The notes beneath the pieces were generated by a model. It saw only the letters and a program-made list of their open reading frames with translations. It did no database searches and was not told the DNA's origin. Below are positions 1 to 64,000 of a stretch of DNA of 64,000 bases, piece after piece. A program made the position numbers and the translations under genes. Origin of the DNA: a virus; IMG/VR virus record IMGVR_UViG_2511231141_000002; one strand, 5' to 3'. Position 1 is the first letter of the stretch, and the number at the start of each line of letters is the position of its first letter.

Positions 1-56
1 ACCGAATGTAAATTTTATTTTACACCCTATATCCAAGAACGGAACCCGCTCGTGCA

Positions 57-1364
57 TTACGATTTGACAAGCCTTAACTTCGTATACTGAAGCTCTAAGC
101 TGTTTGCCAAACGCTCCATCGCCATCGCCGCTTGCCGGAGAACCAGGGCCTCAGACTGCCAGGTCTCCGCCTTTTGCGGATACTCGCACATCAACTTCTG
201 GATAAACGCTTCGGCCTCCTCGTCTGAAACAAAGATGAAATCCGCTGCCGCACTGACGATCTTGTGCAGCGTTCGATATGCCTGCATGAGTTCGTGGAAC
301 GATTCTTTCTCGCGCTCGATGCGCTGCCACTCAGGATCCACGGTCTTCGCCGTCGAAGCCACCCGGGGCTGTGCGAGTTCGGCACCTTCCTTGAGCCTTG
401 TGTTCTCCGCTTTGAGTCGTTCGATGCGCTCCTGGTGTTGTTGCAAGACCACCTTCAGCGATTCGTATTTTTCCTCAAGCGCCTGCCGCTCCCGGTCGAT
501 TTCGACCGCTCGGCGTTTCCAGTCCTCGATTTCGCGTAGCACCGCATCGGGCACCACCTCGACACGCTCGGCGGGCCGGTTCTGCAATCGCCGGATCTCT
601 GATTCCAACTCCGCAATGCGCGCCAGATCCTCATCGCGTCCGCGTTCGCGCAGCGTCGCCAATTCCTGCTGCAACCTGGCCGTCTCGCGATCCCGTTGTT
701 CGGCCTCTTCGAGTCGCTTACGCAGTTCCTTCGTCTCCGCCACGGTGCGCGAGGCAATTTCGTCACCCAAGGCCTTGTAGAGGCTGCGCTGAATTTCGGG
801 ACTCAAATAAGCCAATTGCTCAGCGGCGGTGGTGCCGAGTTTGCCGGAAGAGACGAGATACTGTAGCTCTGGGATGAGGTCGTTCAACTTGAGTAACCGT
901 TCTGTCGAACGTTGAGGCTCGCCAATCGCTTCGGCAACATCCTTGATCGTTTTCAAACCGCCATTTTGGCGGTTTGCTCCTTCGGAATCCGAAACGTTCT
1001 TTCTCTCTCCTCCCCGCCTGATCTTCCAATACTCCGCCAAAAACTTCGCCCTTCTGGCCTTTCGCATTGGATCGCGGTCTTCTCCGCGTCGCTCCTCGTT
1101 ATCAGCAATCAACAAGTACTCCGCCTCTTGCTCCGAAATGTCGTAAATCACAACAGGCACGCGCTCCAACCCAAGCTCTTTCGCAACGCGCCAGCGCTGG
1201 TGACCCGCGATAATCGTCCCATCCGGCAACACCTTCAGCGGATCCCGGATCCCGTGGGCCTCAATGCTACGCCTCAGCTCTTCGTACTTCTCACCCGTCA
1301 GGTCCGCGTAGTACTCCGCATTCTTCGGGTGGGGCTTCAGACGGTGGATGCTCATCTCGCTCAT
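57..1364 (-). CDS. ParB/Srx N-terminal domain protein with HTH and coiled-coil tail (paralog 1)
   Basis: HRLKPHPKN...GIRDPLKV...IIAGHQRW motif; GAGGAGG RBS places the start at ATG 1364 rather than 1382. Confidence 0.88.
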   Translation of the reverse strand: MSEMSIHRLKPHPKNAEYYADLTGEKYEELRRSIEAHGIRDPLKVLPDGTIIAGHQRWRVAKELGLERVPVVIYDISEQEAEYLLIADNEERRGEDRDPMRKARRAKFLAEYWKIRRGGERKNVSDSEGANRQNGGLKTIKDVAEAIGEPQRSTERLLKLNDLIPELQYLVSSGKLGTTAAEQLAYLSPEIQRSLYKALGDEIASRTVAETKELRKRLEEAEQRDRETARLQQELATLRERGRDEDLARIAELESEIRRLQNRPAERVEVVPDAVLREIEDWKRRAVEIDRERQALEEKYESLKVVLQQHQERIERLKAENTRLKEGAELAQPRVASTAKTVDPEWQRIEREKESFHELMQAYRTLHKIVSAAADFIFVSDEEAEAFIQKLMCEYPQKAETWQSEALVLRQAAMAMERLANSLELQYTKLRLVKS

Positions 1365-1641
1365 ATCGTTCGACCTCCTCACCTTGAGGGTGGGATGCAG
1401 GACAAAGACCGGACCAAATCAGTAGCGATTGTACAGCCTGCGCCTGGCGAAGGACAAAAACCGCCCTGCATCCTTTGCAGAACGGCGTAGATCATTTAAA
1501 CGAGCGCAGGAATTCGCCTGGCGCAACGTGACCAACCTGTAACCGACGAAAGTGCTTCTGGTTCCAAGTCAAGACCGTCGGACACTTGCTGTGTCGCGCT
1601 TTCGCGGCAATGTATGCGCAGGGGGGGCACCTCTCTCCACA

Positions 1642-1863
1642 TCAACAATTGCCCGAATGAAACGTGCTCAACGGATTCGCTGGATTGAGCGGGCTGAGTG
1701 GACTGGCCGGATTCGCTGGATTGAGCGGGCTGAGTGGACTGGCCGGATTCGTCGGATCAAGCAGGTCAAATCGGTCGCTACGTTTCCGTTGATTATGGGT
1801 ATTTGGCTTGCGCGTGTTTCCGTTGGTCGACTTCCCGTTTGTTGACTTTTGGGTGTTGTCCAT
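1642..1863 (-). CDS. Small protein with NPASPLSPL repeats
   Basis: GAGGAGG RBS; ORF carries 12-aa tandem repeats. Confidence 0.55.
   Translation of the reverse strand: MDNTQKSTNGKSTNGNTRKPNTHNQRKRSDRFDLLDPTNPASPLSPLNPANPASPLSPLNPANPLSTFHSGNC
1672..1751. repeat. 36-bp tandem repeat (2.2 copies), coding
   Basis: CGGATTCGCTGGATTGAGCGGGCTGAGTGGACTGGC at 1672 and 1708, partial third copy. Confidence 0.9.
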
Positions 1864-2007
1864 ATCGAGCATGCCTCCTCACCGGGTTTTGTCCTACGTA
1901 TTAAGAGTGTTTTATGAACCTCCACCGCCTGTCGCTTCGCGCATGGGAAGGAGAATGCGCGGACAGAGTGATAGAATATACCAACGGTGAGATTGTAGAT
2001 ATTCCAC

Positions 2008-3132
2008 CTAATTCCATAGTCGCCATGTCTCTTTCCTGAACAACTGAAAACGGTTATCGCGCGATGCACGCGGCAGTGCCCATCGTTCCTTCCACCAACT
2101 AGCGAGATCTGAGAAAGGAAAATCAAAGAAATCTATAACATCTGTTTCGCCTCGTAGAAACTCAGGTGCGTTCTTGGCTAAGGGAGCCACAAAAATTTCC
2201 CTAGCAACGCCATGATATATTAGAGTCTGTGGTAATTCGAGTATTTTCAGTGCTTTCAGAATCACTTCACGTCTATTTCGAAAACCGGATCCCCAATCTT
2301 TGTGTTTGGCTGTTGGCGCATACGTCTGTTCTACAATCGTTATGATCTCCTTATATAAACCGTTGATGTAAGGAAATTCGCCGGATCCGCTCGTAAATCC
2401 GACCGAGTGCATCACAAGAAGATCTCGGTATTTTACGCGATTATAAATAGACGATTTACCAAGGGCGGATGTAGTCGTGACCAAGACAAGCGGCCCGGTT
2501 AACTTTTTGCTAATACGCGTGATGCGATTTGCATATCGACGCTCGAATACTTCACGTACCTCGTTGCTAACCACTGCTAACGCAACCAATTTGCCTCCTA
2601 AAAGATGGTTGTACGGTGGTACGGCTCCTAACACGAAAGCATCCATCACATTTGCCAGCCGAAGCCGACGCTGTTCTTTCGACCATCCGATCCACTGGTC
2701 TCGGTCAGCTAGTGCAAAGACAGGGTCACATAACCCGAAGATCCCTATCAGTCGGTCGTGTGCTGCATCCCAAACAAGAAATCTCAGTCGCCTGCCATAC
2801 CCAGCAGATACAGGTATACTCCAATGAAGACGCACGTAGCGAAATAGAAGTTCTTCCACTGTATCCGGTTTGACTTCTATCAACGTTGGGGTAATAATGG
2901 CTGGATTTATCTCATTCCCGTTAGCAATCCAGCCAAGCAACTCATCTTCATGTCGCTGAAGATTTCGCTTTGCTCGTTCAATGTTGTAAGCGCAAGCCTT
3001 GGCATGCAATGCACGTAAGGCATTTTTGTCCGACGCACAAAAATAAAGTCTTCTTCCATCCCAGTAAAAGCCCTGTCTTCGAAGAACATCAAGAATTTTT
3101 CGCCTAAGAACTTGTTTCTCAACTTCTGTCAT
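2008..3132 (-). CDS. DUF4338 / Druantia DruA-like protein
   Basis: GRRLRFLVWD...LIGIFGLCDPV...GAVPPYNHLLGGKLVA motifs. Confidence 0.75.
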   Translation of the reverse strand: MTEVEKQVLRRKILDVLRRQGFYWDGRRLYFCASDKNALRALHAKACAYNIERAKRNLQRHEDELLGWIANGNEINPAIITPTLIEVKPDTVEELLFRYVRLHWSIPVSAGYGRRLRFLVWDAAHDRLIGIFGLCDPVFALADRDQWIGWSKEQRRLRLANVMDAFVLGAVPPYNHLLGGKLVALAVVSNEVREVFERRYANRITRISKKLTGPLVLVTTTSALGKSSIYNRVKYRDLLVMHSVGFTSGSGEFPYINGLYKEIITIVEQTYAPTAKHKDWGSGFRNRREVILKALKILELPQTLIYHGVAREIFVAPLAKNAPEFLRGETDVIDFFDFPFSDLASWWKERWALPRASRDNRFQLFRKETWRLWN

Positions 3133-3150
3133 TCTCCAGAAACACCTCCC

Positions 3151-4380
3151 CTAATGGGAAAGGCACTTTTTTATATCTTTGACGATAAAAGTGGCCAACC
3201 TCACCGGAACTGCGTTCCCCAATTGGCGCATGCTTTCCGTCCAGGACCCGCTGAAATGGTATTCGTCCGGGAAAGTCTGTAGGCGTGCGCTCTCACGAAC
3301 CGTAAAGTAACGTACGCTACCATCCGGTTTCACAAGCATGTTTTCTCCTCCGGGAACACCGTGATCCCCGGCTTTAAGTGTTTTCGCTGGCTCGTCGAGC
3401 GGACTCCCGGTGTGACCCGGATAGATGCGAGCTCCTGGGTTGAAGCGATGATCAGGTATGACGTTATCGTATTCGTTTTCCGGGTCTGGAAGATCGGAAA
3501 TGGCATCGCGTACCGTCATCCAAGGTGCCCCCTGTACTAATCCCAACCCTCCTCGAAGACGTTCGATTCTCTTCTTAAGTTTGTCGGGCATTTCAGGGCG
3601 ATGCTTTTTCGCCACTCGATGTCGTTCCCAATAATCTCCAGTGACCCATTGATCGTACAAGAGAGCGTCGAAGGAATGCGTGGGTTCAGGAAAAGACCAT
3701 TCGATATTCAAATCGCTTCGAAAACCGACGATAAACACCCGTTCCCTCTTTTGCGGCACCCCGTAATCGGCAGCGTTAAGCAAGCGAAATACCACATGGT
3801 ATGTAAGACCCTCGTGATGTCCTTTGGTATGATGCCGTTCCAATCGAGATAAGTGATCCGTCCAGTCTTCGTTTTCCTTGGAGGCAATTTCCGGATAAGA
3901 AAGTTGAAGAAGTATGTATTCGAAATACTTTGCGAAGGTATCCCGAAGCAATCCTTTCACATTTTCGATTAAGACGACTTTCGGTTGAATTTCCCGAACG
4001 GCCCTGATCATTTCCGGAAACATATTCCGATGATCCTTAAAGCCACGGTGTTTTCCGCCCAATGAAAACGGCTGACACGGCGGGCCTCCAGCTAGAAGGT
4101 CGATGCCTTGATATTGGGTGAAATCGACATCTCTCACGTCGCATTGATGAATCGGCCAATTTTGTACCTGAGCCACGTTTCTCTCTTTATTGAGACGAAT
4201 GGTGTCACATGCGTCTCGGTCCCACTCGTATAATCCTACATGCCGAAATCCGGCATTAGATATTCCCATCGCTAGGCCACCGGCTCCAGCAAAAAGTTCA
4301 ACTGACCTCTCGCGAAGGTCACCGTAATCCTGGCGGATACGCTCGTCTACGCGAATGTCCTCAATGCGGAGCTTCGTCAT
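3151..4380 (-). CDS. C5 cytosine DNA methyltransferase (M.Eco29kI/SacII-like by recall) with a ParB-like N-terminal 22 aa
   Basis: ELFAGAGG, GGPPCQPFS, ENVKGL, QKRERVF, GNAVPV motifs. Confidence 0.93.
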   Translation of the reverse strand: MTKLRIEDIRVDERIRQDYGDLRERSVELFAGAGGLAMGISNAGFRHVGLYEWDRDACDTIRLNKERNVAQVQNWPIHQCDVRDVDFTQYQGIDLLAGGPPCQPFSLGGKHRGFKDHRNMFPEMIRAVREIQPKVVLIENVKGLLRDTFAKYFEYILLQLSYPEIASKENEDWTDHLSRLERHHTKGHHEGLTYHVVFRLLNAADYGVPQKRERVFIVGFRSDLNIEWSFPEPTHSFDALLYDQWVTGDYWERHRVAKKHRPEMPDKLKKRIERLRGGLGLVQGAPWMTVRDAISDLPDPENEYDNVIPDHRFNPGARIYPGHTGSPLDEPAKTLKAGDHGVPGGENMLVKPDGSVRYFTVRESARLQTFPDEYHFSGSWTESMRQLGNAVPVRLATFIVKDIKKCLSH

Positions 4381-4415
4381 GCAATCGCCTCCTCAACTGA
4401 GAGGCGATTGCATGA

Positions 4416-4451
4416 CAAAAAAGCCGCCCCACCACGCCGGCAGGGCGGCTT
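4416..4451 (-). terminator. Rho-independent terminator
   Basis: AAGCCGCCC/GGGCGGCTT stem followed by a T-run on the minus strand. Confidence 0.7.
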
Positions 4452-4453
4452 CC

Positions 4454-5044
4454 TCATTGCGCTACGCGATGTTGCCCATCGTCCAGATTCGCCAATGTCC
4501 ACATCCGCGCCTCGATTCGTTCTCGAAGGACGCGGCTGATCTCTTCGCGTAACACTACCAGGACGGTCTCTTCGTCGACATTCGAAACTTTCGCCATCAC
4601 CGCTTTGACGGCAGGCACCACCAAACCATAGAGCTCCCGGTCCAACTCGTATCGAATCGTCGCGACGGCAAATCCAATGTCGAAAAAACACCCCCTGGAG
4701 ATTTTCTGCAGCGACATGGCTCGTTCTGCCAACGCCATCACAGCCACCTTGGTCTCGTCCGGGTGTTCGTTCGCAAACTGAGCCGTCTTGGACTTCGATC
4801 CCAGCATCTCGATTCTCCGCAAGACCGCCGGAACAATGTCGCTCTCAACAAACCGAAGGGACGGCTCAACTGCGCCGTCTTCGAGGAACGCGTTGGTCTC
4901 GCGCCAGACCATCTTGGCTAACTGATTAAGAATCCCTTGGGGCACGACACGGCCTGTGAGTTCCGACAACGTACGCATGGCAAATCGTCCCGCAGCTCGC
5001 GCTTCGAGACGACGTTCCTGCTCGTAGAAATCGTAAGCGCCCAT
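4454..5044 (-). CDS. Hypothetical protein
   Basis: Start MGAYDF overlaps the ParB2 stop (TGATG), consistent with translational coupling. Confidence 0.7.
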   Translation of the reverse strand: MGAYDFYEQERRLEARAAGRFAMRTLSELTGRVVPQGILNQLAKMVWRETNAFLEDGAVEPSLRFVESDIVPAVLRRIEMLGSKSKTAQFANEHPDETKVAVMALAERAMSLQKISRGCFFDIGFAVATIRYELDRELYGLVVPAVKAVMAKVSNVDEETVLVVLREEISRVLRERIEARMWTLANLDDGQHRVAQ

Positions 5045-6312
5045 CAGCGGTCCCTCCGGAACATCAGGACATTGTTCGACTTGACGCCTTCGCACTTCTT
5101 CGCAAGGTTCGTCAACGCCTCAGCAGTCACATAGAGCACGGACACAAAGTGATCCCGAACTTCGTCTGAGACGGATTCCGGTTCCCAAACCGCAAGCATG
5201 CCCGCGACGTCTTGACGCACCTCGTACAGCTTGGATTCGAGATTACGCAGCGCGGCATAGCTCGCTTCGGAATTCCCCGCCGACTCGAAGGTCTTCTCCA
5301 ATCGCTGGCGCGCAAGGCGTTCCTTGATCGCCTCGTCCTCCGCCTGACGTTTGGCTTCCAACGCGGCGGCCTTCTCTTTGCGAAGCTTGTCTGCAAGACG
5401 TTCCTGCTCCGCGAGTGACGCTTTCAGTTCGTCATTCTGCTTACGCAGATCGTCGAGCGCCCGCTTGATCTCCTCTGACACAACCTCGATGCGCGGCCGC
5501 TCAGCCAGTTCCCGCCGCGCCTGTTCCAACTCGCGCTGCGTGTCCTCCAGCGCCGCTCGAAGCGCAGCGGGTTCGTCTTTTGCCGCTTCAATTTCGCGGG
5601 TAAGTCGCTGAAGCGAGCCTTCCAGTTCGCGTACCCGCTTTTCTGCAGCTTCCCGCAAACGACGTTCCTCTTCGATCTGACGACGGATCTCCTTTGCTTC
5701 TGCAACCGTGCGCTCGCCAATGGCCTCGCCAAAGGCTTGAAATAACGCGCGTTGCTCATCGGGCGTCAGATGGGCAAGCTGTTCTGCGGCGGTTGTGCCG
5801 AGTTTGCTTGCGGACACGAGAGTTTGGAGTTCTGGAATCAGATCGTTAAGCTTCAGCAATCTCGGTAAGTGCGCAGCATCCGTTCCCACAGCCTCTGCGA
5901 TGTCCTTGCTCGTCTTGGGGGATTCACCATTTTGGTTAACCCTCGAATACTGATTGACGCCGCGGTGTACTCCCCAATACTCCTTGAGGAACTTCGCCCG
6001 CTTCGCCTTCCTGATCGGGTCGTTGTCCTCGCCCCGGCGTTCCTCGTTGTCCGCGATCAGCAGGTATTCGGCCTCCACTTGGCTTACGTCGTAGATCACA
6101 ACGGGCACTTGCTCGATCCCGAGTTCCCTCGCGATTCGGAATCGCTGATGGCCTGCGATGATGGTCCCATCCGGCAAAATTTTGAGTGGATCGCGGATGC
6201 CGTGCGTCGCGATGCTCCGCTTCAACTCCTCATACTTCTCTCCGGCAATGTCGGTGAAGTATTCGGCGTTCCTGGGATGCGGTTTGAGCCTGTCGACATG
6301 GATCGTGCTCAT
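5044..6312 (-). CDS. ParB/Srx N-terminal domain protein with coiled-coil tail (paralog 2)
   Basis: N-terminal half closely similar to 57..1364; GGAGGGG RBS before ATG 6312. Confidence 0.88.
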   Translation of the reverse strand: MSTIHVDRLKPHPRNAEYFTDIAGEKYEELKRSIATHGIRDPLKILPDGTIIAGHQRFRIARELGIEQVPVVIYDVSQVEAEYLLIADNEERRGEDNDPIRKAKRAKFLKEYWGVHRGVNQYSRVNQNGESPKTSKDIAEAVGTDAAHLPRLLKLNDLIPELQTLVSASKLGTTAAEQLAHLTPDEQRALFQAFGEAIGERTVAEAKEIRRQIEEERRLREAAEKRVRELEGSLQRLTREIEAAKDEPAALRAALEDTQRELEQARRELAERPRIEVVSEEIKRALDDLRKQNDELKASLAEQERLADKLRKEKAAALEAKRQAEDEAIKERLARQRLEKTFESAGNSEASYAALRNLESKLYEVRQDVAGMLAVWEPESVSDEVRDHFVSVLYVTAEALTNLAKKCEGVKSNNVLMFRRDR

Positions 6313-6360
6313 AAAAAATCCCCTCCTACTGGAGGGGTGTTTGCAGGGCAAATTGTACTT

Positions 6361-6960
6361 TTACTTCGAAGTCCCGCTGGCAGTTCGCAGATACTCGCCC
6401 GGCGTGATGGAACGCACACCTAATCGCCTGAAATGCTTCTGATTCCAAGTCAGCACATCCGAACTCCCGCTATGCTTTTCCTTGACGGCAATATAAGCGT
6501 CGATATAGTCCACGTGCTGCTCGTCGTAGTCCCGCAGTGCCTCTAATCGGATTCGCACATAGAAAAACCCCCTCTCTACTTGAGGGGGATTGCACGACAA
6601 AACGCCGCGTTGCTGTACCGCGATGACCGTTCGCCAAACTTCCAAGAGCCGGTCATCAACACACCGCGATTCTCCCATGTCGCGACAGGAACAACCGATC
6701 ACGATTGGGAGATTCCGGACACACCAAAACGCCCACCGCAGCGCAAGCACGATACGCTTTCGCCGAGACAAGCTCGTATCACACCATATGAGACGTGCAC
6801 CGACATACGGATACACCACCAACGCCCGGAAGAGCACGGAAGGCACAAGCCTTAAGCTGTAGAACCGTCGCGTCTCCTCGTAGAGTCGTATCATCGTGCC
6901 GACCACAAGGGCGGCAAGTACACACACTGCGCTCCAACACAAGACAAACGCCAAGCCCAT
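6361..6960 (-). CDS. Membrane protein reading through into a PIN-domain C-terminal fragment
   Basis: N-terminus is paralogous to 8284..8634; tail VDYIDAYIA...DVLTWNQKHF resembles a PIN C-terminus. Confidence 0.55.
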   Translation of the reverse strand: MGLAFVLCWSAVCVLAALVVGTMIRLYEETRRFYSLRLVPSVLFRALVVYPYVGARLIWCDTSLSRRKRIVLALRWAFWCVRNLPIVIGCSCRDMGESRCVDDRLLEVWRTVIAVQQRGVLSCNPPQVERGFFYVRIRLEALRDYDEQHVDYIDAYIAVKEKHSGSSDVLTWNQKHFRRLGVRSITPGEYLRTASGTSK

Positions 6961-7088
6961 CGCACCATCGCCCCCTATCTGGGCGGCGCGCGCAGGACAA
7001 AAACCTCAAACTGTTTCCGCCTTGGGCCTGCGCGAGCGTGCGGAAAATTACAACCCCCCGAGTCGTCGGCGACGTATCTGTTGCCCAC

Positions 7089-7475
7089 TTATCTCCGCGC
7101 CACCAACCTGTTCGCCTGATACACCACCCAGTCCCCGCTCTCCACGCGCGCGTTGCCGTTAACCTTCTGCTTTGGCACGCAGTACACCCAACCCCGCAAC
7201 CCATTCGCCAAATCCTTGACGATCACGCGGTCATAAAGCTGTGGGTATCCCTCCAGCCGATCCAGTGCCTTGAGCCCTTCCTCCGTGACCTTCACCCACT
7301 CGCCGACGACCACGCCGTCTTCTTCCAACGTCACCGCAGGAAACGCGCCCCAGTCGTACATCGCGCCGCGAATTTGCCCCATACCAAGTTCGCTGACCAA
7401 ATACGGCTCGACTACCGTGCGATTCGGCTGATCTTTTCGCAAGGTTCCGTACACAAAGAACGTATGCGTGTGCAT
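7089..7475 (-). CDS. Gamma-glutamylcyclotransferase (AIG2/YtfP-like)
   Basis: FVYGTLR...LDRLEGYP..Y.R motif; GGGAGG RBS. Confidence 0.88.
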   Translation of the reverse strand: MHTHTFFVYGTLRKDQPNRTVVEPYLVSELGMGQIRGAMYDWGAFPAVTLEEDGVVVGEWVKVTEEGLKALDRLEGYPQLYDRVIVKDLANGLRGWVYCVPKQKVNGNARVESGDWVVYQANRLVARR

Positions 7476-7863
7476 ATGCACATTCCTCCCCAAACACATT
7501 CTAGCTTAAATTCTAATATAAACCTTTCTATGGGTCAAGAAGACAAGCTATCCAAATTATATTGAAAACATTGAGTGTTCGTGATAGGCTTGTACTGGGA
7601 GGGAAACCTCTCTTGGGCACCCCCTTCGTGGGAAGGGGGTGAGAGGGATGCTGCACGGAATCGCCTGTGTGCTCGGAGTGATTCTGTGGGGCTAGCCCGT
7701 GTGGGTTATGCCATCGCGGACATCATTCGGGTCTTACATGGCGAACCCCGCCTGGGCCGCAATCCAAAGGCGGGGAAGCCACATCGACCTCGCAGGAGGG
7801 GTTAACCCTCCTGCTATGTTCATGATTATCGTACCACACAAATCCATATGCGTCTACAGGCTA

Positions 7864-7936
7864 AGCCCGCGACAGGACTCGAACCTGCAACCGGCCGCTT
7901 ACAAGGCGGCTGCTCTGCCTGTTGAGCTACGTGGGC
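7864..7936 (-). tRNA. tRNA-Thr(UGU), CCA not encoded
   Basis: GCCCACG acceptor with one mismatch, GCTC/GAGC D-stem, GCCGC-CTTGTAA-GCGGC anticodon arm, GGTTCGAGTCC T-arm. Confidence 0.92.
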
Positions 7937-8212
7937 ATGATAAAGGCCCGATGCTCGCGAAACACCGGACCAAAACAAACCGTCCCCTTGCAGGAGATTG
8001 ACCTCGAACGACACGTAGCAGGGTCTGAACATAACTGCGGAAACTCCGAAAGCATGAGCGAAGCCCAGGCGGACGGCCGGCGGAGGTTGGGAGACCGGAG
8101 CCGGCCGGACGCCTGAGCCCAGCCCATCGCAGAGGAATGACCAACGTCGTGCGATGAGCAACGCGCGCGTCTCTGGAAAACTCCAGAGATGATCTTGACC
8201 TAGGCAAACCTA

Positions 8213-8267
8213 ATTATAGCACATCTGTTGGACAGAGACTATAGGGACACTGTGCAATCGATGTCAA
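8213..8267 (-). promoter_or_regulatory. Sigma-A promoter(s) upstream of the tRNA region
   Basis: TTGACA-18-TATAGT and an extended -10 TGCTATAAT on the minus strand. Confidence 0.65.
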
Positions 8268-8283
8268 CTTTTATGGTCCACTC

Positions 8284-8634
8284 TTAGGCACTGATTACCA
8301 ATTGCCTCCATACATCATAAACACGCGCTACACCTTGGGTAGGATCTTGGAGCCAACGACAAGCTGCGTCCACCGTGATCGACAAATATCGATAGCACCA
8401 GAGCACCCATCGCACACACAACGCCCCGCGTTGGCGACGCTGCATGTTTTGCTCCCGCCACAACAACTTGACTCCAACGATCGGATACCAGAAAACCACT
8501 ATTCCAAATACATACGGTGTGTATCTTGTGTATCGTATGTCCTGATACGTCAACTGCAACCGAACCGCGATTCCCACCATCAGCGCGCCGAAAACGAGCG
8601 CTGCGGTCCATGTCGTCACAAAACGAAGTCCCAT
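8284..8634 (-). CDS. Small membrane protein (paralog of the 6960 ORF)
   Basis: MGLRFVTTW vs MGLAFVLCW; shared YP..G..L.W and RW..WC motifs. Confidence 0.7.
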   Translation of the reverse strand: MGLRFVTTWTAALVFGALMVGIAVRLQLTYQDIRYTRYTPYVFGIVVFWYPIVGVKLLWREQNMQRRQRGALCVRWVLWCYRYLSITVDAACRWLQDPTQGVARVYDVWRQLVISA

Positions 8635-8650
8635 AGATCCGTGACCTCTC

Positions 8651-9280
8651 TCAGGCCAGAACTGCATTGGGCTCGCGACTTCTCGCGATTGCCTTTCTCG
8701 CTTTTTTCCGCAACCGCTGCACCGCATTGTCCACCGTTTTATACCCGCACTGTAAGATACGCTGGATCTCCACGTATGAATGCCCCTCGAGCCGCAACCG
8801 CCACACCGCGCGTTCGAGCTCCGTCAATCTCAGCCCCCAATGCCGCTCTGCCCATGCCACGAGTTCCTCTGGACCCGCACTTTGCGGTGGCCCAAACACC
8901 ATATCGTCCACACTCGGTGCCGTACGATCAACGAACACGTCCAGCACCGTGCGCTCCGAGTCCTCGATCCATGGGCACTCCGCGTCGAGCGACAGAGCCG
9001 TCAGATGCCAGAAGTGCTTTTGCCGCCGCGCCATCTTGAGCACGGTGACGAGTTCTCGCTTGACGCACATCTTGGCGAAAGCCAGGAACGGCGTTTGCCC
9101 GTCGTACCCACGCACCGCTTTCCAAAACCCAATCAGAGCGTGCTGCATCACGTCGTCGCGTTCTGCTCCGGGGATCCAATATCCATGCGCCCAGCGGCGC
9201 AGTCTGTCGCGAAATTCTTGATAAAGCGCCATGAAAGCGTCTTGGTCACCGGATTTTGCTGCAAGCACCAACGTGTCCAT
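8651..9280 (-). CDS. sigH: Element-encoded SigH-like sigma factor
   Basis: GAERDDVMQHALIGFWKAVRGY, FAKMCVKRELVTVLKMARRQKH, SYVEI...KTVDNAVQR align with Bacillus SigH regions 2-4. Confidence 0.85.
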   Translation of the reverse strand: MDTLVLAAKSGDQDAFMALYQEFRDRLRRWAHGYWIPGAERDDVMQHALIGFWKAVRGYDGQTPFLAFAKMCVKRELVTVLKMARRQKHFWHLTALSLDAECPWIEDSERTVLDVFVDRTAPSVDDMVFGPPQSAGPEELVAWAERHWGLRLTELERAVWRLRLEGHSYVEIQRILQCGYKTVDNAVQRLRKKARKAIARSREPNAVLA

Positions 9281-9319
9281 AAGAATCGCCCCCAACAGTG
9301 GGGGCGGTGCAGGGCAGTT

Positions 9320-12300
9320 TTATTCTAATGCTGGCGGCAATTGACGAATGACCTTTAGCGTCTCCACCGCCACACGCACTGCTCGTTTCACCAAGTCCAC
9401 AATGTACCGAGGATCTTGAGCCGTCTCACGAGCCCAGGCGTTCGGATCATTCACGATCCCGCTTGCTCGATCTCGCTTGATTTGATACTGCTCCACAATC
9501 CATTCAATCGGCGACCGTCCATTCACCTGATAGTGGAACGCTTCTTCCGGAATTCCACGAAGCGTTATCCACTCGTTGACAACCAAGTCTCTCTTGTCCC
9601 TAGCAAACCTCATCTTTTTTACACGGTAACGTTCCCAAGGATCCTCTGGTGCATTTGATGAAATACTCTCTTCCAATGGAAAAGGGTCAACCTTCTCGTA
9701 GCCTATGTGCAACTCCGCAAGCTTGCGACCAGCTTGACTGAATGCCCAGAAATCTGATGCAAACGGAATTCGCGGTAGTTCACGGCGCAAATCCGAAGCA
9801 AAGCGTTCACGATAGTCTGATGCGTGAAGCACGCCATAGACGTAATAGAAAATATCTTCCTTTGTAATGGAGGTGTCCCCATATTGCTCTTGAAATGCTC
9901 TAAGTGTTTCATCCGTGATTGCATAGTCTTTTGGAGCAATCAAATCAAGCGCAACCTGAACCTCCACATCGCCGTCTTCCCCATCATATACGTAAAGCGG
10001 AAAACATTGAGTGGTCCCTACTACATGAAGATCTGGCAATTCATCCGTCACCAAACATGTGAAGTTCCGATTATCTCCGGGTGCTTGTAGAATAATCACC
10101 TTGTTCTCCGCATCTGGACGCGGGAAAAGACGCAGTTGTTGGTAGATCATATCGTTAAAAGCGCGATCAAAATACAACCAGCGCTTAGAGAACGGACGGT
10201 ACAACGCAATTCGAATCGCATCCGGCCGAAACCCATGAATCGCCCCCCCGTGTAGCATCACGCCGCAAGCCACGGCTCCAACTAATTTGGCTGGGGTCGT
10301 TTAGTTGTTCGTTGATACCTCTCCTAACCTGACTGTTGTATACCGCAATCATTCTCTGCATATTATTCGCGACCGTTTCATGAGAAAAATTGTACACCCA
10401 TGCGTCACGACTGGTTGCCACACCCCTTGAACGAATGTTAAATATTCGATGCTCACTTTCTGCTTGCTCTCCACCAAGCGGCATAAGCGACACGAATTCA
10501 TCTGACCGTTGATGAATCCAATCCCCTGCTTCATTAGGTGTGATGCGAGTCCATGGTACACCTTGTACATCTCCGAACGCCTTGACTTTCGCGAGTTTCT
10601 CTTCACGGCTTAGATAGTCACCAATGTCGTGATAGAAAATCTCTGCGGGCCCAACGTGGGAGTCGTCTTTCACCAGCACAACGAGGCATACGGCAGCACG
10701 ACTCCCTTGAGAAAATACATTATCACCCTCCCGTCTCCTGAGTTCGCCTTGCGTTCTAGCATTTCCGCGAAGATTGATTAGATAAATCGCCGCACACTCG
10801 TTTGCGAGTTCCTTGCGCATCCCGTCCATGGCATTGCCGTCGATCCAGCCAGCGTTGGTCACGAACGCGACCACGCCTTGATTCCCCACTCGGTCCATTG
10901 CCCAGCGAATTGCTCGGATATAAGCGTCATAGAGGCTGTTCCTATTTCTTGAAGACGTTTCAGCCGCAAACGTGCTTCGAATTCTCTCATCCAACCGTTC
11001 GTATTGCAGATTTTGGTTAGCGTCGTTTTCATCTCTTTGTCTTGAACGCCAAGGCGGATTTCCCACCACAACCGTAATCGAAGCATCACGTTGAGTACGC
11101 ATCAACTCAGTGTAATCGTCAGCGAAAAACTGCGTACTCCAAGATCCGTGCTCCTCTTGAAGTTGGAATGAGTCAACCCACAGCACTGGCAGATTCCAGC
11201 CGGGGGTCTTCGCCGGTCATTTCTCGAATCGTCCAACGCAGGTTCGTCAGAAGCATGTAATAGGCAAACAATTGAACATCGTTCGCCCAAAACTCTCTGG
11301 CCTGTAACTTCCGAAGTATCGTCTCCTTATCCCAGCGTTGCAACATCAGAGCAGGGAACGTTCCAGTGCCCGCAAATGGGTCAATGATCGTCACGCCTGA
11401 CGAAGCCGTGGTCTTTCCAAAGTGCTTTTGCAACACGACATCGACGCTCTTCAGAAGAAAATTCACGAGCTCAACCGGCGTGTAAACAATCCCCAAACGA
11501 CTCGCTGCTTTCGGAAAGACGGCCTTGAACAGCATTTCAAATAACAGACGCAAGAAATCTTGTCGTTCCTCGGGAGTGCGAATGCCCTGTGCGCGAATAC
11601 GAACACTTACATAAAACTCCTCTAGCACGTGTCGCTCGCGGTCTAAAAAGGCGCGAAAAGCCTCGGTGACTTGCTCGAAGGACCTCGCGACTGGAGTTTC
11701 CGTGAGATCGTCACCGGGAAACAACGACGAAAACACCGGTGCCATGATCCAATGCTGAACAAGGAAATCCTTAGCATCCTCTTCAGAAATGTTGGGATGT
11801 AGAACTTCCCGCAGTGCCGTAACGTAATTCTGAAAAGCAGCCTGAGCTTCCTGATAATGCTCGATCGGAAGTGCACCCAAAATCGTATCAAGTTGTGTCC
11901 GCAGGCGTCGCGCAACTTCCTCCACAGTCGCAGCAAAGACACCAAATACGAACGGTTGTTAGCCGGTGCCACCAAGCGCGTCGTAATCGTCTTTCGGATC
12001 TGTTCTTCAAGCTCTTGTGGTAACCCAAGGTCAAATCTTATTTGAACCGTATTTGACGGTTCGCGGTTGCTACCCTCATGCGGAGACAACAACTCACGAA
12101 TATATACATCCACCGCAGTATCGATGGCGCGAAGCGCGTTAATGATTTGGACAAGAGTACGGAAGTTCTCTTCTTGCGGCAGCAAGAGTGCTTCAATCTG
12201 CTCTTCAGAAATCGGTGCATTAGGTTCCAACCTATCAACATTCAAAACGATCGGGACCAAAATTGTTCCGACCTTGTTGGGGCGATGCGGCGGCTTACGC

Positions 12301-13975
12301 ACAACTCGACCGATCGCTTGGATCACATCTACCCTGCTCTTCGTGGCTCCAAAAACACCACGGCGTCCAAGTCGGGAACATCGATACCTTCGGTGAGCAC
12401 TCTGGCATTCGTAATAAGAACGTGATCTACAGAATTCCCTTCGCGATCCGTCAGTGTTTCAAGACAGCGAAGCAACTTTGCTCGCTCACGCATGGACATC
12501 GTGCCATCCATGTGTGCGACAAAACTGGGCGTGACATTCCGAAGCGTTTCTCAAGCTTGTTCCAAGTATCCACAATCGCTTGCGATTTCGCTCGCGAATT
12601 GACAAAGTAATGAGCCGTTGTAGAGGCGGCTGAATGTCTTCATCCATGAGCGCTCTGGACAAAGCATACGCCCTGACCAAATCTGGAACTTGAGGAGCGT
12701 CTGTTTCCTGCACCCAATCAACGAACATCTGTTGTACTCTTCGCTCGCTAAAGAACATTACGCGGACGCAATAATTTGCCAAATACCCCTCTTCAACGCC
12801 TCTACGAAAGCTATATCTGAAAAATTCGGGTCCGAACGTTTCAAGATTGTCCATGCCATAAGTCCGCAGTCCTTCACGTTCAAGTCGATTTCGATGGGCT
12901 TCGGTAAAGAGGCGTGGCGTAGCTGTCAAATACAATCGACGATGTGCATGAATCCGATCATCGTCATGGAACATCAAAAGTCAGATGGATCTTCCTCTTC
13001 TTCATACGCCACGCCTGTCGTCCGGTGCGCTTCATCCGCAATGGCCACACGAAACTCAGGCAAACCTTGCTGTTGGGCATCTGCTACGACGTGGAGGGAT
13101 TGATAAGTGCTTACCACAACGATGATTGCGTCATCTACGGGTTGAGCGGCACGAACCAACTCTTCATGATTCGTAGTTGGTGGGATAATCAGCGAAATGT
13201 CTCCTGTGTCCTCGTCGCGCCCCACCCCTCGGTCGGAAGTTACGGCAACAAAACGAAGCTGCACCGTCGCGTCGCGCTTCCAAGCTCGTATCGTCTGATT
13301 GACTAAGGCGATTGAAGGTGCGCAGAAGAGAACAAGGTCTCTTGGTTGTGCGAAACGTTCAACAGTTCGAAGCGCCACTAACGTCTTTCCCGTCCCTGGC
13401 GGCATAATGCACTTTCCACGATCGTTTGCTTCCCAGCCAGAGAGAATGGCTGCAACGGCTTCCTCTTGGTATGGACGCAGACTCACCGGCACATGGCGCG
13501 TCATTGCTTCAGACGCTTGCCAGGTGAACTGTTCCCAATCTATATCGGCAGTTTCAAAATCCTCCCCAGTCCAAACAGCGATACCACGTTCTTGACAGCG
13601 GGCTTCCGCCGTGCGGGTAACGCCACCAACTGCAACTACTAAGAACTTCGTGAACGAAAACCGCGGTGACGTTGCGGACGCAACAAACGTCGAAAGTTCA
13701 CGCCAGTCCACCGGGTCACGATGGTCCTTGGATTGGATTGCCCACAAATGGTGCTCAGTGTCTTCAGCCACCAAATCGATACCTTCGTCTTGCTGAGAAC
13801 GCTCTGGTTGCGTGTCCATAATCCAATCTCGATATGTCTTAACCCACACAAACCGGGCACCTGGGTAATGCCCGTCGCGCAGGAACGCAAGCAAAAATCG
13901 TTCGAATAAGCGCCCGCGCTCTTGTGGAGACGACGCCTCATTCTGCAAGTTTTCGTATTGCTCCCAAAACCCCAT
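9320..13975 (-). CDS. Type ISP (LlaGI/LlaBIII-like) restriction-modification enzyme: Mrr nuclease + SF2 helicase + N6-MTase + TRD, split by ~6 apparent frameshifts
   Basis: MPPGTGKT, IADEAH, QAIGRV, DPFAGTG, VGNPPW motifs across consecutive ORFs; most breaks inspected are 1-nt losses in T runs. Confidence 0.88.
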
Positions 13976-14071
13976 CTTGATCACCCGTTCAACACCTTGG
14001 ATTCCAAGCAAATCTTGTGCTTTCTTCGATATTCGAATGCGAACTTCCTTCTTGATTGGCTAACCTCCGCC

Positions 14072-14131
14072 TCATCCGCGACGCCGGAGTACAAATGCAC
14101 CACGCTTTGCTGCAAACACCAGTGTGTCCAT
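14072..14131 (-). pseudogene. Remnant 5' end of the sigH-like gene (MDTLVFAAKRG)
   Basis: ~45 bp closely similar to 9247-9292. Confidence 0.75.
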
Positions 14132-14366
14132 GAGAATCGCCCCTCCGACATAGAGGGGCGGCGTAAGACAAAATGAAGCCACGGATTGATCCCACACCTT
14201 CTCCGGCAACAAGCATATACATCAATCAGTTAGGCAAAACTGGTGATGGTAAATGATGAGGTGTGGAATGATGAACTTTCACAGGAAGATCGCCAAGAAA
14301 ACATTGCGTCTCGCCAGCAGACGATACTATGATAAGGGCAGCCCTAGCGAAACGGAGGGAAGCGAC

Positions 14367-14537
14367 ATGACGGCGATCCTCAAGGAATTAAATCATCTTG
14401 AACTTCCTCCTTCTGTGGTTCGGGAACTTGGATTGTCGAACGACTGGAAAAGCAAGATCGATCCTTCGTTCGCGAAAAAGGCCATAAAGACAGCTTTGAA
14501 GTACGAGAAGGCTCTCAAGGAGTTGTCGAAGCATTAA
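14367..14537 (+). CDS. Small antitoxin upstream of Doc
   Basis: GGAGGGA RBS; ends ALKYEKALKELSKH; adjacent to Doc. Confidence 0.7.
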   Translation: MTAILKELNHLELPPSVVRELGLSNDWKSKIDPSFAKKAIKTALKYEKALKELSKH

Positions 14538-14538
14538 A

Positions 14539-15006
14539 GCGATACGTTATCTGTCAGTCGAGGAACTTGTATTTCTGCATTTTATTGCCGCTCATTTTTA
14601 TGATAATTACGAATACAGTGGCACACAGGAGCAATTCGGAATCAAGGATCCGAATTTGCTCCTGTCGGCTCTCAATGAGATGCGCCAGACATTCGATGGT
14701 CAGGAATTATATCCGACCATTTATGACAAAGCGGCCTGTCTTGTTCGTTCCATCATCCAAAACCATCCTTTTCATAACGCGAACAAACGAACCGCCGTTC
14801 TGGCCATGATTGTCTTCTTGGATCTCAATCATTATAGAGTGAAAGTCAGTCAGAAAAAACTGGTGGACTTCGCATGCGATATTGCTGTCCATAAGCCACC
14901 TGTCTCGCGAATAGGCCGTACGATTAGAAAATGGATCAGTTATGCCCCGTTAGAAAGAGGGAGATGGAAACAAGTTTTATCTGAGTTCAGAAACACGGAT
15001 GGGTAA
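14539..15006 (+). pseudogene. doc: Doc/Fic toxin, apparently frameshifted and lacking a start codon
   Basis: IRYLSVEELVFLH N-terminus in a different frame from HPFHNANKRTA; GCG where a start codon is expected. Confidence 0.8.
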
Positions 15007-15043
15007 AGATGGACTCACCCTATGGACAGCGTTGGCTCCATCA

Positions 15044-15385
15044 TCACATACGCTCCAGATCCTCGAATAACTCTTGTCGCACCTCTTCTTCGTGCTCCTT
15101 CCAAGCACCAGCCACCGTACGGACATCTCGAAGCGGCTTCCGTCGCCCAACCCGCCTTAGACTTAGCAGTTCTTCCTCCAGATCCACGTCCAGGCCATAC
15201 GCACGAAGGTCAAGGCCAAACGCCTCAAGCGTGTTCCGCAGCGAGTTCAGCATTTCGTAGTACGCAATGACAGCGCCACCTTCGTACTCGTTAGATGGCT
15301 GTCGCACCCGCTTGCGCTGATGCTGTCGTGCATTTTCCAACATCTCTCGAATCCATTCTTGCAGAATAGCTTGCTCGATCGACAT
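15044..15385 (-). CDS. Hypothetical protein
   Basis: AAGGAGG RBS; 113-aa ORF. Confidence 0.65.
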   Translation of the reverse strand: MSIEQAILQEWIREMLENARQHQRKRVRQPSNEYEGGAVIAYYEMLNSLRNTLEAFGLDLRAYGLDVDLEEELLSLRRVGRRKPLRDVRTVAGAWKEHEEEVRQELFEDLERM

Positions 15386-16177
15386 GTGATCGCCTCCCTT
15401 AACAAACTTCTCCCGCCCGGTCGTCGCCTCATCGAACCGTTCGTCGGTGCCGGCGCGGTGTTCCTGAACTTAGATTATCCCGAGCACCTGCTCGGCGACG
15501 TCAACCGCGACCTGATCCTCGCGCACCAGATGCTCCAAGCGCACGGCGAAGCGTTCATTGAGGCCTGCCGTGAGCTGTTCGTGCCCGAGAACAACACTCC
15601 CGAGCGGTACTACGAACTGCGCGATGAGTTCAACAGCACGGCGGATCCGTGGCACAGCACGGCGGATCCGTGGCGCAGAGCGGCGCTCTTCGTCTATCTC
15701 AACCGTCACAGTATCCACGGCTTGATCCGATACAATCGACACGGTCGTTTCAACGCACCGTTCGGGTATCGGAAGAGAATCTACTTTCCTGAAGCGGAGA
15801 TGCGCCACTTCGTCGAGCGGTCGAAGCGAGCGGCATTCGTCCACGCCGACTTTCGCGACCTGATGAAGCAAGCGCGCCCGAATGATGTCGTCTACTGCGA
15901 TCCGCCCTACGTACCGCTCTCCGACACGTCGAACTTCGTGGAGTATTCGCCAGGCGGCTTTTCGTGGTGCGATCACGAGGTGTTGGCCGACTACGCTCGG
16001 GCACTTGCAGAGCGCGGCGTCACCGTTGTGATCTCGAATCATCGAACGCCTGCGGTCGAGTCCTTGTATCGGGGCGCGGAAATCCACGTCGTCGAGGTAC
16101 CAAGAAATATCGGGAGTCAGCATCGGCAGACGGCGCGTGTGGTCGAAGAGTTGATCGCGGTCTTTCGAGCATTGTGA
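15386..16177 (+). pseudogene. dam: Dam-family adenine methyltransferase, 5'-truncated
   Basis: EPFVGAGAVF and YCDPPY present; KWAGGK motif X and RBS missing; internal 21-bp duplication at 15633-15674. Confidence 0.82.
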
Positions 16178-16261
16178 GTTGCAGAGTGCATGGATATGTT
16201 TTACACTCGCGTTCGAGCGCAAGCTCAATTCCCGCCCGCACACGTGCGTATTCGCAGAAAC

Positions 16262-16294
16262 GCCGCGCCAGTCCCCTAAAGAGTGGCGCGGCGG
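16262..16294. terminator. Hairpin between convergent genes
   Basis: GCCGCGCCA/TGGCGCGGC inverted repeat. Confidence 0.55.
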
Positions 16295-16324
16295 AATCGT
16301 TTGATTTAGAACAACGCCTGTCCG

Positions 16325-17752
16325 TCACGGCCTCGCCGAGGAAACTCGTTCGATCTCCTCGATGATTTGTTGTGCCGTCTTCGTGATCCGTTCGAGGCTC
16401 GCACGCAGTTTGCGCTTGTCGCCCCCGGACCACGCCCACACATAGCTGACCGAATAGTCGCGGGTGTCGAACCCAAACGCCGACGCCACGCAGTACGCGA
16501 CCGCCTCCGCCTCGATCTCCATCTGCTGACGCTCGGGCGATGGTCCGCCTCCCTCAACAACCGTGAACCGATCGTCGAAATCGGCATGCATCAGCGCATG
16601 GGCGTATTCGTGGATCAGCGTCTTCGCCTCCTGATCCGGCGACAACCCGTCGGACAGGCTGATCTTTCGGTCCTCTAGGTGGTAGATACCGTTCGCGCCA
16701 TGCAGTCGCTGTCGCGATTCGTAAGAAACCGGGATCCCCTTGCTGCGAATCACACTCATCAGCCGATCCCGGAGCTCCACATGCCGATCGCCTTCGATTC
16801 GCTCATCCAGCACCGGAATCGGTTCGCCATCTGTCTGTGAGATGTCGAACACCGTCACTGTCTTGAACCCAACGAGCTTTTGCTTAAGGACAGGTTCACC
16901 ATTCTCGTCCAACACCGGATTGCCGTGTTCGTCCTCTTCCGGCACCTTCTTGATCAGCGGTGCCAGGATGCTGATGCCCCGCTCGCCGCGCATGACGTGG
17001 CGCCCGAACTCCTGCCACTTCTTGTAGCCCATGACGCACGACGCGTTCGGGCGTTGAGCGTAAATCAGCATGACATTGTGAAAGCTGTACCGCGGCACGC
17101 GCGCCGCAAACTCCAGGTAGCGCTTGAATTGCTCGCTGTCCTGGAACGTGTCCAACAACGCGTTGAGCCGCTCGAACGCCTCCTGCACCTTCGGGTTCCG
17201 GCTGTGCGTCACAAACGCGCGCTGCTCCGTCGCCTCGCCCTGAGCGTCGTCCGGATTGTCCGCCGTCGCAGGCCCACCGAGTGGAACTTCATCCTCCGTC
17301 TCAACGGCTTGAGGCGGCGATCCCGTCTCCGCCCACCGGGCCGCGCTGGACTCATTCAGCCCCAGCGCCCGCGCGCGTTGATAGAGTTCGCGATTCGTAC
17401 CGTCATAGTCCTCGTTTCCGTACTCCGCTGCAAGGTGACTGGGCACCCGAACCACGGCCTTACGCAGTTCCTCCGCCGAATACGACTCCAAGGGCCTGGC
17501 TTTCGGCGCGATCGTCTCAAGCGCACCGTGCGTGCTGATGAGGGGCGCCTGGTCATCCGGAATATCCGGCGACAACAGTGGTCGCTTCAGAAAGCGCTGG
17601 ACGCGCTCGTCCGACATGACGCTCCAGCCTTTGGGCACACGCCCCGTCCAACCGACCTGACGCAGCAACCACTTGGCGCACACCGGGCCGGCACCACGGC
17701 GAATGCTCGGTTCCGCCCGCAGTGTGCGCGTGCAACGAACGCAGTTAGTCAT
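16325..17752 (-). CDS. DUF6011 Zn module + ArdC-like ssDNA-binding domain + HExxH metallopeptidase (anti-restriction ArdC/LtrC-like)
   Basis: CVRC...GAGPVC; YSFHNVMLIYAQRP...GYKKWQEFGR.V..GE; IHEYAH, EIEAEAVAY. Confidence 0.85.
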   Translation of the reverse strand: MTNCVRCTRTLRAEPSIRRGAGPVCAKWLLRQVGWTGRVPKGWSVMSDERVQRFLKRPLLSPDIPDDQAPLISTHGALETIAPKARPLESYSAEELRKAVVRVPSHLAAEYGNEDYDGTNRELYQRARALGLNESSAARWAETGSPPQAVETEDEVPLGGPATADNPDDAQGEATEQRAFVTHSRNPKVQEAFERLNALLDTFQDSEQFKRYLEFAARVPRYSFHNVMLIYAQRPNASCVMGYKKWQEFGRHVMRGERGISILAPLIKKVPEEDEHGNPVLDENGEPVLKQKLVGFKTVTVFDISQTDGEPIPVLDERIEGDRHVELRDRLMSVIRSKGIPVSYESRQRLHGANGIYHLEDRKISLSDGLSPDQEAKTLIHEYAHALMHADFDDRFTVVEGGGPSPERQQMEIEAEAVAYCVASAFGFDTRDYSVSYVWAWSGGDKRKLRASLERITKTAQQIIEEIERVSSARP

Positions 17753-18207
17753 GGAAAAACCCCCTTCGACGAGAAAGTGCTCTCGTGAGAAGGGGGCTTG
17801 CAGGGCAAAATTTGCCCAAAAGTCGTGTCTCCAGTTCCTCGCCTCTATTGCTGAAGCCGTACTCGCGAGTAACGTGAGGCAACCCGGACAGCAGGAATTC
17901 CCGATGCCGAGCAGGAACATCCGCATCCATCATCATTCGCTTGGCCGCCGTGGCGGTAACACGCGCAAACTGCGGCGTGGCAACCACCGCATTGGAAGAC
18001 GGACTGTGAGTCAACGTCGGCGCATCAACTCGATCTCCCGCATTAAAGAGACGCTGCACCCGCTCGTCCAATGACGCGGAACATCCCCGTGGCATCCGCC
18101 CCCCCCCGACCTTGTCGCAACAACAACTTCGCGCACGCAGGCCCAGCACCGCGGCGAATGCTGGACGGTGAACGAAGAGGGCGACCGCAACGCACACACG
18201 TGGACAT
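17745..18207 (-). pseudogene. DUF6011 paralog, frameshifted at or next to a G9 tract
   Basis: MSTCVRCGRPLRSPSSIRRGAGPAC continues in another frame as DERVQRLF, matching the neighbouring gene. Confidence 0.65.
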
Positions 18208-18231
18208 AAAAAATCCCCTCCCACGAGTCGG

Positions 18232-19089
18232 TCATCGATTCATCAACTCCTGCAACACCGTCAGCTTCCACCGAATTGCATACTTCGTCGTCGACACATT
18301 TTTATCAGGACGGAACATCTCTACCGGTAACAGTTTCGCATACGGCTTTCCGGCGTCCGTCAGCACCCACGCCCGCGCCGCCTCGTCCCATCGTTGCAAT
18401 CCGGCTTCGGCGAGCAACCGATTCATGCGTTGCGCCGACACGGGCGGCGACATCCGCTTGCCGAGTTCCGTCGGTGAAAATGTCTCGTCCAGGTCGTCGT
18501 CGCGAATGTGCCGCTTGTACTCGCTGAGATCGACACCGAACTCGCGCTCCGTGTGCGACAACGCCAAGAGCGTTGCGGTGCCGTCGGACAACCCAATTAG
18601 TTTTCCAAGCTTCTTCTTGTAATTTACAGTCGAGTAAACCTCACGCCACGAAATGCGCCTAACCGCTCGATCCACGACCTGCGGTGCCTCGATACGCGCC
18701 TCTTCCTCGACGTTCAGCAAGTACGTGCGAACCGTCTTGGCAACCTGGCTGTCCCGAAGAAGCATACCGATGCGGAGAATGGCGCGGCGGGGTACAATCG
18801 TAAGGGAAGCTGTGTTTTTGGGAACTACACCCATCTCCTTAAAGGAGATCAGTTCAGCGCCCGATATTGTCCGCAATCCGTCCTGTTCGAGTTCGTCACG
18901 ATGGTCTAAAATCAAACTGTCGATCGCCTTCTTCGGTACCTCATAGTAGGAAGCCACCAGCGCTACAGTGGCATGGAGATCGTCCGGCAACAACGTCAAC
19001 GCCTTGACCTTCTCCAGCACATCCGTCCTGTCCGCCAGTCGATCCCGCAGTTCGCGAACCTCCAACAACAGATCCGTGTTCACGTTCAT
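18232..19089 (-). CDS. Phage antirepressor-like protein (C-terminal ANT/KilAC-like domain)
   Basis: RRAILRIGMLLRDSQVAKTVRTYLL and PTELGK...SAQRMNRLL motifs. Confidence 0.75.
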   Translation of the reverse strand: MNVNTDLLLEVRELRDRLADRTDVLEKVKALTLLPDDLHATVALVASYYEVPKKAIDSLILDHRDELEQDGLRTISGAELISFKEMGVVPKNTASLTIVPRRAILRIGMLLRDSQVAKTVRTYLLNVEEEARIEAPQVVDRAVRRISWREVYSTVNYKKKLGKLIGLSDGTATLLALSHTEREFGVDLSEYKRHIRDDDLDETFSPTELGKRMSPPVSAQRMNRLLAEAGLQRWDEAARAWVLTDAGKPYAKLLPVEMFRPDKNVSTTKYAIRWKLTVLQELMNR

Positions 19090-19315
19090 CGCCTCCAAGA
19101 CGAAGATTGGTGTCTTCGTCTATAGGGCGTTTGCAGGACAAAAACGTCATCTGGACCACACGACTGTAACCCGCGTCTCCGAGCCTTGGTCAATCTTGAG
19201 CTCCTTCGGATGTCGGAACGTCTGGAGGCGCTGTTGAGTGCCCGTCAAACACGGTACCGTGCCATAAAATGAACACCGCCGCGCCCTTGCCTTCCTTGGA
19301 AGCGACGCGGCGAAT

Positions 19316-19867
19316 TCAGCCTTCTTGCGTACCTTCAAATCCCGAATCCTCTGTGCATGGCTCAAAACCTTCCGGCAACCGAAAACCGCCGCGAAGCAAT
19401 GCGATCCACGCACCATCCGTCATCGTGCGTTTTTCACGAAAGACAACCACCCGGGTGTTTGCCCAAATCATCATCAGACCGCACAGAACCCACACTGGGT
19501 TCTTGAGCCACAGCAACATCGAAACGCCGTTTGCCAGGATTCCACCCCTGTACACCCACAGCTTGTGTCGGACTGGAATATCCATGCAGTATACACCCGG
19601 CCCCACACTACCACTCGTCGGAATCCATCGCACCTCGAAGCTCTTGATGCGAAACATCAGAGGGCCTGTTCCAATGACCATTCGTTTGGTCGGAACCACG
19701 AAGATCTTGCGAAACACATAGTGTCCGAGTTCGTGAATGAGGATTTGAACATGGAGGATGAAGGGTAACGACACCGCGACGGCAATCCACCCCTGCCATG
19801 TATGAGGAAGCAGATTCCACGCCAGACAAAACAGGCCGACGAGCAACCCTTTCATTCCGCTTAACAT
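19316..19867 (-). CDS. M50 (site-2) metallopeptidase-like membrane protein
   Basis: IHELGH, GGILAN and TDG motifs with TM segments. Confidence 0.75.
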   Translation of the reverse strand: MLSGMKGLLVGLFCLAWNLLPHTWQGWIAVAVSLPFILHVQILIHELGHYVFRKIFVVPTKRMVIGTGPLMFRIKSFEVRWIPTSGSVGPGVYCMDIPVRHKLWVYRGGILANGVSMLLWLKNPVWVLCGLMMIWANTRVVVFREKRTMTDGAWIALLRGGFRLPEGFEPCTEDSGFEGTQEG

Positions 19868-20277
19868 ATGCCTCGTTTCCTCAGCCACCAATCTTCCCAG
19901 ACGACCACATGTGGAAAGATCACCACGGCCAGCATCTCAAGTCGGTTGCCCTCCTTTTTGCGAAACGCAAATCTCCCAGCGTACGAACTGGCCGCCCACG
20001 CCCACAACATGTACCCAACGACGAGCTCCTGAATCGGCACCAACGCTGAAAACGCCAACCCCAGGCACACGGCTGCCGTGTACCCTGCACCCATCAACGC
20101 GCCGAACGGGTCGCTGACTGATGGATCGTTGCGGCGTAGCGACAGATACCAGAGATACGACAAAACCAGATAACCCATCCCGGCCAGCACACGCCATTCG
20201 ACTGCAACATGGAAGTAGTGAGAACCGACGATCACAGCACCAATTACGACGTACCAAGCGATCAGTTCGAGCACCAT
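19861..20277 (-). CDS. Membrane protein
   Basis: Hydrophobic ORF with its own GGGAGGG RBS after the start-associated motif. Confidence 0.7.
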   Translation of the reverse strand: MVLELIAWYVVIGAVIVGSHYFHVAVEWRVLAGMGYLVLSYLWYLSLRRNDPSVSDPFGALMGAGYTAAVCLGLAFSALVPIQELVVGYMLWAWAASSYAGRFAFRKKEGNRLEMLAVVIFPHVVVWEDWWLRKRGIC

Positions 20278-20320
20278 CCAGCAATCCCTCCCTACAAGGA
20301 GGGCGTTTGCAGGGCAAAAA

Positions 20321-20484
20321 TTACCGCGCCCCTGCCACCTTCGGCAAGCTGCGCGGCGACTCTCCGCTTTCTTGTTCGGCACCACTTGCGTCTGCGGCTT
20401 TCTGAACCACGTCCCTCGCGCAATCGTCGGGTCCAGTCCACCTTCGCGAATGCGCTTCGCGCGACCATTGCGGGCCTTGCCCAT
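20321..20484 (-). CDS. Small basic protein (MGKARNGRAKRIREGG...), stop probably lost by a 1-nt shift
   Basis: GGGAGG RBS; an out-of-frame TAA sits directly before the start-associated motif. Confidence 0.5.
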
Positions 20485-20488
20485 GGGA

Positions 20489-20659
20489 TCACGCCTCCCC
20501 TCGAACCCGCCTCAGCACCTCCACGGCCTCCTGCTCCGAAAGCCCCGTCAACTCGACGACGTCTGCGACGGACGCGCCATCGCGGAACATCCGCTCGGCA
20601 ATTTCCTTGCTTCGCTCATCCTTTGCTTCTTCCACAATCTCCTTCAGCAACTCCGTCAT
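20489..20659 (-). CDS. Stand-alone copy of the Rpn C-terminal (RpnS-like) domain
   Basis: MTELLKEIVEEA...VVELTGLSEQEA.EVLRRVRGE nearly identical to 21495-21677. Confidence 0.75.
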   Translation of the reverse strand: MTELLKEIVEEAKDERSKEIAERMFRDGASVADVVELTGLSEQEAVEVLRRVRGEA

Positions 20660-20681
20660 CGCCAAACCACCACTTCGCTTC

Positions 20682-21011
20682 TTACTCATCAATAAGTTCC
20701 AACAATTTCTTCTTCAAATCTGGAACATCTTTGCACACAGTATCCCAAACCAAATGAATATCAACATTCCCATAGTCGTGTATCAGAACGTTTCGCATGC
20801 CCCTTATTTCTTTCCACGGAATATCTCTTCTAAGATGAGCAATCACCCCTAATCGCCCAGCAGCTTCTCCTATAATCTCAATATTCCGAATAACCGCATC
20901 TTGTATCAGGGTAGAGGAGAAGAATGCTTCTCTCCCACCGCGAGTGTATTCTTCGATACGCCGAATGGCTTCCAGCATATCACGAAGATGTTTTTCGTCA
21001 TACTTATTCAC
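20682..21011 (-). CDS. HEPN/DUF86 RNase toxin
   Basis: DAVIRNIEIIGEAA, RGMRNVLIHDY (RxxxxH). Confidence 0.92.
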   Translation of the reverse strand: MNKYDEKHLRDMLEAIRRIEEYTRGGREAFFSSTLIQDAVIRNIEIIGEAAGRLGVIAHLRRDIPWKEIRGMRNVLIHDYGNVDIHLVWDTVCKDVPDLKKKLLELIDE

Positions 21012-21424
21012 AGGCTTTTCGCCTCGCGCATGACATCTTGCAATTCACATTCCGAAAAAGAGCGTTTCGACACGACATGTACGTCACAATCTAGAAGTTC
21101 CGACAACTCTTCGCGAAGAGCACTCAAATCAAGAAGCGTTGCCCCTTCCTGAAATTCGGCCAGAAAATCCACATCGCTGTACTCGTCGGCTTCCCCCCGA
21201 GCGACAGAACCGAACACCCAGAGGTTTTGAACACGATGGCGACGTGCGATATCGAGAATAGAGTCCTTGAGGGGCTTCAGTTTCTTCATTGTCCATACTG
21301 GACATTCGGATTGGAATATGTTTCTTCCTTTCTGTAACGCTTCATAATATCGGCGCGTCTTGAACAGGTCTGAAATTGGAATGACATCTAGAAGACAATG
21401 TATATCCTCTCGAACTGAACTCAT
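21008..21424 (-). CDS. MNT nucleotidyltransferase antitoxin
   Basis: VFGSVARGEADEYSDVDFL motif; start uncertain. Confidence 0.9.
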   Translation of the reverse strand: MSSVREDIHCLLDVIPISDLFKTRRYYEALQKGRNIFQSECPVWTMKKLKPLKDSILDIARRHRVQNLWVFGSVARGEADEYSDVDFLAEFQEGATLLDLSALREELSELLDCDVHVVSKRSFSECELQDVMREAKSL

Positions 21425-21494
21425 AAACTCGACCCCCATGGAATCGTTTAACACCCGCCTGTGCTCGCCAGCAGTTGCGGCCTTTGCGCATCGA

Positions 21495-22322
21495 TCAAGT
21501 CTCCCCTCGGACGCGCCTCAGCACCTCCTGCGCTTCTTGCTCTGAAAGCCCTGTCAACTCCACTACATCCGCGATTGACGCGCCTTTGCGGAACATCCGC
21601 TCGGCGATTTCGCGATCTCTTTCACGCCGAGCACGATTTTGAGCCTCTTCAACAATTTCCTTCAGCAGTTCCGTCATCTCCAACACCCTCCTTAAACGCG
21701 CTTTTTGCTCATCTGCTAAAATTCGTCCGCTGAATCCCAGAATGAGCGCCGCCAAATCGTTCTGCTCATGTCGATCCGGAATGCTCTGCACGGTCTCGAC
21801 AATCTCCTCAAACGCCTCATCCCGCGTCCTTCGCTCAAACCGCATATGGAACGCAAAGGCTAGACGCACGCGGTCTTCCGCCGTCCACTCATGCACGGCC
21901 AAGTGTCGTTTGACCGTATCTAACGCTCCGTCGCCGTCCAGCCGATTCAAATACACGTTTTCCACAGCGTAGCGAAAACTACCCGCATCCAACTCCGACG
22001 GCGCACTCTTGACATCGCCCGTGTAGAGAACGACGGTGCGAATCGGACGCCGATAGCGTTCCGCGATCGCGACGTCGTACGCTGCAAACCGATACAGATT
22101 CGGCTCGCGCGTGGTCTGAAACTCCAGATGCAAGAGCCGACCGTCGGCGAGTTCCAGCATGATATCCGTGAACTCCTGCCGCACTTCGACCTTCGGAATC
22201 TCCGTTGGAACCGCGCGCACGACGTTTGCATGGGTGATACCGATCACCGACAGCACATCGCCTGGCAACGCGTTCGTCAGATGCTTCGCGACAATATCAT
22301 TCGCGTTCCTCGCTAGTTTCAT
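21495..22322 (-). CDS. Rpn/YhgA-like PD-(D/E)XK nuclease
   Basis: TDIMLEL...HLEFQT motif; internal AAGGAGG RBS and ATG at 21677. Confidence 0.85.
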   Translation of the reverse strand: MKLARNANDIVAKHLTNALPGDVLSVIGITHANVVRAVPTEIPKVEVRQEFTDIMLELADGRLLHLEFQTTREPNLYRFAAYDVAIAERYRRPIRTVVLYTGDVKSAPSELDAGSFRYAVENVYLNRLDGDGALDTVKRHLAVHEWTAEDRVRLAFAFHMRFERRTRDEAFEEIVETVQSIPDRHEQNDLAALILGFSGRILADEQKARLRRVLEMTELLKEIVEEAQNRARRERDREIAERMFRKGASIADVVELTGLSEQEAQEVLRRVRGET

Positions 22323-22380
22323 CGTGACCTCCGTTTGTCTTCAGTATACTGCCGCTCTGTGCGAGCGGCCAACTGTTCTT

Positions 22381-23183
22381 TCACCACGGTACTCGCGCTT
22401 CTTGGAGATACGCCCGGATCTTTGGCACCTGCCACTCCCTCTTCGGCGAGTCCACAATCACCACGCGCTCGTCATTGAGACAAAACGCCGCCAGTCCGAT
22501 CTCGTTTGCCGTCCCGAGGTCGATGTGCACGCGGTCTGGACGAATCACAGGTTCTCCAATTCGTCCGAATAAGAACGTCTCACAATGCCCGACCACCAGT
22601 CGTTTGCCCATTCGCGCCACAGTTGGGATTTCACCTGGATAGTCCACAAAGCCGCGAGTGACCCAGGTTAACGTGTCGATGTCCTGCTCTTCGAACGGAC
22701 GATTCGGATCCACGCCTGCATGGACAATCAGATAGTCGCCAATCACAATGGCGTGCGGCAACGACGCCAGGTACTCCAGCCACTCTTGCGCAGGGAACTG
22801 CCCAAACCGAAACTGGCACAAGGTCGCCATCTGCCCATTTTCCCAGAAGGCACAGGTCCTAGTTGGAGAGTCCCATTTAGGATTCAATTCACCGGACTCG
22901 TCGTACGGGAGACCGTGCTCTGCCCAAAAGTTCATCCACATGTCCTCGTGATTGCCTCGGACGGCGTACCCGTTCTTCTCAAACCAGTGCACTACAGCAG
23001 GCGAATTTTCGCCCCGATTGACCAGATCGCCGACGCTCACAATCACATGAGTCTCAGGCCGATAGTCGATTCGCTCCAACAGTTCCGCGAACATGTCCCA
23101 ATAGCCATGGATGTCGCCGACAACCCAAACTTCCTTGTGCCTGCTTGCGATGTAAGGTCGAGAACCCGAAACCTCATGCGCAC
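22381..23183 (-). CDS. Calcineurin-like metallophosphoesterase (PrpA/ApaH-like); 5' end frameshifted
   Basis: GDIHG, GDLVNRG, RGNHE, VHAG, GHC motifs. Confidence 0.88.
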
Positions 23184-23340
23184 GATCACACCTTTCATTT
23201 CACAAAACGTTCACAAATCGACCTCACTGCCCCGTCCGATTCCTTGTTGTCATTGCAATGAAGTCCATAGAAGGACATGGCGGATGATGCCACATTTCGG
23301 CTTCCTCCTACGTCCATCTAGGCAAAGCGAGGCGATCGGC

Positions 23341-23661
23341 ATGACGCCAAACGCTTTCACACCGTCGTCACTTCACACAATTGCAGGGGCGGCAATGGCC
23401 ACCTTGCTTCTGACACAGATGGCTCATCGCCTGCCCGGACTCAAACAGTTGCCTGACTACTGGCTTGACGTCGGTTTTGGAGAGTTGGTCTTTGGTCTCT
23501 CCTCACCGGTGTTGCCATCGGGTGTCGCCGCTTGGGTTGCCCTGTTGCTCAACGGTCTCCTGGTCGCTGCCGTTGCCACCGGCAGTGTACATCTCGTGTC
23601 GTCATCCATTTTATTACAGGAGACGATCCAGCGTGACGATCACAAGTACACGAGCAGATAA
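23341..23661 (+). CDS. Holin-like membrane protein (possibly degenerate)
   Basis: FT..SL.TIAGAAMATLLLTQ...LLNGLLVAAVATG resembles Bacillales phage holins. Confidence 0.45.
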   Translation: MTPNAFTPSSLHTIAGAAMATLLLTQMAHRLPGLKQLPDYWLDVGFGELVFGLSSPVLPSGVAAWVALLLNGLLVAAVATGSVHLVSSSILLQETIQRDDHKYTSR

Positions 23662-24025
23662 CGTTACTTATGCGCTGGTCTTGACTCTGAAGGCGATTGC
23701 GCGTAATCAGGCTCGAAGCCACGCGCGCAGATACCGACGATGGCAACGCGAGCAGTGGTTGCATCCGGAACACAACGAAGACGTCGAAGAAGATTGGATG
23801 GAACGTCAACCTTGTCCTGATGCGCACCGAGCCTTCGATGACGCGGATGTCCGATTGATGATTGATCAGTTGCCGTCGCCGGAACACGAGGTTCTGTTCG
23901 ACCTCATTGTGTTGGGCTGGTCTCAAGCCGAGGTTGCTCGACAACTTCGCCTCACGCCTCGGCGTGTGCGCCAGATTCGACAACGAGGTCTCGACACGCT
24001 ACGAAAAGGCTGGTTGGAACCATGA
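23633..24025 (+). CDS. Sigma-70 region-4-only protein (SigO/YvrI-like subunit)
   Basis: IDQLPSPEHEVL...WSQAEVARQL..TPRRVRQ HTH; no region 2. Confidence 0.7.
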   Translation: MTITSTRADNVTYALVLTLKAIARNQARSHARRYRRWQREQWLHPEHNEDVEEDWMERQPCPDAHRAFDDADVRLMIDQLPSPEHEVLFDLIVLGWSQAEVARQLRLTPRRVRQIRQRGLDTLRKGWLEP

Positions 24026-24216
24026 ATTTACCCGACGACCTCTTGCAACAGTTGCAAGAGATGGATGCCGAAACTTTCGAACGGTTGTTAGCTAGTTTGG
24101 AACCAACCATCCGCGGGGAGAGCCGTGCACGCGCACCTGGCTGGCAAGATGACCTGGCCCAGGACGTTCGCATGGCCCTCTACCGCTGGTGGCTTCGACA
24201 TCGGGGCGAGGCGTGA
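24022..24216 (+). CDS. Sigma region-2-like small protein (RsoA/YvrHa-like)
   Basis: FERLLASLEPTI...QDDLAQDVRMAL. Confidence 0.6.
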   Translation: MNLPDDLLQQLQEMDAETFERLLASLEPTIRGESRARAPGWQDDLAQDVRMALYRWWLRHRGEA

Positions 24217-24255
24217 ACCTCGTCCCGAACCCAATCTGTGAAAGGGTGAATCTTC

Positions 24256-24453
24256 ATGATCTGCAAAGAACGATTGATTGACGCGTTAACTCAAACCCAC
24301 CGCGCACTTCTCGCGTACGTCGAGTGCGTCGACTTGTGTGAGACGGAGGAAGAACGCGAACGCTTGACGGAAATTGCGACTATTCTCGCGGAACAGGCTA
24401 GACGGATTCAGGAGGAATTGCTGGATCACGTCCCGAGCAAATATCAGGCATGA
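24256..24453 (+). CDS. Hypothetical helical protein
   Basis: AAAGGGTG RBS; stop overlaps the next start. Confidence 0.6.
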   Translation: MICKERLIDALTQTHRALLAYVECVDLCETEEERERLTEIATILAEQARRIQEELLDHVPSKYQA

Positions 24454-24842
24454 CAAAAGGAGCGTCACAAGGAATGACAGCTTACACGCCAGAGCAAGAA
24501 ATCGCGTGGATCCGAAAAATCATCCACAACGCGGTCATAGACGAGTATCGACGCTGGAAACGCTGGAACCGAGAGTTGCTGATTCTTAACGCTCCCCGAG
24601 ACTACGAAGAGGATGACGAACTGATCGAGACGATTGCCGCACAGAAAACGTCGGAGGACAACATTGAGCTCCATTGGCTAGTCGAGCAATTGCCAGCAAG
24701 GGAACGTGCCGTGATTCGCGCGTTATACTTTGAAGGTTTGAGTCAGCGAGAAGTGGCGAACCGAATGAACCTGAGTCAGAAAATGGTGAGCAAGCTTCAT
24801 CGATCTGCACTTCGAAACCTTAAGGAGTCGATTAGCACATGA
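24450..24842 (+). CDS. Second sigma-70 region-4-only protein
   Basis: LPARERAVIRALYFEGLSQREVANRMNLSQKMVS. Confidence 0.78.
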   Translation: MTKGASQGMTAYTPEQEIAWIRKIIHNAVIDEYRRWKRWNRELLILNAPRDYEEDDELIETIAAQKTSEDNIELHWLVEQLPARERAVIRALYFEGLSQREVANRMNLSQKMVSKLHRSALRNLKESIST

Positions 24843-25128
24843 GATGCACCAGTGAGTCTGTTCACAACTTTTTAGAAACCGTACGAAAAAGAGACCTCAG
24901 GACTTGGTCTCTACGCATGCTTTTCCGATGAGATAAGGTGTCAGTGCTGAGTATCTCGAGATGACTGGCAACAAGAAGTGTGCCTCCGCTTGCTCGTACG
25001 AGCTACGAAGATAATTTACAACGATGGTACTCAAAATGGCATGTCAGAACGTTATTAAGCAGTAGAGGGATAAATCAGAAGGTCCCTTGCTCGAACAGGG
25101 CATAATCACGGTTTGAGGAGGAATCAGA

Positions 25129-25695
25129 ATGGCATCTACAACACCAGTAATCACAAGGTTGGATTTTACAGAAATCGAACAGATTCAAAGCGCACTGGCT
25201 ATTCAAAAGTTACCAGATGGCACCCAAGATCAGCTGATTAAATATTGCAACCAATGTAAGATCGACTTTTCGCGTCCATTGTACTCCAAATTAGCGTCCG
25301 ACTCAGGCAACATTTACTATGTTTCTTATCCTATTGACGGAGCTCCAGATAGTTACCTTATCCTTACACTCGATTCAGAACTACAGATACAAGGATACCA
25401 GTTAATCTTAACAGAAAAGATCGATTCAGACGAATATCATGTATTGATGATTGACAATGGAAAAGTGATGCTCGACACCAGTATTAGCCGCCCTGAAATA
25501 TCGTCAAGTTCAAAAACTCCGGAACAAGGCCAATTCAAACCCCACATAGACTGGAACTCTGTCTTTTGCAGCCTTGTTATGTATGCAGCAGGAACGTATT
25601 CATGCACCGCGCTGTCTTTAATTAACCCTGCGGTTGGTGTAATTTGTTCCGCGATTTACGGCATCGGTGGTTCATTTGCCTGCGGAACCGTCTAA
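25129..25695 (+). CDS. Halocin C8-like bacteriocin precursor candidate
   Basis: Hydrophilic N-domain plus a 4-Cys Gly/Ala-rich hydrophobic C-terminus (DWNSVFC...ACGTV). Confidence 0.6.
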   Translation: MASTTPVITRLDFTEIEQIQSALAIQKLPDGTQDQLIKYCNQCKIDFSRPLYSKLASDSGNIYYVSYPIDGAPDSYLILTLDSELQIQGYQLILTEKIDSDEYHVLMIDNGKVMLDTSISRPEISSSSKTPEQGQFKPHIDWNSVFCSLVMYAAGTYSCTALSLINPAVGVICSAIYGIGGSFACGTV

Positions 25696-25717
25696 CATTT
25701 AATCCATACTTAGCTCA

Positions 25718-25765
25718 CACGAATGAATCGCGACCATTCTCTTCTCTTGTCGCGATTCATTCGTG
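25718..25765. terminator. Bidirectional terminator
   Basis: 17-bp inverted repeat CACGAATGAATCGCGAC between convergent genes. Confidence 0.7.
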
Positions 25766-25984
25766 TTCTCTATTTTCCCTTTCCTGCCCTGTGTCAACTA
25801 GTAGTCCATAACAAAGCGAAATAATAATCGCAGAAGCACACAGCACTAATGAGACAAATGGAATCACGTGTTTCCACAAAACGTAAACAAACAAAGAAGA
25901 TAATCCATATATTACATTAAGGATCACAAAATACATAACTGCTTTATTTCTAAACGCTCTCACCATTTTCTTCCCTCCAAACAC
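25757..25984 (-). CDS. Small 2-TM membrane protein (possible immunity)
   Basis: GGAGGG RBS; upstream TTGACA...CATAAT promoter-like sequence. Confidence 0.6.
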   Translation of the reverse strand: MFGGKKMVRAFRNKAVMYFVILNVIYGLSSLFVYVLWKHVIPFVSLVLCASAIIISLCYGLLVDTGQERENREHE

Positions 25985-26268
25985 CCGTTTTCTGTTCCAT
26001 ATTATGCATCGAACAGTTGATTGGTTGTCAACAGTGGACAGTACCCAAAAACTCGCGCCAGATTCCCAAAATCATCGCGATTCGTTCCCCGCACATACGT
26101 TCGCTTCGCCTCGTGTTCCCTACAATGCGTGCGCAACGCCAACTCGTAGCCCACATTTCGCGCCCGTTTTTCGGAATTGTGTTCATTTTCGAGCCGGAGC
26201 CTCTGCGGGCATGATTCCGCGTCATTTGGGACGTCATTGCGTTTTTCTACACTTTTATCGGCAATTTG

Positions 26269-26517
26269 CTATTCCCTCTTCGGGGAGTCCACCTTCAATC
26301 CCGCCGTAATGGCTACAATCGCGGCAATCGTCATCCCAAAACTCCCGCTCCAGAGTAGCAAATGAACAGCCGGAGGCAACGAGCGAATCCCCACGGACAC
26401 TATCATCATCGACGAGCCCAACAACAGAAATGAAACTCCGATCTTGCGTCTCTTCGACACGATTCGCACCTTCTTAAACCGCCTTAAGCGAACTGTTATC
26501 GCGTTGAGTTGGTTCAT
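26269..26517 (-). CDS. Small membrane protein
   Basis: Basic N-terminus followed by two TM segments. Confidence 0.55.
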   Translation of the reverse strand: MNQLNAITVRLRRFKKVRIVSKRRKIGVSFLLLGSSMMIVSVGIRSLPPAVHLLLWSGSFGMTIAAIVAITAGLKVDSPKRE

Positions 26518-26538
26518 ATCGCGACAGCTTCCCTGCCG

Positions 26539-27522
26539 TCAGGGGCTTATTTGCTGAATGTTCCTTAGCACGGTTAGAAGGACGCCCTTCTCATTCAATT
26601 GCCACACCGAGGTTCCTTTTTGCCAAACCGCATGGACGTTAAAGATGTTTGTGGATTCATCGTTCTGCGTAATCACGACCAATCCTCTCGTGCGGACATC
26701 GGCTAACGCACTATCCTGAATGTCCATGACGATTGACTTTAACGTGTCTTGCGTAGTCGATGGTGCACTATAGAGTTTAACGATAAAAGTCCAATCTCCT
26801 TCATTCCACTCATAAGCACTCTGCCCAGCTCCACCTTTGAATTGGGCCTTTACACCCGGTGCGATGGAGACTGGAGGATTTTGAGAAGTCCCTCCCCAGT
26901 ATGATGCCTCAAGCTTTTGGATATCAGCAACAGCGGCCGATTCGCTTGAAAATCGCATCTGAGACACGGTATACGATTTCGACTGATTCGAAGAAGACGT
27001 GGGGTTTGGCGCATTCAAGGACAATTGTTCACCATTCCAAGCGACTTCGCCTCCAGCGGCCTGCACTGCCTCCATCACGTAATACACTGGCGCATACGTC
27101 GTTTCTGAATGGCCCCACGGATCCTTCGCCACAAGCTTCGGCGCGATTTCGACTTCTTTGCCGTCGATCACCAACTCCATCTCCGAAGCCGTTGGCATCT
27201 TGTCGATGGTGTTCTTCACGTCGGCGCGCCATGAGCTTGGTGTCGCCATGGTCCACACACGACCGTTCCATGTGCTTTGGACCCCCAATTTGGATAAAGC
27301 TGTTTCCAGGTACCAAATGGGCAACCAACTCGTTTTCTCATGCGAAAACGGATCCACCGCAACGATGTACTCGACGTGACTTACGACTTGTCCATTCGCC
27401 TCAATCACCGTTGGAGACCATATCGATGATGAGGCGTTCGCCCAAACCACAGGGGTTGCTACGAGCGTCCCCAATACGATGCCTACACCCATGGCGCTTC
27501 TCGTCCATGCCTTTCTTGTCAT
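26539..27522 (-). CDS. Secreted/cell-surface protein
   Basis: Signal peptide; internal repeat AVDPFSH..TSWLPIWY / AKDPWGH..TTYAPVYY. Confidence 0.75.
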   Translation of the reverse strand: MTRKAWTRSAMGVGIVLGTLVATPVVWANASSSIWSPTVIEANGQVVSHVEYIVAVDPFSHEKTSWLPIWYLETALSKLGVQSTWNGRVWTMATPSSWRADVKNTIDKMPTASEMELVIDGKEVEIAPKLVAKDPWGHSETTYAPVYYVMEAVQAAGGEVAWNGEQLSLNAPNPTSSSNQSKSYTVSQMRFSSESAAVADIQKLEASYWGGTSQNPPVSIAPGVKAQFKGGAGQSAYEWNEGDWTFIVKLYSAPSTTQDTLKSIVMDIQDSALADVRTRGLVVITQNDESTNIFNVHAVWQKGTSVWQLNEKGVLLTVLRNIQQISP

Positions 27523-27773
27523 CGCTGCTTCATCCCCTTCGTAAAATATGCTTAGTCTTCACAATGAAGACGCATCAGTTCCGTTCTCTGTGACATCCAT
27601 ATTCTGCAATACCGACTTCAAAGAGATCGCAAAGAGCATCATGTGGATACGCCAATTGGCTCATGATTGAGGCGTCAACCTATGCGCAAACGCACCCTAG
27701 GCACATCAATCGGGCATCGGGCGAGGGGGCGCCGGGATTGTCGTCGACCTCCAGACTCGATATACTCTACACA

Positions 27774-27787
27774 GGAACATACGTTCG
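27774..27787 (+). promoter_or_regulatory. LexA (SOS/Cheo) box
   Basis: GGAAC-ATAC-GTTCG directly upstream of the polY operon. Confidence 0.85.
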
Positions 27788-27802
27788 TATCTGAGGTGCC
27801 CT

Positions 27803-28060
27803 ATGAACCGACCGACCGCTCTTCTTCGGCAACTCCTCATCCTTGAACTCATCCAATCGCACATCAACCGCGAACTTTCGCGACTCAAGGCACAGATGCG
27901 CGCGGACGGCTTGCACATCATCGAGCGCCAGGACGGGAACATGGACGTCCGTGTCGAGTTCTGCATCGGTGACCGCTACGACGAAGCGGTCTTCATGCGC
28001 AAGATGCTCGAGGCCGAAGCCGCGAATCGCGCCAGACGGACGGGAATGATCTCGCGATGA
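27803..28060 (+). CDS. Small protein heading the SOS mutagenesis operon
   Basis: GAGGTG RBS; stop overlaps the polymerase start. Confidence 0.75.
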   Translation: MNRPTALLRQLLILELIQSHINRELSRLKAQMRADGLHIIERQDGNMDVRVEFCIGDRYDEAVFMRKMLEAEAANRARRTGMISR

Positions 28061-29313
28061 CTAAGCTCATCTACGGCCTGGTGGATATGCAGAGCTTCTA
28101 CGCCTCGTGTGAGGTGGCGAGCCGCGAGGAGTACGCGGCCCGGCGCAAGGAGTTCGATGACTCCACCGACCCACCGCTTGTCGTATCCGGTGATCCGGCC
28201 AGGCGTTCGGGCATTATCCTCGCCGCGACGCCGACGGCGAAGCGATACGGTGTGGAGAATGCGATGCGCTTGGGAGAAGCGCTCCGGCTGTACCCACGAC
28301 TCATCGTCGTACGACCGCACATGGCCTTTTACCTGCACGTGTCGGTTCGAATTCAGATGCTCATGCAGCAATGCTTCCCATTCCAAGAGCAGTTCTCGGT
28401 CGACGAGGGCTTCATCGCGTTCCCGTACCCATCAAACTTGTTCCCCGACCCGATCGCGGCGGCACGTAACCTCCAAGCGCGCATCTGGGACCAGTTTCGC
28501 ATCCGCGCGCGCAATGGGCTGGCGCCGAACAAGTGGCTCGCGAAGATGGCGAACAAAGCCGCCAAGAAGACGCCTGGTGGCATCGTGTGGTGGCGGGAAG
28601 AGGACATTCCGACGGTGCTCCATCCTTTGCCCGTCGAGGAGATGTGGGGCCTGAAACGGCGGGCGGAAGTCCTACGGCACAAGTTCAAGTGCGAGACAAT
28701 TGGCGACGTCGCGCGCCTGCCCGTCGGGGTGCTCAAGGCTGAGTTTGGCGTGTGGGGCGAAGTCATTCACCGTTGGGCGAACGGGATCGACGTGAGCGAC
28801 ATCAACCCGCATAGTTACCGCACGCCGCACAAGGGCTTCTCCCATCGCACGACGCTGCCGCGGGACTTCTACGAGCGCAGTGACATCGCGGTCGTCATCC
28901 TGGAGTTGCTGGACGAAGTGTGTCATCGTCTCCGGCAGGCGCATCAAGCCGGTCGGCGTGTGGGACTTGGCCTCACCTACGAGGGATTGACAGGCGGGTT
29001 TTACCGTGCAAAGACCTTGCCCCGCGCCACAAACGATCCGGGCGAGCTGTATCCTGTGCTCCTGGCGCTACTGGACCAACACTGGGACGGTTCCGGTGTG
29101 CGCGCCGTGTCGGTGAGCGTGGACATGCTACAGTTCCGTGAGAGCGTCCAGTTGTCACTGTTCGAGAACGTGCCGGCGCAGACACGGTTGTACGAGACGG
29201 TGGACGAGATCCGCGCACGCTTTGGCGAGACGTCGATCATGCGCGCGGTGAGCCTGACACGCGCTGGGCAACTGCGTGAACGGAGTCTGCGAATCGGAGG
29301 TCACTACGCATGA
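28057..29313 (+). CDS. Y-family DNA polymerase (UvrX/YqjW/UmuC-like)
   Basis: VDMQSFYASCE, QFSVDEGF, APNKWLAKMA motifs. Confidence 0.95.
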   Translation: MTKLIYGLVDMQSFYASCEVASREEYAARRKEFDDSTDPPLVVSGDPARRSGIILAATPTAKRYGVENAMRLGEALRLYPRLIVVRPHMAFYLHVSVRIQMLMQQCFPFQEQFSVDEGFIAFPYPSNLFPDPIAAARNLQARIWDQFRIRARNGLAPNKWLAKMANKAAKKTPGGIVWWREEDIPTVLHPLPVEEMWGLKRRAEVLRHKFKCETIGDVARLPVGVLKAEFGVWGEVIHRWANGIDVSDINPHSYRTPHKGFSHRTTLPRDFYERSDIAVVILELLDEVCHRLRQAHQAGRRVGLGLTYEGLTGGFYRAKTLPRATNDPGELYPVLLALLDQHWDGSGVRAVSVSVDMLQFRESVQLSLFENVPAQTRLYETVDEIRARFGETSIMRAVSLTRAGQLRERSLRIGGHYA

Positions 29314-29628
29314 ACATCCGGGACGGAAACATCTTCGAGGCCATGCGACTGGTGCTGCCCGAGCATCGGGAACTTATGGCGAAAATCCAGCGTGAACGAG
29401 CGAAACGCAAGCGCCCGGTGCTCGCCGAGGAACGCTTGGACGAAATGCAGTATGTGCTCAGCGAAGCAATTCGCGAGAGGCGCGCCGTGCGGATGACGGT
29501 ATTCATGCCGGAACGCGATGTGGTGCTGATGGGCCGCGTGTCGGTGTGCGGACGGGAACTTCGTGTGAGAACCACCGACGGCGAGCGAGCAAGTCGTGAG
29601 ATTGGACGACGTGATCGAGATCGAATGA
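29310..29628 (+). CDS. YolD-like protein (UmuD analogue); 3' end shifted by an apparent 4-nt duplication
   Basis: MRLVLPEHRE, LAEERLDEM; VVRLDDVIEIE* lies in another frame after GCGAGCGAG. Confidence 0.8.
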
Positions 29629-29769
29629 GAATTGCTACAGGAAGCGGCGCATGCCTGTGGATAAGTCCGACAAGCCGCGCCGCGATTGGGTTCCAGTTTC
29701 GTCCATGAGTCTACATGCTCGATCCAACTGTCGAAGCCGGGTTTTAATGAACATATATGGATCTCTTCC

Positions 29770-30046
29770 TCACATGCGATCGCCCATATGAAACCCAGCA
29801 ATTCTCGTGCTACCGCAGTGATTGCAACATTGTGAGACTTGCCTCGCTCCGCTGTTCTTCGGCCTGGTATGAATCGTCGTCATCCCTAAGCAATTGAAGA
29901 GATCTCCATCCGGCTTCCCCTGGAAAGACCGCCAGTCCATGAAACTCGCCGAGGGCACCCATCATGGAACAATAGCGGATCTCCGCGGTATCAGGATCCT
30001 CGGCGGCGAACAGGGCATCATCATGCTTCCATTGCCACGGAGCCAA
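29770..30046 (-). pseudogene. Remnant of a conserved hypothetical gene (APWQW...YCSMMG.LGE..GLAV)
   Basis: Recognisable family fragment, broken into pieces. Confidence 0.45.
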
Positions 30047-30184
30047 GTGACGGAGCTAAATAGCGGCAACATAGAGTTCCTGCCATTCGCTCAACGTAGG
30101 TGCGTTTGAAATGATGAAACCCTCCTTGCATATGATTCCTTGACAGAACAACATCACGTTTGGCCTTGGCCACGCCAAAACCAA

Positions 30185-30235
30185 CGATTCTCATGACAAA
30201 AGAGGGCCACACGCCCCCTTTGTCATGAGAATCGT
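30185..30235 (-). terminator. Long hairpin terminator downstream of the peptidase
   Basis: ACGATTCTCATGACAAA / TTTGTCATGAGAATCGT inverted repeat. Confidence 0.7.
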
Positions 30236-31689
30236 CAGTCACAACGATGCCAATAATCTGTGAACGAAGAACTAGTAGTGAGACTGCTGGATGCGGACAT
30301 CACATTCCCGCTGCCGTCATACATATAGATTTGATTATTGGCCAATGCACCGATTGGATTCCAATATCCGTATATGCTGTATGTCTGCGCATTTGTCCAC
30401 GGGTTCTGTTGGTAATTCGCCAGCGCGGAAAGTGAACCATTCACCTTCGGTCGCTCATCGATCCACTCGGCCGTCGTTCCATCGTAGTAATTGGAGTTCA
30501 GATTGACCAAAACCGACTGGGACGTGCCAGTGGTATTGTCAGCCACATAAAAATCCGTTTGACCAGTGGAAGATTCATACGAGACGTACACGTAGATGTT
30601 ATCTCCAGGGTTTACTGTGACGTTTGGCAACAAGATTTCATTCACACCTGATCCGTCTTTTCCGAGGTATTCGTACCATGCGTAAGGCGAATTATAGTTC
30701 AATTCGGTTCCTGCCTGTATTAATCCTCCCGAATTTATTCCCCCTAGACCGGCCCACGCTGATTCATAGGCTGGCGAACATGTGGTGGGGCCCATTGTGG
30801 GTTGGGTATAGCTCCCCTGAACAGCTACCCATTCATTGTAACTAGAATAGTTGTAGTAACCAGACCAGTTACTTGCTGCGAATACACCTTCAGAAATATT
30901 CTCGGCAGTCCCTGTATACGGAATGAGACGATGTGAAATATTTGTCATTACCACCTTGGGCGGAAGCATCCGTTTCCAATGACTCATTTCCTGCTCCCAC
31001 TGTTGAAGGTTCTGGGGATCAGAAGGCCGTGGCGGGAACCCATATTCTCGAAGTTGTGCATCCGTTGCCGTCAGCGGATTAAATCCTTTGGGTGGTACCG
31101 GGAATACATTCTTGACACCATTGATGTAATATATGTACTCCTGACCTCCGTCAGGAAGTGTCTGTACCGAGGAAGCAGTCAATGCCTGGGTTGAAATCGT
31201 AGAGACCTTCGAATGCGTTGCCGCTGAAGCTACGGTTGGTTCCGCGTCAGAAGTGTTCTCGGTAATCCCTTTATACGGAACGAGACGATGTGAAATATTA
31301 TACGGAATGAGACGATGCGAAATATTTGTCATTACCACCTTGGGCGGAAGCATCCGTTTCCAATGACTCATTTCCTGCTCCCACTGTTGAAGGTTCTGGG
31401 GATCAGAAGGCCGTGGCGGGAACCCATATTCTCGAAGTTGTGCATCCGTTGCCGTCAGCGGATTAAATCCTTTGGGTGGTACCGGGAATACATTCTTGAC
31501 ACCATTGATGTAATATATGTACTCCTGACCTCCGTCAGGAAGTGTCTGTACCGAGGAAGCAGTCAATGCCTGGGTTGAAATCGTAGAGACCTTCGAATGC
31601 GTTGCCGCTGAAGCTACGGTTGGTTCCGCCATCGGAATTGCTGCGAAGATCGCCAAAAAACCGCAAAGAGAAATTTTACGCACATCCAT
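30235..31689 (-). CDS. Secreted glutamic peptidase family G1 (PepG1-like) with a duplicated prodomain
   Basis: SNWSGY, SAWAGLGG, LIQAGTE, AWYEY, TAEWIDERP motifs; signal peptide. Confidence 0.9.
   Translation of the reverse strand: MDVRKISLCGFLAIFAAIPMAEPTVASAATHSKVSTISTQALTASSVQTLPDGGQEYIYYINGVKNVFPVPPKGFNPLTATDAQLREYGFPPRPSDPQNLQQWEQEMSHWKRMLPPKVVMTNISHRLIPYNISHRLVPYKGITENTSDAEPTVASAATHSKVSTISTQALTASSVQTLPDGGQEYIYYINGVKNVFPVPPKGFNPLTATDAQLREYGFPPRPSDPQNLQQWEQEMSHWKRMLPPKVVMTNISHRLIPYTGTAENISEGVFAASNWSGYYNYSSYNEWVAVQGSYTQPTMGPTTCSPAYESAWAGLGGINSGGLIQAGTELNYNSPYAWYEYLGKDGSGVNEILLPNVTVNPGDNIYVYVSYESSTGQTDFYVADNTTGTSQSVLVNLNSNYYDGTTAEWIDERPKVNGSLSALANYQQNPWTNAQTYSIYGYWNPIGALANNQIYMYDGSGNVMSASSSLTTSSSFTDYWHRCD
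30915..31629. repeat. 331-bp near-identical direct repeat, 384-bp offset
   Basis: 30915-31245 vs 31299-31629; plus a 27-bp mini-duplication at 31272-31298. Confidence 0.92.
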
Positions 31690-32083
31690 CTGTCTCACCC
31701 TCCTTTTTCATGATCAGACATGTATAATAGAGGTTTTTGCAGAATGACTCCTGCGCGTGGCCTACACACAATGTATAGCGTCTAATTATCATGGAGCCCG
31801 CTACGTATAGTCAGTTAAACGCTTAGAAATTGAATTCTTCAAAACCATCAATCGATATTTTTGCGCCGATTCCTGTTCTAACACTGGTGATACTGGAATG
31901 TTATCACTGACTCTTTGTCAAGATCAAGTCCGAGATTGTGTGGCCGTGTCAAGTCGTCGTAGGGGGCCCACTAGGTAGTTTCATTCGACCATTGTAAACC
32001 ACATCATGGAATATCTCGCGCAAGACGTACTTTCTTTACCCAGGATCGGTCCAGTGGCCGGACACCGAACGTATGCAACGAAA

Positions 32084-32584
32084 TCACGGTAGACCTGAGC
32101 AGTTAGCAGACCACAACCCCAACTGCGCCCCCTCCACCCTCTTCAACTTAGCCCTCGCCCGCTTCAGATGGTTCTGCACCGCGCCGCGTGTGATCCCAAG
32201 CTCCCGCGCGATCGCCGAGTACGTCATACCGGACTCATATGCGAAGAGACACGCCGCTTCCCGCAGGCTCAGGATCGACAGCCACGCCACGGGCAGACGT
32301 TCTTCCTCTTCGCCACCCTCACTCGCGTCGTCCCAGTCCATCCACCGCCTTCGCCGCGCCGCCAGTCTGTCAAGGTCCGCCAGGTCTCCAACGAGGATTT
32401 CACGCCGAGGAGCGCGACACTCGCCCTCCATCACCGCCAGCGCATAGTCAAGTGTCTTCACCATGCTGTCATACAGAGTGGCATCCTGATCATTGGCCTC
32501 TCGCCGCGCTCGGTTCCGAGCTTGGCGGATCGCCTCGCGAGTGGACTCGTACTCCGCGATCAGGTCGTCCAGATCCCGACGCAT
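32084..32584 (-). CDS. Xpf-like positive control factor (sigma region 4; late-gene activator)
   Basis: DLIAEYE..R...YDSMVKTLDYAL...LSLREAACL...TYSAIAREL. Confidence 0.75.
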   Translation of the reverse strand: MRRDLDDLIAEYESTREAIRQARNRARREANDQDATLYDSMVKTLDYALAVMEGECRAPRREILVGDLADLDRLAARRRRWMDWDDASEGGEEEERLPVAWLSILSLREAACLFAYESGMTYSAIARELGITRGAVQNHLKRARAKLKRVEGAQLGLWSANCSGLP

Positions 32585-32591
32585 GGATGTC

Positions 32592-32634
32592 CCCTCCACA
32601 GGTTATCCACACAGAATCCACAGAGTTATCCACA
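32592..32634. promoter_or_regulatory. Cluster of DnaA boxes
   Basis: TTATCCACA at 32603 and 32626; degenerate copies at 32592 and 32614. Confidence 0.7.
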
Positions 32635-33506
32635 GGCGATGTATGCGTCGTCCTTCAGCCAACTGATCTCCTGTGCGAGCGCTGCGTACGCGAGGTCGAG
32701 TGCAATGCCGCTGCCGCTGATGTCGCGCAACGACTTCGGGTGCATTATCCCGTCTATCCAGAACACCGGTATTGCATAATGCGGCGCTGATTCGTCCACG
32801 AGATCGAACGAGAAGACAGGCTCCGTCCCCCAATCCTCGTCGTACAACGTGTCTCGGAAGACATCCCACGCCCGCTCGCGGAGCGTTTCCATGTGTTCGC
32901 CAGCGCGACGTAACGGGACCATAGCTGCAATGGTCTTGATACGTTCGCGCACCTCTTCCGCTAGCCCGGTCGCCAGCCACTTTTGGAACAAGCGGCTATA
33001 CATGTTCCAAGTGGTCTCATCGTCCATCAAAACATCCACACCGTCGCGTCGAGCGACGGGACAAGCGAGGCTCCCCAAAGACCGCTTGGACCGTCAATCA
33101 GCGTCACATCTGGGCAGATGGCAGCTTCCAGCCTTGACGCGAGGTCTGCGAAACGGTCCGCCCACGCCTCATTCGCATGCACCCGCATGAGCTTGGTCAG
33201 ATAATCCTGAGTTTTGTGTCCGTAGGCCGGGACGACATCGATTTTCCCCGGAAGCTTAGCCGTCCATGCCGGCGATGCAACCATGTCCATCTCTATCTCC
33301 GCTGGCTGATCGACCAACCAGTCCACAACCCCATAGCGCGGCAGCTTGTCCGGCTCCACAAACGCAGTCGTAGAACCAGGCGAGTCCAGATCGACATCGA
33401 TCACAAGCACACGGCGACCCCAATTGGCCAGCATGCGTGCGATCGCGTATGTCGTTGTGGTGCGACCCACCCCACCGCTTGCGGAGAACATCAGGATGCG
33501 CTTCAT
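32626..33506 (-). CDS. KGGVGR-variant MinD/ParA-like ATPase (one gene, apparent frameshift near 33030)
   Basis: SGGVGRTT, DVDLDSPG; C-half RERAWDVFRDTLYD...FSFDL..E.APH in the next frame. Confidence 0.7.
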
Positions 33507-33613
33507 GTTTTCCCTTCGTGATAGTATCTTTCTTGGATTATGAAAATAGTTGTCAAAACGTTATGTCCGAACCAACGATGTCAATGTCGTCATCGTTAGC
33601 CATTCGATTTCTC

Positions 33614-34813
33614 TCACGCCATCCATCCAAAATCCCATTTTACCATTGCATTTTGTGTTCTCCCACTGGTTACATCCAAAAAAGCACCTTGATTAGATGC
33701 AATTCGTAATGTCAGTTGGCCGTTACAGTTTGGGCACGGAAGTGTCACAAATTTGCGCCATTCAGGTGGAAACTGATTGAGAGCTAAGACAACGACGGTT
33801 ACTTTTCGGGCTCCCTTTTCCATGATTGTTTTGGCACATTCTAAAGCTGTAGATCCAGTAACGTAAACATCGTCTAGAAGCACAACATGCTTCCCTCTCA
33901 CTTCCTCAGTTGCACGAAATTTATCTTTTACGTTAGCTCTACGTGCTTCTTTGTCGAGACCTTTTTGTTTTGGATACTTCTGTGTACATACTAGCGCAGT
34001 ACTCAAATCGAGTTTGTCCAACCGCGAACATAGCAGTTCCACGATGGGCTTAAAGCGATCCTGCTCGTTTGGACGCGGAGGAACACGAGTGATTCCGTCT
34101 ATTACCTCAAATCTATTTTCTACATCATTAACCAAAACAGAGAACACTTCTGCAAATAATTCATTTTGACTCGTATCACGCTTGCTCTTCCAGATTCGGT
34201 GTGATAGTTGATGCACTGACCAGCGTTCATGCCTTGGGCCAAAGTAACGCCCTCCGCAAAATACCCGAAAGGTATAGCCATCGTATTCACGATTGAAAGA
34301 AAACAATAATCCCCCGTTGCCATACCAGTTCGAGCGATCAATTTTGGTTGTAAGGACCTCTGATAAGTATCCTTTCCATTCATTTCGTACAATTTTCAAC
34401 ACATCTGCTCCATCATGCGCGAGAAAGTCCGGCATGTATCCAAGCAAATCTGGCATATGTCCCCTTACGACAGAATCTAGATCACCAACGAAGATAGTTC
34501 CAATATGTTCTGACATCAGAGCTTGTATTTCATAAAGGTTCGAAGTAGCATATGCAGTTTCATACTTTTGTCCGTCAATCGCGTTTAGTGCGCTTGTGAT
34601 GAGCTTGTTGATGCCAAATAAGACATGCCTAGGTCCTTCAACAAACTCTGCCGACGGGTGTACACGTCCTTGTAATTCTCCAATTTGATTCCAATCCGAA
34701 TAAATGAACACGCATCGAACTTGACGAGATATCTCGGGCCAGCAAGGATCCTCGCTTAGGATATCGTTCAGTTTGATGATGAGGTTACGGAGACTGTTTA
34801 TATCGGTAAACAT
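33614..34813 (-). CDS. Degenerate HAD-like + ComF-type phosphoribosyltransferase + Zn ribbon (ShosT-like toxin)
   Basis: VVLLDDVYVTGST PRPP loop, CPNC; low GC. Confidence 0.78.
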   Translation of the reverse strand: MFTDINSLRNLIIKLNDILSEDPCWPEISRQVRCVFIYSDWNQIGELQGRVHPSAEFVEGPRHVLFGINKLITSALNAIDGQKYETAYATSNLYEIQALMSEHIGTIFVGDLDSVVRGHMPDLLGYMPDFLAHDGADVLKIVRNEWKGYLSEVLTTKIDRSNWYGNGGLLFSFNREYDGYTFRVFCGGRYFGPRHERWSVHQLSHRIWKSKRDTSQNELFAEVFSVLVNDVENRFEVIDGITRVPPRPNEQDRFKPIVELLCSRLDKLDLSTALVCTQKYPKQKGLDKEARRANVKDKFRATEEVRGKHVVLLDDVYVTGSTALECAKTIMEKGARKVTVVVLALNQFPPEWRKFVTLPCPNCNGQLTLRIASNQGAFLDVTSGRTQNAMVKWDFGWMA

Positions 34814-36000
34814 ACACGGAGCCCTCTTCTTTACGCGCCATGTTCAGTGCTTCATCACTTACGTTAATAACTTTCGAATTCCGCAGATATTCTATCAGCT
34901 CGTCGATTCTCCCAAATTTTATTGCCCCCTTTTCTTCAACATATTTTTGGGCCAACGAAGGTGCGGATTTTCGACGGCGCTTTGTGGTATAAAACAAATC
35001 TGTCTTGCTTCAAGGCATAGTCAGCTTGAATCAGTGCACCACTGGTTTCCCCAGCCTCTACAATAACCGTCGCTAGGCAGATACCGCTCATTACTGCATT
35101 TCTCGCAGGGAAATTCCATTTATGAACAGGAGACAACGGAGCAAATTGTGAAATAAGCAACCCGCGTTCCGCAATCTCGGCCTGCAATCTTTCGTGCTCT
35201 TTCGGATACGTTTTTGTAATCGGTGTACCTATAACTGCAATGGTCGGTATGTTATTTCTGAGCGCACCTTCATGTGCAGCACGGTCAATGCCTCTTGCTA
35301 AACCTGACACTACAACAATGCGATATTTACCAAGCAATGCAGCTAAAGCAGAGGCCTTTTTGATACCCTCTTGGGTAGGGTTTCGCGTACCAACAATAGC
35401 CACACAATGCAAATGTGGCAGTCGAATATTACCCCGCATAAAGAGAAACAACGGTGCCTCATGAGTTAAGGCAAGGTATGGTGGATATGTTTCTTGCCCA
35501 AGCCTACTTATGTGAGTATCATTCGGCAAAAGGGAAAAGCCCTTCTGAATCGACGCATACGTTTTTACAATTACAGAGCTGTCTATCTGCAGAATTTGGG
35601 ATACACCGTTCAGGTTCTTAACAATAGGTTCTGACATGTCAAAACAAGCACTGATCCTATCATACAACGACCGAGTTCGTTTCGGTGCCCATTTACATAA
35701 GGACTGGATTGTAAAATAATTTAGTGCATCCTGAACAATCTTGGGGTCATTCTCAAACCTCATGTATTCCCCCCCGGTTCCATTAGGCCTTCTGCCGGCA
35801 TTACGATTCACTTCGTTTTTCCGCTCCTCAACGTCCTTTCTTAAGAACAGGAAACTAGAACGACTTTGCTTCACTGGAATCAACTTCCCAGATTTAACTA
35901 ATTGATGAAGTCTCTGAGGACTAATACCGAGATATTGAACCACTTCATGTGTAAACATCACTTGATCAGCAATGAACTTACGAAGTTCATCCTCACGCAT
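34785..36000 (-). CDS. dprA: DprA/SMF-like protein with an N-terminal MerR-type HTH (ShosA-like)
   Basis: AIVGTRN, VSGLARGIDRAAH, FPARNAVMSG, VEAGETSGALI; 3' end has two 1-nt homopolymer losses. Confidence 0.88.
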
Positions 36001-36204
36001 TCCTCATCATTCATTCCCGTACGTATGTTGTGTGGTATTCATCGTACCACTGCACTTGATAATCATCAAGATCAAAGACTGTAGGCGCCGTGTCAATTCG
36101 TTCCCTTAAATTGTCGTTTAATAAGGAATATGCTCTTAAAAAATTCTTCAATATTATCTTCCGTATTCTGTAGAGCAGAAGTTGGGCGACTGCACTCATC
36201 CCGT

Positions 36205-36909
36205 TCACCCCAAACCCTGCTCCAGCGCCTTCTGCATGCTCCACCGCAAATCCGGTGAAAGGTCCTGTAAATTGCGCAACGCCCAGTCGAGATAGTCCAG
36301 CGGCACGTCTTTCAACGGCATGCCCTTGTGCTTTCCGAACGGCATCGTCTGCACCTCAATGGGCGACTCTGCAAACGCGATCAAGGCTTCCACATCATCC
36401 GGATACCCCGCCTCCAGATACGCTTGAAGCTCCCGTTGGAACACATGCGCCGTCACGATCGCGTCGCCGAGCGCCCGGTGCGGATTTCCCACTTCCACAT
36501 CGATCCCGAGCCAGTACCGCAACACCTGGTTTGAGTGCCGCGGTGCGTCGGGCCATAAGTGCTGCGCCAGACGCTTCGAGCAGATCCACGGTCGACCCGT
36601 CTCCGGCAGCATCCCACGATCGAACTCGGCGTTGTGCGCAACGAGGATCGCTCCCTCGATGTACCGCATCACCTTGGGCCAGATCTGCGACAAGCTCGGC
36701 TTTCCTACGACGTCGCGATCCGTCAGGTGATGCACCGCCGAAGCTTCGGGAGGGATCGGGCAACCGGGATCAACCAGTGCCGAGTACACGATCTGCGGCT
36801 CGCGGTCCAGTCCCACCTCGACCAGCGCAAGTTCGACGACGCGGCCTTCGGGTGGAAGGCCGGTCGTCTCAGTGTCGATTACGACAAAACGCGCTTCACT
36901 CAATCTCAC
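36205..36909 (-). CDS. DEDDh 3'-5' exonuclease (ExoX-like)
   Basis: VIDTETTG, VAHNAEFD, HRALGDA, MPFGKHKG. Confidence 0.92.
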   Translation of the reverse strand: MRLSEARFVVIDTETTGLPPEGRVVELALVEVGLDREPQIVYSALVDPGCPIPPEASAVHHLTDRDVVGKPSLSQIWPKVMRYIEGAILVAHNAEFDRGMLPETGRPWICSKRLAQHLWPDAPRHSNQVLRYWLGIDVEVGNPHRALGDAIVTAHVFQRELQAYLEAGYPDDVEALIAFAESPIEVQTMPFGKHKGMPLKDVPLDYLDWALRNLQDLSPDLRWSMQKALEQGLG

Positions 36910-37121
36910 TTGCTCGCCCTCTTTCGTTGACTTTTTCGTGTCGCAAGCTCTGCTCCCACTGGCGGTTTCTCTGTCGGTTTCGAGAACACCCGCGCGCCGT
37001 ACTTTTCCCGGAGATATCGATCCATCTCAACGGGATCCATACGATAGATCGATAACTCCGACGGACCTGTTGTTCGCTCCTTATGTCGATTTGGCACCGG
37101 CGTGCCGTGCTCATGCCTCAT
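36906..37121 (-). CDS. Hypothetical protein
   Basis: Coupled to both neighbouring genes. Confidence 0.55.
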   Translation of the reverse strand: MRHEHGTPVPNRHKERTTGPSELSIYRMDPVEMDRYLREKYGARVFSKPTEKPPVGAELATRKSQRKRASK

Positions 37122-37698
37122 CGCCATTTGCCGTTCTCTCCTCTCGTTTGCACATCGCCAACCGACGTGCCTCAATCGCGGCACACACCATTTGGCACAT
37201 CTCATCTTCCGTCAGATCACTGGTATCGATCAAAAACCCGCGCGCATGCTGCCACTGCTGTTCGGTCATGTCCTCATGCGTCCGTCCGTCGGGCAGCTCT
37301 CCGTCTCGCGCCAGTATCCGACGCCGCCGAACGAACTCTGAGGCGGTGAGGATGATGACGAGAAACCCGTGCTGGTCCGCCCACACCGCTTCTTCAACCG
37401 TTCGTCCATCGTCGATGACGATCGGACTCACAGTGTGCTTCAACACCTCCTCCGCAGCAAGAAGCAGCGGATTTGGTTTGAACTCACGAAGAAACCGCCC
37501 GACCTTTTGTAGATACGGCCGCCGCACCGCCTTACTTGCGTCCTTCAGCCACGGTGCCGCAATATCAAGCACGGCGTCGACGGGCGTCGCCAGCGAGTAC
37601 CGAACATAGCTCATCTCCCGTCTTAGATACTGCGCCACAGTACTCTTTCCCGCCCCCATAGGTCCCATCAGAAACACGTGTTGGAATCGCCGTTCCAT
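37111..37698 (-). CDS. P-loop nucleotide kinase (dNMP/dephospho-CoA kinase-like)
   Basis: GPMGAGKST, VIDDGR..EE motifs. Confidence 0.8.
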   Translation of the reverse strand: MERRFQHVFLMGPMGAGKSTVAQYLRREMSYVRYSLATPVDAVLDIAAPWLKDASKAVRRPYLQKVGRFLREFKPNPLLLAAEEVLKHTVSPIVIDDGRTVEEAVWADQHGFLVIILTASEFVRRRRILARDGELPDGRTHEDMTEQQWQHARGFLIDTSDLTEDEMCQMVCAAIEARRLAMCKREERTANGDEA

Positions 37699-37713
37699 AG
37701 CCTTTGCCCCTAA

Positions 37714-37727
37714 CGAACATATGTTCT
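37714..37727 (-). promoter_or_regulatory. LexA (SOS/Cheo) box
   Basis: CGAAC-ATAT-GTTCT next to TGGTATAGA (-10-like), upstream of the kinase. Confidence 0.8.
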
Positions 37728-37775
37728 ATACCAAGCATAACTCAACCAGGTTCGCCACGCACGCGGCAAAATCGG

Positions 37776-38168
37776 TTACATCGCGCTTAACTCTTTGTGC
37801 AGCAGGACTTCGACCTCCAGCCTCGGGTTGCTTCGGTCTACGAAAAAGTCCATTTCCTGAACCAGCACCCACCGGTCTTCTGGATACAAGACGCCCTCCA
37901 GAGCATCCAACAGCACCTTTTCTCGATTATGCGTATCCATCCGGCGATTTGACGGCCAGAAGTACCACAAGCGCAAGACCACTTTCGTGCCTGGTTGCGG
38001 CATCTGCCACCCTGTCGCCTGCCGCCAACGAAGCGCAAGATAGGCCGCGTCGCGCCGAAACTTCTGCGCTTTGGCGTTGAGGACCCGCATCCGCTGCCCT
38101 GTCTTCGGATGCACAAAACTTCGATAGGCATGATTGACAGATGGCGGAAGCGGGAGCACCAGACGCAT
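37776..38168 (-). CDS. rusA: RusA Holliday junction resolvase
   Basis: LPLPPSVNHAY, RRMDTHNREKVLLDALEG..Y.ED. Confidence 0.9.
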   Translation of the reverse strand: MRLVLPLPPSVNHAYRSFVHPKTGQRMRVLNAKAQKFRRDAAYLALRWRQATGWQMPQPGTKVVLRLWYFWPSNRRMDTHNREKVLLDALEGVLYPEDRWVLVQEMDFFVDRSNPRLEVEVLLHKELSAM

Positions 38169-38214
38169 GGAATGGCCTCCAATCATTTGGCATGGTTTAG
38201 CGGCGAAACTTGTG

Positions 38215-38565
38215 TTAGCATGCGGTTCGTGGGTTTCCACGCCCACTGCGTTGTGGCGCTGCGATCGCGTCGAGTAGCCGGGCCAGGTACGCTTGCTCGG
38301 CGCGGTACCGCTCATAGAGTTGGTTGGCGCGATCTGTATGGCGATTTTCAAACCAAATCGCCTTCGCGCGAGCAACGCGCTCATCGGCTTGTTGCAATTG
38401 GACTTCGAGTAACGCCAGTCGTTCGTTCATCCTTGTCGTCCCCCCAAACTCACTTCGACAATCCTCGCAAAGAGGACTCCACGGATAGCGGACAAAGTGC
38501 CCGCACAGTCGGCATCTCGGTCTTTCCATCTTGCGCGCCCTTCGTTTGGACATGCTTGAAATCAC
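38215..38565 (-). CDS. Hypothetical protein with a CxxC Zn ribbon (may be two genes)
   Basis: CRLC...CEDC; internal RBS before MNERL. Confidence 0.55.
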   Translation of the reverse strand: MISSMSKRRARKMERPRCRLCGHFVRYPWSPLCEDCRSEFGGTTRMNERLALLEVQLQQADERVARAKAIWFENRHTDRANQLYERYRAEQAYLARLLDAIAAPQRSGRGNPRTAC

Positions 38566-38750
38566 GCCTTTCGTTTGTGTCGAAACGCGCTCTCAGGACG
38601 AAGAATGTACTCCTGCACACGAACCTGACCGTTGACTTCCATCACCACTTCAAGTACCGTCGGCAACCCGCGTCGCCACTTGAGTGGTCGGGCTTCGACG
38701 ACGGTTGCTTGTCTCGACTCATTCCTAGGAGCGTTTTGCATCTTCATCAC
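38562..38750 (-). CDS. Hypothetical protein
   Basis: Lies in the gene-dense operon with overlapping stop/start. Confidence 0.55.
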   Translation of the reverse strand: MMKMQNAPRNESRQATVVEARPLKWRRGLPTVLEVVMEVNGQVRVQEYILRPESAFRHKRKA

Positions 38751-38756
38751 TCACCA

Positions 38757-38897
38757 TCAAAAATCATCCTCCCAAGCTTCCGGCGTCGCAGGCGGTTGTC
38801 GGCGATCAGGCGGATCAACGGGGATCCACACTCGCTCCTTGCGCCACGGCAACAACAATCGGCGCAAGCGTCTGCGCCATGACTGGCGTCGATTCAT
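38757..38897 (-). CDS. Small hypothetical protein
   Basis: GAGGAGG RBS before ATG 38897. Confidence 0.45.
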   Translation of the reverse strand: MNRRQSWRRRLRRLLLPWRKERVWIPVDPPDRRQPPATPEAWEDDF

Positions 38898-39222
38898 CGA
38901 CATCCTCCTCTCGGTCAAAATCCACGGGATACAAGCAGCCCACGACTCGAAACCCAATGCACGGCTCCTGTTCCACGCCGGGCGGCGGAGGCTTCCGCCG
39001 TCGATAACGTTCGCGCCGAGCGTAGAACTCGACGATCTCGCCTGGGCGAAGCGGCGGCTGATGCTGAGGCGAGCGCCGACCGAGTTGGAGCCACGCATGC
39101 TCCCGTAGCAGGTTGCCGTCCCGATCCCGCACATCGTAGACCAGCGCGACCAGGTTGCGCGCGGGCGTGTTCCGACTCCACAAAACAAACTCCGCCGTGT
39201 ACCGATCCAGTGCGGCCCTCAT
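38815..39222 (-). CDS. Hypothetical protein (OB-like beta fold)
   Basis: Start coupled to the DUF669 stop; EHAWLQL...GEIVEFYAR..RY. Confidence 0.6.
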   Translation of the reverse strand: MRAALDRYTAEFVLWSRNTPARNLVALVYDVRDRDGNLLREHAWLQLGRRSPQHQPPLRPGEIVEFYARRERYRRRKPPPPGVEQEPCIGFRVVGCLYPVDFDREEDVDESTPVMAQTLAPIVVAVAQGASVDPR

Positions 39223-39224
39223 GG

Positions 39225-39632
39225 TCAGCGCCCCTTTACCGGATCCAGATAGGCCACTTGCGTCTTCTGCCCCGTGGCCGGGATCGTCACCGTCTTCAGT
39301 TCCACCTTCACCAGGCGTCCGAGGCACTGTGGCAGAAGCTCCGGCAGCCGAGACAGATAATCGGTGTAGCCTATCGCCAGGAGATCCCGCTTGAGCCACG
39401 CCAACGTCTTCTCGTTGTTGTTGATGGGCCGGTGGTGGAAGATGCGCCGCCCCTTGTGAGAACCCTCATCAACCACAAACACCAGCGCGAGGTGCAAGCC
39501 GTCGTTGCCCTTGTTCTGCTTCACTTGCGCTTTCTCCAAGCGACAAACGTACGTGCCGTCTGGCAGCGGCTGATATCCACCCTTGGCAGGTTCGACGTCC
39601 TGATACTTCTTGTCCAGTTCGGTAAGATTCAT
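39225..39632 (-). CDS. DUF669-family phage ssDNA-binding protein
   Basis: YQPLPDGTY...EG.HKGRRIF motif. Confidence 0.8.
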   Translation of the reverse strand: MNLTELDKKYQDVEPAKGGYQPLPDGTYVCRLEKAQVKQNKGNDGLHLALVFVVDEGSHKGRRIFHHRPINNNEKTLAWLKRDLLAIGYTDYLSRLPELLPQCLGRLVKVELKTVTIPATGQKTQVAYLDPVKGR

Positions 39633-39746
39633 TTTTCATCCTCCGTTTCTTCAATGTTCCAGTTACTGGGCGTATGCGGCAGCGGCTCCCGCTCTACTTG
39701 GAGGGGGAGTGGCAGACAACAGATTCACTTCTGAAAATGCCCTCTT

Positions 39747-39938
39747 CTAACTTAACGGCATCGGCCCCCCACCACGCGGCTCGTCTCTCGTCACCAGTTT
39801 GAGACCATCTCGCAACTTCCTCGCTGTCTCTTGGTCGATCACAAGCTCCAGTGGACCGTGTGCATCGGACAAAAGTACCCGAATCTCGCCTCCGTCGACC
39901 ACAACCTGCACCTCTGCTTCCTTGATGCTCAACCGCAA
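39747..39938 (-). CDS. Hypothetical protein
   Basis: Short ORF in the operon. Confidence 0.55.
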   Translation of the reverse strand: MRLSIKEAEVQVVVDGGEIRVLLSDAHGPLELVIDQETARKLRDGLKLVTRDEPRGGGPMPLS

Positions 39939-40417
39939 CTCGCTCGCTCCCCCTCCAACTGCCGCGCCAAACTTGCCAGCGCCATCCGCTCCTCGTTCAG
40001 CGCCAACCGCACCTGCTCCGCCACAAGCTCATGCCCAAGCTCATCGTCCTTCCGCACCCCGAGCAACGCCTGGCTCGCATCGACCCGGCGCTTGACCGCA
40101 CTGTAGAGCATCATCAGCGCCTGATATCGCTCTGTCGGAATCGCGACGACATTGCCTTGGACCGCCGCACTCGCCTGCTGCGCCTCCACACACGCCCTGG
40201 CCAACGACTGTGCCTCCCGCAAATCGTGATAGAGATCCAAGAGCGAATCCAACATCTCGCGGTATGCGTAGGCACGATCCCGAAGCGCCCGGTTGTGACT
40301 GGCCTCGCATTGTGCCCAGTGGCTCTGCAATTCCCGCAGGAAGTGGTCGTAGCACTCACAGACAATGGTCAGTCGGTTGTAGACCTCAGTGACTGACACG
40401 CTCCACGTCGTTTCCAT
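39929..40417 (-). CDS. Hypothetical helical protein
   Basis: GAGGGAGG RBS supports a start at METTW. Confidence 0.6.
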   Translation of the reverse strand: METTWSVSVTEVYNRLTIVCECYDHFLRELQSHWAQCEASHNRALRDRAYAYREMLDSLLDLYHDLREAQSLARACVEAQQASAAVQGNVVAIPTERYQALMMLYSAVKRRVDASQALLGVRKDDELGHELVAEQVRLALNEERMALASLARQLEGERASCG

Positions 40418-40640
40418 TTCGCCATGCCTCCCTCGCTTCGCGTAGAATGGTGGAGACTTCAGCTCGCGCCTTTTGTAGATTTGCAAACGCCAAAGGTTCC
40501 GCAGGATCGTCGGCCCATTCATAAGCCACCTCAGCGGCGCGACAACGTTCGACAGCCTCAAACAGCGCCTCTTGGTAGGCTCGGTAGACCTCGCTTGTCT
40601 CCCACGCCGGGGATCGTCGTCGAGCAATTCGATCAAGCAT
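40386..40640 (-). CDS. YaaL/DUF2508-like small protein
   Basis: AEVAYEWADDP..LAF...Q.AR pattern; GAGGTGG RBS. Confidence 0.55.
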   Translation of the reverse strand: MLDRIARRRSPAWETSEVYRAYQEALFEAVERCRAAEVAYEWADDPAEPLAFANLQKARAEVSTILREAREAWRNGNDVERVSH

Positions 40641-40678
40641 AATCACCACCTCACCATTGCGTGGCTTGCAGGACAAAA

Positions 40679-41788
40679 TCAGTCGTTCGTCAGGATCGCC
40701 GAGATCAAATGCAGGTGATCATCGTCATCATGGAAGGCCACCGGTCGACTCCGCCCAGCAAATCGCATCCTCACCGTCGCGCCTTCCATCGCCTGCAACA
40801 TCTCCAACATGAATCGCGCGTTGAGCGTCACCCGCACTTTCTCACCCGAAGATTCGAGAATCGGCACCTCTTCGCGCGCCTGACCGCGATCTCTCGCTCG
40901 CGATGTCATGTGTAGCGCGCCGTCCGACAAATCCATCGTGACCGAGTGATGTTCGTTCTCAGCGAGAATCATCGCACGTTCGACCGCCTGCTCAAGCCGA
41001 TCACGTTCCACCATGCACTCCGCGATAAACTCCGTCGGGATCACCCGAGTCACGTCATGGTACTCCGCTTGATACAAGAGCGCGTACAACCGGACATTCC
41101 CCCACGCGAACATCACGTAGTTGGCGCTCTGGTACACCTGCACCGTCGTGTCTTCTTCGTCTTCTAATAGTCGCAAGAGCTCTGATAGCCCGCGTCGCGG
41201 AACCGTAAACCGAATTGGCAAATCTCGCCCCAACTTCTGCGCCATTCGCGCCAACCTCAACCCGTCTGTCGCTGTCCAGACCAATCGACCGTCTTCGCAC
41301 CGGACATGAACGCCATCTAAAATCCGCCTCACCTGGTCCTGCTTCGCCGCTGCATAGGCCACAGCCTTAATCGCTTGGACGATGGCCTTCGCCGGGATCT
41401 CCACTGGCTCGATGCCCACCATGTCAGGCAACGTCGGAAATTCCACGGCGTCGCGAGCATTCAACTCCATGTGCGTCGTGCCCGAGTCCAAGCTGGCATT
41501 CAAGTGGTATGGAGGGATCGTTGCGATATCAATCGGGCCTTCCGGAAGCCGTCGCACCAAGTCTGACAGCAGTTTCGCCGGGAGCACGATTTCACCCGAA
41601 TCCACGACGTGCGCTTCAAGTGTCATCCGAAGCGCAACCTCCAAGTCATACGCCGTGAGCGTGACTTGACCGCCATTGGCCTCGATCAGCACGCCCTGGA
41701 GTATGGTCTTGGGTGTTCGCGCCGGCGCGATGCGAGCGAGTGCAGCTAGCGCAGGTTGGAGGATTTTTTGCTCGATTAGGCACCGCAT
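40679..41788 (-). CDS. dnaN: DNA polymerase III beta sliding clamp
   Basis: ILQGVLIEA..GQVTLTAYDLE, ATDGLRLA, LNARFMLE. Confidence 0.93.
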   Translation of the reverse strand: MRCLIEQKILQPALAALARIAPARTPKTILQGVLIEANGGQVTLTAYDLEVALRMTLEAHVVDSGEIVLPAKLLSDLVRRLPEGPIDIATIPPYHLNASLDSGTTHMELNARDAVEFPTLPDMVGIEPVEIPAKAIVQAIKAVAYAAAKQDQVRRILDGVHVRCEDGRLVWTATDGLRLARMAQKLGRDLPIRFTVPRRGLSELLRLLEDEEDTTVQVYQSANYVMFAWGNVRLYALLYQAEYHDVTRVIPTEFIAECMVERDRLEQAVERAMILAENEHHSVTMDLSDGALHMTSRARDRGQAREEVPILESSGEKVRVTLNARFMLEMLQAMEGATVRMRFAGRSRPVAFHDDDDHLHLISAILTND

Positions 41789-42084
41789 ATTGTCTCGGCC
41801 TCCGATGTCGAATTTTGCACGATTGCCTGACGCAATGCCTCGCGATCCTTCGGCGTGACTGCCTGCGGAACAACCAGGTAGATGGTGTGCACCACCGACA
41901 CCTTGCAGAACCTCGGCACTGCCATGAGCAACCGCGTCTCGTCGCATGGCTTGTTCGGATCGTAGGCCATCCGAAACCCGCGGCCCTCGTAGACCGGCGG
42001 GTACTCGCCTTCCTCCACGACGCCCAGACACAAGCCGCGCTTCATGCGAACTCGACCCTGCTCCCAAACAGCAAACTCAAACAT
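41776..42084 (-). CDS. Hypothetical protein
   Basis: RBS inside the hairpin of the start-associated motif. Confidence 0.6.
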   Translation of the reverse strand: MFEFAVWEQGRVRMKRGLCLGVVEEGEYPPVYEGRGFRMAYDPNKPCDETRLLMAVPRFCKVSVVHTIYLVVPQAVTPKDREALRQAIVQNSTSEAETICGA

Positions 42085-42100
42085 TCAACCACCCCTCTCA

Positions 42101-42463
42101 TTAAGTGGATGTTTGCAGGACAAACGGAACAACTTCTCCGTCGCGATACTCGAACATCGGCATCCCCAAGGCCTCCGCGATCGTCCGTTCCAACTGCGCG
42201 CCTCGCGAGGACTCCCAACCCGGCAGGAACACCACGGCGTGGCAGCCGAGCAGGCAGTGCAACGCTGCACGCATCCAGTCGTCCCATTGCCAGTCGTCGT
42301 CACCGCGGATCTCCGCCGGATTCACCACCACCAGCCCCTTCGCCCTAAGCCTCGCCGCGACCTCGTGAAACGCCGGACGATTGAAATCCGGGTAGCCGGA
42401 CATGGGGCCGGCTAAGTACCAGCGACCGTCACGTTTGAGCGTATCCAGGTCTTTCAGTGCCAC
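42101..42463 (-). CDS. DUF4406 family (nucleoside deoxyribosyltransferase-like)
   Basis: YLAGPMSG..DFNRPAF...NPAE...LPGWESSRGA.LE. Confidence 0.88.
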   Translation of the reverse strand: MALKDLDTLKRDGRWYLAGPMSGYPDFNRPAFHEVAARLRAKGLVVVNPAEIRGDDDWQWDDWMRAALHCLLGCHAVVFLPGWESSRGAQLERTIAEALGMPMFEYRDGEVVPFVLQTST

Positions 42464-42765
42464 GCGTTTTGCCGCCCCTCCTCTGCGTATCGGTCAATGA
42501 CTTCAAACCACCGCGCAAACCGCGCCCTTAGTGCCTGACCCGCCCGCAAGTCGTAATCCTCCAGTTCGACAATCAGTTCGTCCGCTTCGCAAGCGATATT
42601 GATGAGCGCGTCCAAGTAGTCTTTCTGAACCAAGATCTCCATCGCATCATCCTTCCTTATAAGATCTTTTGAGATGTTTATTAACTCCAAAACGATGAGC
42701 ATGGAATCCGGCGCTACGACAGATGAATCGAGCATCTTAGGGTTGTCGCTGTTCTCGTCAACCAC
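42454..42765 (-). CDS. Hypothetical protein
   Basis: Overlaps both neighbours. Confidence 0.55.
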   Translation of the reverse strand: MVDENSDNPKMLDSSVVAPDSMLIVLELINISKDLIRKDDAMEILVQKDYLDALINIACEADELIVELEDYDLRAGQALRARFARWFEVIDRYAEEGRQNAWH

Positions 42766-43294
42766 TCACCGTCTGCAAGGCAATCCATCTTCCCCGTGCC
42801 CGCCTCAACGCCCGGCACACCGAAGGCTGGGTTACGCCCAACCTGCGCCCGATCTCGGCCTGCGAATACCCCGCAACCGTCCACCCGACAATCGCGCGGT
42901 CTCGCGGCGTCAACTCCGCCATGAACTCGCGAACCTCAAGCTCGCTCCAGTCAAACTCCTGCCGAAGATCCCGACTCTCCACTTGCTTTTCGCCTTCGTC
43001 TTCGTCTTCAAACTCCAGCAGGATCGACCGTTGCAATTGACGCCTCACCGCACACACAATCAGCTTCTGCATTTCACGTGCGATCACCAGCGCAGCAAAT
43101 CCAGCGAATTTTCCGACTCCAACGCGATAGAACAACGCCGCCCTGCACAACGCAAGCAACCCCGCTGCTACGAGATCGTCGAATTCGATTCCTACCCGTT
43201 CGGCGCGGTAGCGATAACGACGAGCAATGTGGTAGACCAACCCAATGTTCTTCGCAGCTAGTTCGCGTTGAGCGTCGTTCATCCTCATCACCAT
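42758..43294 (-). CDS. Sigma-70 family (SigF/G-like) sigma factor
   Basis: NIGLVYHIARRY...DDLVAAGLLAL...F.GFA; region-4 HTH SQAEIGRRLGVTQ. Confidence 0.85.
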   Translation of the reverse strand: MVMRMNDAQRELAAKNIGLVYHIARRYRYRAERVGIEFDDLVAAGLLALCRAALFYRVGVGKFAGFAALVIAREMQKLIVCAVRRQLQRSILLEFEDEDEGEKQVESRDLRQEFDWSELEVREFMAELTPRDRAIVGWTVAGYSQAEIGRRLGVTQPSVCRALRRARGRWIALQTVSG

Positions 43295-43319
43295 TGCCTC
43301 ACCGCTGCCTTCTACAGCC

Positions 43320-43505
43320 TCACTCTTTGACCCATGTCATGAAGATCCCAACTTGTGAGTGGGGATCGTCGGCTTGTTTGATCCTCGCCTCTTCCGCAGC
43401 GTATTCCGGATCCTTGTACACCTCGATGAGTGGCGGCACATCCACTTCACCCGGCCACCACTGTGCGACCACCCAGACCGGGTTGTTCCCTTTCATCGTT
43501 CTCAT
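43320..43505 (-). CDS. Hypothetical protein
   Basis: GGAGG RBS. Confidence 0.55.
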   Translation of the reverse strand: MRTMKGNNPVWVVAQWWPGEVDVPPLIEVYKDPEYAAEEARIKQADDPHSQVGIFMTWVKE

Positions 43506-43543
43506 TCGCCTCCAATCTCGATTTCCAATAGAGCTTCCCACGT

Positions 43544-43571
43544 GCAGGAATCGAACATCTTCTTCTCGAAT
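43544..43571 (+). promoter_or_regulatory. SigH-type promoter
   Basis: GCAGGA-N18-GAAT, 42 bp upstream of ATG 43613. Confidence 0.7.
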
Positions 43572-43612
43572 GCCTAGGTATCAATACCATCTCCTTTTGT
43601 TCTGGAGGTATC

Positions 43613-44224
43613 ATGAGACCATCAGAACCAAACTCCTGTAAGGAACCAGAGAAAGGCGGAAATCAAGAGACCAAAGATGCTATACGCCAACGCGAAAGCT
43701 CCAGCCTCTTCTTCGAACTCTCTCCGATGGCGTTTCGGTCGCAATTTCAAGATTCCCAAAAGAAAGAAGAATGCCGAAGCGTACAGAACGAACATTCATC
43801 TACTCCTTCCAGCCCTTTTCTATCTTTGCTTTGGTTGTGGTATCGCGATTCGTTATGGGGAATCTTTTGCTGGTTCCATCCACGCTTCAAAAACACGAAT
43901 CCATACAATCGCTCGACGATCGAAATGTTCATGATATGTCTTAGTGGAGCCATACTATTCTTTTTGATGTACTTTCTACTTGAAAATTCAAAATACGCAC
44001 CAAATCTCAGTTGGTCGAATCCCGGGACCTGGTTCTTAAGCCTCGGGTTTACTCTTTTCTCGTTACTCACGTCAATTTTAGGGGCACTTATCATGTCTTT
44101 GATGTTTGTTATCGTTCCCTGGATTGCAAGATGCTTGGTCACTATTTGGCGAATTGTAAAATCCAAATTCAAGTATTCGAAGAAACAATGGCATCCCAAC
44201 AACAAAATATACAAAACTAATTGA
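43613..44224 (+). CDS. Low-GC membrane protein inserted antisense to the operon
   Basis: GGAGG RBS; TM helices. Confidence 0.7.
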   Translation: MRPSEPNSCKEPEKGGNQETKDAIRQRESSSLFFELSPMAFRSQFQDSQKKEECRSVQNEHSSTPSSPFLSLLWLWYRDSLWGIFCWFHPRFKNTNPYNRSTIEMFMICLSGAILFFLMYFLLENSKYAPNLSWSNPGTWFLSLGFTLFSLLTSILGALIMSLMFVIVPWIARCLVTIWRIVKSKFKYSKKQWHPNNKIYKTN

Positions 44225-44398
44225 AATGTCCAAGAAAGCATATGTGCCCTTTGTCAAATGTAGAGAATGATATAAATACGGAATCAGATTCACAGATGTC
44301 CCTCCTCGCGTCATGTTCCTTTCGGGTTTTGGATCATACACCCGCTCTATACAAGCTCTCGTTCACGGACTCATCCCTCTCTATCCATAGGTGAGCCG

Positions 44399-46219
44399 TC
44401 ATACAACACCGATCGCCTCCGCCGCCGCTTTAGACTCCTCATGCCTCTGCACCACATCCCGGAAGATCTCCCACCTATGCGGCAACACCATCGCGTACCG
44501 CACCAGAAACTCCTGTCGCTCCAGCCGTTGCCCAAGCACCGCATTGAGCAGCGCGTTCGCCTCGTCCATCGTCTCGGGCAACAGCGCGTACGGGATGTTG
44601 TTCGCCTTGAAGATCCGCTTAAGCAACTCTTCCTGCCTCGGCGTTGGCTTCGTCAGGAGCTCCGCCGCCTCCCACCGCGTCTGCGGCGCTTGCAGACCTC
44701 GGCGCTCCAGCGCCGCCACTTGCTTCTCCGTCGGCGGCAGATCCATCCACTCCTCCTCGGCCCCCACCGCACTCTTTGACAACCCGATCTGCGCGTACGT
44801 CGCCGCCGCGCCCCAGGCCATCTCGGAGTCCGGCCCGAAGTACACTCGGTGCATCTCGGGCTTATCGCTCGGATCGTCCGTACTGAATCGTCCATAGGCC
44901 ACGTACCAGCCGACCTGCGTCTGCTCGACCCGGACAAAGTTTCCGCGGAAGTCTCGCGCGAGCCACACACGCTCGCGCACCCGCATCCACCGGAACGCGC
45001 TCGCCGTAAGCCGCTTGGCGACCCTCGGCCCGCGCTCGCCGCCGGCCCGCTCGCGCTTCTCGCCGCTTTCGTCCTTGTCCTCGCCCGCGAGCAGCCGATC
45101 CACCGTCATCAGCCGGTGCACGTCCGTGACCCCGACCACATCAAGCACCAAGCAGTCCTGCTTGAAGATGTGCGGCGCGATCCGCAGGCCTCGGCCAACG
45201 CACTGGACGTAAAGGCTGTGAGACAAGGTGGGTCGCGCCATGATGATGCAGGACACTTCGGGCCGATCGAATCCTTCTGTAAGTACGCCATAATTGCATA
45301 GGACTCGAATATTTCCATCTGAGAACGCGTCAAGGGTCTGTCGACGCGCCTCCTTGGGCAAGGCGCCGTGCACCACCGCCACGGGGACTCCCGCCTGCTC
45401 GAACTCCTCCGCCAGGTGATACGCGTGTTCCACACTGGCGCAGAACGCGATCGTCAGCCGGTCGGAGGCCTGCGCCTGCCACGCCGCGACGATCTGTTTG
45501 TTGACACTTGGCGTATCCACCGCGCCCTCGACCTCAGCATCCGACCAATCGCCGTCGTTCTTGTCCTCAAGACCTTCGACGATCTCGAGTTTCACGCTCT
45601 TCGGCGGAACCAGGAACCCCATGTCGATCAGGTCGTGGATCCCGATCGCGTAGGCCACGCCGTCGTAGACCTTGCGGAGGTCGGCCTTGTCGGTTCGATA
45701 CGGCGTCGCCGTGAGTCCCAGATGCACATGACCATCCGGCACCGCGCCGAGGAACCCGAGCGCGTGGTAGATGCGCATGTACGTCCTCGCCGTCGCGTGG
45801 TGGCACTCGTCCGTGATCACGGTGGGTGTCGTCTCATGCGCGTCCATCCAGCGCTCCAAGCGCTCCGACTGCGAGATCGTCTGAACGCTCGCCACCGCGA
45901 AATCCGCCTCGACGTCGTCGTCCGGGCCTTGGATCCGACCGACCTTCACCTCACACCCCTTTGGAGCCAAGGCGTCGAACACCACCGAGAACTTCTCCAG
46001 CGTCTGATCGAGCAACTCGTCGCGGTGGGCTAGGAACAACACCGGCCCGCGTTCAAGCCTCTCCACGGCGAACTGCGACGACATCACGGTCTTGCCTGCG
46101 CCCGTCGCGGCCACGAGGATAGGCCGCGGCTTTGGATATCGTCGAATCGCGTCGACGGCTTCGAGTTGGTAGTCGCGGAGTTTGAGTTCGTTTTGGTGTT
46201 TGGCGGTAATGGTTCTCAA
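44399..46219 (-). CDS. SF2 DEAD/DEAH helicase (Irc3/ResIII-like)
   Basis: ATGAGKT, DECHH, LTATPYR, QCVGRGLR. Confidence 0.95.
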   Translation of the reverse strand: MRTITAKHQNELKLRDYQLEAVDAIRRYPKPRPILVAATGAGKTVMSSQFAVERLERGPVLFLAHRDELLDQTLEKFSVVFDALAPKGCEVKVGRIQGPDDDVEADFAVASVQTISQSERLERWMDAHETTPTVITDECHHATARTYMRIYHALGFLGAVPDGHVHLGLTATPYRTDKADLRKVYDGVAYAIGIHDLIDMGFLVPPKSVKLEIVEGLEDKNDGDWSDAEVEGAVDTPSVNKQIVAAWQAQASDRLTIAFCASVEHAYHLAEEFEQAGVPVAVVHGALPKEARRQTLDAFSDGNIRVLCNYGVLTEGFDRPEVSCIIMARPTLSHSLYVQCVGRGLRIAPHIFKQDCLVLDVVGVTDVHRLMTVDRLLAGEDKDESGEKRERAGGERGPRVAKRLTASAFRWMRVRERVWLARDFRGNFVRVEQTQVGWYVAYGRFSTDDPSDKPEMHRVYFGPDSEMAWGAAATYAQIGLSKSAVGAEEEWMDLPPTEKQVAALERRGLQAPQTRWEAAELLTKPTPRQEELLKRIFKANNIPYALLPETMDEANALLNAVLGQRLERQEFLVRYAMVLPHRWEIFRDVVQRHEESKAAAEAIGVV

Positions 46220-46225
46220 TCTCCA

Positions 46226-46723
46226 TCACCCCGTGAATCGACACATTTCAACTTTGCTGTTCAACGCGCGTAGCCTCGCACTGTCATCTGGAAGCACATT
46301 CAGCACACATGGCGACCAGTGCGGACGCTTGTAGGCACCGAAATGGTTGGAATAGGGAATGGTCAACACGCCTCCGTCGACCACATAATTCAGCACCACC
46401 CATCCCCGCTGCGAACGATCAGGCACGAAAATGAACAACTGACGGCGCTGAATCAAATCCAGCAAATACACTGCAAATGCTTTACTCATGCCGCACCAGA
46501 GAAAATTGTTTGGAGCAATGGTTAGCCCGTACTCTCCATCCACAGGGATGTAAGTACGAAAATGTCGTTGAAGTTCCGCGAACGATGTTCCGACGTGCTT
46601 CAACACATACATCCAAATCGCTTGTCGAAAATCACCTTTTTGAGCGAATTCCATCCATGCGTCCTCGGAATATGGACTGCTCATCTTCTCCCACTTCATG
46701 ATGTTCATCGACATCGTCAACAC
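46226..46723 (-). CDS. Primase-associated protein (SaPI-like family)
   Basis: SFAEL...N.FLW.G...YVVDGGVL.IP...PHW.P pattern. Confidence 0.6.
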   Translation of the reverse strand: MLTMSMNIMKWEKMSSPYSEDAWMEFAQKGDFRQAIWMYVLKHVGTSFAELQRHFRTYIPVDGEYGLTIAPNNFLWCGMSKAFAVYLLDLIQRRQLFIFVPDRSQRGWVVLNYVVDGGVLTIPYSNHFGAYKRPHWSPCVLNVLPDDSARLRALNSKVEMCRFTG

Positions 46724-46733
46724 CTCATTGTTC

Positions 46734-49700
46734 CTATTGGATTACGCCTTTTGGCAAAGAACCAGATTCAAGCATGCTAACATCATCGAACTTGTGCTCT
46801 TCAGCGTACGCCTCCGTGACTGGCATCGAGATGTACTCCAACTTCCTCTGATCCAGATTCACGACTTCGCGACTCACCAACAGCATTCGCCCCGCTTCGC
46901 CCAGGCGAACGCCCGTCCAAACATGAATCGGTTTACCTTTCCAGCGCGGGCGCGAATAGTCGATTTTGTGGGGAGCATAGTTCCGCAACCGTTCGAGCAA
47001 TTTCGCAGCTCCCGGATATTTGCGCCCCGTCTCCTTCGCATAGATCTCCATCGCCTTTTGAAGCAGATCCCGCGGCACGCTGAAATCCTTGCCGAGTTCG
47101 ATAATCCCCTCGTCAATCGCCGCCTTCACCACATCATTTGCACGCCAGTAATAGTCCTTTTCGCGCAGCATCTCTTTGGACTCCGTGATGTTGCGGCCTT
47201 CACGTCGCATCTGCCGATAATGCAGCAACCCGAGGTAGCACATGTACGACAGCGCCTCAGGCGTCCTCAGCCGTTCCACCCACCCCGGCCCTTGCCGCTT
47301 GAAGCGCTCCATCATCGGGTACAGAAGGATCCGTCGGAAGTAGCCATGGGTCGGATCCTTCGTGGGCGGCAACTCATTCGCGCCGTAAATCAACTTCGTC
47401 TGCGGCTTGAATTCGAACGAAGCCTTGAACTTGCGCTCGGCTCGAACCACATCGTTGCCGATCCAGCCTTTCAGGAAGCTCGTGTCCTCGATCCCTGTGC
47501 CCGCCATGTCCGGTACGATGTCGATCGCTGCCCGAGTCAAACACGCTGAAGCAAAGCGATTGCGTTCGAGGCTTTGCACGCTCTCCGTCACTGCGTAAAT
47601 CCCGAAGGCCTTCGCCAGCATACCGAGGAGCGTTGACTTACCGTTCTGGCCTGGCCCGTAGAGAATGGCGTAGCACTCTTCGGACTGATCCCATCTGCAC
47701 AGACAATAACCGAGAAACTCGAGAATTGAACGTCGTGTCTCGTCATCCGGAAACGTCGTACGGAAGAAGTCCAGCACGTCGACTTCCGCGTCCTTCATTG
47801 CAAGCGTCCATGACTTCGGAGTTCGGTGCCAATTTTCAAAGAACGGAATCGTCAGCTTCCAGTTAATCCGATGTCGTGGCGAGAACTCATGGATTCGCCA
47901 ATCGTGGTCAAACGGATCACTCATGTCCAGGAGCCCGTTTTCAAACGGCACCAACGGTTCGGTGTTCCAAACCTCGTGCACCCGAATGGATTCGACGGAA
48001 TGGTCTTTGTCATGCTCGAGGTTGGTAATCAACATCCGCTTGATCTCTTCTGCGCGTGACCACGTCGCCCAGGTCGGCTTGATGGTCTCCAGGGCCTCCA
48101 GGATAAAGTCCCGGATGACTGCCTCGTCTTTTCCATCATCTGTAGGCGTCGTGTAGATCGTCCCGTCGTAGTAGTAACAGGATTGAAAGAAGTACTGTAG
48201 GTTGAAATCCTTTTTGATGAGAGTCGCCATGCGCCGGAACAGCAGGTGTTCTTTCCCCTTTTCCTCATCGACGTAGACGAAATATCCCTTCTTCTCCCGC
48301 GCCCATTTCCGAGCCGTGTGATTCGTAAACGGCTGTTCGCACCAGTTTGTGTTGTCTTCCGGCGCTTCGCTTAGATCCTCGGTCCAAGCGACAGGATCGT
48401 GTACGATCACATCTTCGGGAACTTCCACCAAATCCTCTGCGCCCGCGGCGACCCGAGCTCCTCCGTTAGCATGCAGCGCCTCTTCCGTCGTCTTTGTCGG
48501 AAGCCCGTCCATCTTCGGTCCATCCACTTCATCCGGAGCGCCGTAAAGTCCCGGAAGCCCCAGTTTCGCCGCGTAGGCTCTCCGAACAAACGTGGCCGGA
48601 CTGGATCCCCGTTGAAAGTGCCTGCACGCTGCACAAACACTCATCGGATCGAGTTCTTGGAACGTGGAACACAGAACAGCCATCGGTCGCGACGATCGGA
48701 ACTTTCTCTCAGTCTCGATCGCGTTGTATCGCTTGCCCGGTCCCACGTCATAGCCTTCCGACCATTTGTGAAAGAGGGAAGAGTCAGGAACCATCGATTT
48801 CAGTAGACATGCCATTTTATGCCATATAGGTTCGGTCACAATGTTTGGATCCTGCACATAAGCCTTGAACCTTGCACAGATGGTCGGCAATTGCTCTTCG
48901 ACAAAGTCAGCGGGGACAGGCTTCCAATCGCCCGTGAACTCGCCGCCGTCATCTGTCGCAGACACTGACTCTGTCCGCGTTAAATCAATACCCAACGCCT
49001 CAGCAATCCCGTCAATTGCTGCCTCAAGTTCGTCAGGCTTGTACAGTGCATCCTTGCGCCATTCTTCAACTGTGACCTTGACGATGCGCCCCGATTTCGT
49101 GTGCATGGAGCCTGGAATCCGCATCACTCTCGCAACATCGGCCACGTTGAGATCGCTTGACAGTACCCTTGCGAGCTTCCAAACAATCCGTCGCCCGCGC
49201 TCACAATCCATCTCGGGACGCTCGAACTTGAAGTACAGGTGCCGTCCTCGACCTCCGCCCGACCGCACAACTGCGCTGGGGATGAAGCCCTTGTCCGCCA
49301 ACATAGCCAACACGCGTTCGGCATGCGCCATGCGTTCCTCGTCGTCTTCCCGGCCGTGGTCGTCCACGTCCGCCCAAGCCCCTGGACAGGCCACGACGTC
49401 GTCTGCGCTGCCTCCGATCCATCGCCCCTCCTGCGTCCGCTGCACTGGCTTGTCGCGCAAGCAGGTGCCGAAGTACCATCCGCATCGCGCCATGTCCGGG
49501 CTTCTGTACCCGCGGTCAAAGTAGTCCCGCAACGCCTCAAAGTCCTTCGTGATGAACGACCGCCGCGCCTTAACGGCTTTGAACGCCATCTCCCGATCGT
49601 CCTTCCGGTTCGGGATCGGCCTGATCTCCACGTAGCCTGCCGCCCCCTCGAACCACCATCGCAGGAAGTCGATCGATTCGGCGGGATCACCACAGAACGC

Positions 49701-49865
49701 ATGCTCGATCATGTGCCGCCGAATCGCCGAATCGGAAATCTCTTCTCCGTTCTCTGCACACCACGTTTCGAGCCCCCGGTAGCTTTCTCCAGCCAACCAC
49801 CGAGTTTCGATTTCCTCCCGGATGGCAGAATCACACAGCTTGCAGTCTCGTGGCATCCCTCTCAC
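46734..49865 (-). CDS. Primase-helicase (N-terminal Zn finger, RepB/AEP-type primase, D5N, SF3 helicase)
   Basis: WADVDD, SGGGRGRHLY, RVMRIPGS, GPGQNGKST, GANELP. Confidence 0.93.
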   Translation of the reverse strand: MRGMPRDCKLCDSAIREEIETRWLAGESYRGLETWCAENGEEISDSAIRRHMIEHAFCGDPAESIDFLRWWFEGAAGYVEIRPIPNRKDDREMAFKAVKARRSFITKDFEALRDYFDRGYRSPDMARCGWYFGTCLRDKPVQRTQEGRWIGGSADDVVACPGAWADVDDHGREDDEERMAHAERVLAMLADKGFIPSAVVRSGGGRGRHLYFKFERPEMDCERGRRIVWKLARVLSSDLNVADVARVMRIPGSMHTKSGRIVKVTVEEWRKDALYKPDELEAAIDGIAEALGIDLTRTESVSATDDGGEFTGDWKPVPADFVEEQLPTICARFKAYVQDPNIVTEPIWHKMACLLKSMVPDSSLFHKWSEGYDVGPGKRYNAIETERKFRSSRPMAVLCSTFQELDPMSVCAACRHFQRGSSPATFVRRAYAAKLGLPGLYGAPDEVDGPKMDGLPTKTTEEALHANGGARVAAGAEDLVEVPEDVIVHDPVAWTEDLSEAPEDNTNWCEQPFTNHTARKWAREKKGYFVYVDEEKGKEHLLFRRMATLIKKDFNLQYFFQSCYYYDGTIYTTPTDDGKDEAVIRDFILEALETIKPTWATWSRAEEIKRMLITNLEHDKDHSVESIRVHEVWNTEPLVPFENGLLDMSDPFDHDWRIHEFSPRHRINWKLTIPFFENWHRTPKSWTLAMKDAEVDVLDFFRTTFPDDETRRSILEFLGYCLCRWDQSEECYAILYGPGQNGKSTLLGMLAKAFGIYAVTESVQSLERNRFASACLTRAAIDIVPDMAGTGIEDTSFLKGWIGNDVVRAERKFKASFEFKPQTKLIYGANELPPTKDPTHGYFRRILLYPMMERFKRQGPGWVERLRTPEALSYMCYLGLLHYRQMRREGRNITESKEMLREKDYYWRANDVVKAAIDEGIIELGKDFSVPRDLLQKAMEIYAKETGRKYPGAAKLLERLRNYAPHKIDYSRPRWKGKPIHVWTGVRLGEAGRMLLVSREVVNLDQRKLEYISMPVTEAYAEEHKFDDVSMLESGSLPKGVIQ

Positions 49866-50004
49866 TCCCAGTTCTCGGAATCAAGGCAGAAGGCGGAACA
49901 TGGAAACGAATCAACAGAACACCAATTCCAATGAAAGGTTTTCACTATTCTCTTTCCTTCCTTTTTTCTTTTCTAAGAGAGAAGGAAGTAAGGAGAATAT
50001 AGGA

Positions 50005-50385
50005 GTGATCCGAGGGTGATCCGAGCGTGATCCTAGGATGATCCTAGAGTGATCCGAGTGGTGTTAGTCTAGAATCCCTTGTGCTGTAAGGGATTCTGGA
50101 GTATGATCCGAGTGATCCTAGCCAGATTTACGGTTGAGAAGAAATGAGTGCTTCGATTCGTTTACAAATAGTTACTGTCGTCGAGTCATGGGTTAATATG
50201 GATAAAGTTGCTTGTAAATGGTATCGAAACGAATCGAAGCAGCAATTTTATAGAGATGCGTTTTCGACCCCGGATCACTCGGATCACACCCCGAGATCCC
50301 TTGTGGCACAAGGCTTCTCGGGATTTTGCAGATAGGAGCAATCTAGGAGCAGCCCCGGATCATAGCGCCTGTTGCTCGGATCACG
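50005..50385. repeat. Putative replication origin: RTGATCCKAG iterons
   Basis: Five copies at 11-bp period (50005-50058), two more at 50103-50121, inverted copies at 50270-50385, AT-rich spacer, two flanking hairpins. Confidence 0.75.
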
Positions 50386-50387
50386 TC

Positions 50388-50621
50388 TCATGATGCATCC
50401 TCCAATTTGGTGGCTTGGGCTAGGCGCTTAAGGGCTTGGGTGATCTCCACCTTCATCGGCAGCAGCCACTTCTCTCGGAATTCAAGCCACTCTTCTTCGC
50501 TGTCGAACCCGAGCCTCGGGTCGATGATCGGCACGATGTGGTACATACCGTTTTCCCATCTCAATGTGGCTCCGCCACATCGGGAAGCATTTAGCGTCCA
50601 ACCCAGCGTGTCATCACTCAC
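50388..50621 (-). CDS. Hypothetical protein (frame stays open upstream through WDPRPDL)
   Basis: ORF track; true start uncertain. Confidence 0.55.
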   Translation of the reverse strand: MSDDTLGWTLNASRCGGATLRWENGMYHIVPIIDPRLGFDSEEEWLEFREKWLLPMKVEITQALKRLAQATKLEDAS

Positions 50622-50793
50622 GACCTGAGTCAGTAGGACTTCCCACAGTCTGTGGTCGCTGACGAGATCCGGTCGCGGGTCCCAACGCCAATCATGTGCG
50701 CATGAAGTGATGCTCTCACCACCTGTTATTCGTCGAAATGCGTGTGAATCCTACCACTAAATCTTCCAGCCAGTACGACACATTGTGATGTCC

Positions 50794-50919
50794 GCTGTTT
50801 TCACCCGCTACCACGGCGGGCAGCGCACAGCGGACGAAGCGGCCATGCCTTGCCATAGCTTACCTTACCACACCACGCCTCGCCTGGCCGAACCGCGCCC
50901 AGCCTAGCCTCGCCATGCC
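50794..50919 (-). ncRNA. GGY-NN pentamer RNA C (16 units + structured 3' tail)
   Basis: 15/16 units GGY; NN = AT GA TA TG GC TC CA GA GT GT AA AA AT AA AT CG. Confidence 0.85.
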
Positions 50920-51382
50920 ACGTAAGGAGTTAGGGCAGCGTGAGTTCTCACCCGATGGCGTCCCGACAGGCGCGAACGTGTCTGAAGCGCGGAACACTCG
51001 CTTTTGCCGTGTCCCACGATTTTGCGCCTGCCGAACGCCACGGTCGGGCGGTGCCTCCGCCGCCCGGCGCAGCGCACGAACTGCTTGGGACAACAGCGCG
51101 CATCAGGCGCGTAATGATGCAGCTCGCGCGCCGGGCACGGCGGCGGAGAAAAGGGTTCTGGGATTATTCAGTTGCCAAGGTCCGCTCTGACGCGGCACAT
51201 CGCCTCATGAGTGTTCATATCGTGCTGTCGTGACGGCGATACGACCCGCGCCGGGAACGCGCGCTCGGCGTCCCTGGTGTCATTGGTGTGGGCGTCGTCA
51301 GACACCCGAGAGGGTTCGCCCCTCCACTCTGTACCGAAGACCTTCGGTACAGGGCGCAAGGGCGAGGGCCTTGCGCAAGCCA

Positions 51383-52009
51383 TTAAAACGGCTTCCAGTA
51401 TGGTTTGATGTCAGGGAACCGCGTCCTGCCGTGTTGGCCGCTGTTCATCAAATCCGCCAAACTCGGACCATCGGTCGGAATCCCAATAGCGTCATACCCC
51501 GCCATGAGATTCGCGCTGACGATGAGCAGGCGCTCAATCATCAGGTCAGACAGGCGATCCTGCAGACGGTGAGCGGCATCGATCAGAAGCTTCGCCTGCT
51601 CTGTCCTCACGTTAAGCTCCATGACTTTCAGTTGTTTATCCGCTACCTCGCACTGCTCGCGACGTTCAGGCGTCTCGTACTTGCCGGTCTTGCGGATGGA
51701 GGGCAAGACTTCGTGGGTGACCCAGCGCTTAAAGGCCTTCGCCTCAGGCTTGCGGCTGCCCAAGATCAGTGAATACAAACCGGCTTCGTTGATGATGGTC
51801 ATGTTCTGTTGACCGCCGGGGGTGTGAATTGAACTCACACCCTTTTCATCCTCGTCGATCCGCTCCAAGGCTTTACGATCCAACTCAAGAATCACAAGCA
51901 CGTCAGCAGCCACCCACCACGGTTCATCGTTAATCATGACGACTCGGATTCGATGGCCTTTGAACATCCATTCCATCGTTTGGTTTCCGCTCTTGTCCAC
52001 AGGTTGCAT
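51383..52009 (-). CDS. BRO-N domain antirepressor
   Basis: RIRVVMINDEPWWVAADV...INEAGLYSLI..SRKPEAKAFKRWVTHEVLPSIRKTG. Confidence 0.93.
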   Translation of the reverse strand: MQPVDKSGNQTMEWMFKGHRIRVVMINDEPWWVAADVLVILELDRKALERIDEDEKGVSSIHTPGGQQNMTIINEAGLYSLILGSRKPEAKAFKRWVTHEVLPSIRKTGKYETPERREQCEVADKQLKVMELNVRTEQAKLLIDAAHRLQDRLSDLMIERLLIVSANLMAGYDAIGIPTDGPSLADLMNSGQHGRTRFPDIKPYWKPF

Positions 52010-52096
52010 GGTATCCCTCCTGAAGATCTTGCGATTAGAAGTTGCCATTTCGGTCTGGGCCGAAAAGATTCGACCCATGGCGCAAGGGCGAAACGC

Positions 52097-52303
52097 TCAA
52101 CGCACCAACCTCAGTCGTTCTACGGCTCTGTAGATCCCCCATCCCGCCAGAATGAACGGATATAACGCTATGAGCACAAGCGCCGCGAAGAACACTCTGA
52201 CAAACCACATCAAATCTTCGTTGTCCCAGAGTTTGATCAGAACAAGAGCCAAGACGGCACCTAATAGATCTCCTCCAATAACCGCCAGCAGATATTCCGC
52301 CAT
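52097..52303 (-). CDS. Small 2-TM membrane protein
   Basis: Hydrophobic ORF. Confidence 0.6.
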   Translation of the reverse strand: MAEYLLAVIGGDLLGAVLALVLIKLWDNEDLMWFVRVFFAALVLIALYPFILAGWGIYRAVERLRLVR

Positions 52304-52319
52304 AGATGACCACCAAATC

Positions 52320-52655
52320 CTACACCGGAAGCTGCAACCCCCGACACCCGATCACCCTGCCCTCTTCGTCCAGGATGGCCTCCGCAGGGCTAAACACATC
52401 CGTTCGCCCCGCCCTCGCCGCAGCCTGCGCCACCAGCGTCGAGGCGACGTACACCGTGTCCTCCTCCGGATCCGGCAACTCGACAACTTCACCAAACTCC
52501 GTGCTGAAGACCGGGATACCATCAAGCACATCAATTTGCTTCGATGTGCTCGCCACCCGTGCCACGATGCCAGAAGGCGGGATTCGTGCGATGGTAGTTC
52601 CATCCGAGCCGATGAATGTGAGTTCGTGTGGTGTCAAATTGACAATCCGATGCAT
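52320..52655 (-). CDS. NLTPH-family protein (possible Crn4-like ring nuclease)
   Basis: NLTPH...VARV...LP.P...YVASTLVA...R.D...GRVIGC; AAGGAGG RBS; function from recall only. Confidence 0.5.
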   Translation of the reverse strand: MHRIVNLTPHELTFIGSDGTTIARIPPSGIVARVASTSKQIDVLDGIPVFSTEFGEVVELPDPEEDTVYVASTLVAQAAARAGRTDVFSPAEAILDEEGRVIGCRGLQLPV

Positions 52656-52742
52656 GCTATTGTCCTCCTTGGTCCGATTTCTGTCGCATCCTCAAATTCC
52701 TAATCAACCTCGTAGGAGCCTTCTTTTCGCGCCCCTCCGCGC

Positions 52743-52827
52743 GGCGCTCAAAGTACGGACTCGAACCGCAAGTCTCCACGGGGTGATCAGTCCCGTGTCA
52801 ACCGTGCCGCCTGCACCTTTGAGCGCC
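52743..52827 (-). ncRNA. tRNA-like cloverleaf element (not a canonical tRNA)
   Basis: 11-bp acceptor-like stem, GTGC/GCAC arm, CACGGG/CCCGTG arm, TGCGG-TTCGAGT-CCGTA T-arm. Confidence 0.55.
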
Positions 52828-52908
52828 CGGCGCAGGGGCGCGCCCTGCGCGCTCTCTAGGCGTTGACAAAGGGAGGTTCACCCACTGTAACAGTGGGCTA
52901 TGGTGCCG

Positions 52909-53140
52909 GCTGTTTTCACCCGCTACCACGGCGGGCAGCGCACAACCGGCGAAGCGACCATGCCTTGCCATAGCCTGCCGAACCTGACCACGCCTCAGCC
53001 CGCCTCACCAAGCCATTCCAGACCCTACCCCACCGAGGCTTGCCGTGCCACACCCGGCCATGAACGTTGGAGCGGTTCTTCGCCGCCCCGACCCGCCTCC
53101 GAGACACCTCGGAGACACGTCGCGGAAGCGAAGCTTCCGC
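52909..53140 (-). ncRNA. GGY-NN pentamer RNA B (leader + 21 units at 52955-53059 + tail)
   Basis: 17/21 units GGY; NN = CG GT AC AA TC GG AG CT AT TT GA GG GA GT CA TC AG AT AA AT CG. Confidence 0.87.
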
Positions 53141-53149
53141 TCAAGGCAC

Positions 53150-53770
53150 TCACTCCACGTCGTCCTCCAACACCTTATACTCCACCACCTGAAATCTTCC
53201 AAACATTGGCCTATAATCTCCAATTCCAACCAACCTTCCCGCTTGAACCAGTAGGTCATAGAGCAGTTCCGGACTGATATATTCTGGAAGAAGACACTCA
53301 ACTTGAAATTCAACTTCCCACCCTGGTAACAGCGCTGGACGAACCCTGGTAACTCCCGCTCGTTGAACTAAAACACGGCGTCTATCAAGAAAGTCTGGTT
53401 GTGCTTTTCCCATTGAAGCCAGCCACGGCGTCACGATAAATGCAGCTTTAGATAAATCTGACATTGACTTTCTTGGCGAGCGAGGATCCTGCTTGAACTT
53501 CGCCGCGTTCACGAGCGCCTGATGCAGGTAGACACCGGGAATGCAGATTTCGCCGTCTTCGTTCCGGTAAAGGTACGCTTCCCAGTTGTCCGTCTTCTTC
53601 ATCGCGCTGCCCTTGGCGGCTTGCGCCTTGGCTTCAACATCCTCACAGTCCCATCGATGGAATAATATAGGCGTCGATCCCTTCAGTCGCACAGCCGCCC
53701 GATACGGCGTCGCGAAACGAACATTGTCTCCGTCAACCGTGTAGCCTATAATGGTATTGGCAACCGACAT
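53150..53770 (-). CDS. RAMP/Cas7-like RNA-binding protein (Vipr-like)
   Basis: VRLKGSTPILFH first strand, CIPGVYLHQAL (cf. RAMP YIPGSSLKG), C-terminal G-rich loop GRLVGIGDYRPMFGRF; flanked by GGY-NN tracts. Confidence 0.8.
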   Translation of the reverse strand: MSVANTIIGYTVDGDNVRFATPYRAAVRLKGSTPILFHRWDCEDVEAKAQAAKGSAMKKTDNWEAYLYRNEDGEICIPGVYLHQALVNAAKFKQDPRSPRKSMSDLSKAAFIVTPWLASMGKAQPDFLDRRRVLVQRAGVTRVRPALLPGWEVEFQVECLLPEYISPELLYDLLVQAGRLVGIGDYRPMFGRFQVVEYKVLEDDVE

Positions 53771-53831
53771 TCGTCTTTCACCCTTTCGTTTAGGATGGAG
53801 CGGCGCGAACGCCGCTCTTTTGTTGTTCCCG

Positions 53832-54030
53832 GCTAATTTCAGACACTACCTCGGTGTCCAGCGCTCAACCGGGGAAGCGGCCATGCCACGCTCTACCACG
53901 CCGAACCATGCCACACCATGCCCCGCCTCGCCTGGCCAGGCCACGGCAAGCCATACTTTTGGAGCGACCTTCGCCGCCCCACGCCACCCCCGAAGGATTC
54001 GGAAGTGGTGTGCGGAGGCGAACCCTCCGC
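53832..54030 (-). ncRNA. GGY-NN pentamer RNA A (leader + 15 units at 53878-53952 + tail)
   Basis: 13/15 units GGY; NN = TT GT CT CA GA GG AT GT AT TC GT AG GT AT CG. Confidence 0.87.
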
Positions 54031-54033
54031 TGT

Positions 54034-54861
54034 TCATGCTGTTTGTCCGGCTGTTTCGCCTTGTTGTGTCTCTTCTGTTGACGAACCATTGGAGTTCTCC
54101 ACGTTGACTTGCAGATAATCTTCAATCCCCACCGTGATCGATTTGTGCCGTGCTTCAAGCTCTTTTCCTATCGACACGACGCGGTACTTTTCCGCTGGAG
54201 TCAATTCCCGAAGTATCTTCGGAGGTTGCAATTGACTCCATACGAACGCGCCATTTCGTTTTGTCTCCAGCGAAAGTTCGATTTCATAACTGCTCACCAG
54301 TTGACCACGAAAGCGAAGCGCGCTGACAAATTGATCCCACGCCCGATGACTCGAAGGTGGCAGTCCGAGAATCGCAGGCACTTGCGAATTTTCTTCCAGA
54401 AGATAGATTCGTCGAACGGTTTTGCATGCTTTCCCTCTTCCACCATTCGGATCACTACCAAACTGATCAAACGGACAACCCTGACACTTTCGATATGAAA
54501 TGAGTCCATCGTCCGCAACGTAGCGTCCGATCTTGCCATCGTGACTCGTGCAGAGCGGCGGCGCACTTTCACCTTCGTTCTGAGGCGCAAACAGCACTCG
54601 ACTTGTGTGAAAAAACGGGATTCTGACTCTTAATTTCTGAATAATTTCTCCAGTTGCCTCGTTTTGGAAGGCGGCCGCTTGCGCAACGATCCGATATCTT
54701 ACGGGAAGAATTTCGGCGTTCTCTTCCAGTTGCGCGGCATCTTGCATGGTCTCAGCGTATTGTTCGAGTGAGATTCCTTGAGCTTCGAGCTCCTGCGCCT
54801 GTTCGACCGTCAACCCGAGCTTCTGAAGCAGATTCGGATCGTACTGTGCCAGTGTGGTCAT
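54034..54861 (-). CDS. Phage protein, putative Zn-binding ssDNA-binding/annealing factor
   Basis: C.S.DG...CQGCPFDQFGS...GKACK..RRIY...LPPSS; follows the exonuclease. Confidence 0.6.
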   Translation of the reverse strand: MTTLAQYDPNLLQKLGLTVEQAQELEAQGISLEQYAETMQDAAQLEENAEILPVRYRIVAQAAAFQNEATGEIIQKLRVRIPFFHTSRVLFAPQNEGESAPPLCTSHDGKIGRYVADDGLISYRKCQGCPFDQFGSDPNGGRGKACKTVRRIYLLEENSQVPAILGLPPSSHRAWDQFVSALRFRGQLVSSYEIELSLETKRNGAFVWSQLQPPKILRELTPAEKYRVVSIGKELEARHKSITVGIEDYLQVNVENSNGSSTEETQQGETAGQTA

Positions 54862-54894
54862 GGTTCATTCCTCCTTGAATTCGTTGGTTCGTTG

Positions 54895-55821
54895 TTACGC
54901 TGTCTCAGTGAGTTCGTCATGCGTTGTCGAACTGACGAAGAACATCGACTCTCGTGCACCTTCCACACCTAGGCAGAGTGGAAGGAATGGACAACCACCA
55001 TATTGATGGCAATTACTGGTATTGTGACGAATCACACCCGAACGCGCTTGCCAATTGCGTTCCAAGCACTCCATCCAAAGTTCGCTTTCAAACTGTTTGA
55101 TCTGTTCTGGGGCTCGGATCACCTCGTCTTCTGACAAGTACTTGTCGGGGTTCGACTCGTACTCCGCCAGGAGCCGGTCCCGGAAGTCCTCCCAGGTTTC
55201 CACCACCTCTCCATTGCGCCGTTTGGGTTCCATGCGGCTCTTCTGCACAGCTCTCACGATTGCACCTGCAATCGGCCTGTCGAAGACCCGCGACGCAGCA
55301 TATACATATAATGTTAATTGTTGGGACATACCGTAACTCTGTTTGAACTGTTCGATGGAGGCCGTGGTCTTGTTCTCAAGAATCCACAGGTTTCCATGTT
55401 CATCTTCGCAAATCCCATCGATCTTTCCGCCCAGCGCGTACTTTCTCGACTTGTGCCCGGTGGCGGGATTCAAGATTGGAATTTCAAACTCTCTCTCAAC
55501 CGCTACCAACCGTCGCGGCTTGAAATGTCGAACTGCGAACCGAATCATGCATTCGGTGCGGATGCGCTCAAGCTGGAGTTTGTACCGCTCCTCTTCACTC
55601 TCTGGCCGGATCCAGTCCAGCGTCTCCAAGCCCGTCCTCACCGCACCGTCCTCGTCAACCTCGCCCCGCTGCCACAACTCCAACCCCCGATGCCACGCGC
55701 TTCCAATTGAGAGCGCCCAGGAGACCTCGCGCGGGCGAAGACGTTCCACATAGTGGTAGTGTTCTTTCTGCGGGCACTGCTGCCGCATCGCGATGCGGCT
55801 GTGTGTCAGTAGTTCCACCAT
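54895..55821 (-). CDS. PD-(D/E)XK exonuclease (RecB/Cas4-like fold, recombination)
   Basis: CPQKEHY, GSAWH, GKIDGI...ENKT, C..Y..CPFLPLC. Confidence 0.88.
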   Translation of the reverse strand: MVELLTHSRIAMRQQCPQKEHYHYVERLRPREVSWALSIGSAWHRGLELWQRGEVDEDGAVRTGLETLDWIRPESEEERYKLQLERIRTECMIRFAVRHFKPRRLVAVEREFEIPILNPATGHKSRKYALGGKIDGICEDEHGNLWILENKTTASIEQFKQSYGMSQQLTLYVYAASRVFDRPIAGAIVRAVQKSRMEPKRRNGEVVETWEDFRDRLLAEYESNPDKYLSEDEVIRAPEQIKQFESELWMECLERNWQARSGVIRHNTSNCHQYGGCPFLPLCLGVEGARESMFFVSSTTHDELTETA

Positions 55822-55906
55822 TTTTTACGCCCTCCCCTTGCCAACGCCCGAGCTTCGTGCTAGAATCTGTGGTGCGCTGTGCGTATTGTTCTACTGCCTG
55901 TTCCCA

Positions 55907-56140
55907 TCAGGCGTTCTCTTTTTGCGCATCGACCTCGCTTTCTTCGGTGTTTTCCTCCCAGCATTCCGAACAGAACCAAGATGGCCCGTCCTGAATGGCG
56001 GTGTCCTCATCGAGCACGTCTCCGCAGCACTCGCACTTCAACATCTCGTCTTCGTCGAACCATTCGTTTTCGTCTTCGCCGAGTCCCCAAAGCGCCGCGT
56101 CTTCTTCGGGAGTCATCAGCTTCCACTGGTCGTAGGTCAT
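55907..56140 (-). CDS. Small acidic CxxC protein
   Basis: CECC...CSEC. Confidence 0.65.
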   Translation of the reverse strand: MTYDQWKLMTPEEDAALWGLGEDENEWFDEDEMLKCECCGDVLDEDTAIQDGPSWFCSECWEENTEESEVDAQKENA

Positions 56141-56242
56141 GCCACCTCAACCTCCTGGCACAATGCTTCAAGGTCTGCGATGGTGTACCGCGCGCGATCC
56201 GGATCGTTCCGGTCGGCGTCGACTAAGCGGGCAAGAATTAGT

Positions 56243-56410
56243 TCATACTGCATTGCTGTTCGCCTCCTTCAAAATCCGAATCACGAATCGAAGTGTTCGC
56301 GCCGCCTCCGCTGACCACGGGTCGTTGAAACGTTCGACCAACGAGCATGCCGCGTAGTACTCGGAAATGAGTTCGTCATAAACACTGGCGTCGGGGGTAA
56401 TGACGATCAT
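56243..56410 (-). CDS. Small hypothetical protein (55 aa, translated by hand)
   Basis: AAAGGGG RBS; MIVITPDASVYDEL... Confidence 0.5.
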   Translation of the reverse strand: MIVITPDASVYDELISEYYAACSLVERFNDPWSAEAARTLRFVIRILKEANSNAV

Positions 56411-56424
56411 TCAACTGTCCCCTT

Positions 56425-56595
56425 TCAAATCTTGACTTTGGTTTGTTCCAGGTACTGATCTGCACCCTTCTCGATCAGAGCTCGAAGAGTTTCGGACCAA
56501 CTCTGCGAATAGAAGACCTGTTGCTTCACTGCGTCCAACTTCTCCAAGAGCTCATCGGGGATCGACACGACATATCGCTTCATTTCCGTCGGCAT
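56425..56595 (-). CDS. Ribbon-helix-helix (CopG-like) regulator, 56 aa (translated by hand)
   Basis: MPTEMKRYVVSIPDELLEKLD...SWSETLRALIEKG; GAGGTGA RBS. Confidence 0.75.
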   Translation of the reverse strand: MPTEMKRYVVSIPDELLEKLDAVKQQVFYSQSWSETLRALIEKGADQYLEQTKVKI

Positions 56596-56619
56596 GTTTC
56601 TCACCTCGGTTCTGAACGT

Positions 56620-56680
56620 ATTCTAATGCAAAGGTGCAACACCTGTCAACTGATTTTTTCAATCAAGCGTGCAACACCAT
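56620..56680 (-). promoter_or_regulatory. Leftward sigma-A promoter with GTGCAACACC operators
   Basis: TTGACA-18-TAGAAT; repeat at 56634 and 56669. Confidence 0.7.
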
Positions 56681-56760
56681 GGTGTGTTGTGATTTATCGA
56701 TTCGCTTTGTCCTTTGCATCACTGCTGCACTACTGTACAATGAGAGGCGAGGTGTTGTGA

Positions 56761-57099
56761 GTGCCAACCGATAAACCGAGAATCATGATCACACTGCCCG
56801 AGAAACTTTTTCAGGAAATTGAAGATTTCCGATTTGATTACCGCTATCAATCGCGGTCAGATGCTGTTTTGGCTTTGATTCGCACTGGGTTACGCTTCAA
56901 AGCTTTCGTTCGAGACATTTCGGAATCAGATTTCGAGCACGCAGACTACCAACAGGTTTCCGTGGAATCTGATCCGAATGTCGTCAATGATATGCTTCGG
57001 CGTGGATGGGTGCTGCTCTCGGTTGGGTTCTTGCACAATGCAAACGGCGAAGACGCGCCACGTTTCGTTCTAGGCTTTCCTAAGTCGAAGACTGAATAA
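56761..57099 (+). CDS. RHH regulator with a C-terminal extension
   Basis: MPTDKPRIMITLPEKL...SRSDAVLALIRTG. Confidence 0.8.
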   Translation: MPTDKPRIMITLPEKLFQEIEDFRFDYRYQSRSDAVLALIRTGLRFKAFVRDISESDFEHADYQQVSVESDPNVVNDMLRRGWVLLSVGFLHNANGEDAPRFVLGFPKSKTE

Positions 57100-57222
57100 G
57101 AATCCGCTCGGAGTGGGCTGAACTCCGACCAATTTCCATCCCGACCGTAAGAGGATGTTGGTTACATCAACGCTTGTCGTCTTTGTAATCTCAGTCATGT
57201 ATACCAACCCTTTCATGAAGGA

Positions 57223-57549
57223 GTGATCCCCTTGCCCGAAACCCGCGACCAATCCGTAAACGAGATCTTTTCTCGCTTCGTTGGGCGGCAGGTTCGTGCG
57301 CACTTACAATTCCATGAGGATCATGCAGTCCTTGAATTCGATACAGTTATTGGTCACGTGACTACAGGTGAAGACAGTCTGCACCTCATTCACTTGGATA
57401 AAGGCGTCTTCTGCATACCAAAAGGTGAAATCGTGTCATCATCCCCTGTCCACTTCATGATTCGAGGAAAACATCGGAATTTATTCGTTACATTTTGGCG
57501 AGGTTCTGAGCCTTATCCGGATGTTTCATGCACAACACCGCAAATTTGA
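57223..57549 (+). CDS. Hypothetical protein (paralog of 57682)
   Basis: Shared LPETRD start; probable TTG start after AAGGAG. Confidence 0.65.
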   Translation: MIPLPETRDQSVNEIFSRFVGRQVRAHLQFHEDHAVLEFDTVIGHVTTGEDSLHLIHLDKGVFCIPKGEIVSSSPVHFMIRGKHRNLFVTFWRGSEPYPDVSCTTPQI

Positions 57550-57661
57550 TCGTGTTGATGATCTCCTGAACCTGTGGAAACTCAATGTGCTTGCTCAGGA
57601 GTTGAATGCTGCGTTCGTAGAGGACGATCAAATCCTCGTTTGCTAGGTTCTGTGCAACCAT
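57488..57661 (-). CDS. Small hypothetical protein
   Basis: AAAGGG RBS, back-to-back with 57682. Confidence 0.5.
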   Translation of the reverse strand: MVAQNLANEDLIVLYERSIQLLSKHIEFPQVQEIINTIKFAVLCMKHPDKAQNLAKM

Positions 57662-57681
57662 GAGTCCCATCCCTTTAAGGA

Positions 57682-58041
57682 GTGATTCCCTTGCCCGAAA
57701 CCCGCGACCGCGCCGACGAGATCATCGAACGCTTTGTCGGAGTACCTGTCCGCATGACCTTGACGTGCGGTGGAAAATCGAGTCTCGTGATCGACACCGT
57801 ACTCCACCGCGTCTCCCGCCGCGACGAAGGCGGCCTGATTGCCCTGGACGGCGGCGCGTTCTTCGTCGAATCGGCGATGCTCGTGGAGGTGTCACCGGCC
57901 ATGTTGGTCCTGCGTGACACCGAGCGCCGCTGGTCACTGTCCGTCCTCCGTTGGTCTGACCTGCCCGAGGAGTTCAGGCCGTATCCGCGTGGACGGTGGG
58001 TGGATCCTCGGCCGAGCGATGATGATCCGTTTGCGGATTGA
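57682..58041 (+). CDS. Hypothetical protein (paralog of 57223)
   Basis: Shared LPETRD start. Confidence 0.65.
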   Translation: MIPLPETRDRADEIIERFVGVPVRMTLTCGGKSSLVIDTVLHRVSRRDEGGLIALDGGAFFVESAMLVEVSPAMLVLRDTERRWSLSVLRWSDLPEEFRPYPRGRWVDPRPSDDDPFAD

Positions 58042-58067
58042 GTTTTCAAGGTTCTCAGGCGATGTGA

Positions 58068-58418
58068 TCATTGATCCGTTCGTTTGCGCTCGATGATTCG
58101 TGCGATCGTGTCTGCGATCTCGCGAATCTCGTCCTGGTCGGATTCCTTCAGCCACCTTACGCGTTTCACGCCATACCGCGCGCGAAGGATGGCTGAAAGA
58201 CCGTTTTCAAGTGCGGTCCTGAGATTTATATCGTCAACCAGTGGTCGAATGCGGGCCATAAACTCTTCGCGCACCTGGGCAAACACGCCATCATCGAACC
58301 TGGATTTACGAGCCCGCAGTGCTTCGATCGCTTGCTCTTGTTGTTGCACTCGCTGTTTCAGTTCGTTCAGTTCCTCGAGCAGCGATGTGATGTCTGTTTG
58401 TTCAAGCACTGTGCTCAT
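58068..58418 (-). CDS. Hypothetical coiled-coil protein
   Basis: GAGGTG RBS; coupled to the HTH gene. Confidence 0.7.
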   Translation of the reverse strand: MSTVLEQTDITSLLEELNELKQRVQQQEQAIEALRARKSRFDDGVFAQVREEFMARIRPLVDDINLRTALENGLSAILRARYGVKRVRWLKESDQDEIREIADTIARIIERKRTDQ

Positions 58419-58645
58419 GCGATAGCATCACCTCTGCGCCTTCTGTTCTTTGTGGGCACGTTGTACATCAAGTCTTCATAGCTCAGACCAAACACTTCGT
58501 TGACGCGCTGTACAGTTTCGTGACTTGGATTTCGAGTGCCGTACTCAAGATGACGGTATCCTCGTTCCGTCATTCCAAGGCAGCGGGCCGCTTCGGCCTG
58601 CGTCATTCCGCGTTCTATGCGAGCTTGCCGAAGCCGCTCTCGCAT
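58415..58645 (-). CDS. XRE HTH, Cro-like (switch 1)
   Basis: LRQARIERGMTQAEAA..LG.TERGY..LE.G.RNP. Confidence 0.9.
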   Translation of the reverse strand: MRERLRQARIERGMTQAEAARCLGMTERGYRHLEYGTRNPSHETVQRVNEVFGLSYEDLMYNVPTKNRRRRGDAIA

Positions 58646-58664
58646 TGTCTCACCACCTTATCTA

Positions 58665-58722
58665 AGGTACCCAAGGTACCTTACACACCTTTGATTCTAA
58701 GGTACTAAAAGTACCCTGTCAA
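58665..58722 (-). promoter_or_regulatory. Operator pair AGGTAC-N5-GTACCY and TTGACA-17-TAGAAT promoter
   Basis: Operators at 58665 and 58700; the second fills the promoter spacer. Confidence 0.85.
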
Positions 58723-58736
58723 GAGGATGTTGCTTC

Positions 58737-58985
58737 GTGTTATTGGGAGAACGACTGCGTTTTTTACGGAAAGAGCGCAATCTTCGTCGAGATGATGTCG
58801 CGGCAGCGATTGGAGTTACGCCGCGTCTCATCACGTTTTACGAAACTGGCGACAAGACTCCATCTCTTGAGGCGGCAATGAAACTTGCCGACTTCTTCAA
58901 CGTCAGCCTGGACTACCTCGTGGGTCGCACCGACGACCCCACACCACCGACGCGCAGCTCGTCGTCATCGGAGCGGGATCCGTAG
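58737..58985 (+). CDS. XRE HTH, CI-like (switch 1)
   Basis: LGERLRFLRKERNL...LADFFNVSLDYLVGRTD. Confidence 0.9.
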   Translation: MLLGERLRFLRKERNLRRDDVAAAIGVTPRLITFYETGDKTPSLEAAMKLADFFNVSLDYLVGRTDDPTPPTRSSSSSERDP

Positions 58986-58989
58986 TACG

Positions 58990-59211
58990 TCACGCGCTCC
59001 TCGACTGTCGCTGAGCCAGGTCTCGAACGTCAACGCCGAGAATGTCGGACAGCTTCACCGCCATGTCCAAGGTGAGGCGGCGCTTGCCGCTTTCGTACCG
59101 TTGATACGAGCGGACTGTCACATGCAGCAAATCAGCAACTTGCTTTTGCGTCAGGCCCTTCTTCCGCCGGGCCTCTTGCAGGACTTTTTTGAGTTCCATC
59201 ACCACCGTCAC
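58990..59211 (-). CDS. XRE HTH, Cro-like (switch 2)
   Basis: LQEARRKKGLTQKQVADLL.VT.RSYQRYESG. Confidence 0.9.
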   Translation of the reverse strand: MTVVMELKKVLQEARRKKGLTQKQVADLLHVTVRSYQRYESGKRRLTLDMAVKLSDILGVDVRDLAQRQSRSA

Positions 59212-59221
59212 CTCGTATTAG

Positions 59222-59278
59222 ACGACCATTCGGTCATCTTTCTGATTGCATTCTAACACGACCGTTTGGTCATGTCAA
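59222..59278 (-). promoter_or_regulatory. Operator pair ACGACC-N4-GGTCAT and TTGACA-17-TAGAAT promoter
   Basis: Operators at 59222 and 59258. Confidence 0.85.
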
Positions 59279-59284
59279 TAGGAG

Positions 59285-59542
59285 TTGAGTTTTTTGCTCG
59301 ATTTCGGCAATCGCATGTTGGAGATTCGCAAGGCAAGGAACTTGAAGCAAACTGACATTGCGAACGCGCTTGGCATATCCGTGCGTACGTGGCAGCGATA
59401 TGAGTCCAACGAGCGGGAACCTACGCTGTCATTGCTTGTCCAGCTTGCAGACTATCTGGGTGTCTCGTTGGATTTCTTGGCAGGTCGCACCGACGACCCC
59501 ACACCTCCACCCCGCACGTCCTCATCCTCGCGGGATCCGTAG
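59285..59542 (+). CDS. XRE HTH, CI-like (switch 2)
   Basis: EIRKARNLKQTDIANALGISVRTWQRYESNEREP. Confidence 0.9.
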   Translation: MSFLLDFGNRMLEIRKARNLKQTDIANALGISVRTWQRYESNEREPTLSLLVQLADYLGVSLDFLAGRTDDPTPPPRTSSSSRDP

Positions 59543-59544
59543 GA

Positions 59545-59904
59545 CTACGCGCTCATCGCGTCGTACTCTTCCCCGAGGATCACCGATGCGCAGAGCCTCA
59601 TGACCGCATCCGGATTCGTTGCCCGCGCGTAGCCCCGCAACACACACAGCGTCGGCTGGCGCGTCCCGAGCTCCACCCGTGCGATCTGCGCCTGTGTCGT
59701 CCTTGCGCAGTAAGCGACGTACTCCTGCGTCACGCCGGCGCGAAGACGCAGCACACGGAGAGCTTGTCCAAGCCACATCGAGTCCGCTGTCATCACCTCC
59801 TCATTAGGAATATTCCTAGATATTGTTGTGTTTGATGATTGCCTGTATTCTGAGCATGTCGGCCCCATCTTCCCCACCTCAGCGCCTCGCCCCGCCGCTC
59901 CCAA
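59545..59904 (-). CDS. XRE HTH protein (true start probably MTADS)
   Basis: LRVLRLRAGVTQEYVA...QAQIARVELG.RQP. Confidence 0.8.
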   Translation of the reverse strand: MGAAGRGAEVGKMGPTCSEYRQSSNTTISRNIPNEEVMTADSMWLGQALRVLRLRAGVTQEYVAYCARTTQAQIARVELGTRQPTLCVLRGYARATNPDAVMRLCASVILGEEYDAMSA

Positions 59905-59918
59905 GGCGGGCGGGTGGG

Positions 59919-60176
59919 TTAACCACTTAGACTTTCTGGAGTATTCTGCTGTTTGAATTTCTTCACTACTTCAGTCCACAGACACGCTGGGTAGCGGTCC
60001 TGCTCCACATCATCTTTCCATTTTCGTTCGCGTTCTTCTTGACTCAGAAGAGCATACGAATTGGGTGAGACGAACCATCGGGTATTGGATTGTCGACTTG
60101 GAATCTCAATCCACTCGTTTTCCACGTTGCTCACCTCAGTAATTCGTATGCTTTCAAGGTTTGTACCAAACACCAT
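59919..60176 (-). CDS. Hypothetical protein
   Basis: Abuts the Cro stop. Confidence 0.6.
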   Translation of the reverse strand: MVFGTNLESIRITEVSNVENEWIEIPSRQSNTRWFVSPNSYALLSQEERERKWKDDVEQDRYPACLWTEVVKKFKQQNTPESLSG

Positions 60177-60395
60177 TCATTTCTTGTCATCTTTCGGAAC
60201 ATCATCTCCAAAGAGATCGTCGATAGTTGTGTTGAGTTCCTTGGCAAGTTTCTTTGCAATTCTGAGACCAGAAATCTTGCGTCCCGCCTCGATGTTGGCC
60301 AAATGAGGCCGAGAAATTCCAACTTTCATGGCGAGTTCACGTTGTGTCATGTTCATCTGCCTTCTTCTCTCAGCAAGGCGAGAGCCCAATCCCAC
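60177..60395 (-). CDS. Cro-like XRE HTH (main switch)
   Basis: LAERRRQMNMTQRELA..VGISRPHLANIEAG. Confidence 0.92.
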   Translation of the reverse strand: MGLGSRLAERRRQMNMTQRELAMKVGISRPHLANIEAGRKISGLRIAKKLAKELNTTIDDLFGDDVPKDDKK

Positions 60396-60401
60396 ATCAC
60401 C

Positions 60402-60494
60402 GTTCCTTAACGGAACAATCTACGCTTTGATTGTAGTTCCTTATAGGAACTATGTCAACAGCATGTTCCTAAAGTCGATGTTTCTTTTAGGAAC
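60402..60494. promoter_or_regulatory. Main immunity operators GTTCCT-N3-AGGAAC and TTGACA-17-TACAAT leftward promoter
   Basis: Palindrome AGTTCCT-TAT-AGGAACT at 60435-60451; variants at 60402 and 60480. Confidence 0.85.
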
Positions 60495-60529
60495 ATCGCG
60501 GTTACAATAGATACAAGGAGGAGGGGGAC

Positions 60530-61066
60530 GTGCATCTGAGCAACTTTGCCCAGCGACTTAAATGGCTGCGTGAAAGGCGTGGATGGACGCAGGAAGAACT
60601 GGCACAAGCTCTTGGGGTCTCTCGTGCGACAATTGCTGGGTATGAATCGGAGAGCAAAGGACGCATACCCCGGGAGGAAATATTGATCAAGATTGCAACC
60701 ATATTCGACTGCACAATCGATTTTCTGCTCGGGCGCACTGAAGCCCCACATCTCTTTGCTTCAAAGGACGAGTTTCCACTAGACAGTGAAGAAACGCAAT
60801 TGATAACCACTATACAAAAACTTTCTTCCGAACAGCGTAAACAAGTTCAACGATTTGCAGATTACTTGTTGTCAATTCAAGAAAGTGACGATCAGCATTC
60901 ACGTACTGACAGTGAGACTAAGTCGCAGTCGCTGAACATCACTGAACTTGCGGCTCATATGGAAAATGAATATGGTGTGATCGACCCCAATTTTGCCATT
61001 GGAATCCGCAAAGTGATCGAAGAAGTGCTCAAGGAGTATGATATAACCAAAAAGAGCAACAGGTGA
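60530..61066 (+). CDS. ImmR/CI-like repressor
   Basis: XRE HTH upstream of immA and the integrase. Confidence 0.92.
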   Translation: MHLSNFAQRLKWLRERRGWTQEELAQALGVSRATIAGYESESKGRIPREEILIKIATIFDCTIDFLLGRTEAPHLFASKDEFPLDSEETQLITTIQKLSSEQRKQVQRFADYLLSIQESDDQHSRTDSETKSQSLNITELAAHMENEYGVIDPNFAIGIRKVIEEVLKEYDITKKSNR

Positions 61067-61070
61067 GACT

Positions 61071-61547
61071 ATGAATGAATTGTTTGACATCCTTAATAGA
61101 GAGGGCATATTTATCTCCTACAAAAGATTAGAACATTTGGCAAACGGAAATTTGCTAGGATTCTATTTCTATGATGCCGAAAGAGAACAGCCATTTATTG
61201 TTCTCGAAAAGAAAATAGAACGTTCAGCAATCCTACATCGATGCGTATTAGCAGAAGAGATTGGACACTACTTCACTGTACCGAAGAGTAAGTTCATTCT
61301 TCCCTATACTTCGTACAGAGATAGACTATTTCTCAGTATTGATGAAAGAAAAGCCTTGACATGGGCCGCTAAGTTTCTTATTAGTTTGAGGGATTTGAAC
61401 GCAGCCCTACGTGCAGGGTGCGAAACCCTGGATGATTTTGCGGATTACTTGAATGTCACTCATGAAATCGCAAAAATCCGTTTACAACTAGGTGACGCCC
61501 GTGAATGCCTTTCCAGTTGGATTAGATCACGTAGCGATTTATCTTAG
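61071..61547 (+). CDS. ImmA/IrrE-family metallopeptidase (anti-repressor)
   Basis: RCVLAEEIGHYF, E.KA..WAAKFLI. Confidence 0.92.
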   Translation: MNELFDILNREGIFISYKRLEHLANGNLLGFYFYDAEREQPFIVLEKKIERSAILHRCVLAEEIGHYFTVPKSKFILPYTSYRDRLFLSIDERKALTWAAKFLISLRDLNAALRAGCETLDDFADYLNVTHEIAKIRLQLGDARECLSSWIRSRSDLS

Positions 61548-63036
61548 GAAATCTCGTGCAGATTTAGAAGCTGAGGCTCGTGGCGAAGGAGAAACTTTGA
61601 CTAAACATCGTCGAGCCCTTCTTGAACTAGCCAAACAGTATCAATATAGCATTGACCACATTTATGAAGAAATTGTCTCTGGAGAACTTATTGTCGATCG
61701 GCCGGAAGTACAGAGACTGCTACATGCTGTACGAGAGGGAAAGTACAGCGCTGTATTAGTTATGGATATTGATCGACTTGGACGTGGAAACCAGATTGAC
61801 CAAGGCATTATTCAACAAGCCTTCAAGCAATCCGGAACACTCATTATAACTCCTAGAAAAGTTTACAATCTCGAAGATGAGATAGACGAGGAATTCTCCG
61901 AGTTTGAGCAGTTCATGGCCCGCCGTGAACTCAAAATCATTACTCGTCGTATGCAACGCGGAAGAAAGCTTTCGGCAAAAGAAGGGAAGTCGATTACCCC
62001 TTATGTTCCTTTTGGTTACAAGAGGGATGAAAACCTCAAATTATATCCAGACCCCGAAACTGCACCGATCGTCCGTCAAATTTTTGAGTGGAGTGCCGAA
62101 GGATTAGGCATCATCAAAATTGCAAAGAAACTGAACGAGATGGGGGTTCCAGCTCCACGCTCGAGTGGTTGGCAGAGAACTACCGTTCAGCATATTTTGA
62201 AGAACGAAGTCTATCTTGGACGGATTGTTTGGGATAAGAAGAGGGATGTAAAAACACCTCAGGGGAAATACCGTTCTATCAAACGTCCGCGTGAGGAATG
62301 GATTGTTCACGAGAATGCTCACGAGCCTATTATCTCTCAAGAATTGTGGGATAGAGTTGTGCAAGTCCGTAAGATGAATGATCATCGAACAAAGGATAAC
62401 TATGACTTGAAAAACCCCTTTGCAGGGATTTTGAAGTGCAAACAATGTGGACGAGTTATGAAGAGGCAACCTCGCCCAAATCGTAAGGGCGATACTTTTC
62501 AGTGCTATACGGTTGGTTGTCCGACGCGAGAGGTCCTCATTTCCAAACTTGAAGATCGCGTTTTGAAATCAATTGAAGAGTTTGTTCAGTCATATGCTGC
62601 TCAATCTAGCGTTAAGAAACGTGCTGACAATCGACAAAAGCGACTGGAGACTCTACAGAGACATAAAAGATCAATTCAATCAAAAATCAGCAAACTTGAG
62701 ACGCAAAAGAACAGACTGTTTGATTTCCTTGAGCAAGGTGTTTACGACATCCAAACTTTTCTTGAAAGAAGTAAATTGGTGGGTGAACAGCTCGATCAAG
62801 CAAGAGAGGAACTCAGAACTTGTGAGCAAGCTATTGAACGTGAAACGGTTCAACAACAGCATGAGGAAGAATTGATTCCAGCGATCAGCGAGGCTATCGA
62901 GATGTATAGGTCCGCTTCCAATGCAGAAATTAAAAATATGGCGTTGAAATCAGTTATAAAGGAAATACATTATTACAGACCTCGTTCGTGGCCAAGATCC
63001 AAGGAATTTGAAATAGATATATATTTCCGCATCTGA
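61501..63036 (+). CDS. Large serine recombinase (integrase, SpoIVCA-like)
   Basis: YLRKS, DIDRLGRG, recombinase domain, CKQC/CYTVGC Zn ribbon, coiled coil. Confidence 0.96.
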   Translation: MNAFPVGLDHVAIYLRKSRADLEAEARGEGETLTKHRRALLELAKQYQYSIDHIYEEIVSGELIVDRPEVQRLLHAVREGKYSAVLVMDIDRLGRGNQIDQGIIQQAFKQSGTLIITPRKVYNLEDEIDEEFSEFEQFMARRELKIITRRMQRGRKLSAKEGKSITPYVPFGYKRDENLKLYPDPETAPIVRQIFEWSAEGLGIIKIAKKLNEMGVPAPRSSGWQRTTVQHILKNEVYLGRIVWDKKRDVKTPQGKYRSIKRPREEWIVHENAHEPIISQELWDRVVQVRKMNDHRTKDNYDLKNPFAGILKCKQCGRVMKRQPRPNRKGDTFQCYTVGCPTREVLISKLEDRVLKSIEEFVQSYAAQSSVKKRADNRQKRLETLQRHKRSIQSKISKLETQKNRLFDFLEQGVYDIQTFLERSKLVGEQLDQAREELRTCEQAIERETVQQQHEEELIPAISEAIEMYRSASNAEIKNMALKSVIKEIHYYRPRSWPRSKEFEIDIYFRI

Positions 63037-63049
63037 GCACTTGATAGTC

Positions 63050-63100
63050 AAGGAACATCATCGACGACTTAAACCGTAAAGTGACATACCCATCAGGATT
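63050..63100. other. Hybrid attachment site; predicted crossover dinucleotide at 63074-63075
   Basis: Host reading frame switches from LYG to the unrelated LSRR* here. Confidence 0.7.
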
Positions 63101-64000
63101 TTCTTCGGGTCGATTGCGCCCGTGGCGTACTCGAGCACCGATTCCACGCGGTCGGCCGGGGCCACGGGCATGGGCGGTCCGCCGACCCATCCCCACTCGT
63201 ACGTCATGAGCATGACAAAGTCCACTTCGTCGCCGAGTGCCGCGTAGTCGAAGGCGCCCATCCACGGCGCGTCCGGTTCGTCCGACGACTTGGGGCCGAG
63301 CGCCACGGAAAGGCTCCATCCTCGCGGGCGCAACGCATTGCCCAGCGCGCGGATAAATGACGTGTAGGCGGCGCGATCGCCCGGGTGCATGTGCTCGAAG
63401 TCGACATTCACGCCGCGGTAGCCCTTCTCTTCGCAGACGCGCACCGCTTGGTCGATCACGCGCTTTATGAGCGCGGGAGAATGGAGAATCGCATGCGCGA
63501 GATCGGGGTTAAAGCGATTGCCGTTGAAATTCGTGAGAGTCGCGAGCGGCGCAATGCGGAATTTGGCTGCGGCTTCGAGCATGGGCTTGTCGTTTGGCGC
63601 GTCGAGATCGCCCGTAGCCTGCACGCGGTAACTGAATGCGCAGACATAGGTGAGTTCGGACACATCCTGCAAGAGGGCGGCGTCGTTCTCGTTCCCGGCC
63701 GGCATCAGATATGCGTTCACCTCGATGGTGCGCCTTTGGGGCCGCGTGCCGGGGATGTTTACCGTAACGCCAATAGGCCATGGTCCATCCTTCGGGAGTC
63801 CCGGGTTCCAATTGGCGATGGCTGCGGGCTCAACGCCATACCGGTGTGCCAGGCGGTCCAGCGTATCACCCGCTCTCACAGCGTGGCGGATAACCCGAAG
63901 TGGCGGGCCTTTGGGAATCAGGAGCGCGATGCCCGGTACGATCACGTCCTTCGACGCGAGCTCGTTGTATCGCAGCAGGTCCCGGAGGGACACCCCGTAC
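63058..64000 (-). CDS. Host spore LysM + GH18 glycosyl hydrolase (YaaH/YdhD-like), 5' part, interrupted by the element and cut by the window edge
   Basis: LysM repeats, GYRGVNVDFE, LMTYEWGW.GGPPMPVAP, KILMGMSLYG. Confidence 0.92.
   Translation of the reverse strand, partial: YGVSLRDLLRYNELASKDVIVPGIALLIPKGPPLRVIRHAVRAGDTLDRLAHRYGVEPAAIANWNPGLPKDGPWPIGVTVNIPGTRPQRRTIEVNAYLMPAGNENDAALLQDVSELTYVCAFSYRVQATGDLDAPNDKPMLEAAAKFRIAPLATLTNFNGNRFNPDLAHAILHSPALIKRVIDQAVRVCEEKGYRGVNVDFEHMHPGDRAAYTSFIRALGNALRPRGWSLSVALGPKSSDEPDAPWMGAFDYAALGDEVDFVMLMTYEWGWVGGPPMPVAPADRVESVLEYATGAIDPKKILMGMSLYGLSRR

Follow-up and report, generated by a model that had tools for sequence, protein, structure and literature searches.

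The early operon of an Alicyclobacillus prophage contains a compact RNA module, composed of three abutting hairpins, which stands between the stop codon of a protein gene and the first repeat of a guide-like RNA. The guide-like RNAs are the vrRNAs of a Viral Interference Programmable Repeat (VIPR) system, and the module, hereafter the leader, is a conserved structure that folds on the transcribed strand and is placed at gene-to-vrRNA junctions. The reading favored here, to which a probability of about one half is given, is that the triple hairpin marks a boundary within the VIPR operon, at which a host RNase cuts, the hairpins cap the resulting ends, and ribosomes are kept out of the guide. 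The cut itself, the enzyme, and the product that keeps the hairpins are points that we infer. The window is the whole 64-kb stretch of DNA that was analysed, and Table 1 lists the features of the locus.

A VIPR locus in a prophage early operon

VIPR systems were reported in two preprints of 2026 (10.64898/2026.04.26.720920, 10.64898/2026.04.26.720927), which describe a small RAMP protein, Vipr, coating a vrRNA of alternating GGY and NN with one protomer per repeat, the vrRNA ending in a conserved structured tail. Judging from its sequence, the present locus is such a system, because it combines NNGGY tracts, a covarying 3' tail, and a 206-aa match to Vipr; what the preliminary description called arrays are the vrRNAs. 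The tracts of vrRNAs A, B, and C, which lie next to vipr and exceed the 4 tandem pentamers (YNNGG, or GGY-NN) taken as the minimum for a vrRNA, are the only NNGGY tracts in the window, and tract length across related loci ranges from 13 to 22 units. The tail is an 8-bp stem that closes on a 5–6-bp hairpin, whose loop is GNGGUA; covariation is visible in both stems. Its covariance model (R1) gave 21 matches in 5 genomes of the family (E 2.5e-23 to 1.1e-5), with 95–102 bits in the window, and the first ~16 nt of the model overlap the last repeats of the vrRNA A tract.

The 206-aa protein, which also matches phrog_4652, resembles the Vipr of the Escherichia phage SUSP1 in its G-loop and thumb arginine. 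Its G-loop GIGDYRPMFGRF is aligned to GVGDWRPRFGRF, with GDYR opposite GDWR (D177, W178, R179), and its R144 is aligned to the thumb arginine R138; the G-loop residues and R138 of SUSP1 Vipr are described as holding the GGY (10.64898/2026.04.26.720927). By analogy, the 206-aa Vipr is the protein that would coat the vrRNA of this locus. Two other readings of the tracts, a TRAP-like ring-binding RNA and two-tier G-quadruplex beads, are superseded by the published Vipr filament.

The genes of the locus all lie on the minus strand and form part of the prophage early module, to which primase and helicase genes also belong. The order exonuclease, 275-aa gene, leader, vrRNA, vipr is kept in genomes G000 (twice), G009, and G013, and the 275-aa gene is a probable vipr-accessory (vap) gene. 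Between positions 50700 and 56500, no minus-strand promoter was found and no minus-strand U-tract terminator was called. The exonuclease gene, the vap-like gene, vrRNA A, vipr, and vrRNA B onward thus appear to be carried by one transcript, in line with the polycistronic early mRNA of the preliminary description. Since this interval holds no promoter and the hairpins are not followed by a U-tract, the vrRNAs must be cut from a longer RNA. The host is an Alicyclobacillus, with A. sendaiensis and A. fructus as relatives, and it encodes RNase III (rnc), RNase Y, and RNase J. A second prophage in the same genome also harbors the leader, as a copy A' that is 84% identical to A and a copy B' that is identical to B (L002:795-866).

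Table 1. Positions of the VIPR locus features in the window
Feature	Position	Strand	Description
PD-(D/E)XK exonuclease	54895-55821	-	
275-aa gene upstream of leader A	54034..54861	-	no Pfam family
Leader A	53961..54030	-	three abutting hairpins; MFE -46.3 kcal/mol, z -5.3; covariance model R2 93.4 bits
Leader A, HP1	54030-54012	-	GCGGAGG-GUUCG-CCUCCGC
Leader A, HP2	54011-53981	-	ACACCACUUCCGAA-UCC-UUCGGGGGUGGCGU
Leader A, HP3	53980-53961	-	GGGGCGGC-GAAG-GUCGCUCC
Linker A (HP3 to first GGC of vrRNA A)	53953..53960	-	8 nt; AAAAGUAU; G-poor, AU-rich, single-stranded
vrRNA A, repeat tract	53880..53952	-	15 NNGGY units, 13 with GGY in phase
vrRNA A, 3' tail	53822..53895	-	8-bp stem enclosing GNGGUA-loop hairpin; covariance model R1 95 bits
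vipr, 206-aa RAMP protein (P0001)	53150..53770	-	phmmer vs PDB: 36pp_D 'SUSP1 Vipr protein', E 1.6e-7
Leader B	53069..53140	-	same three hairpins; covariance model R2 72 bits
Leader B, HP1	53140-53122	-	GCGGAAG-CUUCG-CUUCCGC
Leader B, HP2	53121-53090	-	GACGUGUCUCCGAG-GUGU-CUCGGAGGCGGGUC
Leader B, HP3	53089-53069	-	GGGGCGG-CGAAGAA-CCGCUCC
Linker B (HP3 to first GGC of vrRNA B)	53060..53068	-	9 nt; AACGUUCAU
vrRNA B, repeat tract	52957..53059	-	21 units, 17 with GGY
vrRNA B, 3' tail	52899..52972	-	covariance model R1 102 bits
111-aa protein gene	52320-52655	-	
BRO-N antirepressor gene	51383-52078	-	
Class-2 relative of the leader	51308..51374	-	8 nt after BRO-N stop; heads ~460-nt structured region before vrRNA C
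vrRNA C	50784..50919	-	tract 50842-50919, 16 units; tail 50784-50857; without class-1 leader

Architecture of the leader

It had been noticed earlier that the vrRNAs A and B both begin just past a stop codon with a shared three-hairpin layout, and that HP3 is separated from the first GGC by 8–9 nt. Both observations hold. HP1 begins 3 nt after the TGA of the 275-aa gene in leader A and 9 nt after the TGA of vipr in leader B, while the first GGC is found at 53952 and at 53059, respectively, on the minus strand, which leaves linkers of 8 nt (A) and 9 nt (B). The 10 distinct leaders are 70, 71, 72, 75, or 76 nt long, and their linkers measure 7–13 nt and are G-poor and, in most cases, A/U-rich. 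Linker A is a candidate cleavage site.

A coding role was rejected for the 63-aa open reading frame that runs over leader A, because leader lengths differ by non-multiples of 3 and the frame shifts; the ATG that overlaps the stop codon in leader A lies in another frame in A'. A pairing of HP3 with a CGCUUC segment of the tail was also discarded, being inconsistent between A and B when compared by eye.

Evidence for a structured RNA

Each of the 10 leaders folds 4.0–7.3 sd better than its own dinucleotide shuffles (z -4.0 to -7.3), and the three hairpins are the MFE fold in 8 of them. The folding energy of this GC-rich module lies between -46 and -56 kcal/mol at 37 °C, and at 55 °C it still reaches -31 to -41 kcal/mol. 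The same three hairpins are predicted by RNAalifold from a plain MAFFT alignment, which had been fitted to no structure. In the model-fitted alignment, 95.7% of the cells are paired, versus 44–53% when the partners are slid. The covariance analysis that had been suggested as a check supports the three hairpins as well: 10 pairs are changed on both sides compared with 3.9 in shuffles, and none of 500 shuffles equalled the observed number. The sample for this analysis consists of the 10 distinct leader sequences, which come from four related species of one genus.

The changes are unevenly spread over the module. HP2 displays double changes in 9 of its 13 pairs and has no invariant pair, whereas HP1 harbors a single double-changed pair (G-C to A-U, with G-U intermediates) and HP3 exhibits only changes from G-U to G-C. 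The earlier statement that the sequences diverge while pairing is kept is thus correct for HP2 and does not extend to HP1 and HP3. Indeed, HP1 and the 5' arm of HP3 (GGGGCGGCGAA) are nearly invariant, while HP2 and the adjoining NN positions have drifted. This near-invariance beside a drifting HP2 points to a sequence-specific constraint on HP1 and on the 5' arm of HP3, but it could partly come from shared descent.

The strand of the folding molecule can also be assigned. The covariance model of the leader (R2) scores 72–93 bits on the gene strand, compared with 33–37 bits on the opposite strand at the same 11 places. Because of this gap and of the frequency of G-U pairs, the molecule that folds is the transcript of the gene strand.

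Distribution of the leader

The R2 model was run on 45 Alicyclobacillaceae genomes. It found the leader at exactly 11 places, all of them in four Alicyclobacillus species, with no other strong match in the 45 genomes. Every one of these places is a junction between a coding sequence and a vrRNA (11/11), 7 of them after the 275-aa gene and 4 after vipr. The leader is located 1–13 nt past the stop codon, the distance to HP1 being 1–3 nt at the 275-aa-gene junctions, and the GGY tract begins 7–13 nt after the leader in all 11 cases. By contrast, the leader is absent from both vrRNA-to-vrRNA junctions present in the same loci (0/2, in G009 and G013).

vrRNAs are found in more genomes than the leader. 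The tail covariance model identified them in three further species of the genus (G002, G009, and G013) and in another genus of the family (G027). The five tandem vrRNAs of G027 have no leader, a single hairpin being found instead after the vap stop codon. The leader is likewise absent from the vrRNAs of phage DSL-LC04 (58% Vipr identity) and from those of the SUSP1-like Felixounavirus wV8, in which every tract is preceded by a conserved AU-rich direct repeat. Because the leader is missing from the tandem vrRNAs and from those of G027, DSL-LC04, and wV8, it is not required for guide maturation as such. What the 5' flanks of the vrRNAs in the family have in common is a stable hairpin and, behind it, a short single-stranded linker that is poor in G. 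In Firmicutes, this combination is the type of site used by RNase Y or RNase J.

Broader searches did not enlarge this distribution. The locus had no match by blastn in 50,697 phage records, and pattern scans of IMG/VR for the tail and the leader returned either nothing or chance matches. An overly loose leader pattern applied to metagenomes retrieved at least 120 stretches, and among the matches listed none had a GGY tract behind it, a result that does not argue against the leader occurring in metagenomes. Contigs of four public runs show related variants in a hot-spring metagenome and provided no new leader variants, and no RNA run was found to contain the locus.

A proposed boundary element between message and guide

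The module had first been interpreted as a processing or loading signal that releases guides from the operon mRNA. One part of this proposal stands, since an RNA structure on the transcribed strand is located at the 5' edge of vrRNAs; the other does not, as the module tracks gene-to-noncoding-RNA junctions (11/11) instead of acting as a general release or loading signal. A boundary element at the end of a translated message fits better, because the leader is found at all junctions between a gene and a guide and at none between two guides. A cut is expected at this position because distant VIPR loci of the same class (G289, G112, and G281; L047-L049), whose Vipr proteins are 27–30% identical, hold a self-cleaving hammerhead there. 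With hammerheads in these distant loci and an AU-rich motif in wV8, each clade has its own solution for the 5' flank of its guides.

According to this model, a host endoribonuclease would cut at the gene-to-vrRNA junction. RNase Y or RNase J would be the likeliest enzyme, with a cut inside the linker, and the alternative would be RNase III, acting on the paired block, which can refold into a rod of ~26 pairs. Compared with an RNase III site, an imperfect duplex of about two helical turns, HP2 alone is short (13–14 bp), and the rod of ~26 pairs involves a cross-pairing that is not above chance. As in the SUSP1 system, the freed vrRNA would begin a few nt upstream of its first repeat. The hairpins would stay behind at the 3' end of the preceding vap or vipr message and cap it against 3'-5' exonucleases. 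Before the cut, they would prevent ribosomes that are terminating or sliding from entering the guide. The GGY/NN tract would then be coated by Vipr.

Alternatively, the hairpins could be kept by the mature vrRNA and serve it as a 5' handle or cap, where they would block RNase J1 (5'-3'), set the 5' limit of the Vipr filament, and maybe be bound by the 275-aa protein or by Vipr. The contrast between the nearly invariant HP1 and HP3 5' arm and an HP2 that drifts with compensation suggests sequence-specific recognition, which a handle would explain. Furthermore, the product downstream of the hammerhead cleavage site also retains a 5' hairpin, as judged from the sequence of hammerhead-type arrays, and control of RNase J1 by 5'-proximal structure has been described (PMC4838370). 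However, tandem vrRNAs and vrRNA C do without the module, yet their tracts and tails are intact, and the SUSP1 vrRNAs are described as being ~100 nt long and made of repeats and tail, without a long 5' extension (10.64898/2026.04.26.720920). Retention of the hairpins on the guide is considered unlikely, although it is the main rival of the favored reading.

A different role for the module would be that of a ribosome-sensing switch, which alternates between the three hairpins and the rod and recruits a host RNase acting on double-stranded or single-stranded RNA, such that guides are released only from translated messages. This general proposal is doubtful. It is also improbable in a more specific form, in which the ribosome at the stop codon covers the 5' arm of HP1, and the freed 3' arm forms the rod with the 5' arm of HP3, exposing or creating an RNase III site and coupling guide release to translation of vap or vipr. 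The rod, which first appeared as the MFE fold of two leaders, pairs the 3' half of HP1 (UUCGCCUCC) with the 5' half of HP3 (GGGGCGGCGAA) and, in addition, GCGG with CCGC, and extends HP2 to ~26 pairs. It differs from the three hairpins by -0.6 to +5.9 kcal/mol at 37 °C and by -1.8 to +4.4 kcal/mol at 55 °C in every leader, 95.8% of its cells pair, and all the observed substitutions but one fit both folds. The rod is also the MFE fold in the class-2 copies that were folded (see below), and the 1–3 nt between stop codon and HP1 at the 275-aa-gene junctions suit the proposal. By contrast, permuting the order of pairs within HP1 and HP3 gives equal cross-pairing (p 0.19–0.74), so that 5' arms rich in G and 3' arms rich in C suffice to explain the rod. 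In addition, no rod-specific compensatory change is observed within class 1, and the lone double change of HP1 (G-C to A-U) favors the hairpin fold. A bistable switch is physically possible, but it was rejected as a selected feature because its cross-pairing does not exceed the permutation null, and a ribosome-sensed switch or an RNase III rod is kept only as a minor rival. If true, an RNase-recruiting switch would add a new route by which CRISPR-like guides are made, one that functionally resembles both tracrRNA with RNase III and the hammerheads found in other VIPR types.

The module could also act at the level of transcription or of DNA only, either as a factor-dependent terminator or attenuator setting the mRNA:guide ratio, or as a DNA palindrome that serves as a binding site for a protein, as a single-strand origin, or as a hot spot of recombination. 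It is indeed a dense GC palindrome, and direct leader-vrRNA repeats flank vipr. These repeats do recombine, given that G002 has lost vipr from between its leader-vrRNA units. Nonetheless, the strand asymmetry and the frequent G-U pairs argue for RNA, there is no U-tract, and the genes and vrRNAs located downstream lack promoters of their own, which implies that termination would silence vipr. Such a role is therefore very unlikely. An intrinsic (Rho-independent) terminator was rejected outright, because HP3 is followed by a linker of the AAAAGUAU or AACGUUCAU type and not by a U-tract.

Finally, a new self-cleaving ribozyme replacing the hammerhead of other VIPR types is hardly credible: the module does occupy the position of the hammerhead, and HP1, HP3, and their loops are highly conserved, but the hairpins abut without junction nucleotides, and the only conserved unpaired bases are two short loops, which leaves no plausible catalytic core. 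The hammerhead core (CUGAUGA ... GAAA ... UH) is absent from the leader sequence and present in L047-L049. Likewise, no Rfam ribozyme was matched, and Rfam returned nothing relevant either for the whole window at the gathering score or for positions 52500-54200 at E values up to 10.

Comparison with known systems

The closest known relatives of this locus are the type II VIPR systems, exemplified by SUSP1 and by a Pseudomonas fulva prophage (10.64898/2026.04.26.720920; structures in 10.64898/2026.04.26.720927; PDB 36pp). Shared features include a Vipr of the RAMP type in which G-loop and thumb arginine are the same, vrRNAs that combine GGY/NN pentamers with a conserved structured tail and lie on both sides of vipr, and a phage or prophage setting. 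A number of differences can be noted. The Vipr studied here is only ~30% identical to the SUSP1-like copies, the tracts harbor 13–22 units instead of 9–16, and the fold of the tail is different. In addition, whereas the 5' flank of the SUSP1-like wV8 vrRNAs is an AU-rich direct repeat, a triple hairpin directly follows the stop codon in the present locus.

Hammerhead-interspersed vrRNA arrays are reported for VIPR types I and V (10.64898/2026.04.26.720920, legend of fig. S19). As for the leader, a structured RNA element is located immediately 5' of the GGY/NN tract in these arrays, and it serves to part the guides from the remainder of the transcript. The hammerhead is however self-cleaving, carries a CUGAUGA and GAAA core, and precedes every guide, whereas the triple hairpin has no such core and is found only before guides that follow a protein gene.

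Another relevant comparison is with the RNase III sites of early polycistronic mRNAs in phages T7 (R1.1 and others) and SP82 (Panganiban and Whiteley 1983, cited in PMC4838370). These are also intercistronic stem-loops of a phage early operon, and after the cut the hairpin stays at the 3' end of the upstream message; the host of SP82 is a Firmicute. The T7 and SP82 sites are single hairpins with an internal loop, and their cleavage is proven. By contrast, the leader consists of three abutting hairpins, its cleavage is putative, and the product downstream of the cut would be a guide RNA.

The general principle of a paired element that sits beside a guide and sets the cut of its precursor is shared with type II CRISPR, which relies on RNase III and tracrRNA, and with the Cas6 hairpins of types I and III. 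Unlike in these CRISPR pathways, neither a second RNA nor a Cas6-like nuclease is evident here. Mimicry of host CRISPR repeats, of the Racr-like kind with processing by Cas6, was rejected because the host repeat GTTGNTCCGCCGAGATCGTCGG is unrelated to the leader.

VIPR itself was already known (2026). A keyword search of the VIPR preprints, hammerhead-bearing types aside, brought up neither a hairpin leader nor 5' maturation, and within the parts of the literature covered in this way the triple-hairpin junction module is new. Its reach is limited to four species of one genus, with a function that is inferred. A compact covarying RNA element is found exactly where the cut that frees the guide must happen. 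This makes several questions testable, namely which host RNase matures guides in a Firmicute, whether it is the message or the guide that retains the hairpins, and whether guide release is tied to translation. The module also provides design information for vrRNA expression from polycistronic constructs in Gram-positive hosts and thermophiles.

A second class of the module

Besides the leaders described above, a class-2 relative is encoded downstream of the BRO-N antirepressor gene (Table 1). Class-2 modules follow the stop codons of the BRO gene and of a homologue of the 111-aa protein gene, before another noncoding stretch. Copies are also found in the second prophage of the host genome, in G002, and in G009, and the sister copies score 29–33 bits with R2.

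Structures around the vrRNAs of the window

Several paired elements besides the leaders, the triple hairpins found at gene-to-vrRNA junctions, flank the guides of the window and of related VIPR loci, and their positions are collected in the table. The hairpin separating vrRNA A from vipr has a T-run on the plus strand only, and because of this its sequence reads as that of a terminator of antisense transcription entering the vrRNA A guide. The tRNA-like element combines an 11-bp acceptor-like stem with a canonical GGUUCGAGUCC T-arm, and ARAGORN made no tRNA call for it. Copy B' in prophage 2 is identical except that it lacks this element and has a short hairpin in its place. The class-2 triple hairpin, a module related to the leader, has a rod-like MFE fold, and its arrangement with the paired ORF-free region recurs in prophage 2 and in two other Alicyclobacillus species (G002 and G009).

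Coordinates of paired and repeated elements in the window and in related loci
Feature	Location	Strand	Remarks
Hairpin	window 53797-53818		between vrRNA A tail and vipr start
tRNA-like element	window ~52745-52826	-	downstream of vrRNA B
Class-2 triple hairpin	window 51308-51374	-	starts 8 nt past BRO-N stop
ORF-free, densely paired region, ~460 nt	window 50920-51380	-	class-2 hairpin at its head; runs to vrRNA C
Five tandem vrRNAs, ~180 nt apart	L034 (G027) 5160-6020	-	
AU-rich repeat sites	L284 (phage wV8) 1270-1330 and 2540-2720		SUSP1-like Felixounavirus locus

Guide ends and flanks in other loci

In most vrRNA tails (window 52899-52972 and 53822-53895; L034-L040), NACCA(C/U)A and then another, variable hairpin come after the closing stem. 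Placed behind a stem, this ACCA resembles a tRNA acceptor end. Each guide of the tandem set in G027, from another Alicyclobacillaceae genus, carries a tail, ACCAYA and a terminal hairpin; past the vap stop, this locus carries a single hairpin whose G-rich loop (GGGUGGGUGGUUGGGG) has quadruplex potential. Three distant VIPR loci (L047, L048 and L049, from G289, G112 and G281, respectively) encode an HNH-type accessory gene and vrRNA arrays interspersed with hammerheads, and the 3' tail of each of their guides is the GAAAC-hairpin-GUC portion of the following ribozyme. In phage wV8, three of the four vrRNA tracts seen have on their 5' side an AU-rich direct repeat that is conserved (AAAGGUCUUU..GGGUCUUUUAAUGAGGU). 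This repeat is a candidate motif for 5' processing, in a host that has RNase E.

Loci of G002

One vipr query found no match in the whole G002 genome. Three prophage loci of this genome (L036, L037 and L040) each hold the exonuclease, the 275-aa gene, a leader and one vrRNA. They look like products of recombination between directly repeated leader-vrRNA units, which would have deleted vipr and one vrRNA and left orphan guides.
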